From an uncultured delta proteobacterium (lineage in GTDB: Bacteria; Desulfobacterota; Desulfomonilia; Desulfomonilales; Desulfomonilaceae): DNA of 64,000 nucleotides. Location of the stretch: contig CAVVHK010000109.1 in the NCBI GenBank assembly GCA_963747865.1, positions 1-64,000 of the forward strand, written 5' to 3'. The translations under genes and the position numbers were made by a program. The notes beneath the pieces were generated by a model, which searched no databases, was not told the DNA's origin, and saw nothing but the letters and a program-made list of their open reading frames with translations. Within the stretch, counting starts at the first letter, position 1, and each line of letters starts with the position of its first letter. Below are positions 1-64,000 of this stretch, piece by piece.

Positions 1-1
1 G

Positions 2-3000
2 AAGGCTCGCAGAGCGAAAACACGATACTTCTTCACTTGGAATGTGAACGAATTTGTTCTCTGGGAGACCGGAGACGAAACGTCATCTCTTCGCGAGCAG
101 AATTATAAGTCCTGGCCTGTGGTCCGCGTACATCGCGACCGCCAACTTGATCTTCCTATGACCAGTGAGGCCGTCAAGAAATGGCTCAACGTTTTTCTGT
201 GGACTTTGCCAAACTGCTACGCGGCGCCGTGGAGATTGGCCTGAAGTCTCCAGACGAGAAATTCATCAATGCGCTTGAGTCGTCACTCAATATGCCAATA
301 CTCTTGAATCTTGAGGAGCTATCCTCCCGTTATCGGCACGCTCGCTTCAAGTCCGAACTCGACAATTGGATGAGGGGCGACCAGGGCTGGACAATCTTCG
401 ACGACCCCGAGGGCATCCAACAGAACCTTATCCGAGCTTCCAAATTCGCCTGCTATGCTCTAGTTAACAAACTGGTCTTCCATGAAGCCCTCTTGAAAAG
501 GTACGGCACCCGTCTAGGCAAGCTCTCGGTCCCGGATCACCTCGATTCGGGCGAGGGGCTGAGGAACCACTTGGAGGGCTACTTCGCGGAAGCGAAGAAC
601 GTCACGGGTGATTATGAGACAGTCTTCGGAGAAGTTCACACCAACCTTGGCAACCGTATTCCATTTTATTCGGACGACGCCGTTTCTCATTGGCGTGAAC
701 TCGTCAGCCAGATCCACGAGTTCGACTTCTCACGAATGGACTACAAGGTGATCGGCAGCATATTCGAGCGACTTATCAGCCCCGAAGAACGACAGAGTTT
801 TGGTCAGTTTTACACCCGCGTCGAGGTTGTGGACCTAATAAATAGCTTTTGCATCCAACGAGGCGACGAATTGGTGATGGACCCCGCGTGCGGAGGAGGC
901 ACCTTTCTCGTCGAGCGTACGCTCGTAAACGGGAGCTGCGCCCGGGCAAACACGGGGAGCTATTGTGTGATCTCTTCGGCGTAGATGTCTCCCACTTTGC
1001 GACGCATTTGACCACGATCAACCTTGCTACCCGCGATCTCATTGACGACAAGAACTATCCACAGATTATCCGAAGTGATTTCTTTAACGTGGATGCACAT
1101 AAGTCCTTTATTTGTCTTCCCCGGCGGGCGAAGGCTACTGGACTTGGCTCGGGTCAACACCGAAATGTCGAATTCCCTCCACTGGATGCGGTCGTCGGTA
1201 ATCCGCCATACGTACGTCAGGAAGATATTCGGAAGGCCAAGAAGTCGAGAAGCCGGGCTGAGTTGGAGCGTGGGACCAAAGAGTATTACCGATCCCTAGT
1301 CGCCACGGAAGCAAAGGCCCGCCTTTCGGGGCGAAGCGATATTCACTGTTACTTTTGGCCTCACGCAACGACCTTTCTAAAGGAGGGTGGTTATCTCTGT
1401 TTTCTCACGTCTAGTCAATGGTTGGATGTCGAGTATGGTTTTCGCCTCCAGGGCTGGATCCTCAGTAATTTTCGGATACTGGCTATTTTGGAAAGCATAG
1501 GAGAACCGTGGTTCATAGGCGCCCGTGTCGGCACCGCGATTACCATTCTGCAACGAGAGTTGGACGGCGGAGCGAGGATGGAAAATTGCGTTTGTTTTGT
1601 TCAGCTTCGTCAGCCAATTCGTGACATACTCTCGCACGACGGGACCGCTGCTGGAGCGGTCCGGGCGGCCGACTACTTTCGAGATGAGATACTCTCGCTA
1701 TCTGCGGACACTGTTAACGCTCGCTACAGAGCCCGTGTCGTTCGACAAGGTGACTTATGGGACAGCGGCGTGCGGTTGCGTGAAATCATGGTCCAACCTG
1801 ATGTTGAAGAGGGTGAGAATGAGGGTACGGGCGGGGGAGACGAACGGACGGGTTTGTGGCAGTGCGTACTACGGTGGCAAATGGGGCGTGTACCTTTCGG
1901 GCCCCTGACTTTGGTTTGAGATTCTGGACATGTACGGACGTAGCCTAGTTCCGCTTGGAGAAATTGCGGACGTTCGGTTTGGCGTCAAGAGCGGAAAGGA
2001 TGCTTTCTTCCTTCCAAGAGACTGCACGTCCGAGTGTCTCGAAAGATGCAAATACGACTCCGAATTCACGATGGAATACCGTCTTCCGAGGCGGACGGTG
2101 GTGGACGGTCACATTAGACTGGTACGATGCGGCGAGAAGTTGGAAGAGATTAGGCCAATTGAGGCTGAATACCTTGAATCAGAAATCCACAGCTTGATGG
2201 AGGTAGATGAGTTCGTTGTTCACCCGGCAACTTGTTCGCGGTCAATTCTTCTTGCCGGGCGAGATCGAGAAAGCATCTCGGACAAACACGTGCTCAGGTA
2301 TATTGAGTGGGGAGAGTCGCAAGGATACCATAAGAATCCAACCTGTGCTTCCCGTGCCACAGAGGGCCACGAATGGTACGATCTCACGCAACATAGCCGA
2401 CCTGACATTGTTCTGCCGAAGATTCAGCAATACCGGCTTCTCTCGTTCTTGAATCCGGCCCATCTCTACCAGAACTCGTCCCTGCTGGGGATCTACGATG
2501 TGCCGCAAGCGTTAGTGGAGCCGTTATGCGCTATTCTGAACAGCACTCTTGCCATTGTTTCAAGGCTTGTGTACGCAAGGATGCTTGGTAATGAAGGCAA
2601 CATCCAGTTGGATGTTTACTCGGCTAAGATGATGCTGGTTCCAAACGTGGCCGCCGGGAAAAAGACAGTGATAGACGCGCTTACCGAGGCGTTCAGGAAA
2701 ATGTGTGCAAGGAAGGCGCTTGGGTTTCTTTCAGAACGCCGTCTTCGAGCAATGACTCTGGAGCAAAAAGGAAAATCGCGCGAAATAGACGCGATTTCTG
2801 ATGTATCCGAGTTGGATATGAGTGACCGATTCGATCTTGACGATGCGGCATTCCGGTTGCTTGGCGTAACGTCAAGAAAGCAACGACACGAACTCATTGG
2901 TCGCATGTATGCGTACCTGCGGGAATACTTTGAATGGACACGTCAGAAGGAGGAGAAGGCGATAATAAACAAGAATAGGGCACGAAGGCACGGGGTGGTC

Positions 3001-3483
3001 CGTCCAGAGGAAATCGCATTACAGGTCTATCAGGAGATTTGCGACAATGTACCCCATCTTTTGCGTCGATATGATTCCGGCTTTTTGGACAAATCGAAGC
3101 CATTCGACACATACGATTTGCCATTAGCCGGCAGGCCGGAACTCCATAGGGACATGTACAGCCGCCGTGGTGTGAACTTCAAGAAAGGGAAGAAGGTCAT
3201 ACGTGCGATTGATACACGGATTCCAGAACAAGACGAAGTCATTTCGGCGGTTGCGGCATCAGGAGTGCGCGGGCTGGTGCGTGTCCCGTGTGAAATAGAG
3301 GAGTGTAATCGCATTTTTACGGAATTCAGCGCTTTCGTTAAGGACCGAGATCGGATTATCTTAGAACTGGTCGAGCAACGTACGGCAGATGAGGATACTC
3401 AAGTGAAGATCCGAGAAGCACTTCTGCCACTCTTGCATAGACACGTGGAATCGGGCGGCAGCCACCGAAGCCATGAGGAATGA
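2..3483 (+). pseudogene. N6-adenine DNA methyltransferase / type IIG restriction-modification (or BREX PglX-like) enzyme. It is split over four frames (2..244, 181..984, 849..1919, 1930..3483), and the 5' end lies outside the window.
   Basis: The 181..984 ORF carries motif X 'GQFYTRVEVVDLI' and SAM motif I 'MDPACGGGTFLVE'. The 849..1919 ORF carries motif IV 'VGNPPYVRQEDI' (NPPY, gamma-class amino-MTase). The 1930..3483 ORF is a long C-terminal (TRD-like) extension. The frame-2 reading is open from position 2. There are three frame switches in 3.5 kb. Confidence 0.6.
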
Positions 3484-3534
3484 TAATAGCGCCCCCACAC
3501 TCCACCCCCCTCCCGCAGGGAGAGGGAGACCGCG

Positions 3535-5337
3535 CTACCCTTCGGCCAACGACTCCAGGTGCTCCCACCGGGCGTAGACGTCGCGGAGTTGTTGTTCCAG
3601 CTCTTCCAAGCGGGCCTTGGCCTCGACGATCGCCAGACGGTCTTGCTGGTAGAAGGCCGGATCGGCCATCGTCTGGTGCAGCGAGGCGAGGTTTTTTTCC
3701 AGGGTCGCGATTCTCGCCGGCAAGGCGTCCAACTCGGCCCGCTCGGCATACTTCAACCGTCGTTGGGCCGGCGGCTTCTTGGCCGGTCGTGAAGCTTCCG
3801 TTTCCCGTTTCCCAGTGGAAGCCTCCGCAGGACCGGCGGCCGCTTGCCGCGTACGCCGCTGGAGCAGCCAGTCGTCGTAGCCGCCGGCATACTCGTGGAC
3901 TTCGCCGGCCCCTTCCAGGACCAGCGTGCTGGTGACCACGTGGTTGAGAAACTCACGGTCGTGGCTCACCAGCAACAGCGTGCCGGAGTATTCCAGCAGC
4001 AGGTCTTCCAAGAGCTCGAGGGTTTCGATGTCCAGGTCGTTGGTCGGCTCGTCCAGCACCAACAGGTTCGACGGCTTGGTGAACAGCCGCGCCAGGAGCA
4101 CGCGGTTCCGCTCGCCGCCGGAGAGCCGGGCCACCGGACTGCGGGCCTGCTCGGGCGTGAAGAGGAAGTCCTCCAGGTAGCCGATGATGTGACGCCGCTG
4201 GCCGTTGATCACCACCGCGTCGCTGCCGCCGGCGACGTTTTCCTGGATGGTCTTCTCGCCGTCCAACTGCGCGTGGAGCTGGTCGAAATAGGCCGGCTCG
4301 AGGTTCGTCCCGCGGCGGACGGTGCCCGCGGTGGGCTCCAGCTCGCCCAGCAGCATCCGCAGCAGCGTGGTCTTGCCCGAGCCGTTGGGACCGATGATCC
4401 CCACGCGGTCGCCCCGCATCACCAGCGTGGAGAAGCCGTTGAGGATCGTGCGCTGGCCGAAGCGATGGGCGACGCCCTTGGCTTCGATCACCAGCCGGCC
4501 CGATCGCTCGGCCTCGTGGAGCTCGCACCTCGATCGTGCCCGGCCGGTCGCGGCGTTGGCTGCGGATCTCCCGCATGGCCAATAGTGAGCGGACGCGGCC
4601 ATGGTTTCGCGTCCGCCGGGCCTCGATCTTGCGGCGGATCCAGACCTCTTCCTGGGCCAGCCGCTTGTCGAACAACGCCCGCTGGGCGGCCTCGGTCTCC
4701 AGGGCCGCTTGCTTGCGGACGAGGAACGTGTCGTAATCGCAGGACCAGCTCGTCAGCATGCCGCGGTCGAGTTCGATGATCCGCGTGGCCAGCTTGCGCA
4801 GCAGCACGCGGTCGTGGGTCACCATCGCCAGCGTGCCTTGAAAGCGGAGGAGAAAATCTTCCAGCCAGGTGATGGCTTCCAGATCGAGGTGGTTGGTCGG
4901 CTCGTCCAGCAGGAGCACGTCCGGTTCGGCGGCCAGGGCCCGGGCCAACAGCACGCGGCGCTTCATCCCGGCGGAGAGCACGGCCAGTTGGGCCTCGGGG
5001 TCCAGGTTCATGCGGCTGAGCACCTTCTCCACCCGGTAGTCGCCCGACAGACGGTGCTCCGGCCGGCGGCCGGCGGAGACGCAGTTGAAGACCGTGCCCG
5101 ACAGGTCGCCGGGGACCTCCTGGACCAGCATTGCGGTGACCAACTCCTGCTGGCGGACCACCTGGCCCTCGTCGGGTTCCAGCTCACCCTGGATGAGTCG
5201 CAGCAGGGTTGACTTGCCCTCGCCGTTGCGGCCCAGGATGCACAACCGCTCGCCGGGGTCGATCTGGAGCTGGACCCCGTCCAATACGCGGGGACCGCGG
5301 AAGCGGAGGCTGACGTCCCGCAAGCTGATCAAGGGCA
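3535..5337 (-). CDS. uup: ABC-F family ATPase (Uup-like, two ABC domains plus a C-terminal coiled-coil domain). It has one frameshift at about 4500-4600.
   Basis: N-terminal half (ORF 3953..5497, real start 'MPLISLRDVSL' at ~5337): Walker A 'GRNGEGKST', signature 'LSAGMKRRVLLARAL', Walker B 'LLLDEPTNHLD'. C-terminal half (ORF 3535..4602): 'GPNGSGKTT', 'LSGGERNRVLLARL', 'LVLDEPTNDLD', then a coiled-coil tail. Confidence 0.8.
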
Positions 5338-5515
5338 TAGCCACGATTGTCGCACATGATCGGCCCCAGGTTGAAGGCCACCGACGGGGGGCTCCATCTT
5401 CACCGCCTACCGGCCCCGAACCCACGCTTGCCGATTTTAGCAAAGCCACTAGGCTATGCTTCCATGCGTTTCGTCTCAAGTGCCGCGATTCACTCACCCT
5501 ACAAGCGAGGGGCGA

Positions 5516-6105
5516 AATGGGGCTGTTCTTGTCGATGTCGGGGGTAATAGGGGCCAGGGAGGCTGATGTTGAAGCGGCCTTGAAGGAGTATTCCGCCGCT
5601 CATCTTGGCCGGTTCGAGCCGACAACGAAAAAGTCTCCTTCCTGGAGGTTCTCATACTCTCCGAATCAGACGGGAATACGACCGCTGTGTATCCGGGCGA
5701 GTTCTTTGAGTGGGATGATGCCGCCGCCCACTTGTCCCACTCACTCAACGTCCCCGTCTTCTCGTTCCATATTCATGACCACGATCTGTGGATGTACATC
5801 CTCTTTGTGGCGGGGGAGGCGGTGGATCAGTTTAACCCGATCCCCGACTATTGGGACGACAACCTTTTCGAACGAGGATCGGCAGCACTGGATGGGCAGC
5901 CCTGCCGTGATCGCCCGATGGTCTGCAACATAATCCTTCAGAATTCATGATCTCGTGTGGAATGCCGGAAGCGCAAATGGTCAGCATGCGCGAGTTGACC
6001 GGCGTAGCCATTGAGATGAAATCGGTTCGCCAAGCCGTCAGGAAATCGTTTGCCGAGATCTTCAGCGTCGAGCTGATCCCGTCCTCTCTGGAAGAGGTCA
6101 TCTAG
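5516..6105 (+). pseudogene. Hypothetical protein, apparently read through two frame switches (ORF 5085..5933 tail, ORF 5687..5950, then a 53-aa frame 5947..6105).
   Basis: Three consecutive open frames join end to end with a good coding look ('IPDYWDDNLFERGSAALDGQPC', 'MRELTGVAIEMKSVRQAVRKSFAEIF'). No recognisable family. Confidence 0.2.
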
Positions 6106-7272
6106 TGGCTATCCCCTTTAGTTACGGCTTGCGCAATCTGTGGACCAGAAAGGTCACGTCCGCGCTTACAGCAGGAGGCATGGCCTTAGTGACATTTGTC
6201 TTTGCGGCCGTTTTGATGTTGGCGGAAGGCCTGGAGCAGACACTCAGAGACACGGGCTCGCCCGACAACGCGATAGGTCCTGCGGGGGGGCGCGGAAACC
6301 GAAGTATCCAGTGTGATCGACCGTGGGGACGCCGGCATAATCGAAGTCCAGCCGGAAGTCTTCCAGGATGAAAAGGGCGACCCGGTGGCGGCAAGGGAAT
6401 CCCTGGTGTTGGTAACTTTGCCCAAAATCTCCGGAGGGAAGCCCACTAATGTCATAGTGCGGGGGGTGGAAAAACACTCACCCAAATTGCGTCCTCAAGT
6501 TAGACTCGTGGAGGGCCGGTATTTCAGACCCGGTTCGAGGGAGGTCATCGCCGGAACCAGTATGGCCAAGCGAATCGCCGGCGCCGGCCTGGGCGGGACT
6601 TTACGGTTCGCCATGGCTGATTGGACCGTCGTAGGGGTTTTTGACGCTGGGAAGACAGCTTTCGATTCCGAATTGTGGGCCGACAGCGACCAGCTAATGT
6701 CGGCTTTCCGCAGAAACGCATATTCGGTGGTTGTCTTGAAGGTCCCGGGAAAAGAATCGTTTAGGGACATCAAAAAACATCTGGAAAAAGACCCCCGCCT
6801 TACGGTTCAGGTAAAGCGAGAGATTACGTTCTACCGGGAACAATCCGAGGTAATGTCAAAATTCATTCGCATCCTCGGAATCGCAATGACCTCCTTTTTC
6901 AGTGTCGGGGCCATTCTAGGCGCCATGGTAACCATGTATTCGGCGGTGGCCAACAGGACTCGTGAAATAGGGACCATGAGAGCGCTGGGCTTCCAGAGAT
7001 GGAACATACTCATATCTTTTTTGGCCGAATCGCTTATTCTGGGTCTTGTGGGAGGGCTGATCGGAGTAGCCGGCAGCTCGACGCTCCAGTTGATTACGAT
7101 TTCAACGCTTAATTGGGAGACGTTTTCGGAACTCGCATTCGGATTTTTGCTTACACCCCGAATAGCGGCTTACGCCATGGCTTTCGCTCTAATAATGGGA
7201 TTCCTCGGCGGAGCCCTGCCCGCTTGGCAGGCCTCGAAGCTGAAGATTGTGGACGCCTTGCGCGAGACTTGA
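6105..7272 (+). CDS. ABC transporter permease, FtsX/MacB-LolE family. It has one frameshift near 6290-6320.
   Basis: N-terminal TM helix 'VTSALTAGGMALVTFVFAAVLML'. There is a periplasmic MacB-like core. C-terminal FtsX 4-TM domain 'IRILGIAMTSFFSVGAILGAMVTMYSAVANRTREIGTMRALGFQRWNI...LAESLILGLVGGLIG'. Confidence 0.75.
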
Positions 7273-7309
7273 GAGATGGGGGCAGAGGAAGCGCAGAAGT
7301 GGGCGCTCA

Positions 7310-7347
7310 CCGGAAGGAACCTTTTTGCACAAAAAGCTTCCCCTCGG
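7310..7347. repeat. REP-like palindrome, family A copy: ccggaaggaacctttttgcacaaaaagcttcccctcgg
   Basis: Perfect-stem inverted repeat lying 38 bp after the permease stop. The same element recurs at least 10 more times in the window. Confidence 0.8.
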
Positions 7348-7501
7348 ACCCTTCTTGAAAAAACTCTAACTATGGCGCCAACGTGGCAATGCGCCATCCC
7401 GAGGGCCTATGAGCACAACGTTAGCGCGGGCGTTGGGGCTCTGCTCCAGGCTCGGTTGCGGCAAACGGTTGCAGAATTTTAGCCGGCCGGTCAAAACGCG
7501 A

Positions 7502-8093
7502 TCAGACTTCCTTCCGATTGTCCAGCGCTCTGGACAAAGTTAGCGGATCAGCGAATTCCAAGGTTCCTCCGACTGGGATTCCGTAAGCTATTCTGGTTAC
7601 CACCGTACCCGAGCCACGTAACTTTTCCCCGATGTACGCGACGGTCGCTTCTCCCTCTACGGTGGGATTAAGGGCTAGAATCGTTTCTTTTATTGATTGA
7701 TCGTGGACTCTCTTGGTCAATTCACGGATTCGTATGTCCGCTGGGCCTATTGCGTCCAGAGGGGAAAGGGTTCCGTGCAGCACATGGTACACTCCCCGGA
7801 AATGACCGGCTTTTTCTATTGCCATTAGATCCAGGGGGGTTTCCACTACGCAGAGCCGACTTCCCTCCCGTTTCGGGTCCGAGCAAATGGAGCAGGGGTC
7901 CACATCGGTCAAGTTGAAGCAGTTTGAGCAGAGGCGGAGGTTTCTTCTTCACTTCCCGGATGGCTGCGACAAGTGTTTGAATTTCTACGGCATCAGCGTT
8001 CAAGAAATAGAACGCGTACCGGGTAGCCGTTTTTTCGCCGACCCCGGGCAATTTCTTGAGGGCTTTTATTAATGCTTCCAGCGCTATGATCAG
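7502..8093 (-). CDS. recR: Recombination protein RecR. It has one frameshift near 7933-7944.
   Basis: N-terminal HhH 'LIKALKKLPGVGEKTATRYAFYFL...LVAAIREVKKK'. In the other frame come the C4 zinc finger 'RLCSNCFNLTDVDPCSICSD' and a Toprim domain 'RLCVVETPLDLMAIEKAGHFRGVYHVLHGTLSPLD'. The two halves join if one C is removed from 'aaacctccgcctctgc'. Confidence 0.85.
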
Positions 8094-8450
8094 GCTGCGC
8101 CTCCGAATCGTTTGATGAATTCATTCTGTCACAAAATGTTCTGTATTGTAAGAAGTGAGACATTCGGTGGCAGTAAGAGTTGACCTGGAGAAAACTTGTT
8201 GCCTAAAACGCGTTTCCAGGTGAACCGTTACTCGCGACCTTGCCGTTGAAATTATTTGCGATAATGCTATAAAGCTCATTTACCAGGCGTTCGCAAATGG
8301 TATATATCATGCGTTCATTCCCTCAACACTAAGGTCTTCCGGCAGCCGGAACAAACAGGCTGAACTCCCGCGTGGATCGGGATGAAGCTGCTGTCTTAAC
8401 GAGTCTATGGAGTTAACGGTGTTGATTAGCAAAATAAATAGGAGGCAGAC

Positions 8451-9092
8451 ATGGATGAGTTCGTGACGGCTCACAACAAAATCAAGATTGACGCCACGGT
8501 AGCGGCCTTTAAGAAACATGATTTTGACGCTCGTCCCTTCCAAAGCAAAGAAGATGTGGCTCAGTTCATTATGGCAGCCGCAGCGGACTGCAAAACAGTG
8601 GGGATTGCCGGAACTCATACAGTGCGGGCTTTGGGAGTCCTCCCGATGCTGGAACAGGCAGGGAAGACGCTTTATGACCACTGGAAATTTCAGCCGGGCA
8701 CGCCTGAAGAGTTGGATTGCCGCAAGAAACAGATGACATGCGATCTATTCCTGTCTTCCGCAAACGCTGTCACGATGACCGGAGAAATCGTTAATCGGGA
8801 CGGATGCGGCAATCGAATCAACGCGATGACTTTTGGCCCGGGAAAGGTTATCATTGTTGTAGGCAGGAATAAAATAACCACCGACTTGGACGCGGCTTTT
8901 GAACGCATCGAATTCACAGCGGCTCCCATAAGAGCAATAAGCCTTAATCGGAAGACTCCGTGCGCTTCCGCGGGGTTATGCATGGACTGCGATTCACCTC
9001 AAAGGATCTGCCGGATAACCAGTGTGATACATAGAAAACCAATGATGACCAATATAACAGTCGCCATTATCGACGAGGAGCTTGGATACTAG
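8451..9092 (+). CDS. LUD-domain (LutC/YkgG-like, DUF162) protein
   Basis: 213-aa ORF with a good RBS-like context. The motif 'CGNRINAMTFGPGKVIIVVG' is typical of the lactate-utilisation LUD fold. It overlaps the next gene by 11 nt. Confidence 0.55.
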   Translation: MDEFVTAHNKIKIDATVAAFKKHDFDARPFQSKEDVAQFIMAAAADCKTVGIAGTHTVRALGVLPMLEQAGKTLYDHWKFQPGTPEELDCRKKQMTCDLFLSSANAVTMTGEIVNRDGCGNRINAMTFGPGKVIIVVGRNKITTDLDAAFERIEFTAAPIRAISLNRKTPCASAGLCMDCDSPQRICRITSVIHRKPMMTNITVAIIDEELGY

Positions 9093-10104
9093 GATGGAAT
9101 TGAGGATAGCGGCTCCGAATAGAATAGACCTCGGTGGGGGCACAACGGATCTGTACCCGCTGTATCTTTTTATGGACGGCGGCTGCACGGTAAACGCGGC
9201 CATCAGCGTGCGGAGCATGGTCACCTTTAGGACTCGCTCCACTGCGGGCATACGCATAGTCTCAGAAGATTTGGAGAAATCCGTTGAAGCCGCGGCGCCG
9301 GAAGATCTGCCCTTAGACGGGCCGCTGGGACTGATTGCAAGGGCAGTCAGGATGTTTCCTCCCAAGAACGGCTTGGAGATTATCACATGCAATCAAGCTC
9401 CGGCCGGCTCCGGTCTTGGCGCGTCGAGCGCTCTCCTGGTGGCCTTAATTCAGGGATTGCAGTATTTGAGATCAGAGCTTGAGGAACCGGAGAGTGTCGT
9501 CAAACTCGCAGTTAACATAGAAGCCGCGTCCATCGGGGTGCCGGCTGGAAGCCAGGACCATATAGCATCCGTGTACGGCGGCGTTTCGGTGCTGGAGTTC
9601 GGACACCGGGAATTCTCCCGCACTTCGTTGCCCAACGACTCGGGTTCCACGGACAAACTGGAGCAGTCACTTGTTTTATCCTTTACCGGTGAGAACCGGT
9701 TCTCAGGTATGAACAACTGGGAAATAACAAAGGGATTCATTGACGACAAGAACGGTATCAGACAAAAACTCACCAAAATAAGAGACATAGCTCGCTCAAT
9801 GGCGGAAGGCCTGCTTGCGGGAGACTGGGACGCAGTGGGATCTCTGATTGACGAAGAATGGCAGGTCAGACGAACCCTCGCCGACCTGGTTAGCACTCCA
9901 AGAGTTGAAGCGATTATGTTGGCGGCTGCGGAAGCCGGCGCTCTGGCCAACAAGATTTGCGGCGCAGGCGGAGGCGGTTGCATGATCACGTTTGTGGAGC
10001 CGGAGAAAAGATCGGAAGTCGAGAAGGCTATAGTCAACGCAGGAGGCACACTGATGCCGTTTACTATAGACCGACAGGGCGTGCGGATTGAATGCGAAAT
10101 GTAG
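9082..10104 (+). CDS. GHMP-family sugar kinase (heptose-7-phosphate / fucose-type kinase-like)
   Basis: 'RIDLGGGTTDL' N-terminal motif. GHMP ATP-binding motif 'PAGSGLGASSALLVALIQGL'. 340 aa. Confidence 0.75.
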   Translation: MDTRMELRIAAPNRIDLGGGTTDLYPLYLFMDGGCTVNAAISVRSMVTFRTRSTAGIRIVSEDLEKSVEAAAPEDLPLDGPLGLIARAVRMFPPKNGLEIITCNQAPAGSGLGASSALLVALIQGLQYLRSELEEPESVVKLAVNIEAASIGVPAGSQDHIASVYGGVSVLEFGHREFSRTSLPNDSGSTDKLEQSLVLSFTGENRFSGMNNWEITKGFIDDKNGIRQKLTKIRDIARSMAEGLLAGDWDAVGSLIDEEWQVRRTLADLVSTPRVEAIMLAAAEAGALANKICGAGGGGCMITFVEPEKRSEVEKAIVNAGGTLMPFTIDRQGVRIECEM

Positions 10105-10124
10105 GCTCTTGCCGTGAAAGAAGC

Positions 10125-10164
10125 CTCCGGAGGGAAACTTCTTGAAAGAAGTTTCCCTCCGGAC
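10125..10164. repeat. REP-like palindrome family A: ctccggagggaaacttcttgaaagaagtttccctccggac
   Basis: Perfect palindrome lying 21 bp after the GHMP kinase stop. Confidence 0.8.
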
Positions 10165-10227
10165 CTCATAGGCGCTAACTTTTGACCTTGTCGGACGTGA
10201 TTTCAAATAGTTAACACAGGCGGAATC

Positions 10228-10299
10228 ACGTCGCCCCCGCGAAAGCGGGGGTCCAGAAGGTAATGAAAACACTGGATTCCCGCTTGCGCGGGAATGACG
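10228..10299. repeat. Double-hairpin repeat family C, left copy (gtcgcccccgcgaaagcgggggtccagaa...ctggattcccgcttgcgcgggaatgacg)
   Basis: Two GC-rich hairpins: cccccgcg-aaa-gcggggg and attcccgc-ttgc-gcgggaat. The reverse complement recurs at 11530..11600. Confidence 0.75.
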
Positions 10300-10593
10300 G
10301 CCTGGGTCATAACGAATCCCCAAGTTAGCGCTTATGCTCCCGGACCCTCCTTCAAGAACTTCCAAAATCGCGACGAGACTGGTCGAAATTCCGGAACATG
10401 AGGGCGCAACGATCTAATAAAGACATTTGCATCATTCGTTGTAACCGCCCGCGGTCATAGGTGTGCCTGTTAAACGTCGCCGAATCGGCGCGCTTCACTG
10501 AATCAGCGCAAACAACGCAAAGGAATTGTTGCTAACATGCGGGATGCGTGATAGAAAAAATGTAATTCAGGAATTGACGGGAGGAGTCTAGGA

Positions 10594-10824
10594 ATGTTCA
10601 AAAGGATTTTAGCCGTTTTTTTGGTTGCATGTTTTTGGATGATTACCGTCCCCGCTATTTCGGCCGAGCAATGGGTAGTCATAAAGGACTCCAAAGGCAG
10701 ATGCAGCGTTCGCACCACCACTAAGGGGAAAACCGCAAAAACCATAGCCGGTCCTTTCGCAACCAAACCCGAGGCCGAGAAGGCGAAAGCGGAAAAATGC
10801 GGAAAACCGGAGCAGAAAAAGTAA
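10594..10824 (+). CDS. Small secreted Lys-rich protein (signal peptide)
   Basis: RBS 'gggagg' 8 nt upstream. The N-terminus 'MFKRILAVFLVACFWMITVPAISA' is a Sec signal. A palindromic terminator-like element follows at 10854-10898. Confidence 0.45.
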   Translation: MFKRILAVFLVACFWMITVPAISAEQWVVIKDSKGRCSVRTTTKGKTAKTIAGPFATKPEAEKAKAEKCGKPEQKK

Positions 10825-10853
10825 CGAAACCAGCACTACTTTATTCGTAATCG

Positions 10854-10898
10854 TTCACCGGGAAATTCCTTTTTGCGCAAAAATTTCCTCCCGGTGAA
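10854..10898 (+). terminator. Palindrome family A variant acting as a likely terminator: ttcaccgggaaattcctttttgcgcaaaaatttcctcccggtgaa
   Basis: Lies 30 bp downstream of the stop at 10824. Long perfect stem. Confidence 0.5.
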
Positions 10899-10982
10899 CG
10901 CTTCCCTTTATTCAGACCTTTTGCGGCACAGGGCAAACTTGGGCTCGCGTTGCTCCGGCCAACACCCATCAGCCGCGCCGTC

Positions 10983-11288
10983 TCAGTGACATCCGCAACT
11001 ATGGCCGGTTTCTTCGGCCTGAATCGGATGCAGTATCGTGATGCCGTCCTCCGTCCACTGGATTATTCCCGCTTTTTCAATTTCCGTCAAGATTTGCGCG
11101 CACTTGTTCCAATCCATTCCCAGGTAGATAGGCAACATCTTCTTATATTCATGAAGCGTTTTGCCGGCATCCATGGAATAGAGCGTCATGACGACCTGTT
11201 TGTGCACAAGGTCTAGCGCAGGGTTTGACAACAGCTGCTGAATTGTCTCATCGGATATTACCAAGTGGCCTATTCCGTCAGTACACAT
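10983..11288 (-). CDS. Hypothetical protein
   Basis: ATG 'MCTDGIGHLVISDE' with an upstream 'tggagaa' RBS-like sequence. No family recognised. It lies inside the cassette flanked by the family C inverted repeats. Confidence 0.3.
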   Translation of the reverse strand: MCTDGIGHLVISDETIQQLLSNPALDLVHKQVVMTLYSMDAGKTLHEYKKMLPIYLGMDWNKCAQILTEIEKAGIIQWTEDGITILHPIQAEETGHSCGCH

Positions 11289-11529
11289 TGAATTCTCCAA
11301 TTTTCCGGGAAGATACGTCTGGATGGAAACTTCTAGGAAGAGGTTTCCATCCGGGGCGGCTTTCAATACTTTTAATATTATGACCCGACAGGCTGTTACT
11401 ACCAAACATGAGAGCACCGGCGCCGTGACCCGAAGCACGGCGGTTTTTTTCCGATCCCCATCCTTGTGGGGCAATACCGCTGACTTAAGGATCGAAAGCA
11501 GCCTTATGGGCCACGAATAGGTCGTCAGA

Positions 11530-11600
11530 CGTCATTCCCGCGGAAGCGGGAATCCAGTTCTTTTCGGAGTTTTCTGGACCCCCGCTTTCGCGGGGGCGAC
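11530..11600. repeat. Double-hairpin repeat family C, right copy (inverted relative to 10228..10299)
   Basis: cgtcattcccgcggaagcgggaatccag...ctggacccccgctttcgcgggggcgac is the reverse complement of the left copy. Confidence 0.75.
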
Positions 11601-11775
11601 GGCGCTACGTGAAGTCGTTAGCGAGATATTCCTTAAGTCACAAGCATTGATCCTTGGGGATGGGGGATCTAAACCGCCTCTCCAAACTTGGTGAGGCTCC
11701 GGTGCTGTGAACGGTTACGCGTATGCGTGTCACGAACAAATAGAGGCATTTTCATCATTGGCGCTGACCGCCTCA

Positions 11776-12369
11776 TTACGGCTCTATCTTTGTCCCGAGA
11801 ACCTTCAAGAATTCCGCCAGCCATGCCGGATGAGCCGGCCAGGCAGGCGCTGTGACAAGTTTGCCGTGCACGTGGGCTTTATCCATGTCCACCTCCACCC
11901 AGGTTCCCCCCGCCGCCGCAACCTCCGGGCTCACCGCCGGGTACGCCGAACAAAATTTGTCTTTGATCACGTCGGCTGCCGCCAACACCTGGGCGCCATG
12001 GCAGATGGCGGCTATGGGTTTATCGGCGTCCGCAAAATGGCGCACTATTTTGAGCACATCCGGATTGAGACGGATGTATTCGGGGGCGCGTCCTCCGGGG
12101 ATGACCAAGGCGTCATAATCTTCGGGTCTCACACTATCAAAGGACGCATTCAGGGTAAAATTGTGTCCGCGTTTCTCGCTGTAGGTTTGATCCCCTTCAA
12201 AATCATGGATCGCCGTGCGCACAAAGTCTCCCGCTTTCTTTCCGGGGCAAACCGCATGCACGGTATGTCCGACCATGAGCAGAGCCTGAAACGGAACCAT
12301 CACTTCATAATCCTCGACATAATCCCCAACCAGCATCAAAAGTTTTTTCGCAGCCATCTTTTCCTCCAT
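11776..12369 (-). CDS. DJ-1/PfpI family intracellular protease / class I glutamine amidotransferase-like
   Basis: '[23 protein letters not shown]...[11 protein letters not shown]...[10 protein letters not shown]' contains the catalytic Cys-His nucleophile-elbow motif of PfpI. Confidence 0.85.
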
Positions 12370-12409
12370 CCGCTTCTAAAGAGTATTTTGAACAAATCCA
12401 GGGAGTGAA

Positions 12410-13129
12410 TCAATTACAGGCCTCGTCAAAATTAGTTCGCACAAACTCCACAAATGCGGAATAACTCTCAGGGGTTCCGATGTCAAAGAAAGGCCGGTCC
12501 TGAGGCAAACCCAACATTCGGCCCGATCCGGCAAGTCTGGGAAAGATCTCCTGTTCCATGGAGAACGGGCCGTCGGGCAGGCGCTCGATAAATTCAAGTG
12601 AAAGCACCGAGAACCCTGCGTTTATTAATCCAGGGCCGACGTTTTCCCGTTTTTCGCTGAAGCCCAATACAGTTCCGCAGGCGTCTACGGTGACGGATCC
12701 GTACCGTCCTACATCGGGAACCGGGTATAGAGAAAGGGTCACTTCCGCGCCGCTGGTTGAATGCAACAGCAAAAGTTCGTCCAGATTCACGTCAAAGAAG
12801 GTATCCCCGTTTACCAGCAGAGTGGGGTCGGTAATCAGACTTAAAGCGTGCTTGACCGCTCCTCCTGTTCCAAGCGGTTCCTCTTCTCTTGAAAAGACTA
12901 TTTTCAAATCAAGATCATTTCTTCTGAAGTGATCCTCTATAAAATCCGACATGTATCCCGTCGAGATGACAAAATTCCTTACGCCCTTTCCGGCAATGGA
13001 CCGGATCAATAGTTCCAGAAAAGGCACGCCGCGAACCAAGGCCATGGGCTTAGGACGATCCGCGACAACCGCCCGCAAGCGTTTGCCGAGACCACCAGCC
13101 AAAATCAAAGCCACCAAAGAAGAGTTCAT
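12410..13129 (-). CDS. Sugar-phosphate nucleotidyltransferase (mannose-1-P / heptose-1-P guanylyltransferase-like)
   Basis: 'ALILAGGLGKRLRAVVADRPKPMALVRGVPFLE' matches the G-x-G-x-R-L NTP-transferase signature. The internal Met start is at 13129. Confidence 0.8.
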   Translation of the reverse strand: MNSSLVALILAGGLGKRLRAVVADRPKPMALVRGVPFLELLIRSIAGKGVRNFVISTGYMSDFIEDHFRRNDLDLKIVFSREEEPLGTGGAVKHALSLITDPTLLVNGDTFFDVNLDELLLLHSTSGAEVTLSLYPVPDVGRYGSVTVDACGTVLGFSEKRENVGPGLINAGFSVLSLEFIERLPDGPFSMEQEIFPRLAGSGRMLGLPQDRPFFDIGTPESYSAFVEFVRTNFDEACN

Positions 13130-13256
13130 ATCAAAGCGTCTCCGCCGGGAAACTTCCTGCAATCCCGCGTTTGGCGCGGTTCCGGTCCTTCCTCGTATAT
13201 TGCTTCTACGGACTCTCCCTGACAGTATAATCCATGATTCGGTTGAGTGACAACGG

Positions 13257-14018
13257 TCACTCAATATGAGGCCTATTTCCTCGGCACACGCAATTTGGGT
13301 CCGCTTTCACAGGGGCGACGTGAAAGGCTGCTCTCCAGAAATCCATAACCAGCAAGCCCTGAATCAGGTCTTCCTCTCTGCCCGCCAATATTTTAAAGGC
13401 TTCGGTGACCTGCAAGGAGGCCACGGCGGCTGCTGCGGACGAAAGCACTCCGGCGGTAGAGGCTCGGGCATGGCCCGCAACCTTCAAAGGATCAGGCCAC
13501 AAGCATCTCAAACAAGGAGTTTTCCCGGGGATAATAGTCATGATATTACCCACGGCTTGAACCGCTCCACCGAAGATATAAGGTATGCCGTGGGCAAAGG
13601 CCGCATCATTAACCAGATATCGCGTCTCGGTATTGTCCAGTGCGTCCATGACCAGATGGACATCCATCACAAGCTTTTCCACATTGCGCTCGGTTATGGA
13701 TGCGTCCACAGCTTCAAATTCGACTTCGGAATTTGCTTCCTTTAGATGTTCCAGAGCAGCCTGGGACTTGGATACTCCGCGGGCCACATCGTTTTCGGTA
13801 TACAGAAGCTGCCGATGAAGATTGTGAATCTCAGGGCTGTCGTGATCCACAAGACGCAGGAATCCGACGCCGGCTCTTGCAAGCAATATGGCTATTGTGG
13901 ATCCCAAAGCCCCCAGCCCTGCCACAAGCACTCGAGCTCGGGAGATTTTCTCCTGCCCTGTCCGGCCAATGACACTCAGGAGAGTATGGCGGCTGTATCG
14001 AGGTATTTCCGGATCCAT
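13257..14018 (-). CDS. ThiF/MoeB/HesA-family E1-like adenylyltransferase
   Basis: 'YSRHTLLSVIGRTGQEKISRARVLVAGLGALGSTIAILLARAGVG' Rossmann motif. A 'CLRC' zinc motif is present. Its end overlaps the downstream gene by 8 nt. Confidence 0.85.
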   Translation of the reverse strand: MDPEIPRYSRHTLLSVIGRTGQEKISRARVLVAGLGALGSTIAILLARAGVGFLRLVDHDSPEIHNLHRQLLYTENDVARGVSKSQAALEHLKEANSEVEFEAVDASITERNVEKLVMDVHLVMDALDNTETRYLVNDAAFAHGIPYIFGGAVQAVGNIMTIIPGKTPCLRCLWPDPLKVAGHARASTAGVLSSAAAAVASLQVTEAFKILAGREEDLIQGLLVMDFWRAAFHVAPVKADPNCVCRGNRPHIE

Positions 14019-14020
14019 GC

Positions 14021-14239
14021 TTAATTGACACCCGCCAGGAAAGTTTGATGGTCAGACATCCTCTTAATGATGTCCAATTTCGCCACAGTTTGATATTCTG
14101 AAATAGCATATTTTCTCGCAATCTTGTATAGAATAAGTCCTAATAGCCCTGTATGCCCGAAGTAGGAAACCTCGGACGGAGGGGGTAGTTCCTTGATATC
14201 CTTGACATCCAGGTCCACAAGCCCAGCTTGAGGCTCCAA
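14021..14239 (-). CDS. Small hypothetical protein immediately upstream of the ThiF-like gene
   Basis: 72-aa ORF whose stop abuts the ThiF start. It is not a GG-terminated ThiS/MoaD. Confidence 0.25.
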   Translation of the reverse strand: MEPQAGLVDLDVKDIKELPPPSEVSYFGHTGLLGLILYKIARKYAISEYQTVAKLDIIKRMSDHQTFLAGVN

Positions 14240-14301
14240 GATGGGCGCCTGTGGTCAAGTTCGAAGAATGGGGCTAAGCGGCAAGTCTGGGAGATTATGA
14301 C

Positions 14302-16089
14302 TTGATCGACAGCATTAGTATTGGCCGGTTGCTTTTGGAGACGGGCAGAATCACCAAAGAGGATTACGCTGAAGCCTTGCGCACCTCTAAGGAGAGCGGA
14401 AAGTCGCTCCCTGAAATCTTTTTGAATTGTGGTAAGGTCTCGGTAGATGAACTGGTGCAGGCCTTAACCATCCATATGGACATCACACTCTTGAAGGAGG
14501 CTCTCGGTATGGAGTACGCCTCCAAGTCCACCAACAAGCACCTGTGGCCCCTGGGTTCATACTTGGAGAGGATATCAATGCTCTTCAAGATGGGAATCCT
14601 AATAAGCAGCCAAACCAATATGGGCTCGCTGATCGAAATGCTTATCAGAGAAGCTCCCACGGTAATGAACGCGGAACGAGCGACTATTTTCATTGCGGAT
14701 CACGAAAACCAAGAACTCTATTCCCATGTCGGGGTTGGCCTGACGCACGATCAAATAAGGATTCCGTGGGAATCGGGAATAGCCGGCTGGGTGTTCACTC
14801 ACGCCAAATCTCTCAATATCGTTGATCCATACAGCGATCCCAGATTCAACAAAGGGGTGGACCCCAGAACGGGATTTGTCACGAAGAATCTTCTGTGCGT
14901 GCCGCTGCGGACTCCCGGCGGCCCGGTTCTCGGTGTATTTCAGGTGCTCAATAAAAGAGCAGGGGTGTTTACCGCTACCGATCAGGAAATACTGGAAATA
15001 CTCGCCTCTCAGGCGGCGCGAGCCATGGAACACGCCCTGGAGTGGGACAATCTCACTCAAAAAGCCTTCAATCTTTCAAAAGAGAATGTGGGTCTCAAGG
15101 AGGCCCTGCATCAAAGGGACCCTCTCGATGAAATCGTGGGCAACACCAAGCCTATTCAGGATGTCCGGTCATTGATCAGGAAAGTCGCGCCCACGGAAAC
15201 TTCGGTTTTGATTCAGGGCGAATCCGGCACAGGCAAGGAATTGGTGGCTAGAGCGATTCACGCCCTGAGCGGCCGTGGCGAACAGACTATGATTTCTCTG
15301 AACTGCGCGGCTGTTCCAGCGGATCTTATCGAGAGCGAATTGTTCGGCCACAGGAAGGGCGCTTTTACCGGCGCCGTTAACGACAACCGGGGAGTTTTTA
15401 GGGCCGCGCACAACGGAACGTTGTTCCTCGACGAAATTGAGGCCACATCTCCCGCCATGCAGGTTAAACTGCTCCGCGCTCTGCAAGTGGGTGAAATAAA
15501 GCCCGTCGGAGATAATACTATCCAGATTGTGAATGTCCGCCTGATCGCCGCCACCAACAGAGATTTGGCTGGTCTGGTTAATCAGAGCGTATTTCGAGAG
15601 GATTTGTATTACAGAATAAACGTATTTCCCATAACCATCCCGCCGCTGAGGGAAAGAATGGAAGACATTCCAGTTCTGGTGAGATTTTTTCTGGACCGTT
15701 TAAATGCCCAAACGGGCAAATCGGTCCGGGGTGTGGATCCTGCGGCCATGGATTTGCTCGTAAGGCACAAGTGGCCGGGTAACGTCAGAGAGCTGGAAAA
15801 CGAGGTCGAGCGCGCTCATATTATCACCGGGGATGGATCAAATGTTTCGGTAAGGTGTCTTTCTCCCCGCATGATCCAGTCTTTGGACCACTTCGAGGCC
15901 GAGGGCAAGTCCAAGAACCCCTTGAAGCTTAAGGACGCCATCGATAAACTTGAAAAGGACATGATTTTAGGAGCTCTTGAGGCTTGCGAAGGCAATAAAA
16001 CTTGGGCCGCCAAAAGATTGGGACTTTCTCGACAAGGATTGATTAACAAGATCGGCAAGTACGGTTTTAAGGAATACATGTGCAACTGA
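14302..16089 (+). CDS. Sigma-54-dependent transcriptional activator with an N-terminal MshEN/T2SSE_N-like domain and a GAF domain
   Basis: The N-terminus 'IGRLLLETGRITKEDYAEALRTSKESGKSLPEIFLNCGKVSVDELVQAL' is like GspE-N/MshEN domains. AAA+ core: 'GESGTGKELVARAIH', 'ESELFGHRKGAFTGA' (GAFTGA), 'GTLFLDEI'. C-terminal Fis-type HTH 'KTWAAKRLGLSRQGL'. Confidence 0.9.
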   Translation: MIDSISIGRLLLETGRITKEDYAEALRTSKESGKSLPEIFLNCGKVSVDELVQALTIHMDITLLKEALGMEYASKSTNKHLWPLGSYLERISMLFKMGILISSQTNMGSLIEMLIREAPTVMNAERATIFIADHENQELYSHVGVGLTHDQIRIPWESGIAGWVFTHAKSLNIVDPYSDPRFNKGVDPRTGFVTKNLLCVPLRTPGGPVLGVFQVLNKRAGVFTATDQEILEILASQAARAMEHALEWDNLTQKAFNLSKENVGLKEALHQRDPLDEIVGNTKPIQDVRSLIRKVAPTETSVLIQGESGTGKELVARAIHALSGRGEQTMISLNCAAVPADLIESELFGHRKGAFTGAVNDNRGVFRAAHNGTLFLDEIEATSPAMQVKLLRALQVGEIKPVGDNTIQIVNVRLIAATNRDLAGLVNQSVFREDLYYRINVFPITIPPLRERMEDIPVLVRFFLDRLNAQTGKSVRGVDPAAMDLLVRHKWPGNVRELENEVERAHIITGDGSNVSVRCLSPRMIQSLDHFEAEGKSKNPLKLKDAIDKLEKDMILGALEACEGNKTWAAKRLGLSRQGLINKIGKYGFKEYMCN

Positions 16090-16314
16090 GAAGTGGGCCT
16101 GCCGCCCACGCTTGCGAAAAGACAACACTTCATTCATGTATGACGAGTTGCAGATTGCTCAGTCGTTTCACTCCTGCAAATGACGCGTGCGCTTGTCGTT
16201 GAGAGCGCAGCGAAGTAATCTCGCTTGCGCAACCGTGAGCTCACGAGAGAAGTCAAATCAAAGTCGCTTTTAGCCTGCAATTATGGTATGATTTGCATTG
16301 AAAGGTAGTTTTTC

Positions 16315-16863
16315 ATGATTAGGACGGGTATGGCTTATTTTTTGGTAGGATTAGTTGTGCTTTGGGCCGCCTCGCCCGCTCATACTCAGGTGTTTCCTTA
16401 CTCAGCTCCTCAAGCCCCCGAGTTTGATCAAAACGGGAATCCTACGCCTTCAGGGAGAGTGGAGAAGGCTCAGCCGGAGCCGGAACCTGCGCCTCAAGTC
16501 CAACCGAACGGGGGCGCCAAAGACCAAGTTGATTATCGCAGCGTTCGACCGTACGCTCCCCAGGAACCACCCGGACCAGGTTACAGCCCTCGTCGCTCCA
16601 AGAAAGCCTCCAATCAAGGTCAATACATGCCTCCAAATCGGGTGACGCCGAGTTCCGCGGCCCCTTCGCCTCAACCTCAGCCAGGTCCACGCCCCGACTG
16701 CTCACAATTCCCCATGCTCATTGCCAGATCCCAGTCCGAAGCCGAAATGCAGATTACCGCCAAGCGATATCTTGCCTGCTTACTGCAGAACGGGTGGCAG
16801 ATGGATCAGGCTAAGCAGCAGGTCATTGCCACCATCGAAAGCACGTACAGATTGCCGCAATAG
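16315..16863 (+). CDS. Secreted proline-rich hypothetical protein
   Basis: Signal peptide 'MAYFLVGLVVLWAASPAHTQ', followed by a low-complexity P/Q-rich region. Confidence 0.45.
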   Translation: MIRTGMAYFLVGLVVLWAASPAHTQVFPYSAPQAPEFDQNGNPTPSGRVEKAQPEPEPAPQVQPNGGAKDQVDYRSVRPYAPQEPPGPGYSPRRSKKASNQGQYMPPNRVTPSSAAPSPQPQPGPRPDCSQFPMLIARSQSEAEMQITAKRYLACLLQNGWQMDQAKQQVIATIESTYRLPQ

Positions 16864-16945
16864 CCGCAAAACGCGGATTAACCGGCGGCCGTCTTATATC
16901 GCAGACTGTAGGGATCCGGAAAGCCAATACTCCCGTGGAAACAAA

Positions 16946-18025
16946 TCATCTTGCGGAGTATTCCCTTATCAGATGAGCCACCTCGGCGTGTCCTCCGGCC
17001 AACGCCATTTTCAGAGCTGTTTTTCCATCATAAGCCTCAAAATTGGGGTTAGCTCCCTTCTTCAACAGCGATTTGACCATTTCAGTGTTTCCGTCGCCCG
17101 CCGCCTGCATTAGTGGAGTGCGATCAGAAGCGCTTTTAGCATTGGGATTTGCCCCGCTCTCCAAGAGGTAAGCGACAGCCTCATAATTTTTGCTTTCGAC
17201 CGCTTGCAGCAGAGCGGAACCCTGGGGGCTGTGCCTGTTCACATCGGCGCCGTGTTCAATGAGCAACCGAACCACCTCCGAATTGCCCCTGGAAGCAGCG
17301 TACATTAGCGGCGTGCGCCCGAGGGATGATGAATTCGCGTCAGCCCCATTGTCCAGCAACAGGCCGGCAATGCTTTCATTTCCGACCAACGCCGCCCAGA
17401 CCAGAGGGGCTCCCTTCTTGCCGGCCAGATTCACGTCCGCTCCGCGGTCAACCAATAGCTTGACCTCAGGCGTTGACGACCTGGCGGAGTAAAGGGCCAG
17501 GGGAGTCCATCCAAAGCGATCCACCGCGTTTATGTTTATTCCGTGCCGTATCAGAAATATCGAAGCATTGTCATAGCGGTTGCGGGAAGTGTAGAGTAGT
17601 AAGGGCCAACCTCCGGCGGCTGCGAAAAGCCAAAGGCAGACGGCGCCGAGGCCGAATGTGGCGACCAATATCATTGTCTTGGTTTTTGAGGCGGCCTTGC
17701 GCGTATCCGTCTGATGGGCGCAGGCTTGAATACTGTGGTAGCGGTAGATCAGGAGGGCCGCTGAAGGCGATAGGACAACAAGAACAAAAGATAATAGGCT
17801 CTTTATTCCCCACACTTCGCCGGCGTCTGTTGAGTGCCCCAAGGCCGCGGAAAGTAAAATGTAGAGACAAATTGGGATGTCCAGCAGAACCAGGCCGGCA
17901 AAGGCCACAAGCAGGCACTTGCGACCGAGCGGCTCTCCTCTGCGCGCATGCGCGACAGCCATAGAGCCGGCCCAAATCATGAGTCCGAAAGCCACCAACA
18001 AAATGGGCGAAAAGAACAGCAACAT
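16946..18025 (-). CDS. Membrane-anchored ankyrin-repeat protein
   Basis: About 4 N-terminal TM helices, then 6-7 ankyrin repeats ('GNTEMVKSLLKKGANPN...DGKTALKMALAGGHAEVAHLI'). Confidence 0.8.
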   Translation of the reverse strand: MLLFFSPILLVAFGLMIWAGSMAVAHARRGEPLGRKCLLVAFAGLVLLDIPICLYILLSAALGHSTDAGEVWGIKSLLSFVLVVLSPSAALLIYRYHSIQACAHQTDTRKAASKTKTMILVATFGLGAVCLWLFAAAGGWPLLLYTSRNRYDNASIFLIRHGININAVDRFGWTPLALYSARSSTPEVKLLVDRGADVNLAGKKGAPLVWAALVGNESIAGLLLDNGADANSSSLGRTPLMYAASRGNSEVVRLLIEHGADVNRHSPQGSALLQAVESKNYEAVAYLLESGANPNAKSASDRTPLMQAAGDGNTEMVKSLLKKGANPNFEAYDGKTALKMALAGGHAEVAHLIREYSAR

Positions 18026-18130
18026 ACCCGTTGCCTTTGTTTTCCGCGAACACTGGAAAGGAATTCAGTCTATTGCGTATTAACTGCTAAAACGGTAGCC
18101 GAGATATGAATTCCGTAAATTCGCTGATCT

Positions 18131-18595
18131 TCATCCCCGTTCAACAGGGAATTTGTTCACTGCGGAAATCTCCGAGGTGACCTTGGCATACAGCTTGGCG
18201 GCTTCGGCCTTGCCGTGAGTTTCGTAGGAAAGGTCCTGAATCCAAGGAGTCAAATTGTTGAGCTTTTCTTCAAGATCCACGATTCTTCTGCTCATGTAAA
18301 TATCAGCGATATATCTGTCCCTGTCTCTGGCCAGCTCATGGATTTTGTCCAACACGAAATGCATATTTTCTTTGGTCCTGGACAAAACCTCATTCTTTTC
18401 TTTGAGGCGTTCCAAACAGTCACGATCTTCGGTTTCCGATCTTCGGCTTATATTTTCAAGCCGGAAGATCTCGAGGATCGCGTAGGCCGCTACTTCCTCG
18501 CAGCCGCAATAAACCCTATAAGCCTCCTGGATTGCCTCATTGAAGCTGGATCTGATCAGGGCCGCTTCTTCCAATTTGGGATCATCTTTTGCCAT
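18131..18595 (-). CDS. Hypothetical cytoplasmic protein
   Basis: 154-aa ORF. No family recognised. Confidence 0.35.
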   Translation of the reverse strand: MAKDDPKLEEAALIRSSFNEAIQEAYRVYCGCEEVAAYAILEIFRLENISRRSETEDRDCLERLKEKNEVLSRTKENMHFVLDKIHELARDRDRYIADIYMSRRIVDLEEKLNNLTPWIQDLSYETHGKAEAAKLYAKVTSEISAVNKFPVERG

Positions 18596-18808
18596 GTTCG
18601 GAAACCTGACGCAAAGGGAAGTAATTAATAACGTGGACTACCGGGTCCATTTGGCGAGCACGGTATCACATTTAGAATCACAGCCGATTAAATGGCCGGT
18701 CGCCCCAACAAAAATGCGCTTCCAACGGCGACGGAGCTGATGAATTCCAGAGCGAATTTATGAATGGGCCTGCTAAACGCTCTGTTCATAAATTCAGCTT
18801 GGAGTAGC

Positions 18809-19081
18809 CTATTCTTTCCTTCCAAGAAGCGCCGTTATCCTATTGGTTATTCCGGCTTCTCCAAAGGCTTCCTCCATGTGCTTTCTAAGCATTTTGTCAT
18901 CGTCATAAAGCTTCTTCAAGCCGAAATACTTGACTGCGTCACTGAATCCTTCTTCGTAAGCGGTTTCTCTCAACTGATTCCGGCTCCTATTAGGACCTAT
19001 GAACCTCCTGTAAAGCAGAAAGGCCACAACTACAATTCCGACTGCGGAAATAAAGTCAAAAAGTAGAATAAGTTCGCCCAT
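18809..19081 (-). CDS. Small single-TM membrane protein downstream of the SPFH gene
   Basis: 'LILLFDFISAVGIVVVAFLLY' TM helix. Same strand as the SPFH gene, about 200 bp away. Confidence 0.4.
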   Translation of the reverse strand: MGELILLFDFISAVGIVVVAFLLYRRFIGPNRSRNQLRETAYEEGFSDAVKYFGLKKLYDDDKMLRKHMEEAFGEAGITNRITALLGRKE

Positions 19082-19285
19082 ATTTGGCCTCGTGGAAGGA
19101 ATGACGTTGTCCGGGATTGACCCAAGCGTTCAATCATATGGCGATTCTACCAGAATACGAAAATCTTCGTAACCGTACAACGGTCTTCTGACGGCCTCAT
19201 CCTCTGTCTCCTTGCCCAAGCGGTGGGCGGCGAGCTGCAGGCCGATTCAGATAGTTCGCGTGCAACGATCAGGACATGCGACGAT

Positions 19286-20635
19286 TTACTTCCCCCATTG
19301 TTTGGCAGGTTCCGGAGCTTGCGGCAAAGCGCCGTCAAGCGCGAGATTCACGCCGAGAGATTTCAGAATCAGCAAGTCCACAAGTCCCTTCTGGGCGGCC
19401 AAGCCACCGGCGGACTCCGATCCACCTTTGGCCTCTTCTACTCCGGAAATCAGAGGTACACGTTTCTTTGCGTACACGTCCGCCCAAAACTTGTGGATAT
19501 CCACCGCCGCTTGGATCTTAAGCGCCTCGTAATTGTCGGCCTCTCTCTTCAAGCGTTTGGCCTGGGCTTCTCCTTCGGCCTCGAGAATGGCGGCGGCTTT
19601 TTTCTGGTCGGCCGCCTGAGCTTGGAGTTTGGCGACGGCCAGTTCCTGCTGACCTCTAAGTTCCGCGACTTCCTTATCCTTCTGAGCTTTAACCACTTCC
19701 TGAGCCTTTACGGTTTCCTGCTCGTATTTGGCCTTCGCAACCTTAGCCTTACCTTCGGCCTCAGCCGTGATTTTATCCTGTTCAGCCTTCTGAGCGTTTG
19801 CTATGGCGGTCTGAATATCCATGTAAGCTTGTTGTTGTTTCTCTATCTGGGCCCTGACCTTGTCGCTGTAGTGCCAGGCGCGAATTTCCAGGTTGTCCAC
19901 AACTATTCCAAGGGGCTTGAAAGGGTTGCTGTCGCGAAGCGGCTTGCCATCAGGGGCTCTTTTGATCACCTTGACCAAACGCGTGATCTTTTTTCCTGTG
20001 ACCGGATCTTCGACATCTCTTTCGACTTCGTCATAGGCAAAGAGTCCGTTGGACAACTGATCCGCCGTGTAGAAAATGAAGTCCGTGCGCTTATCGCTGT
20101 AAGATTCGCGCGCGCTCATCTGGTTGGCCGTCAGGATCAAGGCTTTACGCAACTGAGGTTGGATCAACTTGTACATCAGCTCTTCCCAGCTTCTATAACC
20201 GTGCTCAACGGTTAAGGCCACAGCTTCCTTCTCTGTTTTGGGAAGAGTCACGCGGCACGTTCCTGAAATGTTACACTCCGATCCTTCGTTGAATTGCACT
20301 ATAATGCTGTGGTCTTCTCTCGTATCGAACCTGCTGTCTTGCCCTCTTGTGAAGTAGAAGGTCTCCGCCTTTGGCCAAGGTTGAATTGAACCCAACTTTA
20401 TCCACCATCCGGGCGTCATCTTTGCCGTCACCTGTCCGGTAATCCAGGACTGCTTCACCTCATACGTACCCTTCTCAACGTTTGAAACCAGCTGTGATCC
20501 GAGCAATAGGACAAAGATCAAGACCGCTCCCACCGCAACAATCAGTCCGATCTTTGCCGCTGAGAGCGGAATCCGATTCGTCCGCCCTGGGTTTTCATCA
20601 CTTCCAAATAGAGACATTTTCGCATCCCCCGACAT
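19286..20635 (-). CDS. SPFH/band-7 (flotillin/YqiK-like) membrane protein
   Basis: N-terminal TM 'IGLIVAVGAVLIFVLLL', then an SPFH domain and a long Ala/Lys/Glu-rich coiled coil ('AEAEGKAKVAKAKYEQETVKAQE...'). Confidence 0.8.
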   Translation of the reverse strand: MSGDAKMSLFGSDENPGRTNRIPLSAAKIGLIVAVGAVLIFVLLLGSQLVSNVEKGTYEVKQSWITGQVTAKMTPGWWIKLGSIQPWPKAETFYFTRGQDSRFDTREDHSIIVQFNEGSECNISGTCRVTLPKTEKEAVALTVEHGYRSWEELMYKLIQPQLRKALILTANQMSARESYSDKRTDFIFYTADQLSNGLFAYDEVERDVEDPVTGKKITRLVKVIKRAPDGKPLRDSNPFKPLGIVVDNLEIRAWHYSDKVRAQIEKQQQAYMDIQTAIANAQKAEQDKITAEAEGKAKVAKAKYEQETVKAQEVVKAQKDKEVAELRGQQELAVAKLQAQAADQKKAAAILEAEGEAQAKRLKREADNYEALKIQAAVDIHKFWADVYAKKRVPLISGVEEAKGGSESAGGLAAQKGLVDLLILKSLGVNLALDGALPQAPEPAKQWGK

Positions 20636-21210
20636 TTCGAGTTTCAGACGACCAACGCCTGATCCCTCTTGTTTGATTGCATTGATTAGCGTCTGCTCGT
20701 GAGATATCCCAAAGAGGAATGCCGGCCCTTCTCCAGCACGATTCCACATAAAGCATAACATTTACAGAGGCCGGGCAAAAGAATATTTCCCTGCGAGTCG
20801 TAAGCTTCCAGTTCCAACGTTGGAAACTAAAGAGTATTGAGGATTCAAGCGCGTGCCAAGGCTGAGAGCCTATTCGCTGAACGGGCTCAAGAAATCTTCA
20901 GCATCGAGGAATGGGTCGCTTGTAAGAATTCTTTCCATTGGTTGATCAAAAGATTCAAACTATTTTAGAAGTATCTTGACTCAGCGAGTTACAAATGGTA
21001 CGGAAAGGCCCGGCCTCAACCTCGGGGGAGGGAGGGGCCTTACCGGTAAACCGGGGGCGAGGCGCTAGTCCTCACCACCGGTTTCTTTTAAAAGGTCCCG
21101 ATATTATTACAGTAATCTCCTCTGATTAGACCCACCGAAGTTGAATGCGCACACACCCCGAAATTAGGGGCTTGACACCGAAAAGGAATAATGAGAAAAA
21201 GAAACTTGAT

Positions 21211-21297
21211 GCCGAAGTGGCGGAACTGGTAGACGCGCCAGGTTCAGGGTCTGGTGGGCGTATGCCTGTAGGAGTTCGAGTCTCCTCTTCGGCACCA
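21211..21297 (+). tRNA. tRNA-Leu (anticodon CAG)
   Basis: Sequence gccgaagtggcggaactggtagacgcgccaggttcagggtctggtgggcgtatgcctgtaggagttcgagtctcctcttcggcacca. 7-bp acceptor stem, anticodon loop ttCAGgg, long variable arm, T-loop TTCGAGT, encoded CCA. Confidence 0.9.
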
Positions 21298-21615
21298 CAT
21301 CACCTCGCTTTTGGCCGATTTGAATTGGCCGCCGTCATTTTCCTTACCAAATTTCCAGCATTATTATAGATTGTGACTACGGTTCACGCTACTTGATTTG
21401 AAAGCTCTCAGGAAGGCTTGCTTGCGTACTCCGACAAAGATCCGACAGGCGGCAATTGTGGATTGAGGTCGGGGAGGCGTGGGCTGTCGGGTGTTCGAAT
21501 CGACAACCTTGAGGGGCATGCCCCAAATCAGCGCCGATTACACGCCGGGCTTTAACAGCGGTTAGTCATGTCCATGGGGAGCGAAAGGAAGGCTGCAGCG
21601 CCTATTTCCAAACGA

Positions 21616-22326
21616 TCAGTGCAAAACGCTGTTACCTTCTTCTTCCGAGGAATCACTCAATTTATCGGAAAGGGCCCCAAGTTCCGCGCGTGCGTCATTG
21701 ATCAGTCGCTCAGTCTCCTCCATGATTCTCCTGAGCTCCAGATCCGTCATGTTGTTCACTTCTTCCACGCGCAGTCTTCCCATGATCTCCGAGAGGTTGT
21801 CCAGCTTTCGCGTAAACGCTTCGGCAGCTATCTGTTCCTCCAATTGGGGTCGGAAATCGGGTTTCCGTTTGTACAGGAGCCATGCGCACGCAGGAATGCT
21901 TACGGTGATTAAGGCCAGCAAGCTGATTAAAACATAAGGATTCAATGAATGCCCCCAGATCAAGCCGGATCTATTTTGGAAAAAGCCGTTGGCGCTTGTG
22001 TTAAGGCCATCCAGCTCTTTACCCACTTCATTTACGCTTCGGCCGACCTCGTTGACGCGTTCCCCCATGGACAGCACATGATTCTTAAGTCCCATAATAT
22101 CCATTTTAATTTCGGACGTATTTCTCGAAACAGAAGAAACATCGGACTGCAGGCCCGGGACGGCGTCATTCACCAAGCTTGACGTCTGTTGTAGAATAGC
22201 GCTATCTCTCGAAAGTATGGCGTCGCCGTAATGGATGAAAAAAGCGATTCCGGCGGTCTGGAGAATCACCAAAAGCGCCATTAAGCCATATAGTCTTCGG
22301 AAGGCTCTTGCGTGCCGACTGTCCAT
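21616..22326 (-). CDS. Hypothetical membrane protein with coiled-coil segments
   Basis: Two TM helices ('LYGLMALLVILQTAGIAFFIHY', 'LNPYVLISLLALITVSIPACAWLLY') flank a coiled-coil region. Confidence 0.4.
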   Translation of the reverse strand: MDSRHARAFRRLYGLMALLVILQTAGIAFFIHYGDAILSRDSAILQQTSSLVNDAVPGLQSDVSSVSRNTSEIKMDIMGLKNHVLSMGERVNEVGRSVNEVGKELDGLNTSANGFFQNRSGLIWGHSLNPYVLISLLALITVSIPACAWLLYKRKPDFRPQLEEQIAAEAFTRKLDNLSEIMGRLRVEEVNNMTDLELRRIMEETERLINDARAELGALSDKLSDSSEEEGNSVLH

Positions 22327-22588
22327 GGGATCTCCGTAACCCTATATTAAAATGGCCGAGTTCTTTTTTACGAATATTAACGTTAAACGTCCACTTTTTT
22401 TTGTAATTGATAATGTCTATGGCTCCGCGCACGTCCACGCTAATTAATAATCAACGTTAACGCTGAGCCGGCCTCCACATTCGAGGCGCCGCTTAACGGA
22501 GATACCGGCTTCAGGGGCGCCACGGAAATTTGGGCGCCACTGACCCTGCTTCGCTGGGTCAGTTTAGTGGTCTCATGTGGAGCAAAAG

Positions 22589-24568
22589 CTATTGTCCGTT
22601 CAGCGGTTTCTCTACAGGCCGTGCTCCGGCGGCAGAAATCCGGACTCTGCTAAAATCAGGCTCCAGCCCGGACATCTTATGAGCGTGAGCGACGCGTCTG
22701 CACTCGGGGCAGAGATCCGAGACAGCGCTCAGGACAAGGGGCTCCATTTCTTTTTCCACATGTTTTACGAACACTTTTGGTAGGAAATACGCCCCGCAAC
22801 CCTGACACGCCTGCATTTTGATCCTGTTGATGATCGTGCCGCACATCATCAGGAGTCTTTCATCCCCCTGGTCCTCGATTTTCAGCGCGCCGGTAGGGCA
22901 GATGTTGACGCATGAGCCGCATCCTATGCACTTGGGGAGCCCATGCACGTAATCCTTTAGGATTAAAGAGCTTTCTCCGGCATGGTGAAATCTTATGGCG
23001 GATACACCGAGCTGGTCCCGACAAACCTCCACGCACTTACCGCATCGCTCGCAAATATCGCAGCGCATGCACCTCTTGGCTTCCTGACGCGCGGCTATTT
23101 CGTCGAGACCCAATTCCACTTGATCGAAACTATGCATTCTTCGATCAAGATCTATCATGGGAATTTCCTGGCGTTGGATGAAAGCCTTTTCTCGGTAATT
23201 CAGCACAATGGGCGCAACCATGTCCCTGGGCCTTAATACGGGCTTGTCCGGGTGGGCCTCGTCTCTCAAATAGGCGTCCATTGCCCTTGCCGCTCTCTTG
23301 CCGGCTCCAATCGCTTGAACAACAGTCGCCGGACCGGTCACCGCGTCACCGCCTGCGAAGACATCGGGTATGTTGGTTTGCTGGTTGTAAGAACGAACGT
23401 TTATGGTTTCCTTTTTGCTCAGTTTTAACTCGGTGAAGGCCGGAAAATCCATCACATTGGGCTTTTGGCCGATCGCCGCTATTATGGCTCCCACAGGCAT
23501 CTTGTACTCTGAATCGGGAACCGGGATGGGCCTACGACGTCCGCTTTCATCGGGCTCGCCGAGAGACGCCATAACGCACTCGAGAAAATCCACTTTGCCG
23601 TAGTTTCCGATAACTCGGGACGGAATCGTTAGCTGGTGCACATGAATCCCCTCCTCGGCCATCTGGATGATTTCCTCAAAGTGGGCGGGCATTTCCGAAC
23701 GCGTCCTGCGGTATACTATGCTTACTGATTGGGAACCCAGGCGCACACACGTGCGCGCGGCGTCAACCGCCGCGTTTCCGCCTCCTACTATTGCTACCCG
23801 GTCGGCGGGTTTGATTTTGAGGCCGAAGGACACATTCTTAAGGAACTCCAAGGCGCTGATAACCTGCGGAAAATCGTCCTCGCCCTGAATACCCAATTTG
23901 TAACCTTGCCAGGCGCCTATACCCAGAAAGAAGGCTTTGTAACCTTGGGCCCTGAGGTCATCCAGAGTCAGATCCTTCCCGACCGGGGTATCTACTACTA
24001 TTTCCACTCCCATGGCCTTAATGTTCTCGATTTCCTTCCTAACGATTCGCCGTGGCAAACGGAACTCAGGGATACCAGCCATCATCAGGCCGCCTGGTTC
24101 GGACATTGATTCGAAGACCGTGACCGGATAACCCTCCCAGGCCAAGAAATACGCTGCGGTCAATCCCGCCGGCCCTGATCCGACAACCGCTATTTTTTCC
24201 TTATAGTTGTGCTTGGGCTCCGGGACCTTGTACCCCGGTCCTTTTTCCATAACTATTTTGGCAGCCAACCCCTTAAGGTCTTTTATGCATAACGCCTTAT
24301 CCAAATACCGCCGCTGACACCACGATTCGCAAGGGTTCGTGCACACCAGTCCGCACACCCACGGAAACGGGTTGTCTTTCCTTATAAGCTCGATCGCTTC
24401 GGAGTATCTGTCCTGACCTATCAGCGCTATATAAGAGGGGATATCTATCCCGGCCGGACAATTCAACTGGCAAGGAGCTGAAGCCTCTCTCTTCAAGCCG
24501 TCATCGGCATAAACTATATGGTCCTTATCCGCCGCCGGTCCAGGGGGAAACATTGGATTTCGCGTCAT
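22589..24568 (-). CDS. GltD-like NAD(P)H-dependent FAD oxidoreductase fused to a C-terminal polyferredoxin (multiple 4Fe-4S motifs)
   Basis: N-terminal Fe-S region 'CPAGIDIPSYIALI...CGLVCTNPCESWC'. Dinucleotide motifs 'IAVVGSGPAGLTAAYFL' and 'VAIVGGGNAAVDAA'. C-terminal ferredoxins 'CMRCDICERCGKCVEVC' and 'CIGCGSCVNICP'. Confidence 0.8.
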   Translation of the reverse strand: MTRNPMFPPGPAADKDHIVYADDGLKREASAPCQLNCPAGIDIPSYIALIGQDRYSEAIELIRKDNPFPWVCGLVCTNPCESWCQRRYLDKALCIKDLKGLAAKIVMEKGPGYKVPEPKHNYKEKIAVVGSGPAGLTAAYFLAWEGYPVTVFESMSEPGGLMMAGIPEFRLPRRIVRKEIENIKAMGVEIVVDTPVGKDLTLDDLRAQGYKAFFLGIGAWQGYKLGIQGEDDFPQVISALEFLKNVSFGLKIKPADRVAIVGGGNAAVDAARTCVRLGSQSVSIVYRRTRSEMPAHFEEIIQMAEEGIHVHQLTIPSRVIGNYGKVDFLECVMASLGEPDESGRRRPIPVPDSEYKMPVGAIIAAIGQKPNVMDFPAFTELKLSKKETINVRSYNQQTNIPDVFAGGDAVTGPATVVQAIGAGKRAARAMDAYLRDEAHPDKPVLRPRDMVAPIVLNYREKAFIQRQEIPMIDLDRRMHSFDQVELGLDEIAARQEAKRCMRCDICERCGKCVEVCRDQLGVSAIRFHHAGESSLILKDYVHGLPKCIGCGSCVNICPTGALKIEDQGDERLLMMCGTIINRIKMQACQGCGAYFLPKVFVKHVEKEMEPLVLSAVSDLCPECRRVAHAHKMSGLEPDFSRVRISAAGARPVEKPLNGQ

Positions 24569-24887
24569 CGTTCGCTCCGAAGTTATTATGATCTTTTAAT
24601 GTTTGGGATTTGTAGCAACCTGTATAGAGGCGGTCCCGCATCCTCACAAATATATAACATTTTATTATAGTTGAAAAGATATAAGCCTGCGGGTGTTGGG
24701 TTGAGCGTGGAAGATCTTTTAGCAGCGCTCGCGACGAGTTAAACCACGGAGCAATCTCCAATTTTTCGGTCAAAAGAGAAAGATTACGCCGTTTGGAGTT
24801 TTCGGAATGGTTTGGCCGGAAGGGCATTTAGAACGTTTTAACCCCGCCTGCGGGCGCGGGGTTTCTCGGTAAAACGGTCCGGATTTT

Positions 24888-25121
24888 TCAGTGGTAGCCT
24901 AACGCGCAAAAAGGGCTTGCCTTCATGGAACGTAGGCTGCAAATAAGGCTTCTTCTCCTTGGTTCGTGTGATGAGATCCATTGCTGCCGTTCTTCATCCG
25001 GCCATACTTCCACTCTCGGACGACCCAATTCTTCTTCCACTCGAATGTCCTGTGTTTCTGTTAAGACCTGCATTACTTCGGACTCAGTGAATACAGGATA
25101 GTCATCAGAGCTGGAAACCAT
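24888..25121 (-). CDS. Small hypothetical protein
   Basis: 77-aa ORF with a GC hairpin (aaccccgcctgcgggcgcggggtt, 24842-24868) just downstream. Confidence 0.2.
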   Translation of the reverse strand: MVSSSDDYPVFTESEVMQVLTETQDIRVEEELGRPRVEVWPDEERQQWISSHEPRRRSLICSLRSMKASPFCALGYH

Positions 25122-25656
25122 ATCAGGCCCCTCCCTTAAGGAGTTGTTTTCTTCAATTAATCACTTCTGACTAGGAGTCAAGCGACAGATGCAAACATTG
25201 CCCGGCCGAGAAAAAAACCGCGTGATAGTTTACAGGGAGTCCCTTTTTGCACAAAAAAATATCCCTCACAGCGCCTCTGACTAGAAATCGATGCGCAATT
25301 TACTTTCAAATGGAAATGGTTGCGAGGTTTAGGCGATATGAGCTGCTCGATTCGGTGTTATTGTGCGCCTTACGCACTCGAACTGAGGTCCGAGGCTTAT
25401 TTCTGACGACGTAACATAGTGATATCAGCGGATTTCAATGCGGTCTTCCCATAATGGCGTTCGAGCCGCGGCAATGACACTTGCCCCGAAGCGATCCTGT
25501 GTGGTACGCTCGGTAAAATCATGCATCTTGATCTGGAAACTCAAACGCATATGTCCGGTATAGCGGTAACGCAAGCTCGGCATACCGTTGTCGGGACAGA
25601 CATTAATCCTAATGGGTCAACTATATCCGCACGTTAATACAATGATTGGAGGCGCC

Positions 25657-26284
25657 ATGTCGGAGAATTATGAAAACCTTTCTCCCAACGATCAGGAAGA
25701 ACTTCAGAAGTTGGAACAGAATTTGGCCGCAATGCCCGACTCGGCAGGGGCTCACTACAACCTGGGCCTGGCTCTAGCGCACAGGGGCGAGTGGGACAAG
25801 GCGATAGACTTGTTCAGGTCTGCGCTTAAACTCAAGCCGGGACTGCTGGAGGCGCGGGTGAACCTTTCCGGTGTGCTTCTTCAAAAGGGTCAGTACCGAT
25901 CAGAGCATAGAGGAAGCGCTCAAAGCCCTACAGTATAGGCCGGACATAATAGAAGCGTGCATCAATATAGGAATCGCCTTCGTGCACAAGGGAGAACATG
26001 ATCAGGCCATTCACAGCTTCCAGCAAGCGCTTAAAATTGATGATAATTCGGTTGTCGCTCACGTTAATATTGCGAACGCCTACTTGGCCATGGGAGACGT
26101 CGACAAGTGCATAGCGCACAATATCAGGGCCACCGAATTGGCCCCGGACTTTGGAATGGCCTACAACAACCTGGCGGTAGGCTATTTTCATAACGGGGAT
26201 AAAGGCAAAGCCAAAGAAGCGGCCACTAAGGCCCAAGAAATAGGGTATCCAGTCCATCCGGACTTCCTGAACAGCCTTGACTAG
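25657..26284 (+). CDS. TPR-repeat protein. It has one frameshift near 25880-25930.
   Basis: GGAGG RBS. 'AGAHYNLGLALAHRGEWDKAIDLFRSALKLKP' and 'AHVNIANAYLAMGDVDKCIAHNIRATELAPDFGMAYNNLAVGYF' are canonical TPR units lying in two frames. Confidence 0.65.
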
Positions 26285-26323
26285 AAGCGGCCGCAACGCC
26301 TAAGAGTTTCAGGAGGAGTTTTC

Positions 26324-26357
26324 GGGGAGGTTTTTTCGCGCAAAGCGCCTCCCTGGA
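26324..26357. repeat. Degenerate family A palindrome (ggggaggttttttcgcgcaaagcgcctccctgg)
   Basis: Lies about 40 bp after the TPR stop. Same architecture as the other copies. Confidence 0.5.
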
Positions 26358-26603
26358 CTCGCAATAATGGTGACTTGAGAAAATTTGATGTGACGCAGCG
26401 GTTCCAGCCTGCGGTCAATTCGATTTTGAAATAGATAGGCTGGAAGGCCTGCCCCACGCAGGAAATTCAAAGTCTAACTCTTAAGTCGACAGTATTGCCC
26501 CAAACCTCTCCCCCAAAACTCGCATCATTGCAGCCGATTCCAGTGTGGGATTTTCGCAACTTCTTGTGCGATGGACGCGCGGACGCAAGGCTTGTGAGTA
26601 ACC

Positions 26604-26731
26604 ATTCAGTTATGAGCGGCGAATACCGAGATTGCTTTCCCGCGGAACGCGGGATTTCACTTCTCGCAATGACATTTGGACTTGTCTTTGCGAGCGGAGC
26701 GAAGCAATCTCCCGCGCGTAACTGAATGAAT
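26604..26731. repeat. Roughly 130-bp nested-palindrome element, family D copy 1
   Basis: About 93% identical to 34269..34399. Outer inverted repeat cattcagttatgagcg...cgcgcgtaactgaatg. Inner palindromes gagattgctt...aagcaatctc and ctcgcaa...ttgcgag. Confidence 0.8.
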
Positions 26732-26849
26732 AGGCTTGTAAAGCTGTCGTAAACATATATCACTCGGCTTCGGCATGTAATTTCTTTTCAACATTGTTTC
26801 TATTGTTTATTATTATAGTCTGAAATTATGACCGCATACAGGAGTGGGA

Positions 26850-28232
26850 ATGAATAACGAGAACGGCGCGTTTGTAAATATCAGTGGGGCGGCTGCGTTG
26901 CCTGTGTATCTGAAAGTCTTCTTCAAGGCCCTGTTCCTGATGTTTGACCGAGACAATGTCCGCATTAGAAAAGAGAGTAATATTAACGTAGTTGACACTC
27001 TGTTCAATTTCGTGAAACTGTCTTTCCTCCAGCGCACCATCTTAAGATACAGGCGAATGGTCAAAGCCCAAGACGCTGTGATCATGGACAGCACTTTTCC
27101 TCCGTATCCGTCTCCCGCGTTCGACAAGAGAATTGCCAATTACTTGAATCATCTGGACTTGACTGAATTGCCTTCGGGAATCGTATCCATTTCGACCACC
27201 AACTGCTGTCCCTATTCATGCGCTTTTTGTTCCACAAACGCGAAACGGAATCTGGATAGCGATCTGGATGAAGAGCTGCTCAAAACCACTATCACGGAAG
27301 TCGAGAACTTCGGGGTTCCTATGATAATCCTCCACGGTGGCGAGCCCTTCTACCGGTACGACCGCTTCTTGCGCCTGGTCAAACATGTGCGCAAGGAAAC
27401 TTGCTTGTGGATGTTTACCACAGGCTATGAGGTGACTCCGGAGAGGGCTCGGGAACTTAAGGACAACGGTTTGTTCGGCGTCTGGGTGAGCCTGGACCAC
27501 TATAAACCGGAAGTCCATAATCGACTTAGGGGACACGCCGAAGCCTTTGAAAACGCATGCAAGGCAGTGGAGAACTTCAAGAAAGCGGGAATTTACACTT
27601 GCCTTTCCCTGGTTCCCCCGGACGATTTCTTGATAAAGGAGAATTTCCTCAAATATTACGATCTGGCTAAAGAGCTGGGGGTCGCTGAGATCAGAGTGAT
27701 GGAGCGGAAGCCGTCCGGCCGCGAAGCGTGCCGTGGAGTAATTGCGCACAGCCCGATTTTAGAGCAGCTTCAGAAGGACTTGTATCACGACGAGAATTAC
27801 AAAGCCTATCCGCCTCTTAGCGGATTGTCCACCTGGTTGGAAAAGGACCCGGCTTTGGGGTGCCAGTGTAGGTTCGAGTATTTGTTTATAACCTCCACCG
27901 GCGAGGTTCAGCCTTGCGAAGCCTCCGAAATATCGTTTGGAAATATCACTCAAGAATCCTTTAAGACAATCTACAAGAGGGCCTGCCAAGCCTTTCCTCA
28001 TCCCGCCACCGGCTGCATACCCATGGTCATGTACTCTGAAGTAAGAGATTATCAAAAGATCAAGGACACCTTGGCTTCCAGCGAAAAGTCGGAGGTTTCC
28101 ACCAGGATCATGGCCGAGTTCCAGGCGAGAGGCTCAATACCCGGGGCTTATAAGCAAATATGGTCCATTTACGAGAAAAGGCTGAAGGCTTACAAGCAGC
28201 GAAAGGCTACGGCCGGGAGAGCCTTCTCATGA
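26850..28232 (+). CDS. Radical SAM protein (CX3CX2C) with a Cys-rich C-terminal auxiliary region. Substrate unknown.
   Basis: 'aggag' RBS 6 nt before the ATG at 26850. Canonical rSAM cluster 'CCPYSCAFCS'. 'ILHGGEPF' glycine-rich SAM motif. C-terminal Cys residues 'CQCRFEY...CEASEISFGNI...C'. Confidence 0.8.
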   Translation: MNNENGAFVNISGAAALPVYLKVFFKALFLMFDRDNVRIRKESNINVVDTLFNFVKLSFLQRTILRYRRMVKAQDAVIMDSTFPPYPSPAFDKRIANYLNHLDLTELPSGIVSISTTNCCPYSCAFCSTNAKRNLDSDLDEELLKTTITEVENFGVPMIILHGGEPFYRYDRFLRLVKHVRKETCLWMFTTGYEVTPERARELKDNGLFGVWVSLDHYKPEVHNRLRGHAEAFENACKAVENFKKAGIYTCLSLVPPDDFLIKENFLKYYDLAKELGVAEIRVMERKPSGREACRGVIAHSPILEQLQKDLYHDENYKAYPPLSGLSTWLEKDPALGCQCRFEYLFITSTGEVQPCEASEISFGNITQESFKTIYKRACQAFPHPATGCIPMVMYSEVRDYQKIKDTLASSEKSEVSTRIMAEFQARGSIPGAYKQIWSIYEKRLKAYKQRKATAGRAFS

Positions 28233-28238
28233 AAAATA

Positions 28239-28390
28239 CCCTGGAGGGAAACTTCTTGAAAGAAGTTTCCCTCCAGGCCTCCCTTCAAGAACTTTCAATA
28301 TGGCTACGCATCAGCTTCTTATCCTCATCCCCCTGAAGGGGGGCAGTCTTCTCGGGTAGCCATGGGCGCAGCCCACGGTAGTCGACGAGC
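28239..28390. repeat. Composite MITE-like element, family B: family A palindrome + 'cccttcaagaactttcaatat' + G/C hairpins (ccccctgaaggggg; gccatgggcgcagcccacggtag)
   Basis: The same module order recurs at 46135..46275, and in reverse orientation at 47575..47859. Confidence 0.7.
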
Positions 28391-28687
28391 ACCCTATGAA
28401 TGCGTTTTCATGATTCGTTGTGACCTAGAAAAGCCGTGAGACTGCCAAAGCTCAGGCGCATAACGGTTGCACGCCGGCCGGATAGGACCCTGGGCCGCTT
28501 TGAAGTCGGGATCCACTGACCCGGGGACCAGGCCAGTGGAGATCTCCCCTTTACAAGTCTTTATTCGGTATTGGAGCGGGATTCAACCTCTCCCGCGTCA
28601 GTGCGGTATTCGCCCTTTCTTGTCGCGCCCCGGGGATGTGAAAACACGAATCGTGGGAGGATCAACCCGAATGAAGTCCGATCCTGG

Positions 28688-29395
28688 TTAATATTTTGTC
28701 GAGATTTTTTGCAGACTCTCAGTCATGTTAAGTATATATTCGTCCACACCCTTGGCCGAATCAAGAATGCCCATATACAAGGCTGAAGCTTTAGGCACGC
28801 AGAAACCGTCAATTAGTCTTTCTTCGTGGGCCAGGGCGAAATCCACCGTCATCTGGGCCAGCTCTTTTTCTTGAGCGATCAAAATATCAATTAGGGATGG
28901 ATTGAGGGTGGCCAAGAGATCTTTGAAGTTCTTCAGCACTTCGCACAGCAAGTCAAAAAGCCTCTTCAACTCATCGTTTGCCTTGTCACTAAAGGGAATA
29001 CCGTCCGCTGCCTTACGCTTAGCAATATCTAGAATCTCTGCAAGGGCCTCACCCGCTCGCTCCAACTTTGCCGGAAACAGCAGCACTGTCTTGAGAACTT
29101 CACCAGTGGTCATGGGTGAGCAAACCAGGGCGTTGGTAAGGGCCTTCTCTTCTTCTCGGATTTCCTCCATCAACGTCGCACAGTTCCCCATTTTTTCGGG
29201 GTCCCCCATTAACAGACACTTGTACAGGAGGTCGGCCATAGTATGAAGCTTTTTCAGCATCACCAGCAAACCTTCCTCGAGGCAAGTCATCTCCTGCGGA
29301 CGAGACTCGTAAATTTCGTCCAGCCTGGACGCCTCAGCATTCAGCTTGGGGCTGATCAGGCGAAATGGATTAAAAAATAGCTGCTTTTCTTTCAT
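28688..29395 (-). CDS. Hypothetical protein, PhoU/DUF47-like all-helical
   Basis: 235-aa ORF with an acidic helical composition. Family assignment is tentative. Confidence 0.35.
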   Translation of the reverse strand: MKEKQLFFNPFRLISPKLNAEASRLDEIYESRPQEMTCLEEGLLVMLKKLHTMADLLYKCLLMGDPEKMGNCATLMEEIREEEKALTNALVCSPMTTGEVLKTVLLFPAKLERAGEALAEILDIAKRKAADGIPFSDKANDELKRLFDLLCEVLKNFKDLLATLNPSLIDILIAQEKELAQMTVDFALAHEERLIDGFCVPKASALYMGILDSAKGVDEYILNMTESLQKISTKY

Positions 29396-29598
29396 AGGCG
29401 CCGACCTCCTTAAACACGCTTATTAGATTCGGGCATTTCGAGAGATGGCAAAACACAAAATGCATAAAGCAAAATATTCATTGCGCCGAAAAATATCAAG
29501 TTTATTTCGTCTGTAACCTAGCCATTGCAAATTGTTGTGAATGGACTAAGCTGAATCTTCAGGCGCATTAGGAAACAAATGAATTCTGCCGGGGAGGG

Positions 29599-30411
29599 AT
29601 GCCGATGATTGGACAAGATAGAGTCACGGGAGAGCTCCTGTCCAGGGTTCGCTCTTTGAACCCCGTAGTCCACAGCATTACCAATTTCGTGGTTATGAAT
29701 TCCACCGCAAATGTGCTTTTGGCAATGGGAGCAGCCCCCATAATGGCTCATGCCATAGAGGAACTGGAAGAGATAGTGAGCCTTGCCAACTCGGTGGTGA
29801 TCAACATCGGGACTCTGTCGCAAGCCTGGGTGGAATCCATGGTCGCCGCGGCTCAGTTGGCCAAGGCGAAGCGAAAACCTTTGATCCTTGATCCGGTGGG
29901 CGCGGGGGCCACGAAATTCCGCACTCAAACGGCCAAACAGATAATCGATCACCACACGCCCGCGGTCGTCCGGGGAAACGCGTCGGAGATTCTCTCCCTT
30001 TATGTGACAGGCGGCAAGACCAGAGGCGTGGATTCGGCCAACTCGCTTGAAGAGGCGGTGGATGCGGCGAGGTCCCTGGCCGAAGCAAGCCGGACGGTGG
30101 TGGCCGTGACCGGAGAGAGAGATTTTGTGACGGATGGGAGAAAGTCGTACATGGTTTCCAATGGGCATCCCTTGCTGGGTAGAGTTACCGGGACAGGTTG
30201 CGCCGCCACAGTAACCATCGGCGCTTTTCTATCGGCCGAAAAAGACCCTGTTCTTGCCTCTGCGGCGGCTCTAGCCTTCTTCGGATTGGCCGGTGAGAGG
30301 GCAGCCGAGCGGGCGAATGGCCCGGGAACTTTTTGGGCCCATTTGCTGGACGCCCTCTACAATATCTCTCCGGAAGATTTGGCGAATCGAGCGAGGATAG
30401 AACGGATATGA
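29599..30411 (+). CDS. thiM: Hydroxyethylthiazole kinase
   Basis: 'NPVVHSITNFVVMNSTANVLLAMGAAPIMA...VVINIGTL...LDPVGAGAT...VVRGNASEI' matches ThiM throughout. Confidence 0.9.
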   Translation: MPMIGQDRVTGELLSRVRSLNPVVHSITNFVVMNSTANVLLAMGAAPIMAHAIEELEEIVSLANSVVINIGTLSQAWVESMVAAAQLAKAKRKPLILDPVGAGATKFRTQTAKQIIDHHTPAVVRGNASEILSLYVTGGKTRGVDSANSLEEAVDAARSLAEASRTVVAVTGERDFVTDGRKSYMVSNGHPLLGRVTGTGCAATVTIGAFLSAEKDPVLASAAALAFFGLAGERAAERANGPGTFWAHLLDALYNISPEDLANRARIERI

Positions 30412-31067
30412 ATTTGAAGTCTTGGAACGTCTGCTTGGTTACTGATAGAGTTCATTCCCGCGGCCGCTCCACATTTGAAGTTGTGAAGGCTGGGGTAGCG
30501 GGAGGGGTGTCCGCTGTCCAGCTCCGGGAAAAGAACCTTGAAGCAGGCGCCTTTTATGAGGAGGGGCTAAAAATCAGGGATTTTCTTCGAGAACACAAGG
30601 TTCCTTTAATAATTAACGACCGCGTTGACATCGCGTTGGCCTTGGACGCTGATGGGGTACATCTGGGCCAGTCCGATCTGCCGGTCGAAGTTGCCAGGAA
30701 AATTCTCGGAAGAGATCGAATCCTCGGACTCTCGGTGACGGGGCCAGGGCAAATTAATGAAAAGGCCCTGAAGTATGTGGATTATTTAGGAATAAGTCCT
30801 GTTTTTCTCACGTCCACAAAACCGGATGCGACCGAAGAATGGGGACTCGCCGGGTTGCGCAATGCCCGACAACTGACTCCGCTGCCTTTAATCGCCATAG
30901 GATCGATAAAGGCGAACAACGCGGCAGGCGTAATTCGAGCGGGCGCGGACTGCGTAGCCGTGGTCACGGAAATTGTCTCCGCTGATGACTGCGCAGAGGC
31001 GACCAGAAAGCTTTGTAGTGAGGTGCTTGACGCAAAGAAAGAACGCGATTGGAAGCCAACCGCTTAG
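30408..31067 (+). CDS. thiE: Thiamine-phosphate synthase
   Basis: 'CLVTDR...VQLREK...IINDRVDIALALDADGVHLGQSDLP' matches ThiE. ATGA overlap with thiM. Confidence 0.9.
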   Translation: MNLKSWNVCLVTDRVHSRGRSTFEVVKAGVAGGVSAVQLREKNLEAGAFYEEGLKIRDFLREHKVPLIINDRVDIALALDADGVHLGQSDLPVEVARKILGRDRILGLSVTGPGQINEKALKYVDYLGISPVFLTSTKPDATEEWGLAGLRNARQLTPLPLIAIGSIKANNAAGVIRAGADCVAVVTEIVSADDCAEATRKLCSEVLDAKKERDWKPTA

Positions 31068-31461
31068 TGCAATGTGGCATAATTACGGTGTCGTATTCCG
31101 TCGATGATGCCCCGTCAGGGGCGCAAGAGGCTACTAATTTCATCTACGGCGCCCTGTGGAAATACGGTCAGGTATTCTTGATCAAGGCAGCGGGCAAGCG
31201 GGCAGTTACATAGGGTGCGGCGCCCAACAGGAACCGCATCGTTCGAGGTATAAATACCTAACCGTATTTGTGCCATAGACCACTAAGCGCTCCTTTTCAT
31301 AGAGGCGTTCGAAGTCTTTTCTCGACAGATGAGCTCCTCTTCAGGAGCCACATCCTAAGGGAACGAGAAAAGCCCCAACTCAGCGACACTGTTTTTACGA
31401 AAACGACCACTTATGGAAGCACGGTGGGGATCATTTGAGCAGCCAATATACCAGGAGTTTT

Positions 31462-31497
31462 TGGGGAAGGGACCGGGAAACCACTTTGCAAAAAGGG
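31462..31497. repeat. Family A palindrome variant (accgggaaaccactttgcaaaaaggggcttcccggt)
   Basis: Same stem consensus and tttgcaaaaa loop as the other copies. Confidence 0.6.
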
Positions 31498-31539
31498 GCT
31501 TCCCGGTAAACTATTACCTTCCACAGGCGGCGATGGCGT

Positions 31540-31950
31540 TCACATAGCCCTTGGAGGGATCTTCACGCGTTTTTTCGCCTTCTTGGTTTCTTTCGCGTGG
31601 GTTACGGGCTTCTTTTCTTTTGCCGACTTTTCCACAACCGGCTTCTCCTCCTCTTTAGGAGCGACCTTTTCCGGTTCGGTGGTTTGTTTGTCGAAGGGCG
31701 TTTCCTCTTTTACAGCGGCAAGGTCACTGGCAGGCGTAGGCCCAGCGTTGGCCAGCAATGCCTGAACCTCGATAGCAAGCTTGTCCAAAACGCCGGCTAG
31801 CTGCGGAATGAGAAAAGCTTCCTTCAATTTGTTGAGAGTGTCAGGTATTATGCCCCTGGCCACGAGCGAAGAACAATTGCACTCTTCCTTACCCACAACA
31901 TACAGTCCCACAGCGTGGGAAGGGCCGGCAATCACTGCGGCCAGAAACAA
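31540..31950 (-). CDS. Hypothetical Lys/Glu-rich protein. The N-terminus may be frameshifted relative to a signal peptide-like 'MRVVLIAVLSIVS'.
   Basis: The C-terminal 'KVAPKEEEKPVVEKSAKEKKPVTHAKETKKAKKR' tail is low complexity. An upstream ATG at about 31980 opens a different frame. Confidence 0.3.
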   Translation of the reverse strand: MFLAAVIAGPSHAVGLYVVGKEECNCSSLVARGIIPDTLNKLKEAFLIPQLAGVLDKLAIEVQALLANAGPTPASDLAAVKEETPFDKQTTEPEKVAPKEEEKPVVEKSAKEKKPVTHAKETKKAKKRVKIPPRAM

Positions 31951-32591
31951 TAGACAGCACAGCGATCAACACGACTCGCATGGCTCCATCTCCTGCTTAT
32001 AATATGGTGTAATTTTATTATACAAAATTTGCAAAAAAAATCAAGAACTTCTTTCCGGAGCCGCCGTGGGGGCCGGTTGCAGCAGCAGGAAGGACATCAT
32101 GGAAAAGGTAAGGCGCGATCGGCACGAACTCCCGCATTCCATTGGCCAAGCGCTTATTGAAGTGAGGCGGGCTATTGTGGATATGGCAAATGTCGAAATC
32201 AGTGTTTGTCTCATCAAATTCCGGAAGGGTGAAAGCTGAGGCGATAGCGGAGTCTCGCTCCCTTTCTTGCCCCATGTGAGTCTTAACCTGCCCTCAGAAC
32301 GCTCCTGCTTTGGCGACCGAGAATTTGGCGCTTAATTTGCGAAGCAAGGTAAGCGTTCGCCGGGAGGCGACTCTTTTGTGAAATGGAACGTAGCTTTTGC
32401 TCCGCATGAGGCCGATACACTGACCTGGAAACCAGGTCAGTGTCGATGTTAATCGCAAAGGAGCGCCGCTGTTTGCGGAGCTACGGACATCGTCCGTCCA
32501 AAACGCTGTTCCCCGGCATATTATTTACAAAACCAAACACTACGCGTCTATTCTGTTCCGCCGCTTTCAGGCTCGATTCATAATGCTCTGC

Positions 32592-33063
32592 TTATTCCTG
32601 TTTCTCAGTTGCTACTTCCGAAGATTTGACGGTAAGCACAGGGCACTTTGCCGTCCTGACCACATTCTCCGCCGTGCTGCCAAGGATGAGATGCTTGAAG
32701 CCGGTCCATCCATGGGTTCCCATAACGATCAAGTCTATTGACTCTTCTTCCACCAAACGCACTATTTCGTTCGCAGGGATTCCGATCCTGGACAACGTCT
32801 TTATGGCTCTCACTTTATCATTGCATTCGTTGGTCAGAAACCTCGAAAGCTTTTTCCACCGATTCCTCTATCCCCAACAGCACTTGCTGGAGATCGAAAG
32901 GGACACCCGGTTCAAATGCAGGGAAGCCAAGTCTGGATGAATTCACGACATGCAGGACAACCAGTGTTGAACCAAAGGCTTCGGCGAAGTCAACGGCATA
33001 TTGACGTGCCGGAAGCGAATTCTCTGAAAAATCCGTGCAGAATAAGATTTTTCTGGGGATCAT
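32592..33063 (-). CDS. Universal stress protein (UspA family). It has one frameshift near 32815.
   Basis: N-terminal half 'KILFCTDFSENSLPARQYAVDFAEAFGSTLVVLHVV'. C-terminal half 'IVRLVEEESIDLIVMGTHGWTGFKHLILGSTAENVVRTAKCPVLTV' (ATP-binding G-x2-G-x9-G-S motif), in another frame. Confidence 0.7.
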
Positions 33064-33449
33064 GTAGCTAACCTCCTGTGGTTAATGAAATTACAGATAA
33101 GCAAATACCAGGCCTGCCGCATTTGGCGCTAACACACGTTTTGTCCGGTGAGGCCGACCAATGTATTTTACAACATGTAAAACAGCGAGGCGATGTTTTT
33201 TGGATGCGCTCCGGGAATGCGATTGATACAGGGGATGTGGGATGGCGGCGACTTCAGGTGATTTTACTCACGGCCTGAAACAGACGGTAAATGCAAAGCT
33301 GAAGAGGGATACACCGGAGCCGAACGCCTATAGTCAGACGACCATCCCGAAGGACGCGGTATTTCCGGGCTCAATGAGGGAAATTTAGTATGTGTCGCTC
33401 AAGAATCTAATTTGTCAGACACTCGAGCGACACCCCAATTGGGTCGAAA

Positions 33450-33683
33450 TTATTCCACCTTCTGCTTGGGGGTTTTCGCGGGTTTGCACTTTTTGCAGTC
33501 TTTTACTACTTTGCCCTTTTCTTTAACGCACTCAGCCCTGGTCATTTCCTGACAATCACCCTTGATACAGCAGTGGATCTTTTTGTCCGCTTTGTCTGTT
33601 TTCTTGGTGTCGGTTTGGGCGACGGCAAACGGCACGGCCAACGCAAATACCATAATTGTAACGAGAACCAGCAATTTCTTCAT
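33450..33683 (-). CDS. Small secreted Lys/Cys-rich protein
   Basis: Signal peptide 'MKKLLVLVTIMVFALAVPFAVAQ'. The mature part has 7 Cys residues. Confidence 0.5.
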   Translation of the reverse strand: MKKLLVLVTIMVFALAVPFAVAQTDTKKTDKADKKIHCCIKGDCQEMTRAECVKEKGKVVKDCKKCKPAKTPKQKVE

Positions 33684-34268
33684 CCGGGCCTCCTCAATCC
33701 AGCAGGAGTTCTAGCCGCCTCCCAGATTCATGGATTGCGGGAGGGGGATTGAGGCATCCTACTGCCGAAGCTGATTTTATTGCAACATTTTTTCTTCGGA
33801 ACTGAATTTTTTTCTTTAATTGTTACACCAGTGGCTTGCGTCGCATGAATTAGCCGCGGACAATTAGCGTCAGATTCAGAACATTGTACTCAGGCTCTTG
33901 CCCCTTTTGCGTTGAATATTGAAACCCAATTCATTAATCTCTCCTTGTTGCGTCTTTTTTCCCTTTTCAAAATACAAGTGTGGTCGATCGGTAATATGAA
34001 CCCCGGGAGCCTCTGCGAGATTGGGCGCTTTCGCCCGAGCCGGCTTCCTCCGACAGCGACCGGCGCCTCCACCGGCTTAATCGAATGTTGTGACCGCAAA
34101 TATAGCGTCGCGCTAACGAAACGGAGCCCTTAGGCTTCGGCTTTTTGAGAGTTTTTGAATGTGTATCTCCGGAGGGAAATTCGTTGCTTGGAGTTTCCCT
34201 TCAGCGCCATCTTCATCGGCGGCTCCAACTCCGTCTTTTTTGGGTTACAGGCGACCTAGCATTGTAAC

Positions 34269-34399
34269 CTTTCAGTTATGAAGGGCGAATTCCGAGATTG
34301 CTTTCCCGCGGAAAGCGGGATTTCGCTCCTCGCAATGACATTTGGACTTGTCTTTGCGAGCGGAGCGAAGCAATCTCACGCACGTAACCGAATGAATAC
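34269..34399. repeat. Roughly 130-bp nested-palindrome element, family D copy 2
   Basis: About 93% identical to copy 1. It lies directly upstream of the oadG-like start. Confidence 0.8.
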
Positions 34400-34456
34400 C
34401 GCGCATTGCCTGAGCTTGACCGCGACTTAGGTAAGGGAGCGGACGCGGAGAGAATA

Positions 34457-34624
34457 ATGGACAATTTGACTTTTGGTGTGACTCTGATGCTAATCGGCAT
34501 GGGAGGAACCTTTCTTACACTGGCAATCATCATTCTTTTCACCAACCTGATCAAACATGCCTTTCCGGTTTTCGAGGCGCATGGCGGTCGTGAAAAGAAT
34601 AAAACCGAGGGCAGTTTAAAATGA
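34457..34624 (+). CDS. Small single-TM subunit, OadG-like (Na+-decarboxylase gamma-type)
   Basis: 55 aa, 'MDNLTFGVTLMLIGMGGTFLTLAIIILF'. 4-nt overlap with the downstream beta-subunit gene. Confidence 0.5.
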   Translation: MDNLTFGVTLMLIGMGGTFLTLAIIILFTNLIKHAFPVFEAHGGREKNKTEGSLK

Positions 34625-35770
34625 TCGAGAACGTGATCTACAGCTCCGCTGAACTCCTCACTGGAGTTCGCTTCCTGTTTACGCAGGGATGGCCCAATTT
34701 GATTATGATGTTTGCAGGATTTGGTCTTCTTTACCTGGCGATCCACAAGGAAATTGAGCCGTTACTCTTGCTTCCCATCGGTTTTGGGTGTGTGCTTGTT
34801 AACCTTCCGTTTTCGGAAGTTATGGACAAGCAAGGAGTGCTCAGGTTCTTTTACGATGTTGGCATAATTACGGAGATCTTTCCCTTACTGATTTTTGTCG
34901 GCATTGGCGCAATGACGGACTTCGGGCCACTTCTGGAAAATCCGAAGATCCTGCTGTTTGGCGCGGCCGGCCAGTTCGGTATCTTCATCACCCTACTACT
35001 AGCGCTTGCTCTTGGTTTTTCTAAGCTGGACGCTGTCTGCATCGGAATCATCGGCGCCTGCGACGGCCCGACCGCCATCTACGTGACCAGTCAGTACGCC
35101 CCTCATTTATTGGGACCGATATCTGTAGCAGCCTACTCTTATATGTCTCTTGTCCCCATAATTCAGCCTCCCATAATGGGACTTCTTACCTCGGAAAAAG
35201 AGAGAACCGTGCACATGGGAGCAGTGCGCGAGACTGTTTCCAGGAGGACAAGAATACTGTTTCCCCTTATGGTGACCGTGGTCACCGGCATAATTCGCTC
35301 CGAAGGGACTGCCGCTCATGGGAATGATAATGCTGGGGAATTTTATGAAGGAAAGCGGAGTGGTGGCAAGGCTTACCGGCTCGTCCGAGAACGAAGTCGC
35401 TAACACCGTAACTTTATTCTTGGGACTCGCCATCGGCGGAACCATGGAGGGCGGCAAGTTTTTGCGCCTTGAGACTTTGGGAGTCTTCAGCCTCGGGTTT
35501 GTGGCGATTTGTTTTGACACTGCCGCCGGGGTGCTCATCGGGAAATTTTGGTGTTGGCTTAGCGGCGGTAAGATTAATCCTTTGATCGGCGCCGCTGGGA
35601 TATCCGTGTACCCGATGGCCGTGCGGGTCGTTCAAGCCCAGGGCCAATTATACGATAAGAAGAACTTTCTACTAATGCATGCCATGGGAGCCAATACCGG
35701 CGGCCAGATAGGATCGGTCATGGCAGCCGCCATTATGCTCTCGCTTCTGAAAGGCATGGGGTTCATATAG
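34621..35770 (+). CDS. Na+-transporting oxaloacetate/methylmalonyl-CoA/glutaconyl-CoA decarboxylase beta subunit. It has one frameshift near 35290-35330.
   Basis: 'GFGCVLVNLPF', 'LLIFVGIGAMTDFGPLL...FGAAGQFGIF', 'IIGACDGPTAIY'. The continuation 'MGMIMLGNFMKESGVV...GAAGISVYPMA...GANTGGQIGSVMAA' is in another frame. Confidence 0.8.
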
Positions 35771-36640
35771 TGGGGAATCCGTTTTGCGACTATTGGACCT
35801 GAGAATACCGCTGATCTCAGCAAGAAATGTAGCGCGGAACTTGCCTGGCGCCACTCCGGGAAGACAACCGATTTTGCACTATACCCATACGTGGCGCTGG
35901 GAACCGGACTTCGCCGACACTCCGTGCGCCGATGGCGCTCCTAACTTTTCAACAGAAACGAAATCAAGGATGGATCGGAGCCGATAGATAGTGGCTGTCC
36001 GCCTAGGCGGACTCAACATCTCAATTGATAAGATCGGAAATTTTTTTGCTGCTTCCATACAAGTTTTCGGTAGACTCTGAGTAATAGTTCTGTGGCTGAT
36101 AATTGAATTTTGCCTTGACACGAATCAGTTCCGCCTCTTAACATAATACTCAACACATTTGATAAAGATCGACGACGCTAATTGTGGTTCGGAATCAGCC
36201 CGCGCTAGGCAATGCGAGATCGCATGATCGCTAAATGATATAGATCGAGATTAAATTGAATAAGAGCTTGAAGCTCTTTGCTAAATCTTGGGTCCATTGC
36301 TTGATGGCTGGAAGCGTTATAATTGTTGCAAGTAGCAACCCACAGAAGCCAATGATTAACCGAAATCGTAAGGATCCGGGTCGAACGCTTTGGGCAGCGG
36401 TCTGTTAAGGTTCGCAATGCCTTGGCCCTTGCCCCAAGTATCGGGGGGCAGGATTGGGGTTTCCGCCTTTCCGCGGTTGGACGCCGGCATTGAGGATTCA
36501 CGGAATCCGTTATGAATGGTTGACCGAAATTTCGTTCACTGGTCCCAATGAAACCGACAACAGTTCAAACCACGTTACAACCATAGCCGCTCTTTTTACC
36601 GGAACAGAGGCGGGCTACAGATCTCCAGGGGGGTGAGGCC

Positions 36641-38554
36641 ATGCGAGAAGGTAGAATCCACAGACAGGTAGCGTTACTGCTGTTTGTTGCCGTATTCTTG
36701 TTAATGTCCGTTCATTCAGCTCCAGGTCAGGGTGTTCAGAGTTCTTCCTCTCCTAAAGGGAGCGAGCCGCCTCTGATGGGGGTAGTCAAGCGCATCCAAG
36801 GCGTTGCTACCGTGGCTCGTCCAGGCCAAGCCCCTATGACGATAAACGAGGGTTTCGCCATACATGTTGAGGACACCCTGCAGACTGCCGCCAATAGCAA
36901 AGCTTGGTGGAATCAGGCGCCGGCGGATTCTCCAGTCCCGGTGCTGTCAACCGGAAACGCTTCACTGGGGGAAAATTCCTCTTTTGAACTCATCAGATTC
37001 GATTCGCAAGGCGGAGCCGAGGCGTTCACAGGAGAGGTGGGCTCAGGCCTTGTTCGTTTCATCAAGAATATCCCCAATACCAGTCCTCAGCCGTCCTTCA
37101 CGATAACCACCCCCACTGCGCTGATCGAAGTGTTGCCCGCCGATAGACCGGCCGACTTCGTAGTGGAGGTGCGAAACCAGCAAATCTCCACGATTTATGG
37201 CATATGGGGCGCGGTCCGGGTGAGGAATATTTCCGACAAATTTACAGAGGAAAGAATTGTCAGGTCCTGTCAGAAGGTCGATGTGGAAGCGGACAAAGAG
37301 CCAGGCCCCGTCACCGGAGTTTCCCCCCAGACATTGAAGGACCTCATCACTCGGACTACCATCCCCAACACGCTGCCCGAAGACGTTCCATCTTGCGGAG
37401 AGGGCGGTCCTGTTCCATACGAGATCGAGGGTGTCCCTGAGGGCGAATACTGGCCTCCGCAGGGCGGATGCCCATGTCCCCCTAACCAGGAATGGGTGGG
37501 TTACGGATGCGCGCCCTGCCCATATTGGAAATTCTACGATCCATACACTTGCAGATGCGTTTCCCGGTGCCGAAGCGATTACAATTGTCCCAAATGCCAG
37601 CGCTGCGAAGATGGCCATTGTCGTCCAAAGCTGTGCCCGCCGGGCGAATGGCTCAATTACGAAACCTGTCGCTGCGAGAGAAAATGCGACAAACAATGCC
37701 CACCAGGTTCCTGGCTGAACCCGAAGACTTGCACGTGTGAGAAAGAGTGTCACAAGGAGTGTCCACCCGGCCAGTGGCTCAATCCCAAAACCTGCGAATG
37801 TGAGACCAAGTGCCAACGCACCTGCCCGCCGGGCCAAAAACTCGATCCTACCACGTGTACATGCAAACGAGCTTGTGACAAACAATGTCCGCCCGATCAG
37901 TGGCTGAATTACGCGACATGCCAGTGTATGCCGAGATGCAATCTCCAATGCCCGGAAGGTCAGATTCTAAACAGAGAATTGTGTAAATGCGAGGGTAGTA
38001 TCCCTGCGTGCAACAAGACTTGTCTTCCCGGCCAAAAACTCAACCGAGTCACTTGCACGTGTGAACGAGCCTGCGATAAGCAATGCCCGCCCGATCAATG
38101 GCTGAATTACTCGACATGTGAGTGCATTCCGAGATGTCATCTTCAGTGTCCGGAAGGTCAGTTCCTTAACAGGCGATCGTGCAAATGTGAAAGCAGGCCC
38201 ACGTGCAAGAAAACGTGTTCCTCTGGTTATCGGCTGGACCCCGTCAGTTGCCAATGCCTGGCGATTCCACAAATTGAAAAGAAGGTCATTCAAACAAAAG
38301 GTTGTAGATCTAACGCCGAGTGCGGCCCGGATAGCGTTTGCCGCAACGGAAACTGTATACCCATAATACGGCATGACACGACCAAGCCTTACTGGGAGCA
38401 CCCAAAGACGATCATTCAGGAGCCGCACCCCTGGCCCGGCTCTGAAGGCAAACCCAAGTTCAATATACCCAAGTCCGATATACCCAAGTCCGATATACCC
38501 AAGTTCAATGTGCCCAAGACAGATCAAACACCCTTTAGACAGCAATTACGGTGA
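36641..38554 (+). CDS. Secreted protein with a FecR-like N-terminal domain and about 10 tandem 21-22-aa cysteine-rich modules (CPPGxWLNxxTCxCxxxCxxx)
   Basis: Signal peptide 'VALLLFVAVFLLMSVHSAPG'. Repeats 'CPPGEWLNYETCRCERKCDKQ', 'CPPGSWLNPKTCTCEKECHKE', 'CPPGQWLNPKTCECETKCQRT' and others. A DNA-level ~198-bp tandem duplication lies at 37873..38070 / 38069..38230. The C-terminus carries 'IPKSDIPKSDIPKFNVPK' mini-repeats. Confidence 0.7.
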   Translation: MREGRIHRQVALLLFVAVFLLMSVHSAPGQGVQSSSSPKGSEPPLMGVVKRIQGVATVARPGQAPMTINEGFAIHVEDTLQTAANSKAWWNQAPADSPVPVLSTGNASLGENSSFELIRFDSQGGAEAFTGEVGSGLVRFIKNIPNTSPQPSFTITTPTALIEVLPADRPADFVVEVRNQQISTIYGIWGAVRVRNISDKFTEERIVRSCQKVDVEADKEPGPVTGVSPQTLKDLITRTTIPNTLPEDVPSCGEGGPVPYEIEGVPEGEYWPPQGGCPCPPNQEWVGYGCAPCPYWKFYDPYTCRCVSRCRSDYNCPKCQRCEDGHCRPKLCPPGEWLNYETCRCERKCDKQCPPGSWLNPKTCTCEKECHKECPPGQWLNPKTCECETKCQRTCPPGQKLDPTTCTCKRACDKQCPPDQWLNYATCQCMPRCNLQCPEGQILNRELCKCEGSIPACNKTCLPGQKLNRVTCTCERACDKQCPPDQWLNYSTCECIPRCHLQCPEGQFLNRRSCKCESRPTCKKTCSSGYRLDPVSCQCLAIPQIEKKVIQTKGCRSNAECGPDSVCRNGNCIPIIRHDTTKPYWEHPKTIIQEPHPWPGSEGKPKFNIPKSDIPKSDIPKFNVPKTDQTPFRQQLR

Positions 38555-38606
38555 GCAGTAGGAATTGTTCCGAAATGCGTCTACCCAGATTTAGAAGGAG
38601 GACTAC

Positions 38607-39323
38607 ATGATGTCGAAAGTTTTGATCCGAGTGTTTTGCATTTCATTGGTAGCTGGATTGATCCTATTGGGAATCGGCCCTGTGGTTGCACAGAAGGCGG
38701 ATAAGCCTATGGCTACCCAGGAAAAGATGATGCCCCAGCCCAAGGCTGGAGCGCCGAGCCCCGGCCAAGAGATGGCTGGGCCGCCGAAGGACAAAGTAGA
38801 GGAGTTTGCGGTCTGTTCCCCTGCTTTTCCCGGTGAACAAATAGTGGAGATGATGGAATTTACCGCAAAGCTTTCCCCTAAAGCGGCTGAAAAGCTCAGG
38901 CCGATACTGTTAAAGTGTGACCTTGACGTGAACAACGAACTTCTCGGCTTTCTGGAAGATATGCAAAACGAAGTGGCCGACGCTCAATTCGATAATGAAG
39001 AGCAGGAAAAACTGTTTCTCGCCGAAAAAGGAAAAGAGATAGAGGCCCAATTAGCTGTCGTACAGAAACCCGTCAACGAAGGCGATCTGAAGATGGTCGT
39101 ATCGGAACTTTTTGACATGAAGCAAGCTAGCTTAAAGGGCCACTTGGCTGATCTGGAAAAAGAAACGGAACAGGTCAAGAAAAGAATAGCCGAACGGGAA
39201 AAATTGAAGGGCCAAATAGTCGATCGCAAGATCAAGGAGATGGCGTCAAGCGTGGAGCAGCCGGCTCAACAAAAGGCTCAAGGAGAAAAGGCTCAGGCTG
39301 AAGATCCTTTGGATTGGGATTAG
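38607..39323 (+). CDS. Secreted coiled-coil hypothetical protein
   Basis: AGGAGG RBS. Signal peptide 'VLIRVFCISLVAGLILLGIGPVVA'. The rest is acidic and helical. Confidence 0.5.
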   Translation: MMSKVLIRVFCISLVAGLILLGIGPVVAQKADKPMATQEKMMPQPKAGAPSPGQEMAGPPKDKVEEFAVCSPAFPGEQIVEMMEFTAKLSPKAAEKLRPILLKCDLDVNNELLGFLEDMQNEVADAQFDNEEQEKLFLAEKGKEIEAQLAVVQKPVNEGDLKMVVSELFDMKQASLKGHLADLEKETEQVKKRIAEREKLKGQIVDRKIKEMASSVEQPAQQKAQGEKAQAEDPLDWD

Positions 39324-39387
39324 CGGAAAACCGGATAATTGTGGGTCAAGTATTTCGTGTTCTTGTCATTCCAACAAATTTGGACAA

Positions 39388-39738
39388 ATGAAAGGATGGC
39401 GCCACATGAGCGAAAATGAAAAAGAAAGAAATCCAGAGGTTAATGAGACCGACGTTCCCGAATTGGACCCGAAGGTGGAATCGAGAAGAGAGTTTTTTTC
39501 CAGTCTAGGGAAATGGTCGAAAGTCGTAATCGCCGCGGTCGTTTTGGGCGAAGCGGTCGGCGCGCCTGAAGCCTCTTCGTATTGGAGCAACGGCGGTTGG
39601 CACAACGGTGGCTGGCATAACGGCGGTTGGCATAACGGCGGCTGGCACAATGGCGGCTGGTGGAATGGCGGTTGGAAAAACAAATGGAATAACGGCGGCT
39701 GGTATAATGGTGGTTGGTCCAACTACTACAGCAAATAA
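39388..39738 (+). CDS. Small Tat-signal peptide/protein with a C-terminal Gly/Trp repeat array (GGWHN x4, GGWWN, GGWKN, GGWYN, GGWSN). Candidate rSAM substrate.
   Basis: Twin-arginine motif 'SRREFFSSLG' plus h-region 'VVIAAVVLGEAVGAPEA'. The C-terminus is encoded by 15-bp tandem repeats (aacggcggctggcac...) spanning 39589-39725. The nearest downstream ORFs are a Cys-motif protein at 240 nt and a radical SAM/SPASM enzyme. Confidence 0.55.
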   Translation: MKGWRHMSENEKERNPEVNETDVPELDPKVESRREFFSSLGKWSKVVIAAVVLGEAVGAPEASSYWSNGGWHNGGWHNGGWHNGGWHNGGWWNGGWKNKWNNGGWYNGGWSNYYSK

Positions 39739-40024
39739 ATGTCGATCCGCGGGCGTCGGCTCCATTAGCGGGAAGTTTGCGTGAAAGCGCCTCCGGGGAG
39801 GATATTCCTATTGGAAATCTCTCCCCTGGGCTTCCCTTCCCGAATTCCGTATCCGGCGCAGGACGGGCGCCGAAATCCCACAGGCGGGAACGCGTCGACC
39901 GGACGCCCCTTTTAGCAGCGTCCCAACTTCTTTAAGGCTCCGCAAAGGCGTTATACCGTATGCATTCGGAGATGGCGTGAATCGTTGTGAATGCAATCAA
40001 CGACTTTTTCCCACGGAGGCCCTT

Positions 40025-40825
40025 ATGCCAATGCTATGTAACATTCCGACATCTCTCTCAACATCCGCTCAATTCAAGAATATCGTTGTTAGATCTTCAA
40101 GCGTAGCGGAGCTTTTGTCTGTGGCTCGTGAGGTTGACAGAGATCGCCTCCACGGACTACAGATTATATCGCTTGTAGACGACCCCAAGCCTCTCGCCTC
40201 TCTCTCGGAGCCGATCACGCTGGATCTGGTTGTCGAGTCGTCATCGGAGTTTTCCTCCATTTACAAGTACGCGGAGCTGCTACGAAAGCATCCAATAAGG
40301 CTTACCGTGCCGGTGACCCCCGGTTTCGTCAAGGCAGTCAGGCTGGCTTTGTCCTTGAACATACCCGTGAAACTTGAAGTGGGGCAGCCTGACGTTGAGA
40401 TGACCGAAGAGCTGGGGGCCTTGGCAAGGTTTTATCTCTACCATCAGACCGTTAGCCAACCTATGGAATTCTTTCACAGCGCGCTACTCGGTTTTTATTT
40501 GGACGACCCGGTATCTCTGTGGAAAATACAAGAGGAAGATCCCGATTCATTTGGTTATTTCGATGACACCGGAAGGAACCATCTTTCCCGTCGTCTAGTG
40601 GGCCATCGATTGCCGCAGGAAGTCCGAGAATACATAGCCGGAAATCTGGAGGCTGTGCCGTCAGTTTTACAGACTTGCCGGGATTGCCGATATTTGAAAT
40701 CTTGCGCAGGCTATTTCAAGTTTCCTTCCACCGACTATGATTGCTCCGGAATTCGGGAGTTGCTGGGGATTTTGATGGAGGCGGCTCTCGAGCTTAAGAA
40801 AACCTACCAATCTACAGAAAAATAG
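40025..40825 (+). CDS. Hypothetical protein with a C-terminal Cys motif (CRDCRYLKSCAGYFKFPSTDYDC), SPASM-like, with no radical-SAM core
   Basis: GGAGG RBS before the ATG at 40025. There is no CX3CX2C. The C-terminal spacing C-x2-C-x5-C-x3..-C resembles a SPASM/twitch half-domain. 10-nt gap to the rSAM gene. Confidence 0.5.
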   Translation: MPMLCNIPTSLSTSAQFKNIVVRSSSVAELLSVAREVDRDRLHGLQIISLVDDPKPLASLSEPITLDLVVESSSEFSSIYKYAELLRKHPIRLTVPVTPGFVKAVRLALSLNIPVKLEVGQPDVEMTEELGALARFYLYHQTVSQPMEFFHSALLGFYLDDPVSLWKIQEEDPDSFGYFDDTGRNHLSRRLVGHRLPQEVREYIAGNLEAVPSVLQTCRDCRYLKSCAGYFKFPSTDYDCSGIRELLGILMEAALELKKTYQSTEK

Positions 40826-40834
40826 GATGCGACA

Positions 40835-41989
40835 TTGAATCCGAATTGCATTTCTATGATCTTTTTGCCCACGCTCAAATGCAATGCGGCATGCGAGTAC
40901 TGTTTCGAACATAAGACAGATGAAGTGATGTCCACAGCAAGATTCGCGACGTTGCTCACAAAGCTGCTGGACTACTTGGAAGTCGCGGGCCTGGGAGGCG
41001 CAAAGATATTCTGGCAAGGCGGAGAAATCCTGACCATGGACCCGGCCTGGTTCGATGAGGCTTTGGCGCTGATCAACAAACAGGCCGAGGAACGAGGGCT
41101 CCGCATCGACAACGAATTGCAGACCAATCTCGTCGGCTACTCCCCTCGCTGGAATGCAGTTATAAAGCATATGTTTCTGAATCAATTGGGCTCATCACTG
41201 GATTTCCCCAATCTCCACCGGAAACTTCCCGGCGGTAAGCCTGAAGAATTCAACAGCTTGTGGCTCAAGAAATACCGAGAAGCTCGCTCCAACGGAATAG
41301 CCGTTGGGGTAATAACGCTACCCAACAGAGCCACGCTAAAGGTCGGACCGGAAGATTTTTATCATTATTTTACTCAAGAGATCGGACTAACCGGATTTCA
41401 GGTCAATTCCCCCTTTCCGGGCGGGCCCGCGAGCGATCACAAGGATAGGCTTCTTCCGGATATGGACGAATATGCGCGCTTCTGCGTGGGTCTAATAGAC
41501 GTTTGGCTAAAAGAAGGATACCCGCGTGGAATAGGCATTTCTCCCTATGATGGGATTCTGCATTATTTCCGAACAGGCGGATTGTCGATGCTGCTATGTG
41601 GAATGCAGGCGGATTGTAGCCGGAATTTTTTCGCCGTAGATCCTTACGGTAATGTTTCCCAATGTGATTGCTGGGTTACGAGCTACCCTGAATTTCATTT
41701 CGGAAATGTTTTCCGGGACCACTCTCTTCAGGAAATTCTGGATAGTCCAGTAAGGGCGCGTTTTAGTAGTCGACCGATCGAGATAATTGAAAATGAAGAT
41801 TGCATAGAATGCGATTATCTATCGATATGTCACGGCGGTTGCGCTATTCGCGCATATTCGGCCACGGGCCGCTTCACCTCCAAAGATTCGTATTGTGAAT
41901 TCTACAAGAAGATATTCTCCAGGCTGGAACGGGCTTCCGTCGAAATAGCAGCGGGGAAATATAAGAGAGAAGATAAAATCCCCGCGTGA
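40835..41989 (+). CDS. Radical SAM/SPASM-domain enzyme (anSME-like peptide-modifying family)
   Basis: rSAM cluster 'CNAACEYC'. Auxiliary-cluster Cys residues 'CGMQADCSRNFFAVDPYGNVSQCDCW'. Canonical SPASM 'CIECDYLSICHGGC' (CX2CX5CX3C). Confidence 0.85.
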   Translation: MNPNCISMIFLPTLKCNAACEYCFEHKTDEVMSTARFATLLTKLLDYLEVAGLGGAKIFWQGGEILTMDPAWFDEALALINKQAEERGLRIDNELQTNLVGYSPRWNAVIKHMFLNQLGSSLDFPNLHRKLPGGKPEEFNSLWLKKYREARSNGIAVGVITLPNRATLKVGPEDFYHYFTQEIGLTGFQVNSPFPGGPASDHKDRLLPDMDEYARFCVGLIDVWLKEGYPRGIGISPYDGILHYFRTGGLSMLLCGMQADCSRNFFAVDPYGNVSQCDCWVTSYPEFHFGNVFRDHSLQEILDSPVRARFSSRPIEIIENEDCIECDYLSICHGGCAIRAYSATGRFTSKDSYCEFYKKIFSRLERASVEIAAGKYKREDKIPA

Positions 41990-42232
41990 ATTTGCAAGCA
42001 TGAACGTCTAAGCGCTGCTTTTCATAAATACGGTCGCGGATTTAACGGGGATATGGCTACGGGATTGGCCTCGTAGAGGCGGGTTTTACGCCCGCCCCCA
42101 CACAGCGTCGGGAGGAACCCCGTATGGCGCGCGCCGGGGAATTTCGGCATTACCAGGAGCTTTGAGCTGACACCCGGCCTAATCTGTGACCGAATTTACG
42201 AAAACGAGCGCCAAGTTACCAACGCCTGCGCC

Positions 42233-42694
42233 TTACTTGGCTCCTTTGGATTTCAGGATCTCGACAATCTTGGGACGTCCCGCTACCGTGGCCAGCATCA
42301 ACGCTGTGGCTCCGCCTTGATTCTTTGCATTGATGTCCGCGCCTTTTTCCAACAAATAGGTCACTATTTCCGCTTTATCTTTGGTCGCAGCCTCCATTAA
42401 AGCGGTCAAGCCCCGTTCGTTTTGAGCGTTGACTTGCGCCCCGTTTTCCACGAGCAACTTCACAACATCCAAATGGCCTTCTCGGGCCGTCTCGATCAGG
42501 ATTGTGTTGCCTTTACCGTCTTTGGTGTTGACGTCGGCGCCCTTGGCGATCAATTCTTTCACTTTACCGGCTTCCCCTTCCATCGCGGCCACGGTTAGGG
42601 AGTATTCCAACTCTCCGCCAAAAGCTTGGCCATAAACTATCCCGGAGAATAAGAGCGCCGTTAAGGCGACCACACAGGGTATACTTTTCCTCAT
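42233..42694 (-). CDS. Secreted ankyrin-repeat protein
   Basis: GGAGG RBS. Signal peptide 'MRKSIPCVVALTALLFSGIVYGQA'. Four ankyrin repeats ('GADVNTKDGKGNTILIETAREGHLDVVKLLVENGA...'). Confidence 0.8.
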   Translation of the reverse strand: MRKSIPCVVALTALLFSGIVYGQAFGGELEYSLTVAAMEGEAGKVKELIAKGADVNTKDGKGNTILIETAREGHLDVVKLLVENGAQVNAQNERGLTALMEAATKDKAEIVTYLLEKGADINAKNQGGATALMLATVAGRPKIVEILKSKGAK

Positions 42695-42943
42695 TGTTCC
42701 TCCAAAAAACAATGTCAATCTTGGGTATTGTTTAGGGCTAGAGAGAAATCCCCTTTTCTCCACAAGAAAGGTCAAGTCAGCCCCAAATTTCCGAGCCAAA
42801 TTCAGCCCACACTCCAGGAAATATACCACAAAACGTTCCGTATTTAAGCCGTCTTTTTGCAGTGGAGCCAAAATGACGTTGATGCGGAAAACAAACTCTC
42901 GTATTTAGAGACTACACTAATTTGTCAAACCACGGAGGAGACA

Positions 42944-43706
42944 ATGAATCAAGTCGATTTGTCCGGTAAAGTCGCTGTAGTCACCGGCGCCGGAAAGGGT
43001 ATAGGTAGAGCAATAGCCTTGGGCCTGGCCGGTTCGGGGGCGAAGGTCGTTTCTGGCTTCGAGGACTGAGCAGGACATTGAAGAAGTCGCAGGCGCCATA
43101 CGCGCCGCCGGAGGAGAGGCTCTTGCAAAAACGACCGATTTAATGCACAGTGACCAGATTAATGCGCTCGTGGACACCACCTTGAGCGCATACGGCGGGA
43201 TCGATATCCTGGTGAACAACGCTGCCCGAAGCTTCCTGAGGCCTCTCATCGATCTGCGGGAAGACGGATTTGACAAGATTTTCGCTACGAATGTGAAGGC
43301 TCCTTTCTTGCTGAGCCGTTCCGCGGCGAAGATAATGGCGTCGCGCGGTGGAGGTCGTATTGTCAATGTTACCACCATCGGGGCAGAGCGCGGCGGACCC
43401 ATGATGGGCGCTTATTATGCGAGTAAAGCCGCTCTCAAGATGCTAACCATGTGCATGGCCGTTGAGTGGGCGCCCATGAACGTGCTGGTAAACGCCGTGG
43501 GACCAGGGATGACTCGAACCCACTTTAGCGAACCTATCTGGTCGAACCCCGAGATCGAGAAACAAATAGTCACTAGGATTCCCCAGGGCAGATTAGCTGA
43601 TCCTGAGGATATAGTCGGCGCCGTGCTCTTCTTATGCTCAAGCGCCGCCGGATTTATTACCGGCCAGACTATTTATGTGGATGGCGGGGCTTTGGCCAAT
43701 TCGTAG
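42944..43706 (+). CDS. Short-chain dehydrogenase/reductase (SDR). It has one frameshift near 43060.
   Basis: '[28 protein letters not shown]' (TGxxxGxG). In a second frame: 'NAARSF', catalytic '[11 protein letters not shown]', 'PGMTRT'. Confidence 0.75.
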
Positions 43707-43724
43707 CATATACATGGAGGAAAG

Positions 43725-44861
43725 ATGACTTACGCTGACCCTTGGGCGCCTTTTTTCAAGGCGGCGTCGTCCCCCTGGCAGGAGGCTCGCAGCCGGAAAC
43801 TCACGGACGGAACCAAGATTGTCGCGCACCTGCTTCCGGACGTTCCGCCTGAAATCATCTTTGCCTCGGGCGCTTTGCCTGTAGCTCTAAAAGGCGCCGG
43901 GGTCCAGATTTCCCACGCGTCCGCTCACATACCGGGTTATACGTGCAGTCACGCCATGGGAGCATTGGAACTCGGGTTAAGGGGCGAACTGAACTTCATC
44001 GACGGAATGATTATCCCGTATGTGTGCGATACTACTCGTAATCTGTTTCACATTTGGAATCATTGTTTTCCGGACATAAAGAATGAATTCCTTCGTGTGC
44101 CGAAACGCATGGACATCAAGGGCGCCGAAGACTACCTTCTCGCGGAATACAAACGGCTTTTCGCCTCTTTGAGCGACCTTTGCGGTCAGGCTCCTGATTT
44201 GGAGAGGTTGCGGGACGCCAATTCGTTGTACGACAAGAGTCGGGCAAGGTTGAGGCAAGCCTACAACCTTCATCGCGCTAACCCCCATACGTGGACAGCG
44301 GCAAGGGTCCAGGCTCTCATCGCTTCTTTCTATGTGTCCCCTGTCCGCGAACACGCCGCCTGGCTGGACTCCCTTCCATGGGAGGACCAGACATGCGCTC
44401 AAACTCCGGAGCATATTTCCCTGTACGTCAAGGGCAAGATCTGGGACCCGCCAGGCCTGTTAGACCTGCTGGACGGGCTGGGATTCATGATCGTCGGAGA
44501 CGAAATTGTTAACGGATACAGATGCATAGAACAGGATTGCGGGGATGAAGAAGATCCGCTGCGCGCCCTTGTGGCTCGACATTTCAGGACGACGCCGTAC
44601 GCTGGATACCATCTGAATCCTGAAGCGATAGTCAGTCGATTTGTCAACCGTGTGAAAGATAGCCAAGCTGCTGGGGTTATTTTCCTTAACCCCAAGTTTT
44701 GCGAGGCCGCCGGATTCGACACCCCTGACTTTAAAACGGCCCTGGACGGGCTAAGCATCCCGAACCTGATATTGGAGACATCGGCGAGAGGACTCTCCGT
44801 GGACCAGATCAGGCTCAGATTGGAAGCTTTCAAAGAGATAATGGTCGGGGACCTGCTTTGA
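43725..44861 (+). CDS. 2-hydroxyacyl-CoA dehydratase / benzoyl-CoA reductase family subunit (HgdB/BcrB-like)
   Basis: 378 aa. The 'CDTTRNLFH' Cys motif and overall similarity to the D-component beta subunits. Confidence 0.7.
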   Translation: MTYADPWAPFFKAASSPWQEARSRKLTDGTKIVAHLLPDVPPEIIFASGALPVALKGAGVQISHASAHIPGYTCSHAMGALELGLRGELNFIDGMIIPYVCDTTRNLFHIWNHCFPDIKNEFLRVPKRMDIKGAEDYLLAEYKRLFASLSDLCGQAPDLERLRDANSLYDKSRARLRQAYNLHRANPHTWTAARVQALIASFYVSPVREHAAWLDSLPWEDQTCAQTPEHISLYVKGKIWDPPGLLDLLDGLGFMIVGDEIVNGYRCIEQDCGDEEDPLRALVARHFRTTPYAGYHLNPEAIVSRFVNRVKDSQAAGVIFLNPKFCEAAGFDTPDFKTALDGLSIPNLILETSARGLSVDQIRLRLEAFKEIMVGDLL

Positions 44862-44893
44862 TCTGAAATTCGTCAGTCCTGTGGAGGTGATAT

Positions 44894-46096
44894 TTGCAGC
44901 CCATTGAGACATTGAAGCAGTTAAAGAAAATTAACATAGATTACTATGGCGGCGCTCACGCAGCCAGACAGCAGGGCAAGTTCATCGCGTACGTGAACGC
45001 CTTCACTCCGGTGGAGTTGCTGTACGCGATGGACATGATCCCGATATATCCGGAAAACCACGCTGTGATCCTGGGGGCGAGAAAGCTCTCGGCGGAAGTC
45101 GCCGGAGCCGCCGAAGGCATGGGCTATTCACCGGACTTGTGCTCGTACGCCCGCTGCGATCTTGGTTCCATAAAGACGGGACTAAGCCCCACTTGGGGAT
45201 TGCCCAAGCCTGATCTCATAGTAATTTCAAATAGTCAGTGCGGCACCCTGACCAAATGGTTCGAAGTGCTGAGCAGGCTATACAAGGCGCCCATGTTCCT
45301 GATCGATGTCCCGCATTCGGGCGAAGGGGAGCCGGATCAGGCGGGCGAAAAATACGTGCGAGGCCAACTCGAAGACCTTGTGGCGGTGGTGTCAAAAATT
45401 ACCGGAAAAAATCTGGACCAAAATCGTCTCGCGGATACGATAGCCTTGTCCAGGGAGGCTTCGGCGCTTTGGACAAAGGTGCTGGAGGCAGGGTCGGCAA
45501 GACCAACTCCTATGACGGTCTTTGACCAGTTTATCTCAATGGCGCCGATCGTGGCCCAAAGGGGAACAATGGTCCCTGTGGATTTCTATCGGGATCTACT
45601 CACCGAACTGGAACAGCGGGTCGAAAAAGGGATCGGGGCATGCGCCCAGGAGAAGTTCAGACTCTTCTGGGATAATTTGCCGATTTGGCCGGAGCTCCGG
45701 AGATTATCGGAGTTTTTGGAAGACCACGGGGCCGCCCTTGTAACATCTTTGTACACATGGGCCTGGGCGAGATTGTCGGTAGGCCTGGAAGACCCGATCG
45801 GAGATTGGACCAAGCAGTATCTGTACACCGCTAACCTGCATTTGAAACGCCGAGCCACGGAATATATTGAATTTGCCGAGAAATACCAACTGGACGGGTT
45901 TCTGTATCATTCAAATCGTAGCTGCAAGTTCGTTTCTCAAGACATTCCCGAGGTAAGACGGATTGTCACTGACAAAACAGGCATACCAGGGGTAATACTC
46001 GAAGCCGACCATAACGACCCTCGACTTTATACGATCGAATCGCTGGAAACGCAGATAGAAAGTTTCCTGGAGCTTCTCGCCGACAGGAAGAAGTAG
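44894..46096 (+). CDS. 2-hydroxyacyl-CoA dehydratase / benzoyl-CoA reductase family subunit (HgdA/BcrC-like)
   Basis: 'CSYARCDLG', 'ISNSQCGTLTKWFEVL' and 'YHSNRSCKF' are the conserved cysteines of the HgdA/HadB alpha subunits. It sits adjacent to its partner subunit. Confidence 0.7.
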   Translation: MQPIETLKQLKKINIDYYGGAHAARQQGKFIAYVNAFTPVELLYAMDMIPIYPENHAVILGARKLSAEVAGAAEGMGYSPDLCSYARCDLGSIKTGLSPTWGLPKPDLIVISNSQCGTLTKWFEVLSRLYKAPMFLIDVPHSGEGEPDQAGEKYVRGQLEDLVAVVSKITGKNLDQNRLADTIALSREASALWTKVLEAGSARPTPMTVFDQFISMAPIVAQRGTMVPVDFYRDLLTELEQRVEKGIGACAQEKFRLFWDNLPIWPELRRLSEFLEDHGAALVTSLYTWAWARLSVGLEDPIGDWTKQYLYTANLHLKRRATEYIEFAEKYQLDGFLYHSNRSCKFVSQDIPEVRRIVTDKTGIPGVILEADHNDPRLYTIESLETQIESFLELLADRKK

Positions 46097-46134
46097 AAAG
46101 GGGCGGCATACCGTAAGAGCTCAAAGAGGAATTG

Positions 46135-46275
46135 CCGGAGAGAAACTTCTTGGAAGAAGTGTCCCTCCAGACCCCCCTTCAAGAGCTTCCAATATTGCCG
46201 GCACGAGGTTTCCGATTCCCTCCCCCGAAGCGGGGAGTCCCATTGAGTAGCCATGGGTGAAACCCATGGAGAGGA
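46135..46275. repeat. Composite MITE-like element, family B (family A palindrome ccggagagaaacttcttggaagaagtgtccctccag + ccccttcaagagcttccaatat + cccccgaagcgggg + gtagccatgggtgaaacccatgg)
   Basis: Same module order as 28239..28390. Confidence 0.7.
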
Positions 46276-46345
46276 TGACCAACAATTTTCTTTCGCTTCG
46301 CTCAAACCTCCCACGGGATCTCCTCCCTTGAACGAGGACCAACGC

Positions 46346-46675
46346 ATGCACTGGCTTTATCTGGCCATCGCCATCGGATCTGAAGTTATCGCAACTTCGG
46401 CTCTAAAGGCCGCCGATGGTTTCACTCGATGGTTTCCATCATTGCTGGTTGTTGTCGGCTACGCCTCCGCGTTCTATTTCCTCTCACTTTGCCTGCGCAC
46501 AATACCACTCGGAGTTTCCTACGCCATTTGGTCAGGCGTTGGAGTGGCGTTGGTTTCATTAATTGGTTGGGCTCTCTATGGTCAGTCGCTCGACCTACCC
46601 GCGGTGATCGGCATCGCGCTCATAATCGCAGGGGTCGCCGTTCTAAACCTATTTTCCGGCGCGGCGCCTCATTGA
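46346..46675 (+). CDS. Small multidrug resistance (SMR/EmrE-QacE family) transporter
   Basis: 109 aa, 4 TM helices. 'YLAIAIGSEVIATSALKAADGF' carries the conserved membrane Glu. 'GVSYAIWSGVGVALVSLIGW'. Confidence 0.85.
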   Translation: MHWLYLAIAIGSEVIATSALKAADGFTRWFPSLLVVVGYASAFYFLSLCLRTIPLGVSYAIWSGVGVALVSLIGWALYGQSLDLPAVIGIALIIAGVAVLNLFSGAAPH

Positions 46676-46928
46676 GATCCCGCAGGATGCGTTTCGCTCC
46701 GCTCAACACATCCTGCGGGACTTTAGTAATAAAATTAACCAACTAATTGTTCAAGCTCAAACTGAGCCTTTGGAAAAAGTTTGAGGGCCTTCACGGCATT
46801 CCAAATTTACTGCTAAACAATCATCCAGACGCCATTACCGCATGTCGCGTTTCGCACGCCTCGCGGAAAGCGGGTTTGTTGGATCTCCCTCTTCAACCAT
46901 GGCCTTCAAGATTGCTCTTTCCTCAATG

Positions 46929-47336
46929 CTAGGGATGATTCCCTTGACAGTCGCTGTGAGTACCGATGATCTCGTCTTGGTTCCGAAACTCTACCCGTGC
47001 TGTGGCGCGACATTTGTTGTCGATCTCGATGAAAGTCCAGCGGCAGGTCACCGTATCACCAAAGTAGACGGGTTTTTTGAAGGCGAAGTCCATGTGGGAG
47101 GCCACCACGCCGATCTGGCCTCCGATTTCGGTAAGCATGCTCCCCACGAGTAGGCCGTGACAGATCGTGCCGCGGAACTTCTTTGCCCGAGCGAATCGAT
47201 CTTCGAAATGGACTGGATTGTAATCTCCTGATATGTTGGCAAATTGTATCATGTCTTGTTCAGTAAAGGTGCGCGATACGGAAAATTCGTCTCCCACTTT
47301 GATGCCGTCAATGGTTCTCTGTCTTATGCTTGTCAT
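46929..47336 (-). CDS. MaoC-like (R)-specific enoyl-CoA hydratase/dehydratase
   Basis: 'FANISGDYNPVHFEDRFA...GTICHGLL' hot-dog fold motif. Confidence 0.75.
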   Translation of the reverse strand: MTSIRQRTIDGIKVGDEFSVSRTFTEQDMIQFANISGDYNPVHFEDRFARAKKFRGTICHGLLVGSMLTEIGGQIGVVASHMDFAFKKPVYFGDTVTCRWTFIEIDNKCRATARVEFRNQDEIIGTHSDCQGNHP

Positions 47337-47574
47337 TTTGAAGTCCAGTTCTATGTGCTGCACGGATATGGATTTCCCTTGCGAGACGCGGCGCTTGTGA
47401 ACGCACAGCCGCAATAATCGGTACATTTATAGAACAGGACTTCAGTTGCCGCAATCCTATGTTTGCCGTATTCTTTTCTTCTTGTCGTTCCCAGGCTCCA
47501 GTCTCCTACTCGAATCCGGAACCGGAGTTCTAAAGAGTGGCGTGAAGTGGTCGGTTGGCGCGGAGTTCGACCCG

Positions 47575-47859
47575 CTTCGGGGTCGAAGACGGGATCTGTT
47601 GCTGTTCGCTTCCATGGGCTCAGCCCATGGCTACCCAAGGAAGAACGTCCCTTCAGGACGTCAAAGCCGTAAAGGCCCTGCCCCACAACAAATCGGCTTA
47701 AGTCACAAGAATTGAGGCCTGGGGTGGGGCTCCCCTGAAGTGGACGGCGCTTATACCGGGAAGCGCTGTAAACCCGTTGGTCCGTTGATCCGATTGCTGG
47801 AGTTTTTTGAAGGAGGGTCCGGGAGGAAACCTTTTTGTGCAAAAGAGGTTTCCTCCCGG
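47575..47859. repeat. Composite family B element in reverse orientation, ending in the family A palindrome ccgggaggaaacctttttgtgcaaaagaggtttcctcccgg (47819..47859)
   Basis: ccgcttcggggtc...ccatgggctcagcccatggctac matches reverse complements of the 28.3 kb and 46.2 kb modules. Confidence 0.65.
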
Positions 47860-47876
47860 ATAAATCTTGCCGCTTT

Positions 47877-48674
47877 TCACGCCAGCGCTGCCTTCATCTC
47901 CGAAACCCATTTCGCTAGGCCTGCTTGCCCGCCGTTGGCTATTTTCGAGACGATAGCGCTGCCCACGACGACTCCATCTACGTAAGGCTTCAGCATCGAG
48001 GCATGCTCAGGGGTAGCAACGCCGAATCCCACCACCAACGGCAGCTTCGTGGCGTTGCGAATTTTCTCGCACTGTGCGGTCACGTCCGGCGGCAAATCGT
48101 TTCGGGCTCCCGTCACCCCCAATACCGAAACATAGTAGAGGAAGCCGGAGCCTTCCTCGTCCATCTTTTGTATGCGGTCAAAAGGTGTGGTCGGAGTGAT
48201 CAAATATATCCAGGCAAGGCCGGCCTTGTCCGTGACCGGTTTCAACCAGTGAGCTTCCTCCATGGGCAGGTCAACGATCAAAACTCCATTGACCCCGACC
48301 TCGGCGGCCCGAGCTGCAAAACGTTCGGGGCCGTATTTGTGTATCGGGTTGAAATAGCTGAAGAAAACTATGGGGGTATTCGAATGGTTACGGATTTCGC
48401 CTACCATGTCAAAAGCCTTGTCCATTGTTATGCCGTTGCGAATGGCCTGGGTGGCGGCGTTCTGAATGACGGGCCCGTCGGCCACAGGGTCCGAAAACGG
48501 GTATCCGAATTCGAGGATGTCGCCTTCGGCCAAGTCCAGAAAAGCCTCCAGAGATTTGCCGTAATCAGGGAAACCGGCGACGGTAAAGGGCACGAAGCCG
48601 GTTTTTCCATCACGCTTCAGAGCAGCGAATACGCTATCTATTGATTTCATGTTACGTCCAATCTGCTCGGTCAC
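47877..48674 (-). CDS. trpA: Tryptophan synthase alpha subunit
   Basis: '[12 protein letters not shown]...[19 protein letters not shown]' matches TrpA. GTGA overlap with the trpB stop. Confidence 0.9.
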
Positions 48675-49876
48675 TTCCCGAACCTATTTTCAATTATGGG
48701 CATGTCCTTGTCGCCTCGTCCTGAAAGATTAACTATGCATATGTCGTCCTTGGACATCCCGGGAAGCTCTTTCATGGCTTGGGCTAAAGCGTGTGAAGAC
48801 TCCAGCGCGGGGATGATCCCTTCCAGGCGGCACAAAAGCGAAAACGCTTCCAAAGCCTCATCATCCGTGATGGAAACGTACCTGGCTCGTCCGGTAGTCC
48901 GTAAAAGAGAATGTTCCGGACCGACGCCCGGATAGTCCAGACCCGCGGATATAGAATGGGCCTCCTGAACCTGGCCGTTTTCATCCTGGAGGACATAAGA
49001 CCGCGATCCGTGGAACACTCCGGTTTCACCCGCGCAAAGTGTGGCGCCGTGTTTGCCGGACTCTATACCGAGCCCGCCCGCTTCTACCCCGATTAGCTCC
49101 ACCTTGTCATTCAGGAAGGCATGGAATATGCCGGCCGCATTACTGCCACCGCCAACGCATGCGATAACTTTGTTCGGCGCCCTGCCTTCTTTCTCCAAGA
49201 CCTGGCGGCGAGCTTCACGGCCTATCACGGCCTGGAAATGCCTCACCATCAAGGGATAAGGGTGAGGTCCGGCCACAGAGCCGATGACATAAAAGGTATC
49301 GCGCACGTTGGTGGCCCAATATCGCATCGCCTCGCTCATGGCGTCTTTCAGAGTAGCGCTGCCCGCCGTGACGGGGATAACCTCGGTCCCCATGAGCTTC
49401 ATTCGAAATACGTTCGGGGCTTGCCGCCGTATATCCTCTTCGCCCATGAATACTTTGCATTCCATACCCATGAGGGCGGCCGCGGCCGCAGTGGCGACTC
49501 CGTGCTGACCTGCGCCGGTTTCGGCGATTACCTTGCTCTTGCCCATCTTCTTGGCCAGGAGGACCTGTCCAAGAGTATTGTTGATCTTGTGGGCTCCGGT
49601 ATGGAGCAGGTCTTCCCTCTTCAGATAAATCTTTGCGGCGCCCAAATGTTTTGAGAATCGCTCCGCGAAGAAGAGGGGAGTTTCTCTGCCGGCGTAATTC
49701 TGCAGAAGGTTGTCCAATGCGTAGTTGAAAGGGGCCGAGTCAACATTTTTGAAGAAGGCCTCTTCCAGCTCAAGAAGAGGCGTGATCAAAGTCTCAGGAA
49801 CAAATCTGCCTCCGAACTCTCCGAAATATCCTTCGCCGTCAGGCAATGTTGCGGTGATCAACGCTGCGCGCTGCAT
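48671..49876 (-). CDS. trpB: Tryptophan synthase beta subunit
   Basis: 'GGRFVPETL', '[16 protein letters not shown]' (PLP lysine), 'GGGSNAAG'. Confidence 0.95.
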
Positions 49877-50486
49877 ATATGAACTCCTTTATCTTATCCG
49901 AATCCTTCTTGCCCGGAGACGCTTCCACTCCTGAGGAAACATCTACGGCAGCGGGTTGAATGGTTTCGATCGCTTCCGCCACGTTCGAGGGTGTGAGTCC
50001 GCCTGCCAGTATCAGTTTTCTCGCGGCGGAGGGAGGTTGTTGGAGAAGCTGTCGGCGCAGTTCTCTCCAATCCAAGGCTATGCCCGTTCCTCCCCATTGA
50101 TTTGGGACTCCGGTATCGACCAATACTGCCGTCGTGGGCCAATCGGAAATTACCGGCAGCGGATTTTCAGCGTTAAATCTGAACGCCTTGACAACAGGCA
50201 GAGAATACCCGCTTGCCTCGGCTACGCTTTCCGTTCCGTGCAACTGGATTATGCCAATGCCGGTCTTTGACACGATTTCTTCCACTTCCGGCCTCGGTGG
50301 GTTCACGAAAACTCCGACCGCAGAGACAAAAGGCGGCAATCGTTTGATAATTCCGGCCGCGGTTTCGGGCGCCACGTATCTGGAAGACTGGTTAAAGAAT
50401 ACGAAACCCAAGGCGTCCGCTCCAGCGTCAACTGCCGCAAAGGCGTCTTTCTCGGATGTTATGCCGCAAATTTTGATCCGGATCAT
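49839..50486 (-). CDS. trpF: Phosphoribosylanthranilate isomerase
   Basis: '[27 protein letters not shown]' matches TrpF. Confidence 0.9.
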
Positions 50487-50684
50487 GTGTTTACGCTCGC
50501 TTATAGTCGGCACCATCTTCGGTCGTTTGTTTCACCGGCGCCCGGGAACAAGACGAAAACCGAACCCCCTAAATCCCCCTTATCAGGGGGACTTCCTATT
50601 CCCCCCTGATAAACGGGGGCAGGGGGGTTGGCCTTTTCGTGACCGAATAAGGCGCCGGATTTTAGAAACAAAGCGCTCAGCCCA

Positions 50685-51467
50685 TCACCTACCCAGCAAC
50701 TCCCTTATCTTCGCCCCTGGATCGGGCGACCTTACGAGCGTCTCCCCGATAAGGAACACCGAAGCCCCAGCTTTAAGAATGTCTTCACGGGTTTTGATCC
50801 CGCTCTCGGACACCACGATTTTGTCCTTGGGAATATGCTCGATTGCTCTAAGCGTGGCGTCCAGATTCATTGAAAAGGTTTTCAGGTTACGGTTGTTTAC
50901 GCCGATAATCCTGGACTCCGCTTCCAGCGCTATATCAATTTCAGCGATTTCATGGGTCTCGACCAAAGGCTCCATACCCAGCGATCTGCCGAATTTCAGC
51001 AGCCGCGTCAGAGTAGCTCCATCCAATAGCCCGCTTATGAGCAGGAAGGAATCCGCGCCATACGCGCGGGCTTCGAAAATTTGATATTCGTCGAGGATAA
51101 AATCCTTCCTTAAAATAGGTTTGTCCACAACCTTTCGTACTGCCGCTAAATCTCCGATAGAGCCCTTGAAATGATCTTGTTCCGTCAATACCGAGATAGC
51201 CGACGCGCCACCTTCGACATAGCGCTTCGCCGTGGCTGCCGGGTCCAGGTCCGGGGCTATATCGCCCTTGGACGGAGAGGCTTTCTTTATCTCGGCGATT
51301 ATGTGGACACCGGGCTTGGACAATGCCGAGACAAAGTCCAAAGGCGGCGCTTGCCCGGCAGCCAGCCGTTCCAGCTCGGCAAGAGAGACCGCCTTCTTTT
51401 CTTTCTCCAGACGCTCTCGTCTAACAGCGGCGATTTTTTCCAGTATATTAACCATAATTTTGCTCAC
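50685..51467 (-). CDS. trpC: Indole-3-glycerol-phosphate synthase
   Basis: 'IAEIKKASPSKG', 'ISVLTE', 'ILRKDFILDEYQI', 'IGVNNRNL' match TrpC. Confidence 0.9.
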   Translation of the reverse strand: MSKIMVNILEKIAAVRRERLEKEKKAVSLAELERLAAGQAPPLDFVSALSKPGVHIIAEIKKASPSKGDIAPDLDPAATAKRYVEGGASAISVLTEQDHFKGSIGDLAAVRKVVDKPILRKDFILDEYQIFEARAYGADSFLLISGLLDGATLTRLLKFGRSLGMEPLVETHEIAEIDIALEAESRIIGVNNRNLKTFSMNLDATLRAIEHIPKDKIVVSESGIKTREDILKAGASVFLIGETLVRSPDPGAKIRELLGR

Positions 51468-51470
51468 GTT

Positions 51471-53180
51471 CTAGCAGCAGGGTATAAATGCAAGATATTG
51501 AGTAAGTTTTTCGAGAGCAGCCCCTGAATCCACAGACTGTGCGGCCAGTAGGAGTCCGTCCCGGAAATCATCGGCTTTTTCGGACACCACAAGCGCAGCC
51601 GCCGAGTTCAAGAGAGCTATGTCTCTGCGCGGTCCGGGTTTACCTGTAAGGATGTCCCTCAAATGCACAGCGTTCTCACTGGCGGCGCCGCCTGAAATGT
51701 CGCTCAATTCGCACTTGGACAGTCCAAGTTCTTCAGGGTCTAAGGTGAAAGTTGAAACTCTCCCGTCTTTTAATCGGCTTATCTTCGTAGGGCTGCACAG
51801 AGAGATTTCGTCAAGACCGTCCAGTCCGTGAGCCACCATAGCGGACTTGATTCCAAGGCCTTGAAGGGAGAAAGCTATTGGCTCGGTAAGGTCAGCGTCG
51901 TAGACTCCCATCAATTGGCAAGAAGCCCCCGCGGGGTTGGTCAACGGCCCCAATACGTTAAAGATGGTCCTTATCCCCATCTCCTGCCGTGCCCCCATGG
52001 CATACTTCATGGCTAGGTGGAACGACGGGGCAAAGAGAAAACCGAAACCGGTCTCCTTGATGCATTTGCCCACCTGATCGGGAGAATGGCTGAGATTGGC
52101 CCCAAGTTCCCTGAGCACGTCCGCGCTGCCGCATGAGCTGGATACCGATCTATTACCGTGCTTTGCCACCATAACGCCTGCTCCGGCCACTATGAAAGCG
52201 ACGGTCGTCGAAATATTGAAGGTTCCGGCTCCATCTCCGCCGGTGCCGCAAGTGTCGATGAGCGCTGAGCCGTCGTGGTCCACGCGCACCGGAAGGGCCT
52301 TGCTTCTCATGACGTGCGCGGCCCCGGTTATTTCTTCGACGGTCTCGCCTTTCATTTTAAGAGCCGTGAGAAACGATCCGATCTGCGCGCCGGTGGCGTT
52401 ACCGGACATAATGGTTTCCATAGCGTTTTCCATTTCGACGCGGCTGAGATTTTCGCCCTTGGTGGCCTTCTTTATAAATTCCTTGAACATGACTACCCCC
52501 TCAACTATGTTGGATTTTCCGGCGCTCGACGTGCATGGGACAGATTTAGGACCGGGATTCTCGGATAGGCTTGTAACTGCTTGGGGCCCAGTGGCTTGCT
52601 TGGACCGGAATTCTTCAGCCATCTTTAGAAAGTTGGCCAAAATGCGTTTTCCGCCGGTGGTGAGGATTGACTCCGGGTGAAACTGAACTCCTTCGATGGG
52701 AAGCTGTTTGTGTTTGATCCCCATTATCTCGTCCTGATCTGTGGTGGCAGTCACTTCCAGGCAATCCGGAAGCGATTCCTTGTCCACGATAAGGCTGTGG
52801 TACCTGCATGCGTCGAACGGATTGGGCATCCCGGCGAAAAGTCCTTGTTCCTCTGTAAAAATAGGGGATGTTTTCCCGTGCATGAGCCTGGGAGCCGAGA
52901 TCACATTGCCTCCGAATGACGCTCCAATGGCCTGATGCCCGAGACATACCCCGAGAATCGGAATGTCTGCGCCTAGTTGCTTTATGACGTCCATGGAAAT
53001 GCCGGCGTCCTCGGGACCACCCGGTCCAGGGGAAATAACTATCGCCTCGGGATTGGTCGAGCTTATTTCCGCAACCGTGGTCTGATCATTCCGCCGGACC
53101 ATGACCTCTTCGCCAAGCTCTTGAAAATACTGGACGAGATTAAATGTGAAAGAGTCGTAGTTATCGATTACGAGTATCAT
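51471..53180 (-). CDS. trpGD: Bifunctional anthranilate synthase component II (glutamine amidotransferase) / anthranilate phosphoribosyltransferase, TrpG-TrpD fusion
   Basis: N-terminal '[18 protein letters not shown]...GVCLGHQAI' (GATase). C-terminal 'DTCGTGGDG...[18 protein letters not shown]' (TrpD). ATGA overlap with trpE. Confidence 0.9.
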
Positions 53181-54694
53181 TTCCGCCTCCCTGGAAAAGT
53201 CTTGGCAATCGCAAGGGCCCGTTTCATGGCCTCGGCTTTTTTGATGGTTTCCTCGAATTCCCGCTCCGGGACGGAATCGGCGACTATCCCGGCTCCGGCT
53301 TGAAAGTAGGCGTTGGCGCCTTTCAGCATCACGGTTCGGATAGTGATTCCCATATCCATGGAACCGGAGTACGAGAAGTAACCCACACAACCACCGTATG
53401 GGCCTCTCCTGTCGGGTTCCAGATCCTCGATAATTTCCATGGCCCGGATCTTGGGCGCTCCGGACAAAGTGCCTGCCGGGAAAGTGGCCCTCAGAAGGTC
53501 GTAAGCGTCGTATCCTTCCGCAGGAATTGCTTTGACGTTGCTGACCATGTGCATTACGTGGGAGTATTTCTCTACCGTCTTGAACGCGTCCACAACTACG
53601 GTTCCAGGCTTCGCTATGCGGCCCAGGTCGTTCCGGGCCAAATCCACAAGCATCACGTGTTCAGCAAGTTCTTTCGAGTCCTTCAGCAGGTCTTCTTCAA
53701 GCGCCGCGTCAGCCTCGGGCGCCTTAGCCCTGGGACGTGTCCCGGCAATGGGCCGGACCACCGCTTCTCCGTTGCGCAGCCGGACCATGACTTCGGGGGA
53801 TGAGCCTGCCAGGACTTCATCATCGGCCTTGATGAAAAACATGTACGGAGATGGATTGATCGTCCTCAGACCGCGGTAAATGCTCAAAGGGTCGTGATTA
53901 AAGTTGCCCTGGAAGCGCTGTGAAAGGACCACTTGGATTATGTCGCCGGCCTTAATGTGATCTTTGGCCTCGAGCACCATGTTCTCGAATTGCTCTTGGC
54001 TCATGTTGGACACGAAAGTGGAACCGTCGGGGTCCGGCGCCGAACAAAGAGGGGGCGCAGGCGCGTCAAGCTTGCTGCGAAGCCTTTCAAGTCGGGCGCA
54101 GCCATCCGCGTAGGCGGTCGAAGTTGAATCGAACTCGTCTGGCCTCACCATGGTGGTTAGGATTATTTTGTGGAGGAAGTTATCAAAGATGAGGAGATCG
54201 CGAGTGATCATGAAACAGGCTTCAGAGAAACCCGGATCCGGTCTGTGTAAATCGGGAAGCCGTTCGAAGCCTCTGACCACGTCGTAGGAAAAGAACCCTA
54301 CTGCGCCTCCATAGAATTCCGGGCAGTCATCGAATTCGGCGGGGGTAAAAGAGGCCATCACCTGTTTCACAAATTCCGCCGCGTCCGACACTCCATTGAC
54401 CGTCGTGGTTTCTCCTCCTGCGGTAACACGCGCGATCCCATCGCGAATCCTGATTAAGGAATGAGGGTCTGATCCCAGAAAGGAATACCTGGCCCATCTT
54501 GTCCCTCCCTCAACGCTTTCCAAAAGAAAGCCGGCTCTGGAATCATCTATCTTCATGAACGCGGATAATGGAGTGTCCATATCCCCGGGAATTTCCATAA
54601 CGATCGGAATCAGGTTGCCGTGACTGCATAGAGTATCGAAGGTGTTGAAATCCGGCTTGATCATGAGCATTTCCTTTTGATAACCGCTGCGCAT
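53177..54694 (-). CDS. trpE: Anthranilate synthase component I
   Basis: The chorismate-binding domain '[17 protein letters not shown]' and overall TrpE similarity. Confidence 0.9.
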
Positions 54695-55084
54695 TGTTTC
54701 TGGACCTTAGGGTAGAGCTCCGCTTGAGGCTCTCTTCCACCTCTCAGGTCAAGACGCAGGATTTTGAAATTCTTCCTTGCAGGAAGGGGCAATGTATCGG
54801 GTACGATTTCAAGACGTTTCACTGTGTTGTAACCTTATAACTAAGCGACTTAACTATGTTTTATAGTTGCCTGATGGAGAACAAAGATCCAGTGTCACGG
54901 ATGGATGCGCCCCGCCTTATGGAATTGAGCCGGACTCAATTCCCTTACATGCTTACTTGTTGAATGTGGGCCTTATTTGGACTCCCGAAGCCGCTCTTCA
55001 AATGTTCTTTGTCTCCTAGCGGCTTTCAAAAGGCATTTGCCCTGATGAATGGTCGGGAGGCGACAAGCTGACTTCATAAACGCA

Positions 55085-55120
55085 AAAAAGCCATGAGCGA
55101 TCTGCCCATGGCTTTTGTTA
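55085..55120. terminator. Bidirectional rho-independent terminator-like hairpin (gccatgagcgatctgcccatggc flanked by A/T runs)
   Basis: aaaaaagccatgagcgatctgcccatggcttttgtt. It would terminate the minus-strand SCP2 gene and isolates the trp operon leader. Confidence 0.5.
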
Positions 55121-55285
55121 ACGATCTAATTGAGTTGTCAGTTAGCCGTCGCTAGGCAGACCTCCCGTGTTGTTTTCTCCAGCGCCACCACCAATTTCTT
55201 AGGCTGTTGATTTTACACATAGTCGTCTACCTTTTGTCTCAGGTTACATGAACCCCATTTAATTGTCAACAATTATTTCGTTCAA

Positions 55286-55615
55286 TTATGACATCGGAAA
55301 TAGAGACGGGATCCTTTGAGCAGCCATTATATCTCCGGTGGCCCGGAGTTTACCGGTCATAAACGCCGTCATGCCGTTGAGCTGGCCGTTACACATGGCA
55401 AGCCAGTCCACGTCAACCATACTTAGAGTCACATTCGGGCCGGCATGCACACCTTTGCTGACTGAGCATGCGCCGTCCTGAACGCTCACATTCCATTCGC
55501 CCGCTTGGGCGCCGGAAATACTGAATTGGTAAATCAAGTTCAATCCTGCCGCTGCGGCAGCGTTAAATACCTGAGGCATTTTTTCGAAAACTTCTTCAAC
55601 TGAAGTGAATCCCAT
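55286..55615 (-). CDS. SCP2 (sterol-carrier-protein-like) domain protein
   Basis: 'AAAAAGLNLIYQFSISG...TAFMTGKLRATGDIMAAQRI' matches the SCP2 fold. Confidence 0.6.
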   Translation of the reverse strand: MGFTSVEEVFEKMPQVFNAAAAAGLNLIYQFSISGAQAGEWNVSVQDGACSVSKGVHAGPNVTLSMVDVDWLAMCNGQLNGMTAFMTGKLRATGDIMAAQRIPSLFPMS

Positions 55616-55749
55616 TTCTACTCCTTCTAGGGCTAAATTCAATCAACTATTCAGTCGGTCGCCGCAATGACACAGGCGACAACTGAGCATCACCGCCACT
55701 TTATTGCACAAAATGGAAACAAGTGAAAGCTTTTTTGGTAAGCGTTCGT

Positions 55750-55785
55750 CGGGAGGAAACTCATTTGTGCAAAAGGGTTTCCCGG
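55750..55785. repeat. Family A palindrome (cgggaggaaactcatttgtgcaaaagggtttcccgg)
   Basis: Lies just downstream of the HtrA stop. Confidence 0.7.
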
Positions 55786-55798
55786 TGAAATATTACTC

Positions 55799-56974
55799 TT
55801 AGCTCTGCATACCCGGATCTTCTCCCAACTTTAGGTCCACCACATGTTCTTTGTTGTTCCTCAGAAACTTCACGCTGACCTGGTCACCTACATTTTTCCG
55901 CAGTATCACGCTCTGAAAATCATCATAAGTCGGCGTGGGCACCCCGTCGACCGCCAGGATAACATCACCCCCGAGCACCAGCGGCCTTCCGTCTATGACC
56001 ACAGGCCGGTTGCCGTAATAGGCGATCTGGCTCCCGCCCTTAAGCCCTACCTGGGCAGCGGGGCTCCCGTGAGCCACCTCGAAGATGAGTATCCCTCTGA
56101 CCGGAGCTAGGCCCATCAGCTCCGCGACTTTAGGGTCAAGATCCATATATGATTTTATGCCCAACCACGGGTAAATGGCGCGGCCATGCCGGAGAATCTG
56201 GTCGGCCACCTTTTTGGCCCTGTTTATGGGCACGGCCAGACCGATTCCCATGAATCCGCCGGTCTGACTGTAAATGGCGGAATTCACACCGATTACTTCA
56301 CCTCGAGAGTCTATGAGCGGTCCTCCGGAATTCCCGGGATTGATGGCCGCGTCGGTTTGAATCAGCCCCATCATCGTACGTTGGCCGATGGCAAGGTCGC
56401 GGTTCAAGGCGCTGACAAAACCCGCCGTAACTGTGTGTTGGAAGCCGAACGGGTTACCGATGGCTATGCTCCGCTGTCCGACGACTAAGGAATCCGAGTT
56501 GCCCATAGGCGCCACTTTCATCTCTGGGAACGGGTCCACTTTGATTACAGCCAAATCGCTTACCGGATCTTTGCCCACGAGCCGCGCTTTGACTTTACGC
56601 TCCCCTATGAAGGTGACTTCCAGGATTTCGGCGTTGGATACCACGTGGTTGTTTGTGAGTATGTATCCCCTGGGATCTATGACGAAACCGCTTCCTTGGC
56701 CCACTTGAGGGACGGGCTGCATCCAGAAGTTTACCCCTAGGCTGGTGGCGACTATGTTTACGACTGCGGGGCTGACGGTACGATAGACGTTTATCACCAC
56801 GGCTTCGCCGCTCTCCAGGGCTTCATACTTGGGCGCAGGCTCAGGGGGCGGCTGTGGTATCAGGTGGGGGGGCGAGGTCCTTTGTTGCAACCATAGCCCG
56901 GCAATTACACCGACACCGAATATCACAACAAAGGTGATAAAAACGGACCATTTTCTGGAATTCATTGAATCCAA
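55799..56974 (-). CDS. htrA: HtrA/DegP-family periplasmic serine protease with a PDZ domain
   Basis: N-terminal TM. 'GSGFVIDPRGYILTNNHVV', 'GNSGGPL' (catalytic Ser). C-terminal PDZ 'GILIFEVAHGSPAAQVGLKGGS'. Confidence 0.9.
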   Translation of the reverse strand: MDSMNSRKWSVFITFVVIFGVGVIAGLWLQQRTSPPHLIPQPPPEPAPKYEALESGEAVVINVYRTVSPAVVNIVATSLGVNFWMQPVPQVGQGSGFVIDPRGYILTNNHVVSNAEILEVTFIGERKVKARLVGKDPVSDLAVIKVDPFPEMKVAPMGNSDSLVVGQRSIAIGNPFGFQHTVTAGFVSALNRDLAIGQRTMMGLIQTDAAINPGNSGGPLIDSRGEVIGVNSAIYSQTGGFMGIGLAVPINRAKKVADQILRHGRAIYPWLGIKSYMDLDPKVAELMGLAPVRGILIFEVAHGSPAAQVGLKGGSQIAYYGNRPVVIDGRPLVLGGDVILAVDGVPTPTYDDFQSVILRKNVGDQVSVKFLRNNKEHVVDLKLGEDPGMQS

Positions 56975-57237
56975 CCGTCAGGCAAGTATGGGGAAAGCAT
57001 TTTAGGCAGATTCTGAATTGCGCGTCCAGCGTTGGACCAAACTGAATCGTTCTGCGCTATTTCAGGATTAGGGTTCGCTTGAGGTCGCTCTTGATTCGAC
57101 TCCGGATAGATGGGACTTGATGCGTAAACTACGGGTCGCCCTCTCTGGTCCCGGCTATAGTATCCGTATCCCAGAGTCTCGCCTGTGACGGTCAGAACCC
57201 GGATCTGGTCCGACTGGGGTCCTGAGGACATCAACAT
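56962..57237 (-). CDS. Small hypothetical protein between the PBP1A and HtrA genes
   Basis: 91-aa ORF whose start overlaps the PBP stop and whose end overlaps the HtrA start. Weak support. Confidence 0.2.
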   Translation of the reverse strand: MLMSSGPQSDQIRVLTVTGETLGYGYYSRDQRGRPVVYASSPIYPESNQERPQANPNPEIAQNDSVWSNAGRAIQNLPKMLSPYLPDGWIQ

Positions 57238-59883
57238 GGGGCGCCGGTGTAAGGATCATTCAAGCCGGGGGTTGAGGCGTAATCCAGATCAACGCGAGAA
57301 ACTTGTTTCAATTCCGGGCTGGGGGCAAAGTCAGGGGAGGCCTCCAGCAACGCGTCCTTGGGCGCCTTACCGGAATAGGCCGCAGAATCCAGAAATACGA
57401 TGCCGGGTGGGGTAGGGTAGTTGCTCGCCGGAGTACTGCTCAGCGCTGCGTTCATGAAATCCATCCATACCGGTAGCGCCGCTGTTCCTCCGTGTTCTTG
57501 CCTGCCGAGGGTGGTCTTGGTGTCGTGGCCGACCCAGACCCCTGTGGTGTAAGTGGGGTTGGAGCCCACGAACCAGGCGTCGGAACAATCATCCGTAGTC
57601 CCGGTCTTGCCCGTCAGGTCCCGGCGCTTCATCTTTGCAACGCTTGAAGCGGTTCCCGACACGCACACATCCCTCATCATACTCAGCATTAAGTAAGCTG
57701 TCTGAGGAGTCATTATCCTGGGCATCGGCGCTGTGAGGGACTCCAATCTCACGGGAAGGATTCGATGCGATGGAATTTCCTTCACGGGAACGTTTACCCG
57801 GGGCGCGTTTGGAGCAGAAAAGCGGCCGGGGTCGAACTGGCCTGATAGAGCGGTATAGGGCGCGTTGGGTTGCGCTTGGTATTGCGGAGCCTGCTCCTCC
57901 TCGTTTTCGGAATCATCCGGGTCCTCTTCGGGTTGCTCGGGCGCAGGTTGTTCAAGGACTTGTTCGCTCTGCTTGGCAAACAACTCCGGTTGGTCTTCGA
58001 CCATTCTCTCGGCTGGGTTTAAAGGCTCTACAGTGTTGTCTTCCAGCGCCTTACCGAAGCGGTCAACGACTTTTTTCACAAATACCGGGTTGGTCCTTAC
58101 ACCCATATTGGGAAAGACGGTGTATGCGCTTGTGAGTTCGAGAGGCGTGACTTCCGACGCCCCCAGAGCCAGCGATAGGTTTTTTCCCAAGGGCGAGTTG
58201 AGTCCCGACAGCTTGGCCATTTCAATAGCCCTGTCCAGACCGACGTCCATAAGCAATTTTATTGCTACGATGTTGCGAGAATGCGCCAGCCCCTGCCTCA
58301 AAGTCAGCGGTCCCTGAAACTGGTTGTCCGCGTTCGCAGGCAACCATTGTTCGTCCCGTCCCACCTGGACGGCGATCGGATCATCGATGATCACCGTGTT
58401 GGGACTGTACATGGTCCATTCTAGGGCAGCGGCGAAGACGAACGGTTTAAAAGCGCTTCCAGGTTGACGCATCGCCTGCGTAGCCCTGTTGAAGTTGGAA
58501 CGTTCGAAATCCATCCCACCCACAAGGGCGCGCACGTAACCTGTATTGTTTTCCACGCAGACCACAGCCCCTTGAACTCCAGGCGTGGTATCTTGGTCAA
58601 GGACTGTCTGGCCGTTCTGCACTTCGGACACCCGGAACTGGACAACGTCATTTGGCTTGTACTTGATGTTGCTAACCAGAGTCATGCGGAATTGCCGATT
58701 TCCCTGGAGGGCGAGGGCGCAATCCTGTAACTGATCCTCAGGCTTGCTTTTTCCCTTCTTCTGGGTCTGATTGACCGAATGGTTCGCTATGACAAGACCT
58801 TGGACGTAATCTCCAACTTTATAGGTCTGGTCTGGAGCCGAGGCCAGAAATTCCTTGGCTTCCGCAGGCTTCAGTCTTTTCACCAACCCCGCGGGACGGC
58901 CCTGTCGTTTCTCCCACAGCAGACCTCCCTTGAGCAGGGAATCCGCCGCAGATTTCTGCATTTTAACGTCGCAAGTTGTCCATACCTGCAATCCTTCATT
59001 GTACAGCTTGTTTTCGCCGTATTTTGACAATATGTATTGGCGTACTGTCTCAGTAAAATAGGGGACCCGCTCGTAAGGGTTCGGCTGAGATTCTATTATT
59101 GCGGGAACGCTCGCTCCGGCTTCCTTAAACTCGCCCTCTGTGATGAAACCGTGCTTCAGCATTTGTCCCAGCACGAACTCCCGACGCTTCAACGCTCCTT
59201 CCAAATTCTTCTGAGGAGACAATTTGTTGGGATTCTGCACCAGGCCTGCAAGAAGCGCAGCTTCAGCTACGGAAAGGTCTTTGGTGGTTTTGCCGAAATA
59301 GGTCCTGGCCGCGGACTCTATGCCGTAAGAACGGTTACCCATATAGATTTCGTTGAGATACAATTCGAGTATCCGTTGTTTGGATAGGGTTTTTTCGAGC
59401 CTGAAGGACAGAATGACTTCCCGGATCTTTCGCGAGATTTTCTTTTCTTTGGTGAGCAGGAAGTTGCCGCGTTACCTGCTGGGTAATGGTGCTTCCACCC
59501 TGAGCAAAGCTGCCCTCTGTGAGATTCTTGGCGAGAGCTCTGACAACTCCGAAGATGTCAATCCCGGAATGGCTGAAGAAGCGGGCGTCCTCAGCGGCAA
59601 GGAAAGCGTTAACAACTTTTGGCGGGATTGATTCCAACGGTATGGGGAATCGTTTTTCTTTGAAGAACAGGCCGATTACAGAGCCGTCTTCAGCATAAAA
59701 CGTGGACACGGTCTTTGGGCGGTACGCCTGCAAGTCTGGAATTTTGGGCAAATCAGCGGAAAAGACTATGTAGGAGCCCGCTGTCGCGCCCAACAGACCC
59801 GAGATAACGGCGCAGCACACCAGCGCCGGGATTCCGGCTATGAACCAGGCGAGCGCCTTTGCCGAACTGAATTTATACCTCAT
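57231..59883 (-). CDS. mrcA: Class A penicillin-binding protein 1A (glycosyltransferase + transpeptidase). It has one frameshift near 59400-59470.
   Basis: GT51 motifs 'EDARFFSHSGID', 'GGSTITQQ'. After the frame switch: 'YLNEIYMGNRSYGIESAA'. Transpeptidase motifs 'SAFKPF' and 'KTGTT'. Confidence 0.85.
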
Positions 59884-60394
59884 TTGGAATGGCCGGCCCT
59901 ATCTATACAGCTCCATCAACAAAAATGAAGGCGCCTACATCAGGCTACAACGCCCGCATGCCTCGGAAGAGCTTTCTACGTTAGGCTTTGCAACGCCCCT
60001 GATGTCCCGGTCTTCTGTGCGCTCAAATCGGGAATACTGCACGCGAGCCGATGTCGGTCGCTCATTTAATGTAATTAGTTTAAATGATCGGAGATTTTAC
60101 GTCAAGAAATACAGCGCTTCGCTAGTCAAGTATTCCGACGTCCAGGTAACGAACGGCCCTTAGAAGGCTGTCGAAGGCCGGCGCATTTCATCTTTGAAGA
60201 GACGGTCTGCGTATAGTCGTTGAGAAGCCCGTGGCCGCCGGGTAGCGCAATCGCCGCACGGCCGTCGCTTGAAGTCAAGCTAGGAAGCGATCGCGTCGCC
60301 TTCATAGACGGAACTGAACACATATAGTTGTCCTCCTTGGGCTTCGCTTCGCGGGGGACTTAAAGTGTTGCTTCAAAGGCAACAAAACTAACTA

Positions 60395-60560
60395 TGTCAT
60401 TGCTGCGCTCGCAATGACAACTTTATCGCTCCACCCATGCGAAAAACACCGCAATTTTCAACGCGGATCACTATTAAGGAACGGAAAAGCAGGTTTTCAC
60501 TCACAGGGGAGAGATTGCTTCCTCCGCTGGAAGCGGAGTCGCAAAGACAAGCGCAAATGT
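60395..60560. repeat. Diverged, inverted copy of the family D nested-palindrome element
   Basis: gagattgcttcctccgctggaagcggagtcgcaaagacaagcgcaaatgtcattcc...aagcaatctc is the reverse complement, with rearrangement, of the 26.6 kb copy core. Confidence 0.55.
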
Positions 60561-60721
60561 CATTCCTGGGAGTGAAACGACGAAGCAATCTCAAAACTTG
60601 CCGCTCATGAGTGAAGCGTTACAATGCGGAAGTTGCGTTGAGTCGATTATTGTTCTAAGTTCATGATGGACAGTCAAGTACCTTCCAAAATTCACATGCC
60701 CACAGAGGCACGGCAGGCGCC

Positions 60722-62155
60722 ATGCGTTGGGGAATCTTAACAAACCTGGCCATTATCCTGGTCATAAGCGGAGCGCTGCTATTCGCTGTGTTCAGCGCTT
60801 CTTTGGAGCGTTCGGCGATAGACCTTAAGATCCAACAAGCCGACACCATCTCGGATATCATCGAACACAATATACTGGGTTCAGGCGATTCCGAACAAAT
60901 GTGGGAACGTGTCCGCAGCTTTTGCAGAGGACGTCCTAATTTCAGATTTCAGCTTTGTGACGCCGCAGGCAAAGTGCTCGGATCCTGCAACATGAAGAAG
61001 GAATTGCAGGAACCTTTGTCTAAAGAGCCGGGCAGAAGATTTAAGGTCGTTGGAGTAGGCTGGCCTACCAATTTGTTCAGAGGCGGATTCGTAGTTGCGG
61101 ACACGGTTGGGCCGTTTCGCAATGGTGTCAATAGCTTGCGTGTAACTGTGGAACTTCCCGCGTCGGTGTTTTCCTCAGCCTGGAGGTTTTTCGCGGCTTA
61201 CTTGGCGCTGACCCAGTCCGCTCTGTTCTTCCTTGGATACATCCTGTTTCATCGCACTGTGGTGGGTCCGGTCAGCGAAATTGCGAACCTCGCAAGCAAA
61301 GGCGCCGGTTTGAGCACCGCTCCCACAATGGCGGACACCATGAATCTCAAGGGGGACATCCAACAAATTGCCCTCAGCATCCGTGGGATGCTGGCCAAGA
61401 TTGTGAGCGACAGAGAAAAGATGGCGGCGTTGATAGAACAACTTCAAACCGCCAACAAGGATCTGGAAGCCGCGGAGCAGAGTCTGATCAGGACCGAAAA
61501 GTTGGCGGGAATCGGGCGCCTTGCCGCGGGCGTTGCCCACGAGGTGGGTAATCCTCTCCAGATCATAATGGGATATGTGGAATTGCTGCAACGCAGGGCC
61601 GAAGGCTCGAATCTGGAGATCTTGGACAGAGTGGATCAGGAGCTCAAAAGGATTCACGACATCCTGCGGCGTCTACTGGAGTATGCCCGTCCGGAACGCA
61701 GGTGCGTCACTCCCTGCGACATAAATTCGTTGGTATCGGATTGCAGCGACCTGCTGAAGGGACGAAAAGGTTTCAGGAATTGCGATTTCGAGCTTTCCCT
61801 TGATCCGAATTTACCTATGGTCAAGACCGAGCCCGAGAAGCTCAGGCAAATCATCGTAAATCTGTTGTTCAACGCTGCGGACGCCATACCGGACTCAGGG
61901 GGAAAAATAACCCTCCAGACCTTGCGACTGGAAAACAAAATGGAAATCCTGGTCAGGGATACAGGCTGCGGAATCCCACCGGAAAATCTTGAAAAGGTCT
62001 TTGATCCTTTCTTCACGACAAAGGAGCCCGGCAAGGGCACAGGATTGGGTCTGGCGGTTTGCCTCGGCCTTGTGGAATCAATGGGGGGAGAAATCAGCCT
62101 GGAATCACAGTTGGGGGAGGGGACAACGGTGACGGTGAGATTTCCGGTAGGGTAG
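60722..62155 (+). CDS. Sensor histidine kinase (2 TM + HAMP-like + HisKA + HATPase_c)
   Basis: H-box 'AHEVGNPLQII'. N-box 'LLFNAADAI'. G-boxes 'DTGCGIP', 'GTGLGLAV'. Confidence 0.85.
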   Translation: MRWGILTNLAIILVISGALLFAVFSASLERSAIDLKIQQADTISDIIEHNILGSGDSEQMWERVRSFCRGRPNFRFQLCDAAGKVLGSCNMKKELQEPLSKEPGRRFKVVGVGWPTNLFRGGFVVADTVGPFRNGVNSLRVTVELPASVFSSAWRFFAAYLALTQSALFFLGYILFHRTVVGPVSEIANLASKGAGLSTAPTMADTMNLKGDIQQIALSIRGMLAKIVSDREKMAALIEQLQTANKDLEAAEQSLIRTEKLAGIGRLAAGVAHEVGNPLQIIMGYVELLQRRAEGSNLEILDRVDQELKRIHDILRRLLEYARPERRCVTPCDINSLVSDCSDLLKGRKGFRNCDFELSLDPNLPMVKTEPEKLRQIIVNLLFNAADAIPDSGGKITLQTLRLENKMEILVRDTGCGIPPENLEKVFDPFFTTKEPGKGTGLGLAVCLGLVESMGGEISLESQLGEGTTVTVRFPVG

Positions 62156-62248
62156 GGGAGCCGCGAATTCCAAGTCGTAAACGATCCAACAAATTACTGA
62201 CAACGTCCGTTCGGAATCGTCAAAAAAGCTATTTTGGCGGAGACTTTT

Positions 62249-62625
62249 ATGGATCAACAACCGGACCATGTTCAGGCCTATGCGAGTCTGTTGATGGGGA
62301 CATTGTTCCTGGTAACTGCCGCCGCAAGCCTTATGAAGAGCGAGTGGAGAACCTCCCTTGGAATGACCAATGTCGACACGGCCATCCATTTCGCTGCGGG
62401 TGCCGCTCTTGTAACGCTCGGTTTGCTCGACCTGAAGGAGCTGATAATTTCAGTAGGTTTCTCGCCTCCCTATCCCTTGTGTTCGGCATTTACGTAAGCC
62501 TGTCGGCCTACGGTGGTCTCTACACCGCTCATGAAAGAACTGGAATGAAGGTTCTGTATTTGCTTGTCGGAGTTGTGTGCATTGTATCGTCCGTTTATGA
62601 AGGAATTTGGATTTACTTCAATTGA
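62249..62625 (+). CDS. Small hypothetical membrane protein. It may be frameshifted near 62455.
   Basis: 'LLMGTLFLVTAAASL...AIHFAAGAALVTLGLLD' then continues in frame +2: 'LASLSLVFGIYVSLSAYGG...LYLLVGVVCIVSSV'. Confidence 0.3.
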
Positions 62626-62704
62626 GGGCTATGATGGCTCGATGTTGTGATCTTCGCCGCCACATCCCCAAAAAATATTGAAATGAGATGACTGACCAAA
62701 AGAA

Positions 62705-63199
62705 CTAACTTCCTCCACCGCTCCACATCAGTGGAAACCAAAAACCTTTCAATTTGGCCTTTTGCACTCGTTGCACGAACACGTCATTGACGTATATCCA
62801 GGAGCCCGGCATTTGCGGTATCTTGAATATGGTGGCGCCCACCAGCTTGTCTGCGAAAAACGAGTAATCATCGATGTAAAATACCCGCCCGTCATCATAT
62901 CTATCCAAGGTGGACTTGATCTCGTCCAAGGCGTCAATAATTCGAGTTAAGTTATAGAAATAATACTCTTCGCCCGCTATTTTTACCGGAAGTATTTCTC
63001 CGTTTGCCTCCAGAATGTCTCGCAAAGCCGATACCGCTTTTCGGGTGAAAACTGGGACGCTTGGAACCAAGGAAGGATAATCGCCCTTGGGCATGGAAGA
63101 CATGTCCGGGTCCCATCCCATTTTTACGTCCATCCAAGGGCGATTCATCGGCTTTCCGTCAAAGCGACGAGAGAATTCCGTAAGATCGCCGACCGTCAT
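62705..63199 (-). CDS. Hypothetical protein, member 1 of a tandem paralog array
   Basis: Aligns along its length with the 63413..63904 product ('MSRRF.G.P...DVK.GWDPDM.SMPKGD.PSL.P.VP.F.R.AV.ALRD.LE.NGEILPV.IAG.EY..YN.TR..DALDE' and a C-terminal 'KGFWFPL.WS'). Confidence 0.5.
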   Translation of the reverse strand: MTVGDLTEFSRRFDGKPMNRPWMDVKMGWDPDMSSMPKGDYPSLVPSVPVFTRKAVSALRDILEANGEILPVKIAGEEYYFYNLTRIIDALDEIKSTLDRYDDGRVFYIDDYSFFADKLVGATIFKIPQMPGSWIYVNDVFVQRVQKAKLKGFWFPLMWSGGGS

Positions 63200-63412
63200 T
63201 ATCAGGCTTTTGTGACTTGCTAGACTTGGCCCGCAGTTTATAAATGTTCATGATTGGGTTCCCTATTTCGGGAGTTTCCCCTTTGACAACGAATCTATCG
63301 GAACGCCGCTGTAGGAAGGCAACGACGCGACGGGACCATCCGGACTGGAAAACCATAGCACCCGGCTTTACTTAGAGAGCTCTAGTCATCTCTCAGTGGC
63401 GCCTGATACCGT

Positions 63413-63904
63413 CTACTCGCTGCTCCAGAGAAGGGGAAACCAAAAGCCCTTCAACCCTGCGGCTTGAACCCGTCGCACGAATGGGTCAGTGACAAAAACC
63501 GATCCGTCGATCTCTTGCGGAATTTTGAAGACGATCATTCCCGAGACTTTCTTTTCGAAGAATGCGAAATCGTGGATAGTCAAGACATCAGAACTGTCCT
63601 TAAATCTGACGATATCCGATCCGGATTCGTCCAAAGCGTCCACCACTCGGGTCACGTTGTAGAGGAAATACTCGGCTCCGGCGATCATCACGGGCAGGAT
63701 TTCCCCATTAGGCTCCAGCAAGTCTCTCAATGCCGCCACGGCTCTTCGAGAGAAAATGGGAACATTGGGTATCAAAGACGGAAAATCTCCTTTGGGCATG
63801 GACAACATGTCCGGATCCCATCCAATCTTCACGTCTTTACCCAGAGTCTTGACGGGAGCGCCATTGAAGCGCCTAGACATGTCAAAAAGATTACCTGCCG
63901 TCAT
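63413..63904 (-). CDS. Hypothetical protein, member 2 of the tandem paralog array
   Basis: See above. Roughly 50% identical to member 1. Confidence 0.5.
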   Translation of the reverse strand: MTAGNLFDMSRRFNGAPVKTLGKDVKIGWDPDMLSMPKGDFPSLIPNVPIFSRRAVAALRDLLEPNGEILPVMIAGAEYFLYNVTRVVDALDESGSDIVRFKDSSDVLTIHDFAFFEKKVSGMIVFKIPQEIDGSVFVTDPFVRRVQAAGLKGFWFPLLWSSE

Positions 63905-63965
63905 AATTAGGCCCCGATAACTGTTCGAAGCAGCACGCAGGAAATAGCCTTTCATGATGTAATCT

Positions 63966-64000
63966 TTATTTCCCACTCCAGAGAAGCGGAAACCAGAAGC
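63966..64000 (-). CDS. 3' end of a third paralog (C-terminal '...FWFPLLWSGK*'). The rest lies beyond the window.
   Basis: The reverse-strand translation of 63966-64000 gives FWFPLLWSGK-stop, the same tail as members 1 and 2. Confidence 0.4.
   Translation of the reverse strand, partial: FWFPLLWSGK

What the first reader, a model, noticed from the sequence alone, without database searches (positions are those of the whole stretch)
62705..64000. Tandem array of at least 3 diverged paralogs (~160 aa) on the minus strand at the window edge
Members at 62705-63199, 63413-63904 and the 3' end at 63966-64000 share a conserved core (MSRRFxGxP...GWDPDMxSMPKGDxPSLxPxVPxFxRxAVxALRDxLExNGEILPV...KGFWFPLxWS). 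They are only about 50% identical to each other.

Arrays of divergent small paralogs like this are typical of immunity-protein cassettes downstream of polymorphic toxins, or of other fast-evolving accessory loci. The toxin, if any, would lie beyond the window end.
Basis: inference. Interest (0 to 1): 0.55.

Follow-up and report, generated by a model that had tools for sequence, protein, structure and literature searches.

The report
Tandem Imm11 nuclease-immunity gene array
Three neighbouring genes at the window edge encode Imm11-family immunity proteins, which protect bacteria from AHH-type DNA-cutting toxins of competitors; this is a new example of a well-described arrangement.

Summary
Three minus-strand paralogs lie at 62705-63251, 63413-63955 and 63966-64000 (the last is only the 3' end). 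The details need correcting: the proteins are about 180 aa rather than 160, and identities are 59-74% rather than about 50%.

Both complete copies score above Pfam's cut-off for Imm11 (PF07791). The AlphaFold model of copy 2 has one significant PDB match, MXAN_0049, the Imm11 protein shown experimentally to neutralise the AHH nuclease MXAN_0050. In 42 of 75 related loci with upstream DNA, an AHH nuclease gene ends a few bases before the homolog.

About 33 nt upstream of copy 1 match the last 10 codons and stop of such a toxin gene ("DSLSKGKLPK*"). Copy 1 therefore looks like a displaced toxin-tail plus immunity cassette.

Copy 1's short N-terminus comes from a +1 frameshift in an A4 run. This is probably an assembly error, because PBP1A nearby is also frameshifted.

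No toxin lies within the window. A profile search found no close AHH toxin called on the 67.8-kb source contig, so I lean towards an orphan polyimmunity locus. The DNA beyond 64000 could not be read.

This is a new member of a known kind and of low interest.

The parts
62705..63251 (-). Copy 1 (P1), an Imm11-family immunity gene. It is full length (about 181 codons) once a +1 frameshift in the A4 run at 63208-63211 is removed. As it stands, the longest ORF is 62705-63199 (164 aa, identical to P0001).
   Evidence: ORF. Pfam Imm11 52.4 bits against a cut-off of 22.1. P0001 is 100% identical. The frameshift repair gives MNIYKLRAKSSKSQSLIMTVGDL..., which matches the family N-terminus.
63263..63295 (-). 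Remnant of the 3' end of an AHH toxin gene: 10 codons, DSLSKGKLPK, plus a TAG stop at 63265-63263. It sits where the toxin gene ends in intact toxin-immunity pairs, 11 nt before the ATG of copy 1.
   Evidence: DNA alignment to the toxin-immunity junctions of L001-L003. nhmmer with the toxin 3'-end profile gives E=6.7e-4. Toxin tails in 16 loci end ...LSKGxFPK*...LSRGKFPR* and similar. The junction profile of 16 loci has its best hit in the whole window here, 63291-63261, E=0.0039, with the next hit at 0.25.
63296..63412 (.). Spacer of unknown origin between the stop of copy 2 and the toxin-tail remnant.
   Evidence: No similarity to any of the 90 fetched loci. No toxin-profile hit. The 65-aa ORF 63159-63356 has no Pfam hit.
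63413..63955 (-). Copy 2 (P2), an intact 180-aa Imm11-family immunity gene, identical to P0007.
   Evidence: Translation. Pfam Imm11 46.2 bits. P0007 sequence. AlphaFold model with pLDDT 80.7. Its only significant PDB fold match is 6a4c MXAN_0049, E=7e-5, TM 0.62.
63956..63965 (-). 10-nt gap between the stop of copy 3 and the ATG of copy 2. The spacing is as tight as that between toxin and immunity genes in relatives, and there is no toxin-tail remnant.
   Evidence: Sequence. Junction comparison.
63966..64000 (-). 3' end of copy 3 (P3), FWFPLLWSGK*. The rest of the gene lies beyond the window. On the source contig it was called as 145 aa (P0002), starting at a conserved internal Met.
   Evidence: Translation. 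P0002 ends ...KGFWFPLLWSGK and sits on the same 67,799-nt contig.

Best explanation
The locus is a homogeneous Imm11 polyimmunity array. It holds three tandem, co-oriented genes for cytoplasmic immunity proteins of about 180 aa.

**Mechanism (inferred).** By analogy with MXAN_0049 and MXAN_0050, each protein binds the C-terminal AHH (HNH/EndoVII-fold) nuclease domain of a small polymorphic toxin. This blocks DNA degradation, whether the toxin is made by the cell itself or injected by a neighbour.

**Two sequence subtypes.** Copies 1 and 3 are sisters, and copy 2 sits on a separate branch with its own closest relatives in other organisms. The array probably widens the range of toxin variants the cell can survive.

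**Assembly from cassettes.** Copy 1 still carries the last 10 codons and the stop codon of a toxin gene in front of it. It was therefore once the immunity half of a toxin-immunity pair whose toxin has been lost or displaced.

**Shown here:**
- family membership;
- fold;
- toxin linkage in relatives;
- the toxin-tail remnant;
- subtype structure.

**Inferred:**
- binding and neutralisation;
- co-transcription;
- that the array is currently orphan, with no live cognate toxin on the contig. I put that sub-claim at about 0.55.
For: - **Pfam:** PF07791 Imm11 scores 52.4 and 46.2 bits against a gathering score of 22.1.
- **Fold:** the AlphaFold2 model of copy 2 (pLDDT 80.7) has one significant PDB match, the solution structure of MXAN_0049 (6a4c), with E=7e-5, probability 1.00 and TMq 0.62. 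The sequence profile also picks 6a4c as its only PDB hit, at E=0.1.
- **Literature:** MXAN_0049 binds and neutralises the nuclease MXAN_0050. M. xanthus has 14 ahh and 20 imm11 genes, with one or two extra imm11 genes behind some toxins, and cross-protection occurs at 46% identity (PMC12077181). Imm11 is listed as partner of Tox-AHH, Tox-HNH and Tox-SHH and as forming homogeneous polyimmunity loci (PMC3482391).
- **Linkage in close relatives:** L001, L002, L003 and the contigs of P0003 and P0006 each have a PF14412 AHH protein ending 0-15 nt before the homolog.
- **Linkage across 90 loci:** 42 of the 75 with upstream DNA have an adjacent AHH ORF. Five of those have two immunity copies, and L090 has three.
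- **Toxin-tail remnant upstream of copy 1:**. Similar remnants lie between tandem copies in L016 and L019.
- **Conservation:** all 25 invariant family residues are kept in all three window copies.
- **Subtypes:** the tree places copies 1 and 3 as sisters at 73%, while copy 2 is closest to L013 (67%) and P0005 (66%).
- **Orphan status:** no AHH or toxin N-terminal domain is found anywhere in the window. None of the best 120 of 164 toxin-profile hits lies on a 67,799-nt contig, whereas the three Imm11 proteins of that contig were found readily.
Against: - The Pfam match covers only the C-terminal half (residues 75-155, profile positions 103-189 of 194), and identity to MXAN_0049 is 19%.
- The model is confident in only one of five AlphaFold runs, and residues 101-150 have pLDDT of 52-66.
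- No binding or protection data exist for this clade.
- As assembled, copy 1 is frameshifted, and copy 3 was called N-terminally short (145 aa), so one or two copies could be defective.
- The DNA upstream of copy 3 was not seen. A live toxin may sit there, in which case the array is the tail of a toxin operon and not an orphan locus.
- 33 of the 75 relatives with upstream DNA lacked an AHH detectable with my narrow profile, so linkage is frequent but not universal.
Confidence: 0.85

Rival explanations
1. The array is the immunity tail of an intact toxin-immunity operon. A live small AHH toxin gene lies just beyond 64000, immediately upstream of copy 3. Copy 3 would be its cognate immunity gene, and copies 2 and 1 would be extra or displaced immunity genes.
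For: - In relatives the commonest arrangement is the toxin directly upstream, and five loci show toxin-imm-imm.
- M. xanthus toxin loci sometimes carry one or two extra imm11 genes.
- In CDI and Rhs systems, displaced cassettes lie downstream of the live pair (general knowledge). The toxin-tail remnant before copy 1 fits that pattern.
- The contig has up to about 3.8 kb more sequence.
Against: - The toxin-profile search returned fragments as short as 109-127 aa from other contigs, but nothing on a 67,799-nt contig among its best 120 of 164 hits.
- Copy 3 was called from an internal Met (145 aa). That suggests its 5' end, and therefore a tight toxin junction, is disturbed.
Confidence: 0.35
2. 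The copies are decaying relics, that is pseudogenes left after loss of a toxin system, and no longer function.
For: - Copy 1 has a +1 frameshift after codon 14-17.
- Copy 3 was called 35 residues short.
- The Shine-Dalgarno sequence before copy 1 is weakened: TAGGGAAC against TAGGAGG in relatives.
- No toxin is detectable.
Against: - All invariant residues are retained in all three copies, and there are no internal stops in 164, 180 and 145 codons.
- The frameshift sits in a homopolymer, and its repair restores the conserved SLIM motif, so it is very recent or an artefact.
- PBP1A, 3.7 kb away, is also split by a 1-nt indel inside its transglycosylase domain.
- The related MAG L003 shows the same kind of error. 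This points to assembly indels.
Confidence: 0.1
3. The proteins are not immunity proteins but have some other, unrelated role, and the Imm11 resemblance is superficial.
For: Only half the protein matches the Pfam model, and identity to the characterised member is 19%.
Against: - The score is about twice the Pfam cut-off.
- The characterised Imm11 protein is the only fold match.
- The genes are tightly linked, by 0-15 nt, to AHH nuclease genes in dozens of unrelated contigs.
- There are no hits to NCBIfam or any metabolic family.
Confidence: 0.03

Closest known systems
MXAN_0049 (Imm11) / MXAN_0050 (AHH nuclease), a T6SS kin-discrimination pair of Myxococcus xanthus, and its homologous pairs (Gong et al. 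2018; Wang et al. 2025, as summarised in PMC12077181)
   Same: - Same Pfam family, with the same fold by Foldseek.
- Relatives of the window genes sit directly downstream of PF14412 AHH genes.
- Extra imm11 genes behind a toxin are known there too.
- Divergent copies (down to 46% identity) can cross-protect.
   Different: - Only 19% identity to MXAN_0049.
- The associated toxins in this clade carry an N-terminal domain of about 75-90 aa with no Pfam match, rather than recognised T6SS (PAAR or VgrG-linked) or lipoprotein modules.
- No T6SS genes occur among the window ORFs I scanned.
- No toxin has been seen next to the window array.
Homogeneous polyimmunity loci (Zhang, de Souza, Anantharaman, Iyer & Aravind 2012, PMC3482391)
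   Same: Tandem paralogs of a single immunity family, with Imm11 explicitly listed, often without an associated toxin. They are interpreted as protection against several toxin variants from competitors.
   Different: - This array is small, with three called copies on the contig.
- Whether it truly lacks a toxin is unresolved.
Orphan CdiA-CT/CdiI and Rhs-CT/RhsI modules (displaced toxin-tip plus immunity cassettes downstream of the main gene; from my own knowledge, not checked in a paper here)
   Same: An immunity gene preceded by a 3' fragment of a toxin gene, lying in tandem behind other immunity genes.
   Different: - The remnant here is tiny, 10 codons as against hundreds of bases.
- It has no start and no catalytic residues.
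- The parent toxins are small single-domain-tip proteins.
SitA5/SitI5 outer-membrane-exchange toxin-immunity pairs of myxobacteria (AHH-Imm11; PMC12077181)
   Same: The same AHH-Imm11 domain pairing, in multiple paralogous loci per genome.
   Different: SitA toxins are lipoproteins with a lipobox. The toxins linked to this clade show no such N-terminus in the sequences read.

Membership tests
Imm11 (Pfam PF07791, formerly DUF1629) | Sequence score above Pfam's gathering cut-off | tested here: met
   52.4 and 46.2 bits against a cut-off of 22.1, although only profile positions 103-189 of 194 are aligned.
Imm11 (Pfam PF07791, formerly DUF1629) | Alpha+beta fold of the prototype MXAN_0049 | tested here: met
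   The AlphaFold2 model (pLDDT 80.7, pTM 0.78) was searched with Foldseek against the PDB. 6a4c is the only hit with E<=0.001: E=7e-5, TMq 0.62, rmsd 6.0 Å over 190 columns. The fit is moderate.
Imm11 (Pfam PF07791, formerly DUF1629) | Gene lies directly downstream of an AHH, HNH or SHH nuclease toxin gene | tested here: inconclusive
   - Met in relatives: 42 of 75 loci with upstream DNA, and 5 of 5 of the closest contexts read.
- In the window, only a 10-codon toxin-tail remnant precedes copy 1.
- Copy 2 follows copy 3 directly.
- The DNA upstream of copy 3 is outside the window.
Imm11 (Pfam PF07791, formerly DUF1629) | Binds and neutralises its cognate nuclease toxin | not testable with these tools
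   Known only for the M. xanthus members (PMC12077181).
Homogeneous polyimmunity locus | Several tandem paralogs of one immunity family | tested here: met
   Three co-oriented copies with gaps of 10 and 161 nt.
Homogeneous polyimmunity locus | No associated toxin gene in the operon | tested here: inconclusive
   No toxin domain occurs in the window, and no close AHH toxin is called on a 67,799-nt contig. However, the DNA beyond 64000 was never read.
Orphan (displaced) toxin-tip/immunity cassette | Immunity gene preceded by a 3' fragment of a toxin gene lacking its 5' part | tested here: met
   Met for copy 1: DSLSKGKLPK* at 63295-63263, with nhmmer E=6.7e-4 and 0.0039 and the top hit of the whole window. 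Not met for copy 2.

The most novel reading that the evidence does not exclude
The array may be a toxin-less immunity island directed against a so far undescribed group of small polymorphic toxins (250-380 aa) in Desulfomonile-like deltaproteobacteria.

**A shared toxin N-terminal domain.** These toxins share an N-terminal domain of about 75-90 aa (ETEKQRRWWFATHPE...LIKFWFGTEFESKTPAE). It has no Pfam match, and I saw no signal peptide. It is fused to at least seven different toxin tips, which implies an unknown delivery route.

**A possible recombination site.** The short, conserved toxin tail plus ribosome-binding site (LSKGxFPK*-GGAGG) may be where immunity genes are added one by one. That would explain why 5-10-codon toxin tails recur between tandem copies in the window, in L016 and in L019.
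Probability: 0.25. Interest if true: 0.45.

Novelty: new member of a known kind. Interest (0 to 1): 0.2.

Why it matters
It matters little beyond annotation. These ORFs, unnamed in the protein collections I searched, can be labelled as Imm11-family immunity genes against AHH nucleases. The organism, probably a Desulfomonile-like anaerobe, can be flagged as taking part in contact-dependent or otherwise toxin-mediated competition.

Two modest points go slightly further:
- The 10-codon toxin-tail scar gives a concrete footprint of how such arrays are assembled.
- The associated toxins outside the window carry an unannotated N-terminal domain that may mark an unstudied delivery route.

Tried and rejected
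- **Retrieving the DNA beyond 64000 failed.**
  - Exact-product look-ups for copy 1, both versions of copy 2, and copy 3 found nothing on record.
  - Cluster look-up gave no accession or name.
- **No synteny.** tblastx of window 52001-64000 against L001-L010 matched only the immunity genes, so flanks of relatives cannot be used to infer what lies upstream.
- **NCBIfam:** no hit.
- **Viral contigs:** no relative. PHROGs gave no hit for the immunity protein.
- **Hidden toxin or fourth copy in the window:** a six-frame profile search found none.
- **Longer toxin remnant in the 161-nt spacer:** only the last ~33-52 nt match. The other ~115 nt match nothing.
- **Promoter and terminator scan of 62000-64000:** fewer sites than in shuffles, so uninformative.
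- **Mobile-element signs:** no tRNA in 50000-64000 and no inverted repeats around the array. GC is only slightly lower than in the flanks (0.45-0.53 against 0.50-0.58).
- **dN/dS between copies:** not attempted. The DNA of copy 3 is unavailable, and copies 1 and 2 are too diverged (59% aa identity) for synonymous sites to be informative.

Full report
**1. What is in the sequence**

The minus strand carries an ORF at 62705-63199 (164 aa) and one at 63413-63976. BLASTP between the two cores gives 59% identity over 161 residues, E=4e-71.

The last 33 in-frame bases of the window, 63998-63966, translate to FWFPLLWSGK*. This is the C-terminus of a third paralog. The repeat finder independently reports three DNA copies in register at 62721, 63423 and 63976.

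**2. Corrections to the description**

A protein search with copy 1 returned 16 relatives. Three are on one 67,799-nt NCBI/ENA contig, evidently the source:
- P0001 is copy 1 (164 aa).
- P0007 is copy 2 (180 aa, starting at 63955).
- P0002 is copy 3 (145 aa, 74% identical to copy 1).

An exhaustive profile search found 5,491 cluster representatives. Nearly all of the best 150 are 175-195 aa and cover profile positions 1-176. The family length is about 180 aa.

*Copy 1 frameshift.* Copy 1 has the matching start, MNIYKLRAKSSKSQ, at 63251, but in another frame. There are 52 nt (17 codons plus 1) before the internal ATG. Deleting one A of the AAAA run at 63208-63211 yields ...SQSLIMTVGDL, which restores the conserved SL[IL]M motif.

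*Probable cause.* The PBP1A gene 3.7 kb away (57231-59883, minus strand) is also split by a 1-nt indel inside its transglycosylase domain. The related MAG locus L003 shows frameshifts in both toxin and immunity genes. I therefore regard the copy 1 frameshift as most likely an assembly indel. A very recent mutation cannot be excluded.

*Copy 3.* It was called from a conserved internal Met (145 aa). Its 5' end lies outside the window.

**3. Family assignment**

- Both complete copies hit Pfam Imm11 (PF07791) at 52.4 and 46.2 bits against a gathering score of 22.1. Only the C-terminal half is aligned. NCBIfam has nothing.
- An AlphaFold2 model of copy 2, built from the 16-sequence alignment, reached pLDDT 80.7 and pTM 0.78. 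Only one of five models was confident, and residues 101-150 are weak. The N-terminal 20 residues form two confident strands.
- Foldseek against the PDB gave exactly one significant match: 6a4c, the solution structure of MXAN_0049, with E=7e-5, probability 1.00 and TMq 0.62. The sequence profile also had 6a4c as its only PDB hit, at E=0.1.
- MXAN_0049 is the InterPro prototype of Imm11. It was shown to bind and neutralise the nuclease toxin MXAN_0050 (PMC12077181).

**4. Genomic linkage in relatives**

Among the closest relatives, a PF14412 AHH nuclease protein of 260-376 aa ends 0-15 nt before the Imm11 homolog. These are L001 (JGI), L002 and L003 (uncultured deltaproteobacterial MAGs), and the contigs of P0003 and P0006.

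I then surveyed all 90 fetched loci with profiles of the immunity protein, the AHH domain and the toxin N-terminal domain.
- Of the 75 loci with at least 400 nt upstream or a detected neighbour, 42 have an adjacent AHH ORF.
- Five of those have two immunity copies after the toxin (L017, L019, L061, L076, L081).
- L090 has three copies, and L016 and L049 have two.
- 33 loci show no AHH with my narrow profile. These are mixed: one has a sequence that resembles a SUKH-type immunity protein by eye (L007), two have large toxins carrying an AHH motif (L077, L088), and some have nothing recognisable (L011).

This matches the literature. Imm11 partners with Tox-AHH, Tox-HNH and Tox-SHH and forms homogeneous polyimmunity loci (PMC3482391). 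M. xanthus DK1622 has 14 ahh and 20 imm11 genes, with one or two extra imm11 genes behind some toxins.

**5. Anatomy of the window array**

*Gap between copies 3 and 2.* The stop of copy 3 and the ATG of copy 2 are 10 nt apart. This is the same tight spacing as between toxin and immunity genes elsewhere.

*Gap between copies 2 and 1.* These are 161 nt apart, and the proximal part of this spacer is homologous to the 3' end of AHH toxin genes. MAFFT aligns 63299-63248 with the toxin-immunity junctions of L001-L003. In the toxin frame it reads DSLSKGKLPK-TAG. Real toxins end in:
- DLLSLGKFPL*
- DQLSRGKFPR*
- DRLSKGEFPK
- EQLSKGNFPK*

The stop codon is at the equivalent position, 11 nt before the immunity ATG.

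*Significance of the match.* nhmmer with a profile of the last 450 nt of three toxin genes hits only this site, at E=6.7e-4 over 4 kb. A profile of the 60 nt preceding the immunity ATG in 16 loci, searched over the whole 64-kb window on both strands, has its best hit at 63291-63261 (13.5 bits, E=0.0039). The next hit is at E=0.25.

*Rest of the spacer.* The remaining ~115 nt (63296-63412) match nothing.

*Same feature elsewhere.* Comparable short toxin tails sit between tandem copies in L016 (LSNGTFPK* followed by GGAGG) and L019 (TFPK* followed by GGAGG).

Copy 1 therefore looks like the immunity half of a former toxin-immunity pair whose toxin was deleted or displaced. It resembles the orphan toxin-tip/immunity cassettes of CDI and Rhs loci (my own knowledge) in miniature.

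**6. Relationships among the copies**

On a neighbour-joining tree restricted to the region present in copy 3, copies 1 and 3 are sisters at 73% identity. P0003 and P0004 are their next relatives. Copy 2 branches separately, and its closest relatives are L013 (67%), P0005 (66%) and L011 (65%), not its neighbours.

The two copies in L016 and in L017 likewise fall into two different subclades. Such arrays therefore combine distinct subtypes and are not runs of fresh duplicates. All 25 invariant positions of the family alignment are retained in the three window copies.

**7. Is there a toxin?**

Within the window there is none. Six-frame profile searches for the AHH domain, for the toxin N-terminal domain and for further Imm11 copies found only copies 1 and 2.

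The genes on the other side of the array are housekeeping:
- a histidine kinase;
- PBP1A;
- an HtrA-type protease;
- trpE, trpGD, trpC, trpB and trpA.

No tRNA or inverted repeats flank the array, and GC is only slightly lower than in the flanks.

Beyond 64000 the DNA could not be obtained. As an indirect test I searched the protein collection with a profile of three cognate toxins. There were 164 hits, including fragments of 109-127 aa from other contigs. None of the best 120 is on a 67,799-nt contig. By contrast, the three Imm11 proteins of that contig had been found at once.

This leans towards an orphan polyimmunity locus, at about 0.55. It does not exclude a toxin of another family, an uncalled gene, or a gene cut by the contig end. 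I put the toxin-operon rival at about 0.35.

**8. Mechanism**

*Shown:* family, fold, toxin linkage in relatives, cassette scar and subtype mix.

*Inferred from the M. xanthus work:*
- Each protein stays in the cytoplasm, binds the AHH nuclease domain and blocks DNA cleavage.
- Copies that differ by 27-41% probably cover overlapping but non-identical sets of toxin variants. Cross-protection has been seen at 46% identity.
- The tight spacing of copies 3 and 2 suggests co-transcription and translational coupling.
- The Shine-Dalgarno sequence of copy 1 is weaker than in relatives (TAGGGAAC against TAGGAGG).

**9. Comparison and novelty**

This is a member of Imm11 by score and fold. In arrangement it is a homogeneous polyimmunity array, with an orphan-cassette scar. 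Both are described phenomena. The family is large, with 3,223 representatives at E<=1e-10. I rate it a new member of a known kind, with interest 0.2.

The only mildly new aspects lie largely outside the window.
- **Toxin N-terminal domain.** The linked toxins share an N-terminal domain of about 75-90 aa with no Pfam match.
  - It is fused to AHH, NucA/NucB, Tox-GHH, LHH, DUF2380, Tox-REase-5 and PF21111 tips.
  - This suggests an uncharacterised trafficking module.
- **Recurrent toxin tails.** Toxin tails of 5-10 codons recur between tandem immunity genes. This hints that the conserved toxin tail plus RBS junction acts as a recombination site. That is an inference only.

Noticed in passing
window 57231-59883 (-), frameshift near 59464-59471: The class A penicillin-binding protein (PBP1A) gene is split into two overlapping ORFs by a 1-nt indel inside the transglycosylase domain. 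Pfam Transgly positions 4-82 fall in one ORF and 110-177 in the other. This suggests indel errors in the assembly, which bears on the frameshift in immunity copy 1.
   Followed up: partly
L001 4507-4776; L002 8964-9233; also L014, L017, L019, L020, L026, L029, L030, L032: The AHH toxins next to the closest relatives share an N-terminal domain of about 75-90 aa (ETEKQRRWWFATHPE...LIKFWFGTEFESKTPAE). It has no Pfam hit at E<=1. The same domain is fused to other toxin tips (PF14040, PF15636, PF14411, PF09533, PF15648, PF21111). It may be an undescribed trafficking domain of small polymorphic toxins.
   Followed up: partly
L016 about 680-712; L019 about 4995-5012: Short toxin-tail remnants (LSNGTFPK* and TFPK*, each followed by GGAGG) lie between tandem Imm11 copies, as upstream of copy 1 in the window. 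The toxin-tail/RBS junction may be a recurrent breakpoint.
   Followed up: partly
window 62156-62704 (+ strand ORFs 62059-62625 and 62234-62497): The 550 nt between the histidine kinase and copy 1 hold two overlapping plus-strand ORFs with hydrophobic stretches and no Pfam hit. This could be a small membrane protein, perhaps also frameshifted.
   Followed up: no
contig of P0003 (JGI sample 3300075153, no DNA held): Here the AHH-Imm11 pair sits between a Peptidase_M15_3 gene and a phage SU10_adaptor gene, which hints at a prophage context for some members. No relative was found in IMG/VR viral contigs.
   Followed up: partly
L001 3063-4139; L002 11333-12074; L003 11784-12525: HigB/HigA-type toxin-antitoxin genes lie within 1-2 kb of the AHH-Imm11 pair in all three closest loci. 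In those genomes the pair sits in an accessory, conflict-gene-rich region, unlike the housekeeping flank seen in the window.
   Followed up: no
L003 8752-10456: Both the AHH toxin and the Imm11 gene of this MAG are broken by frameshifts. This is again consistent with long-read assembly indels in these deltaproteobacterial MAGs.
   Followed up: no
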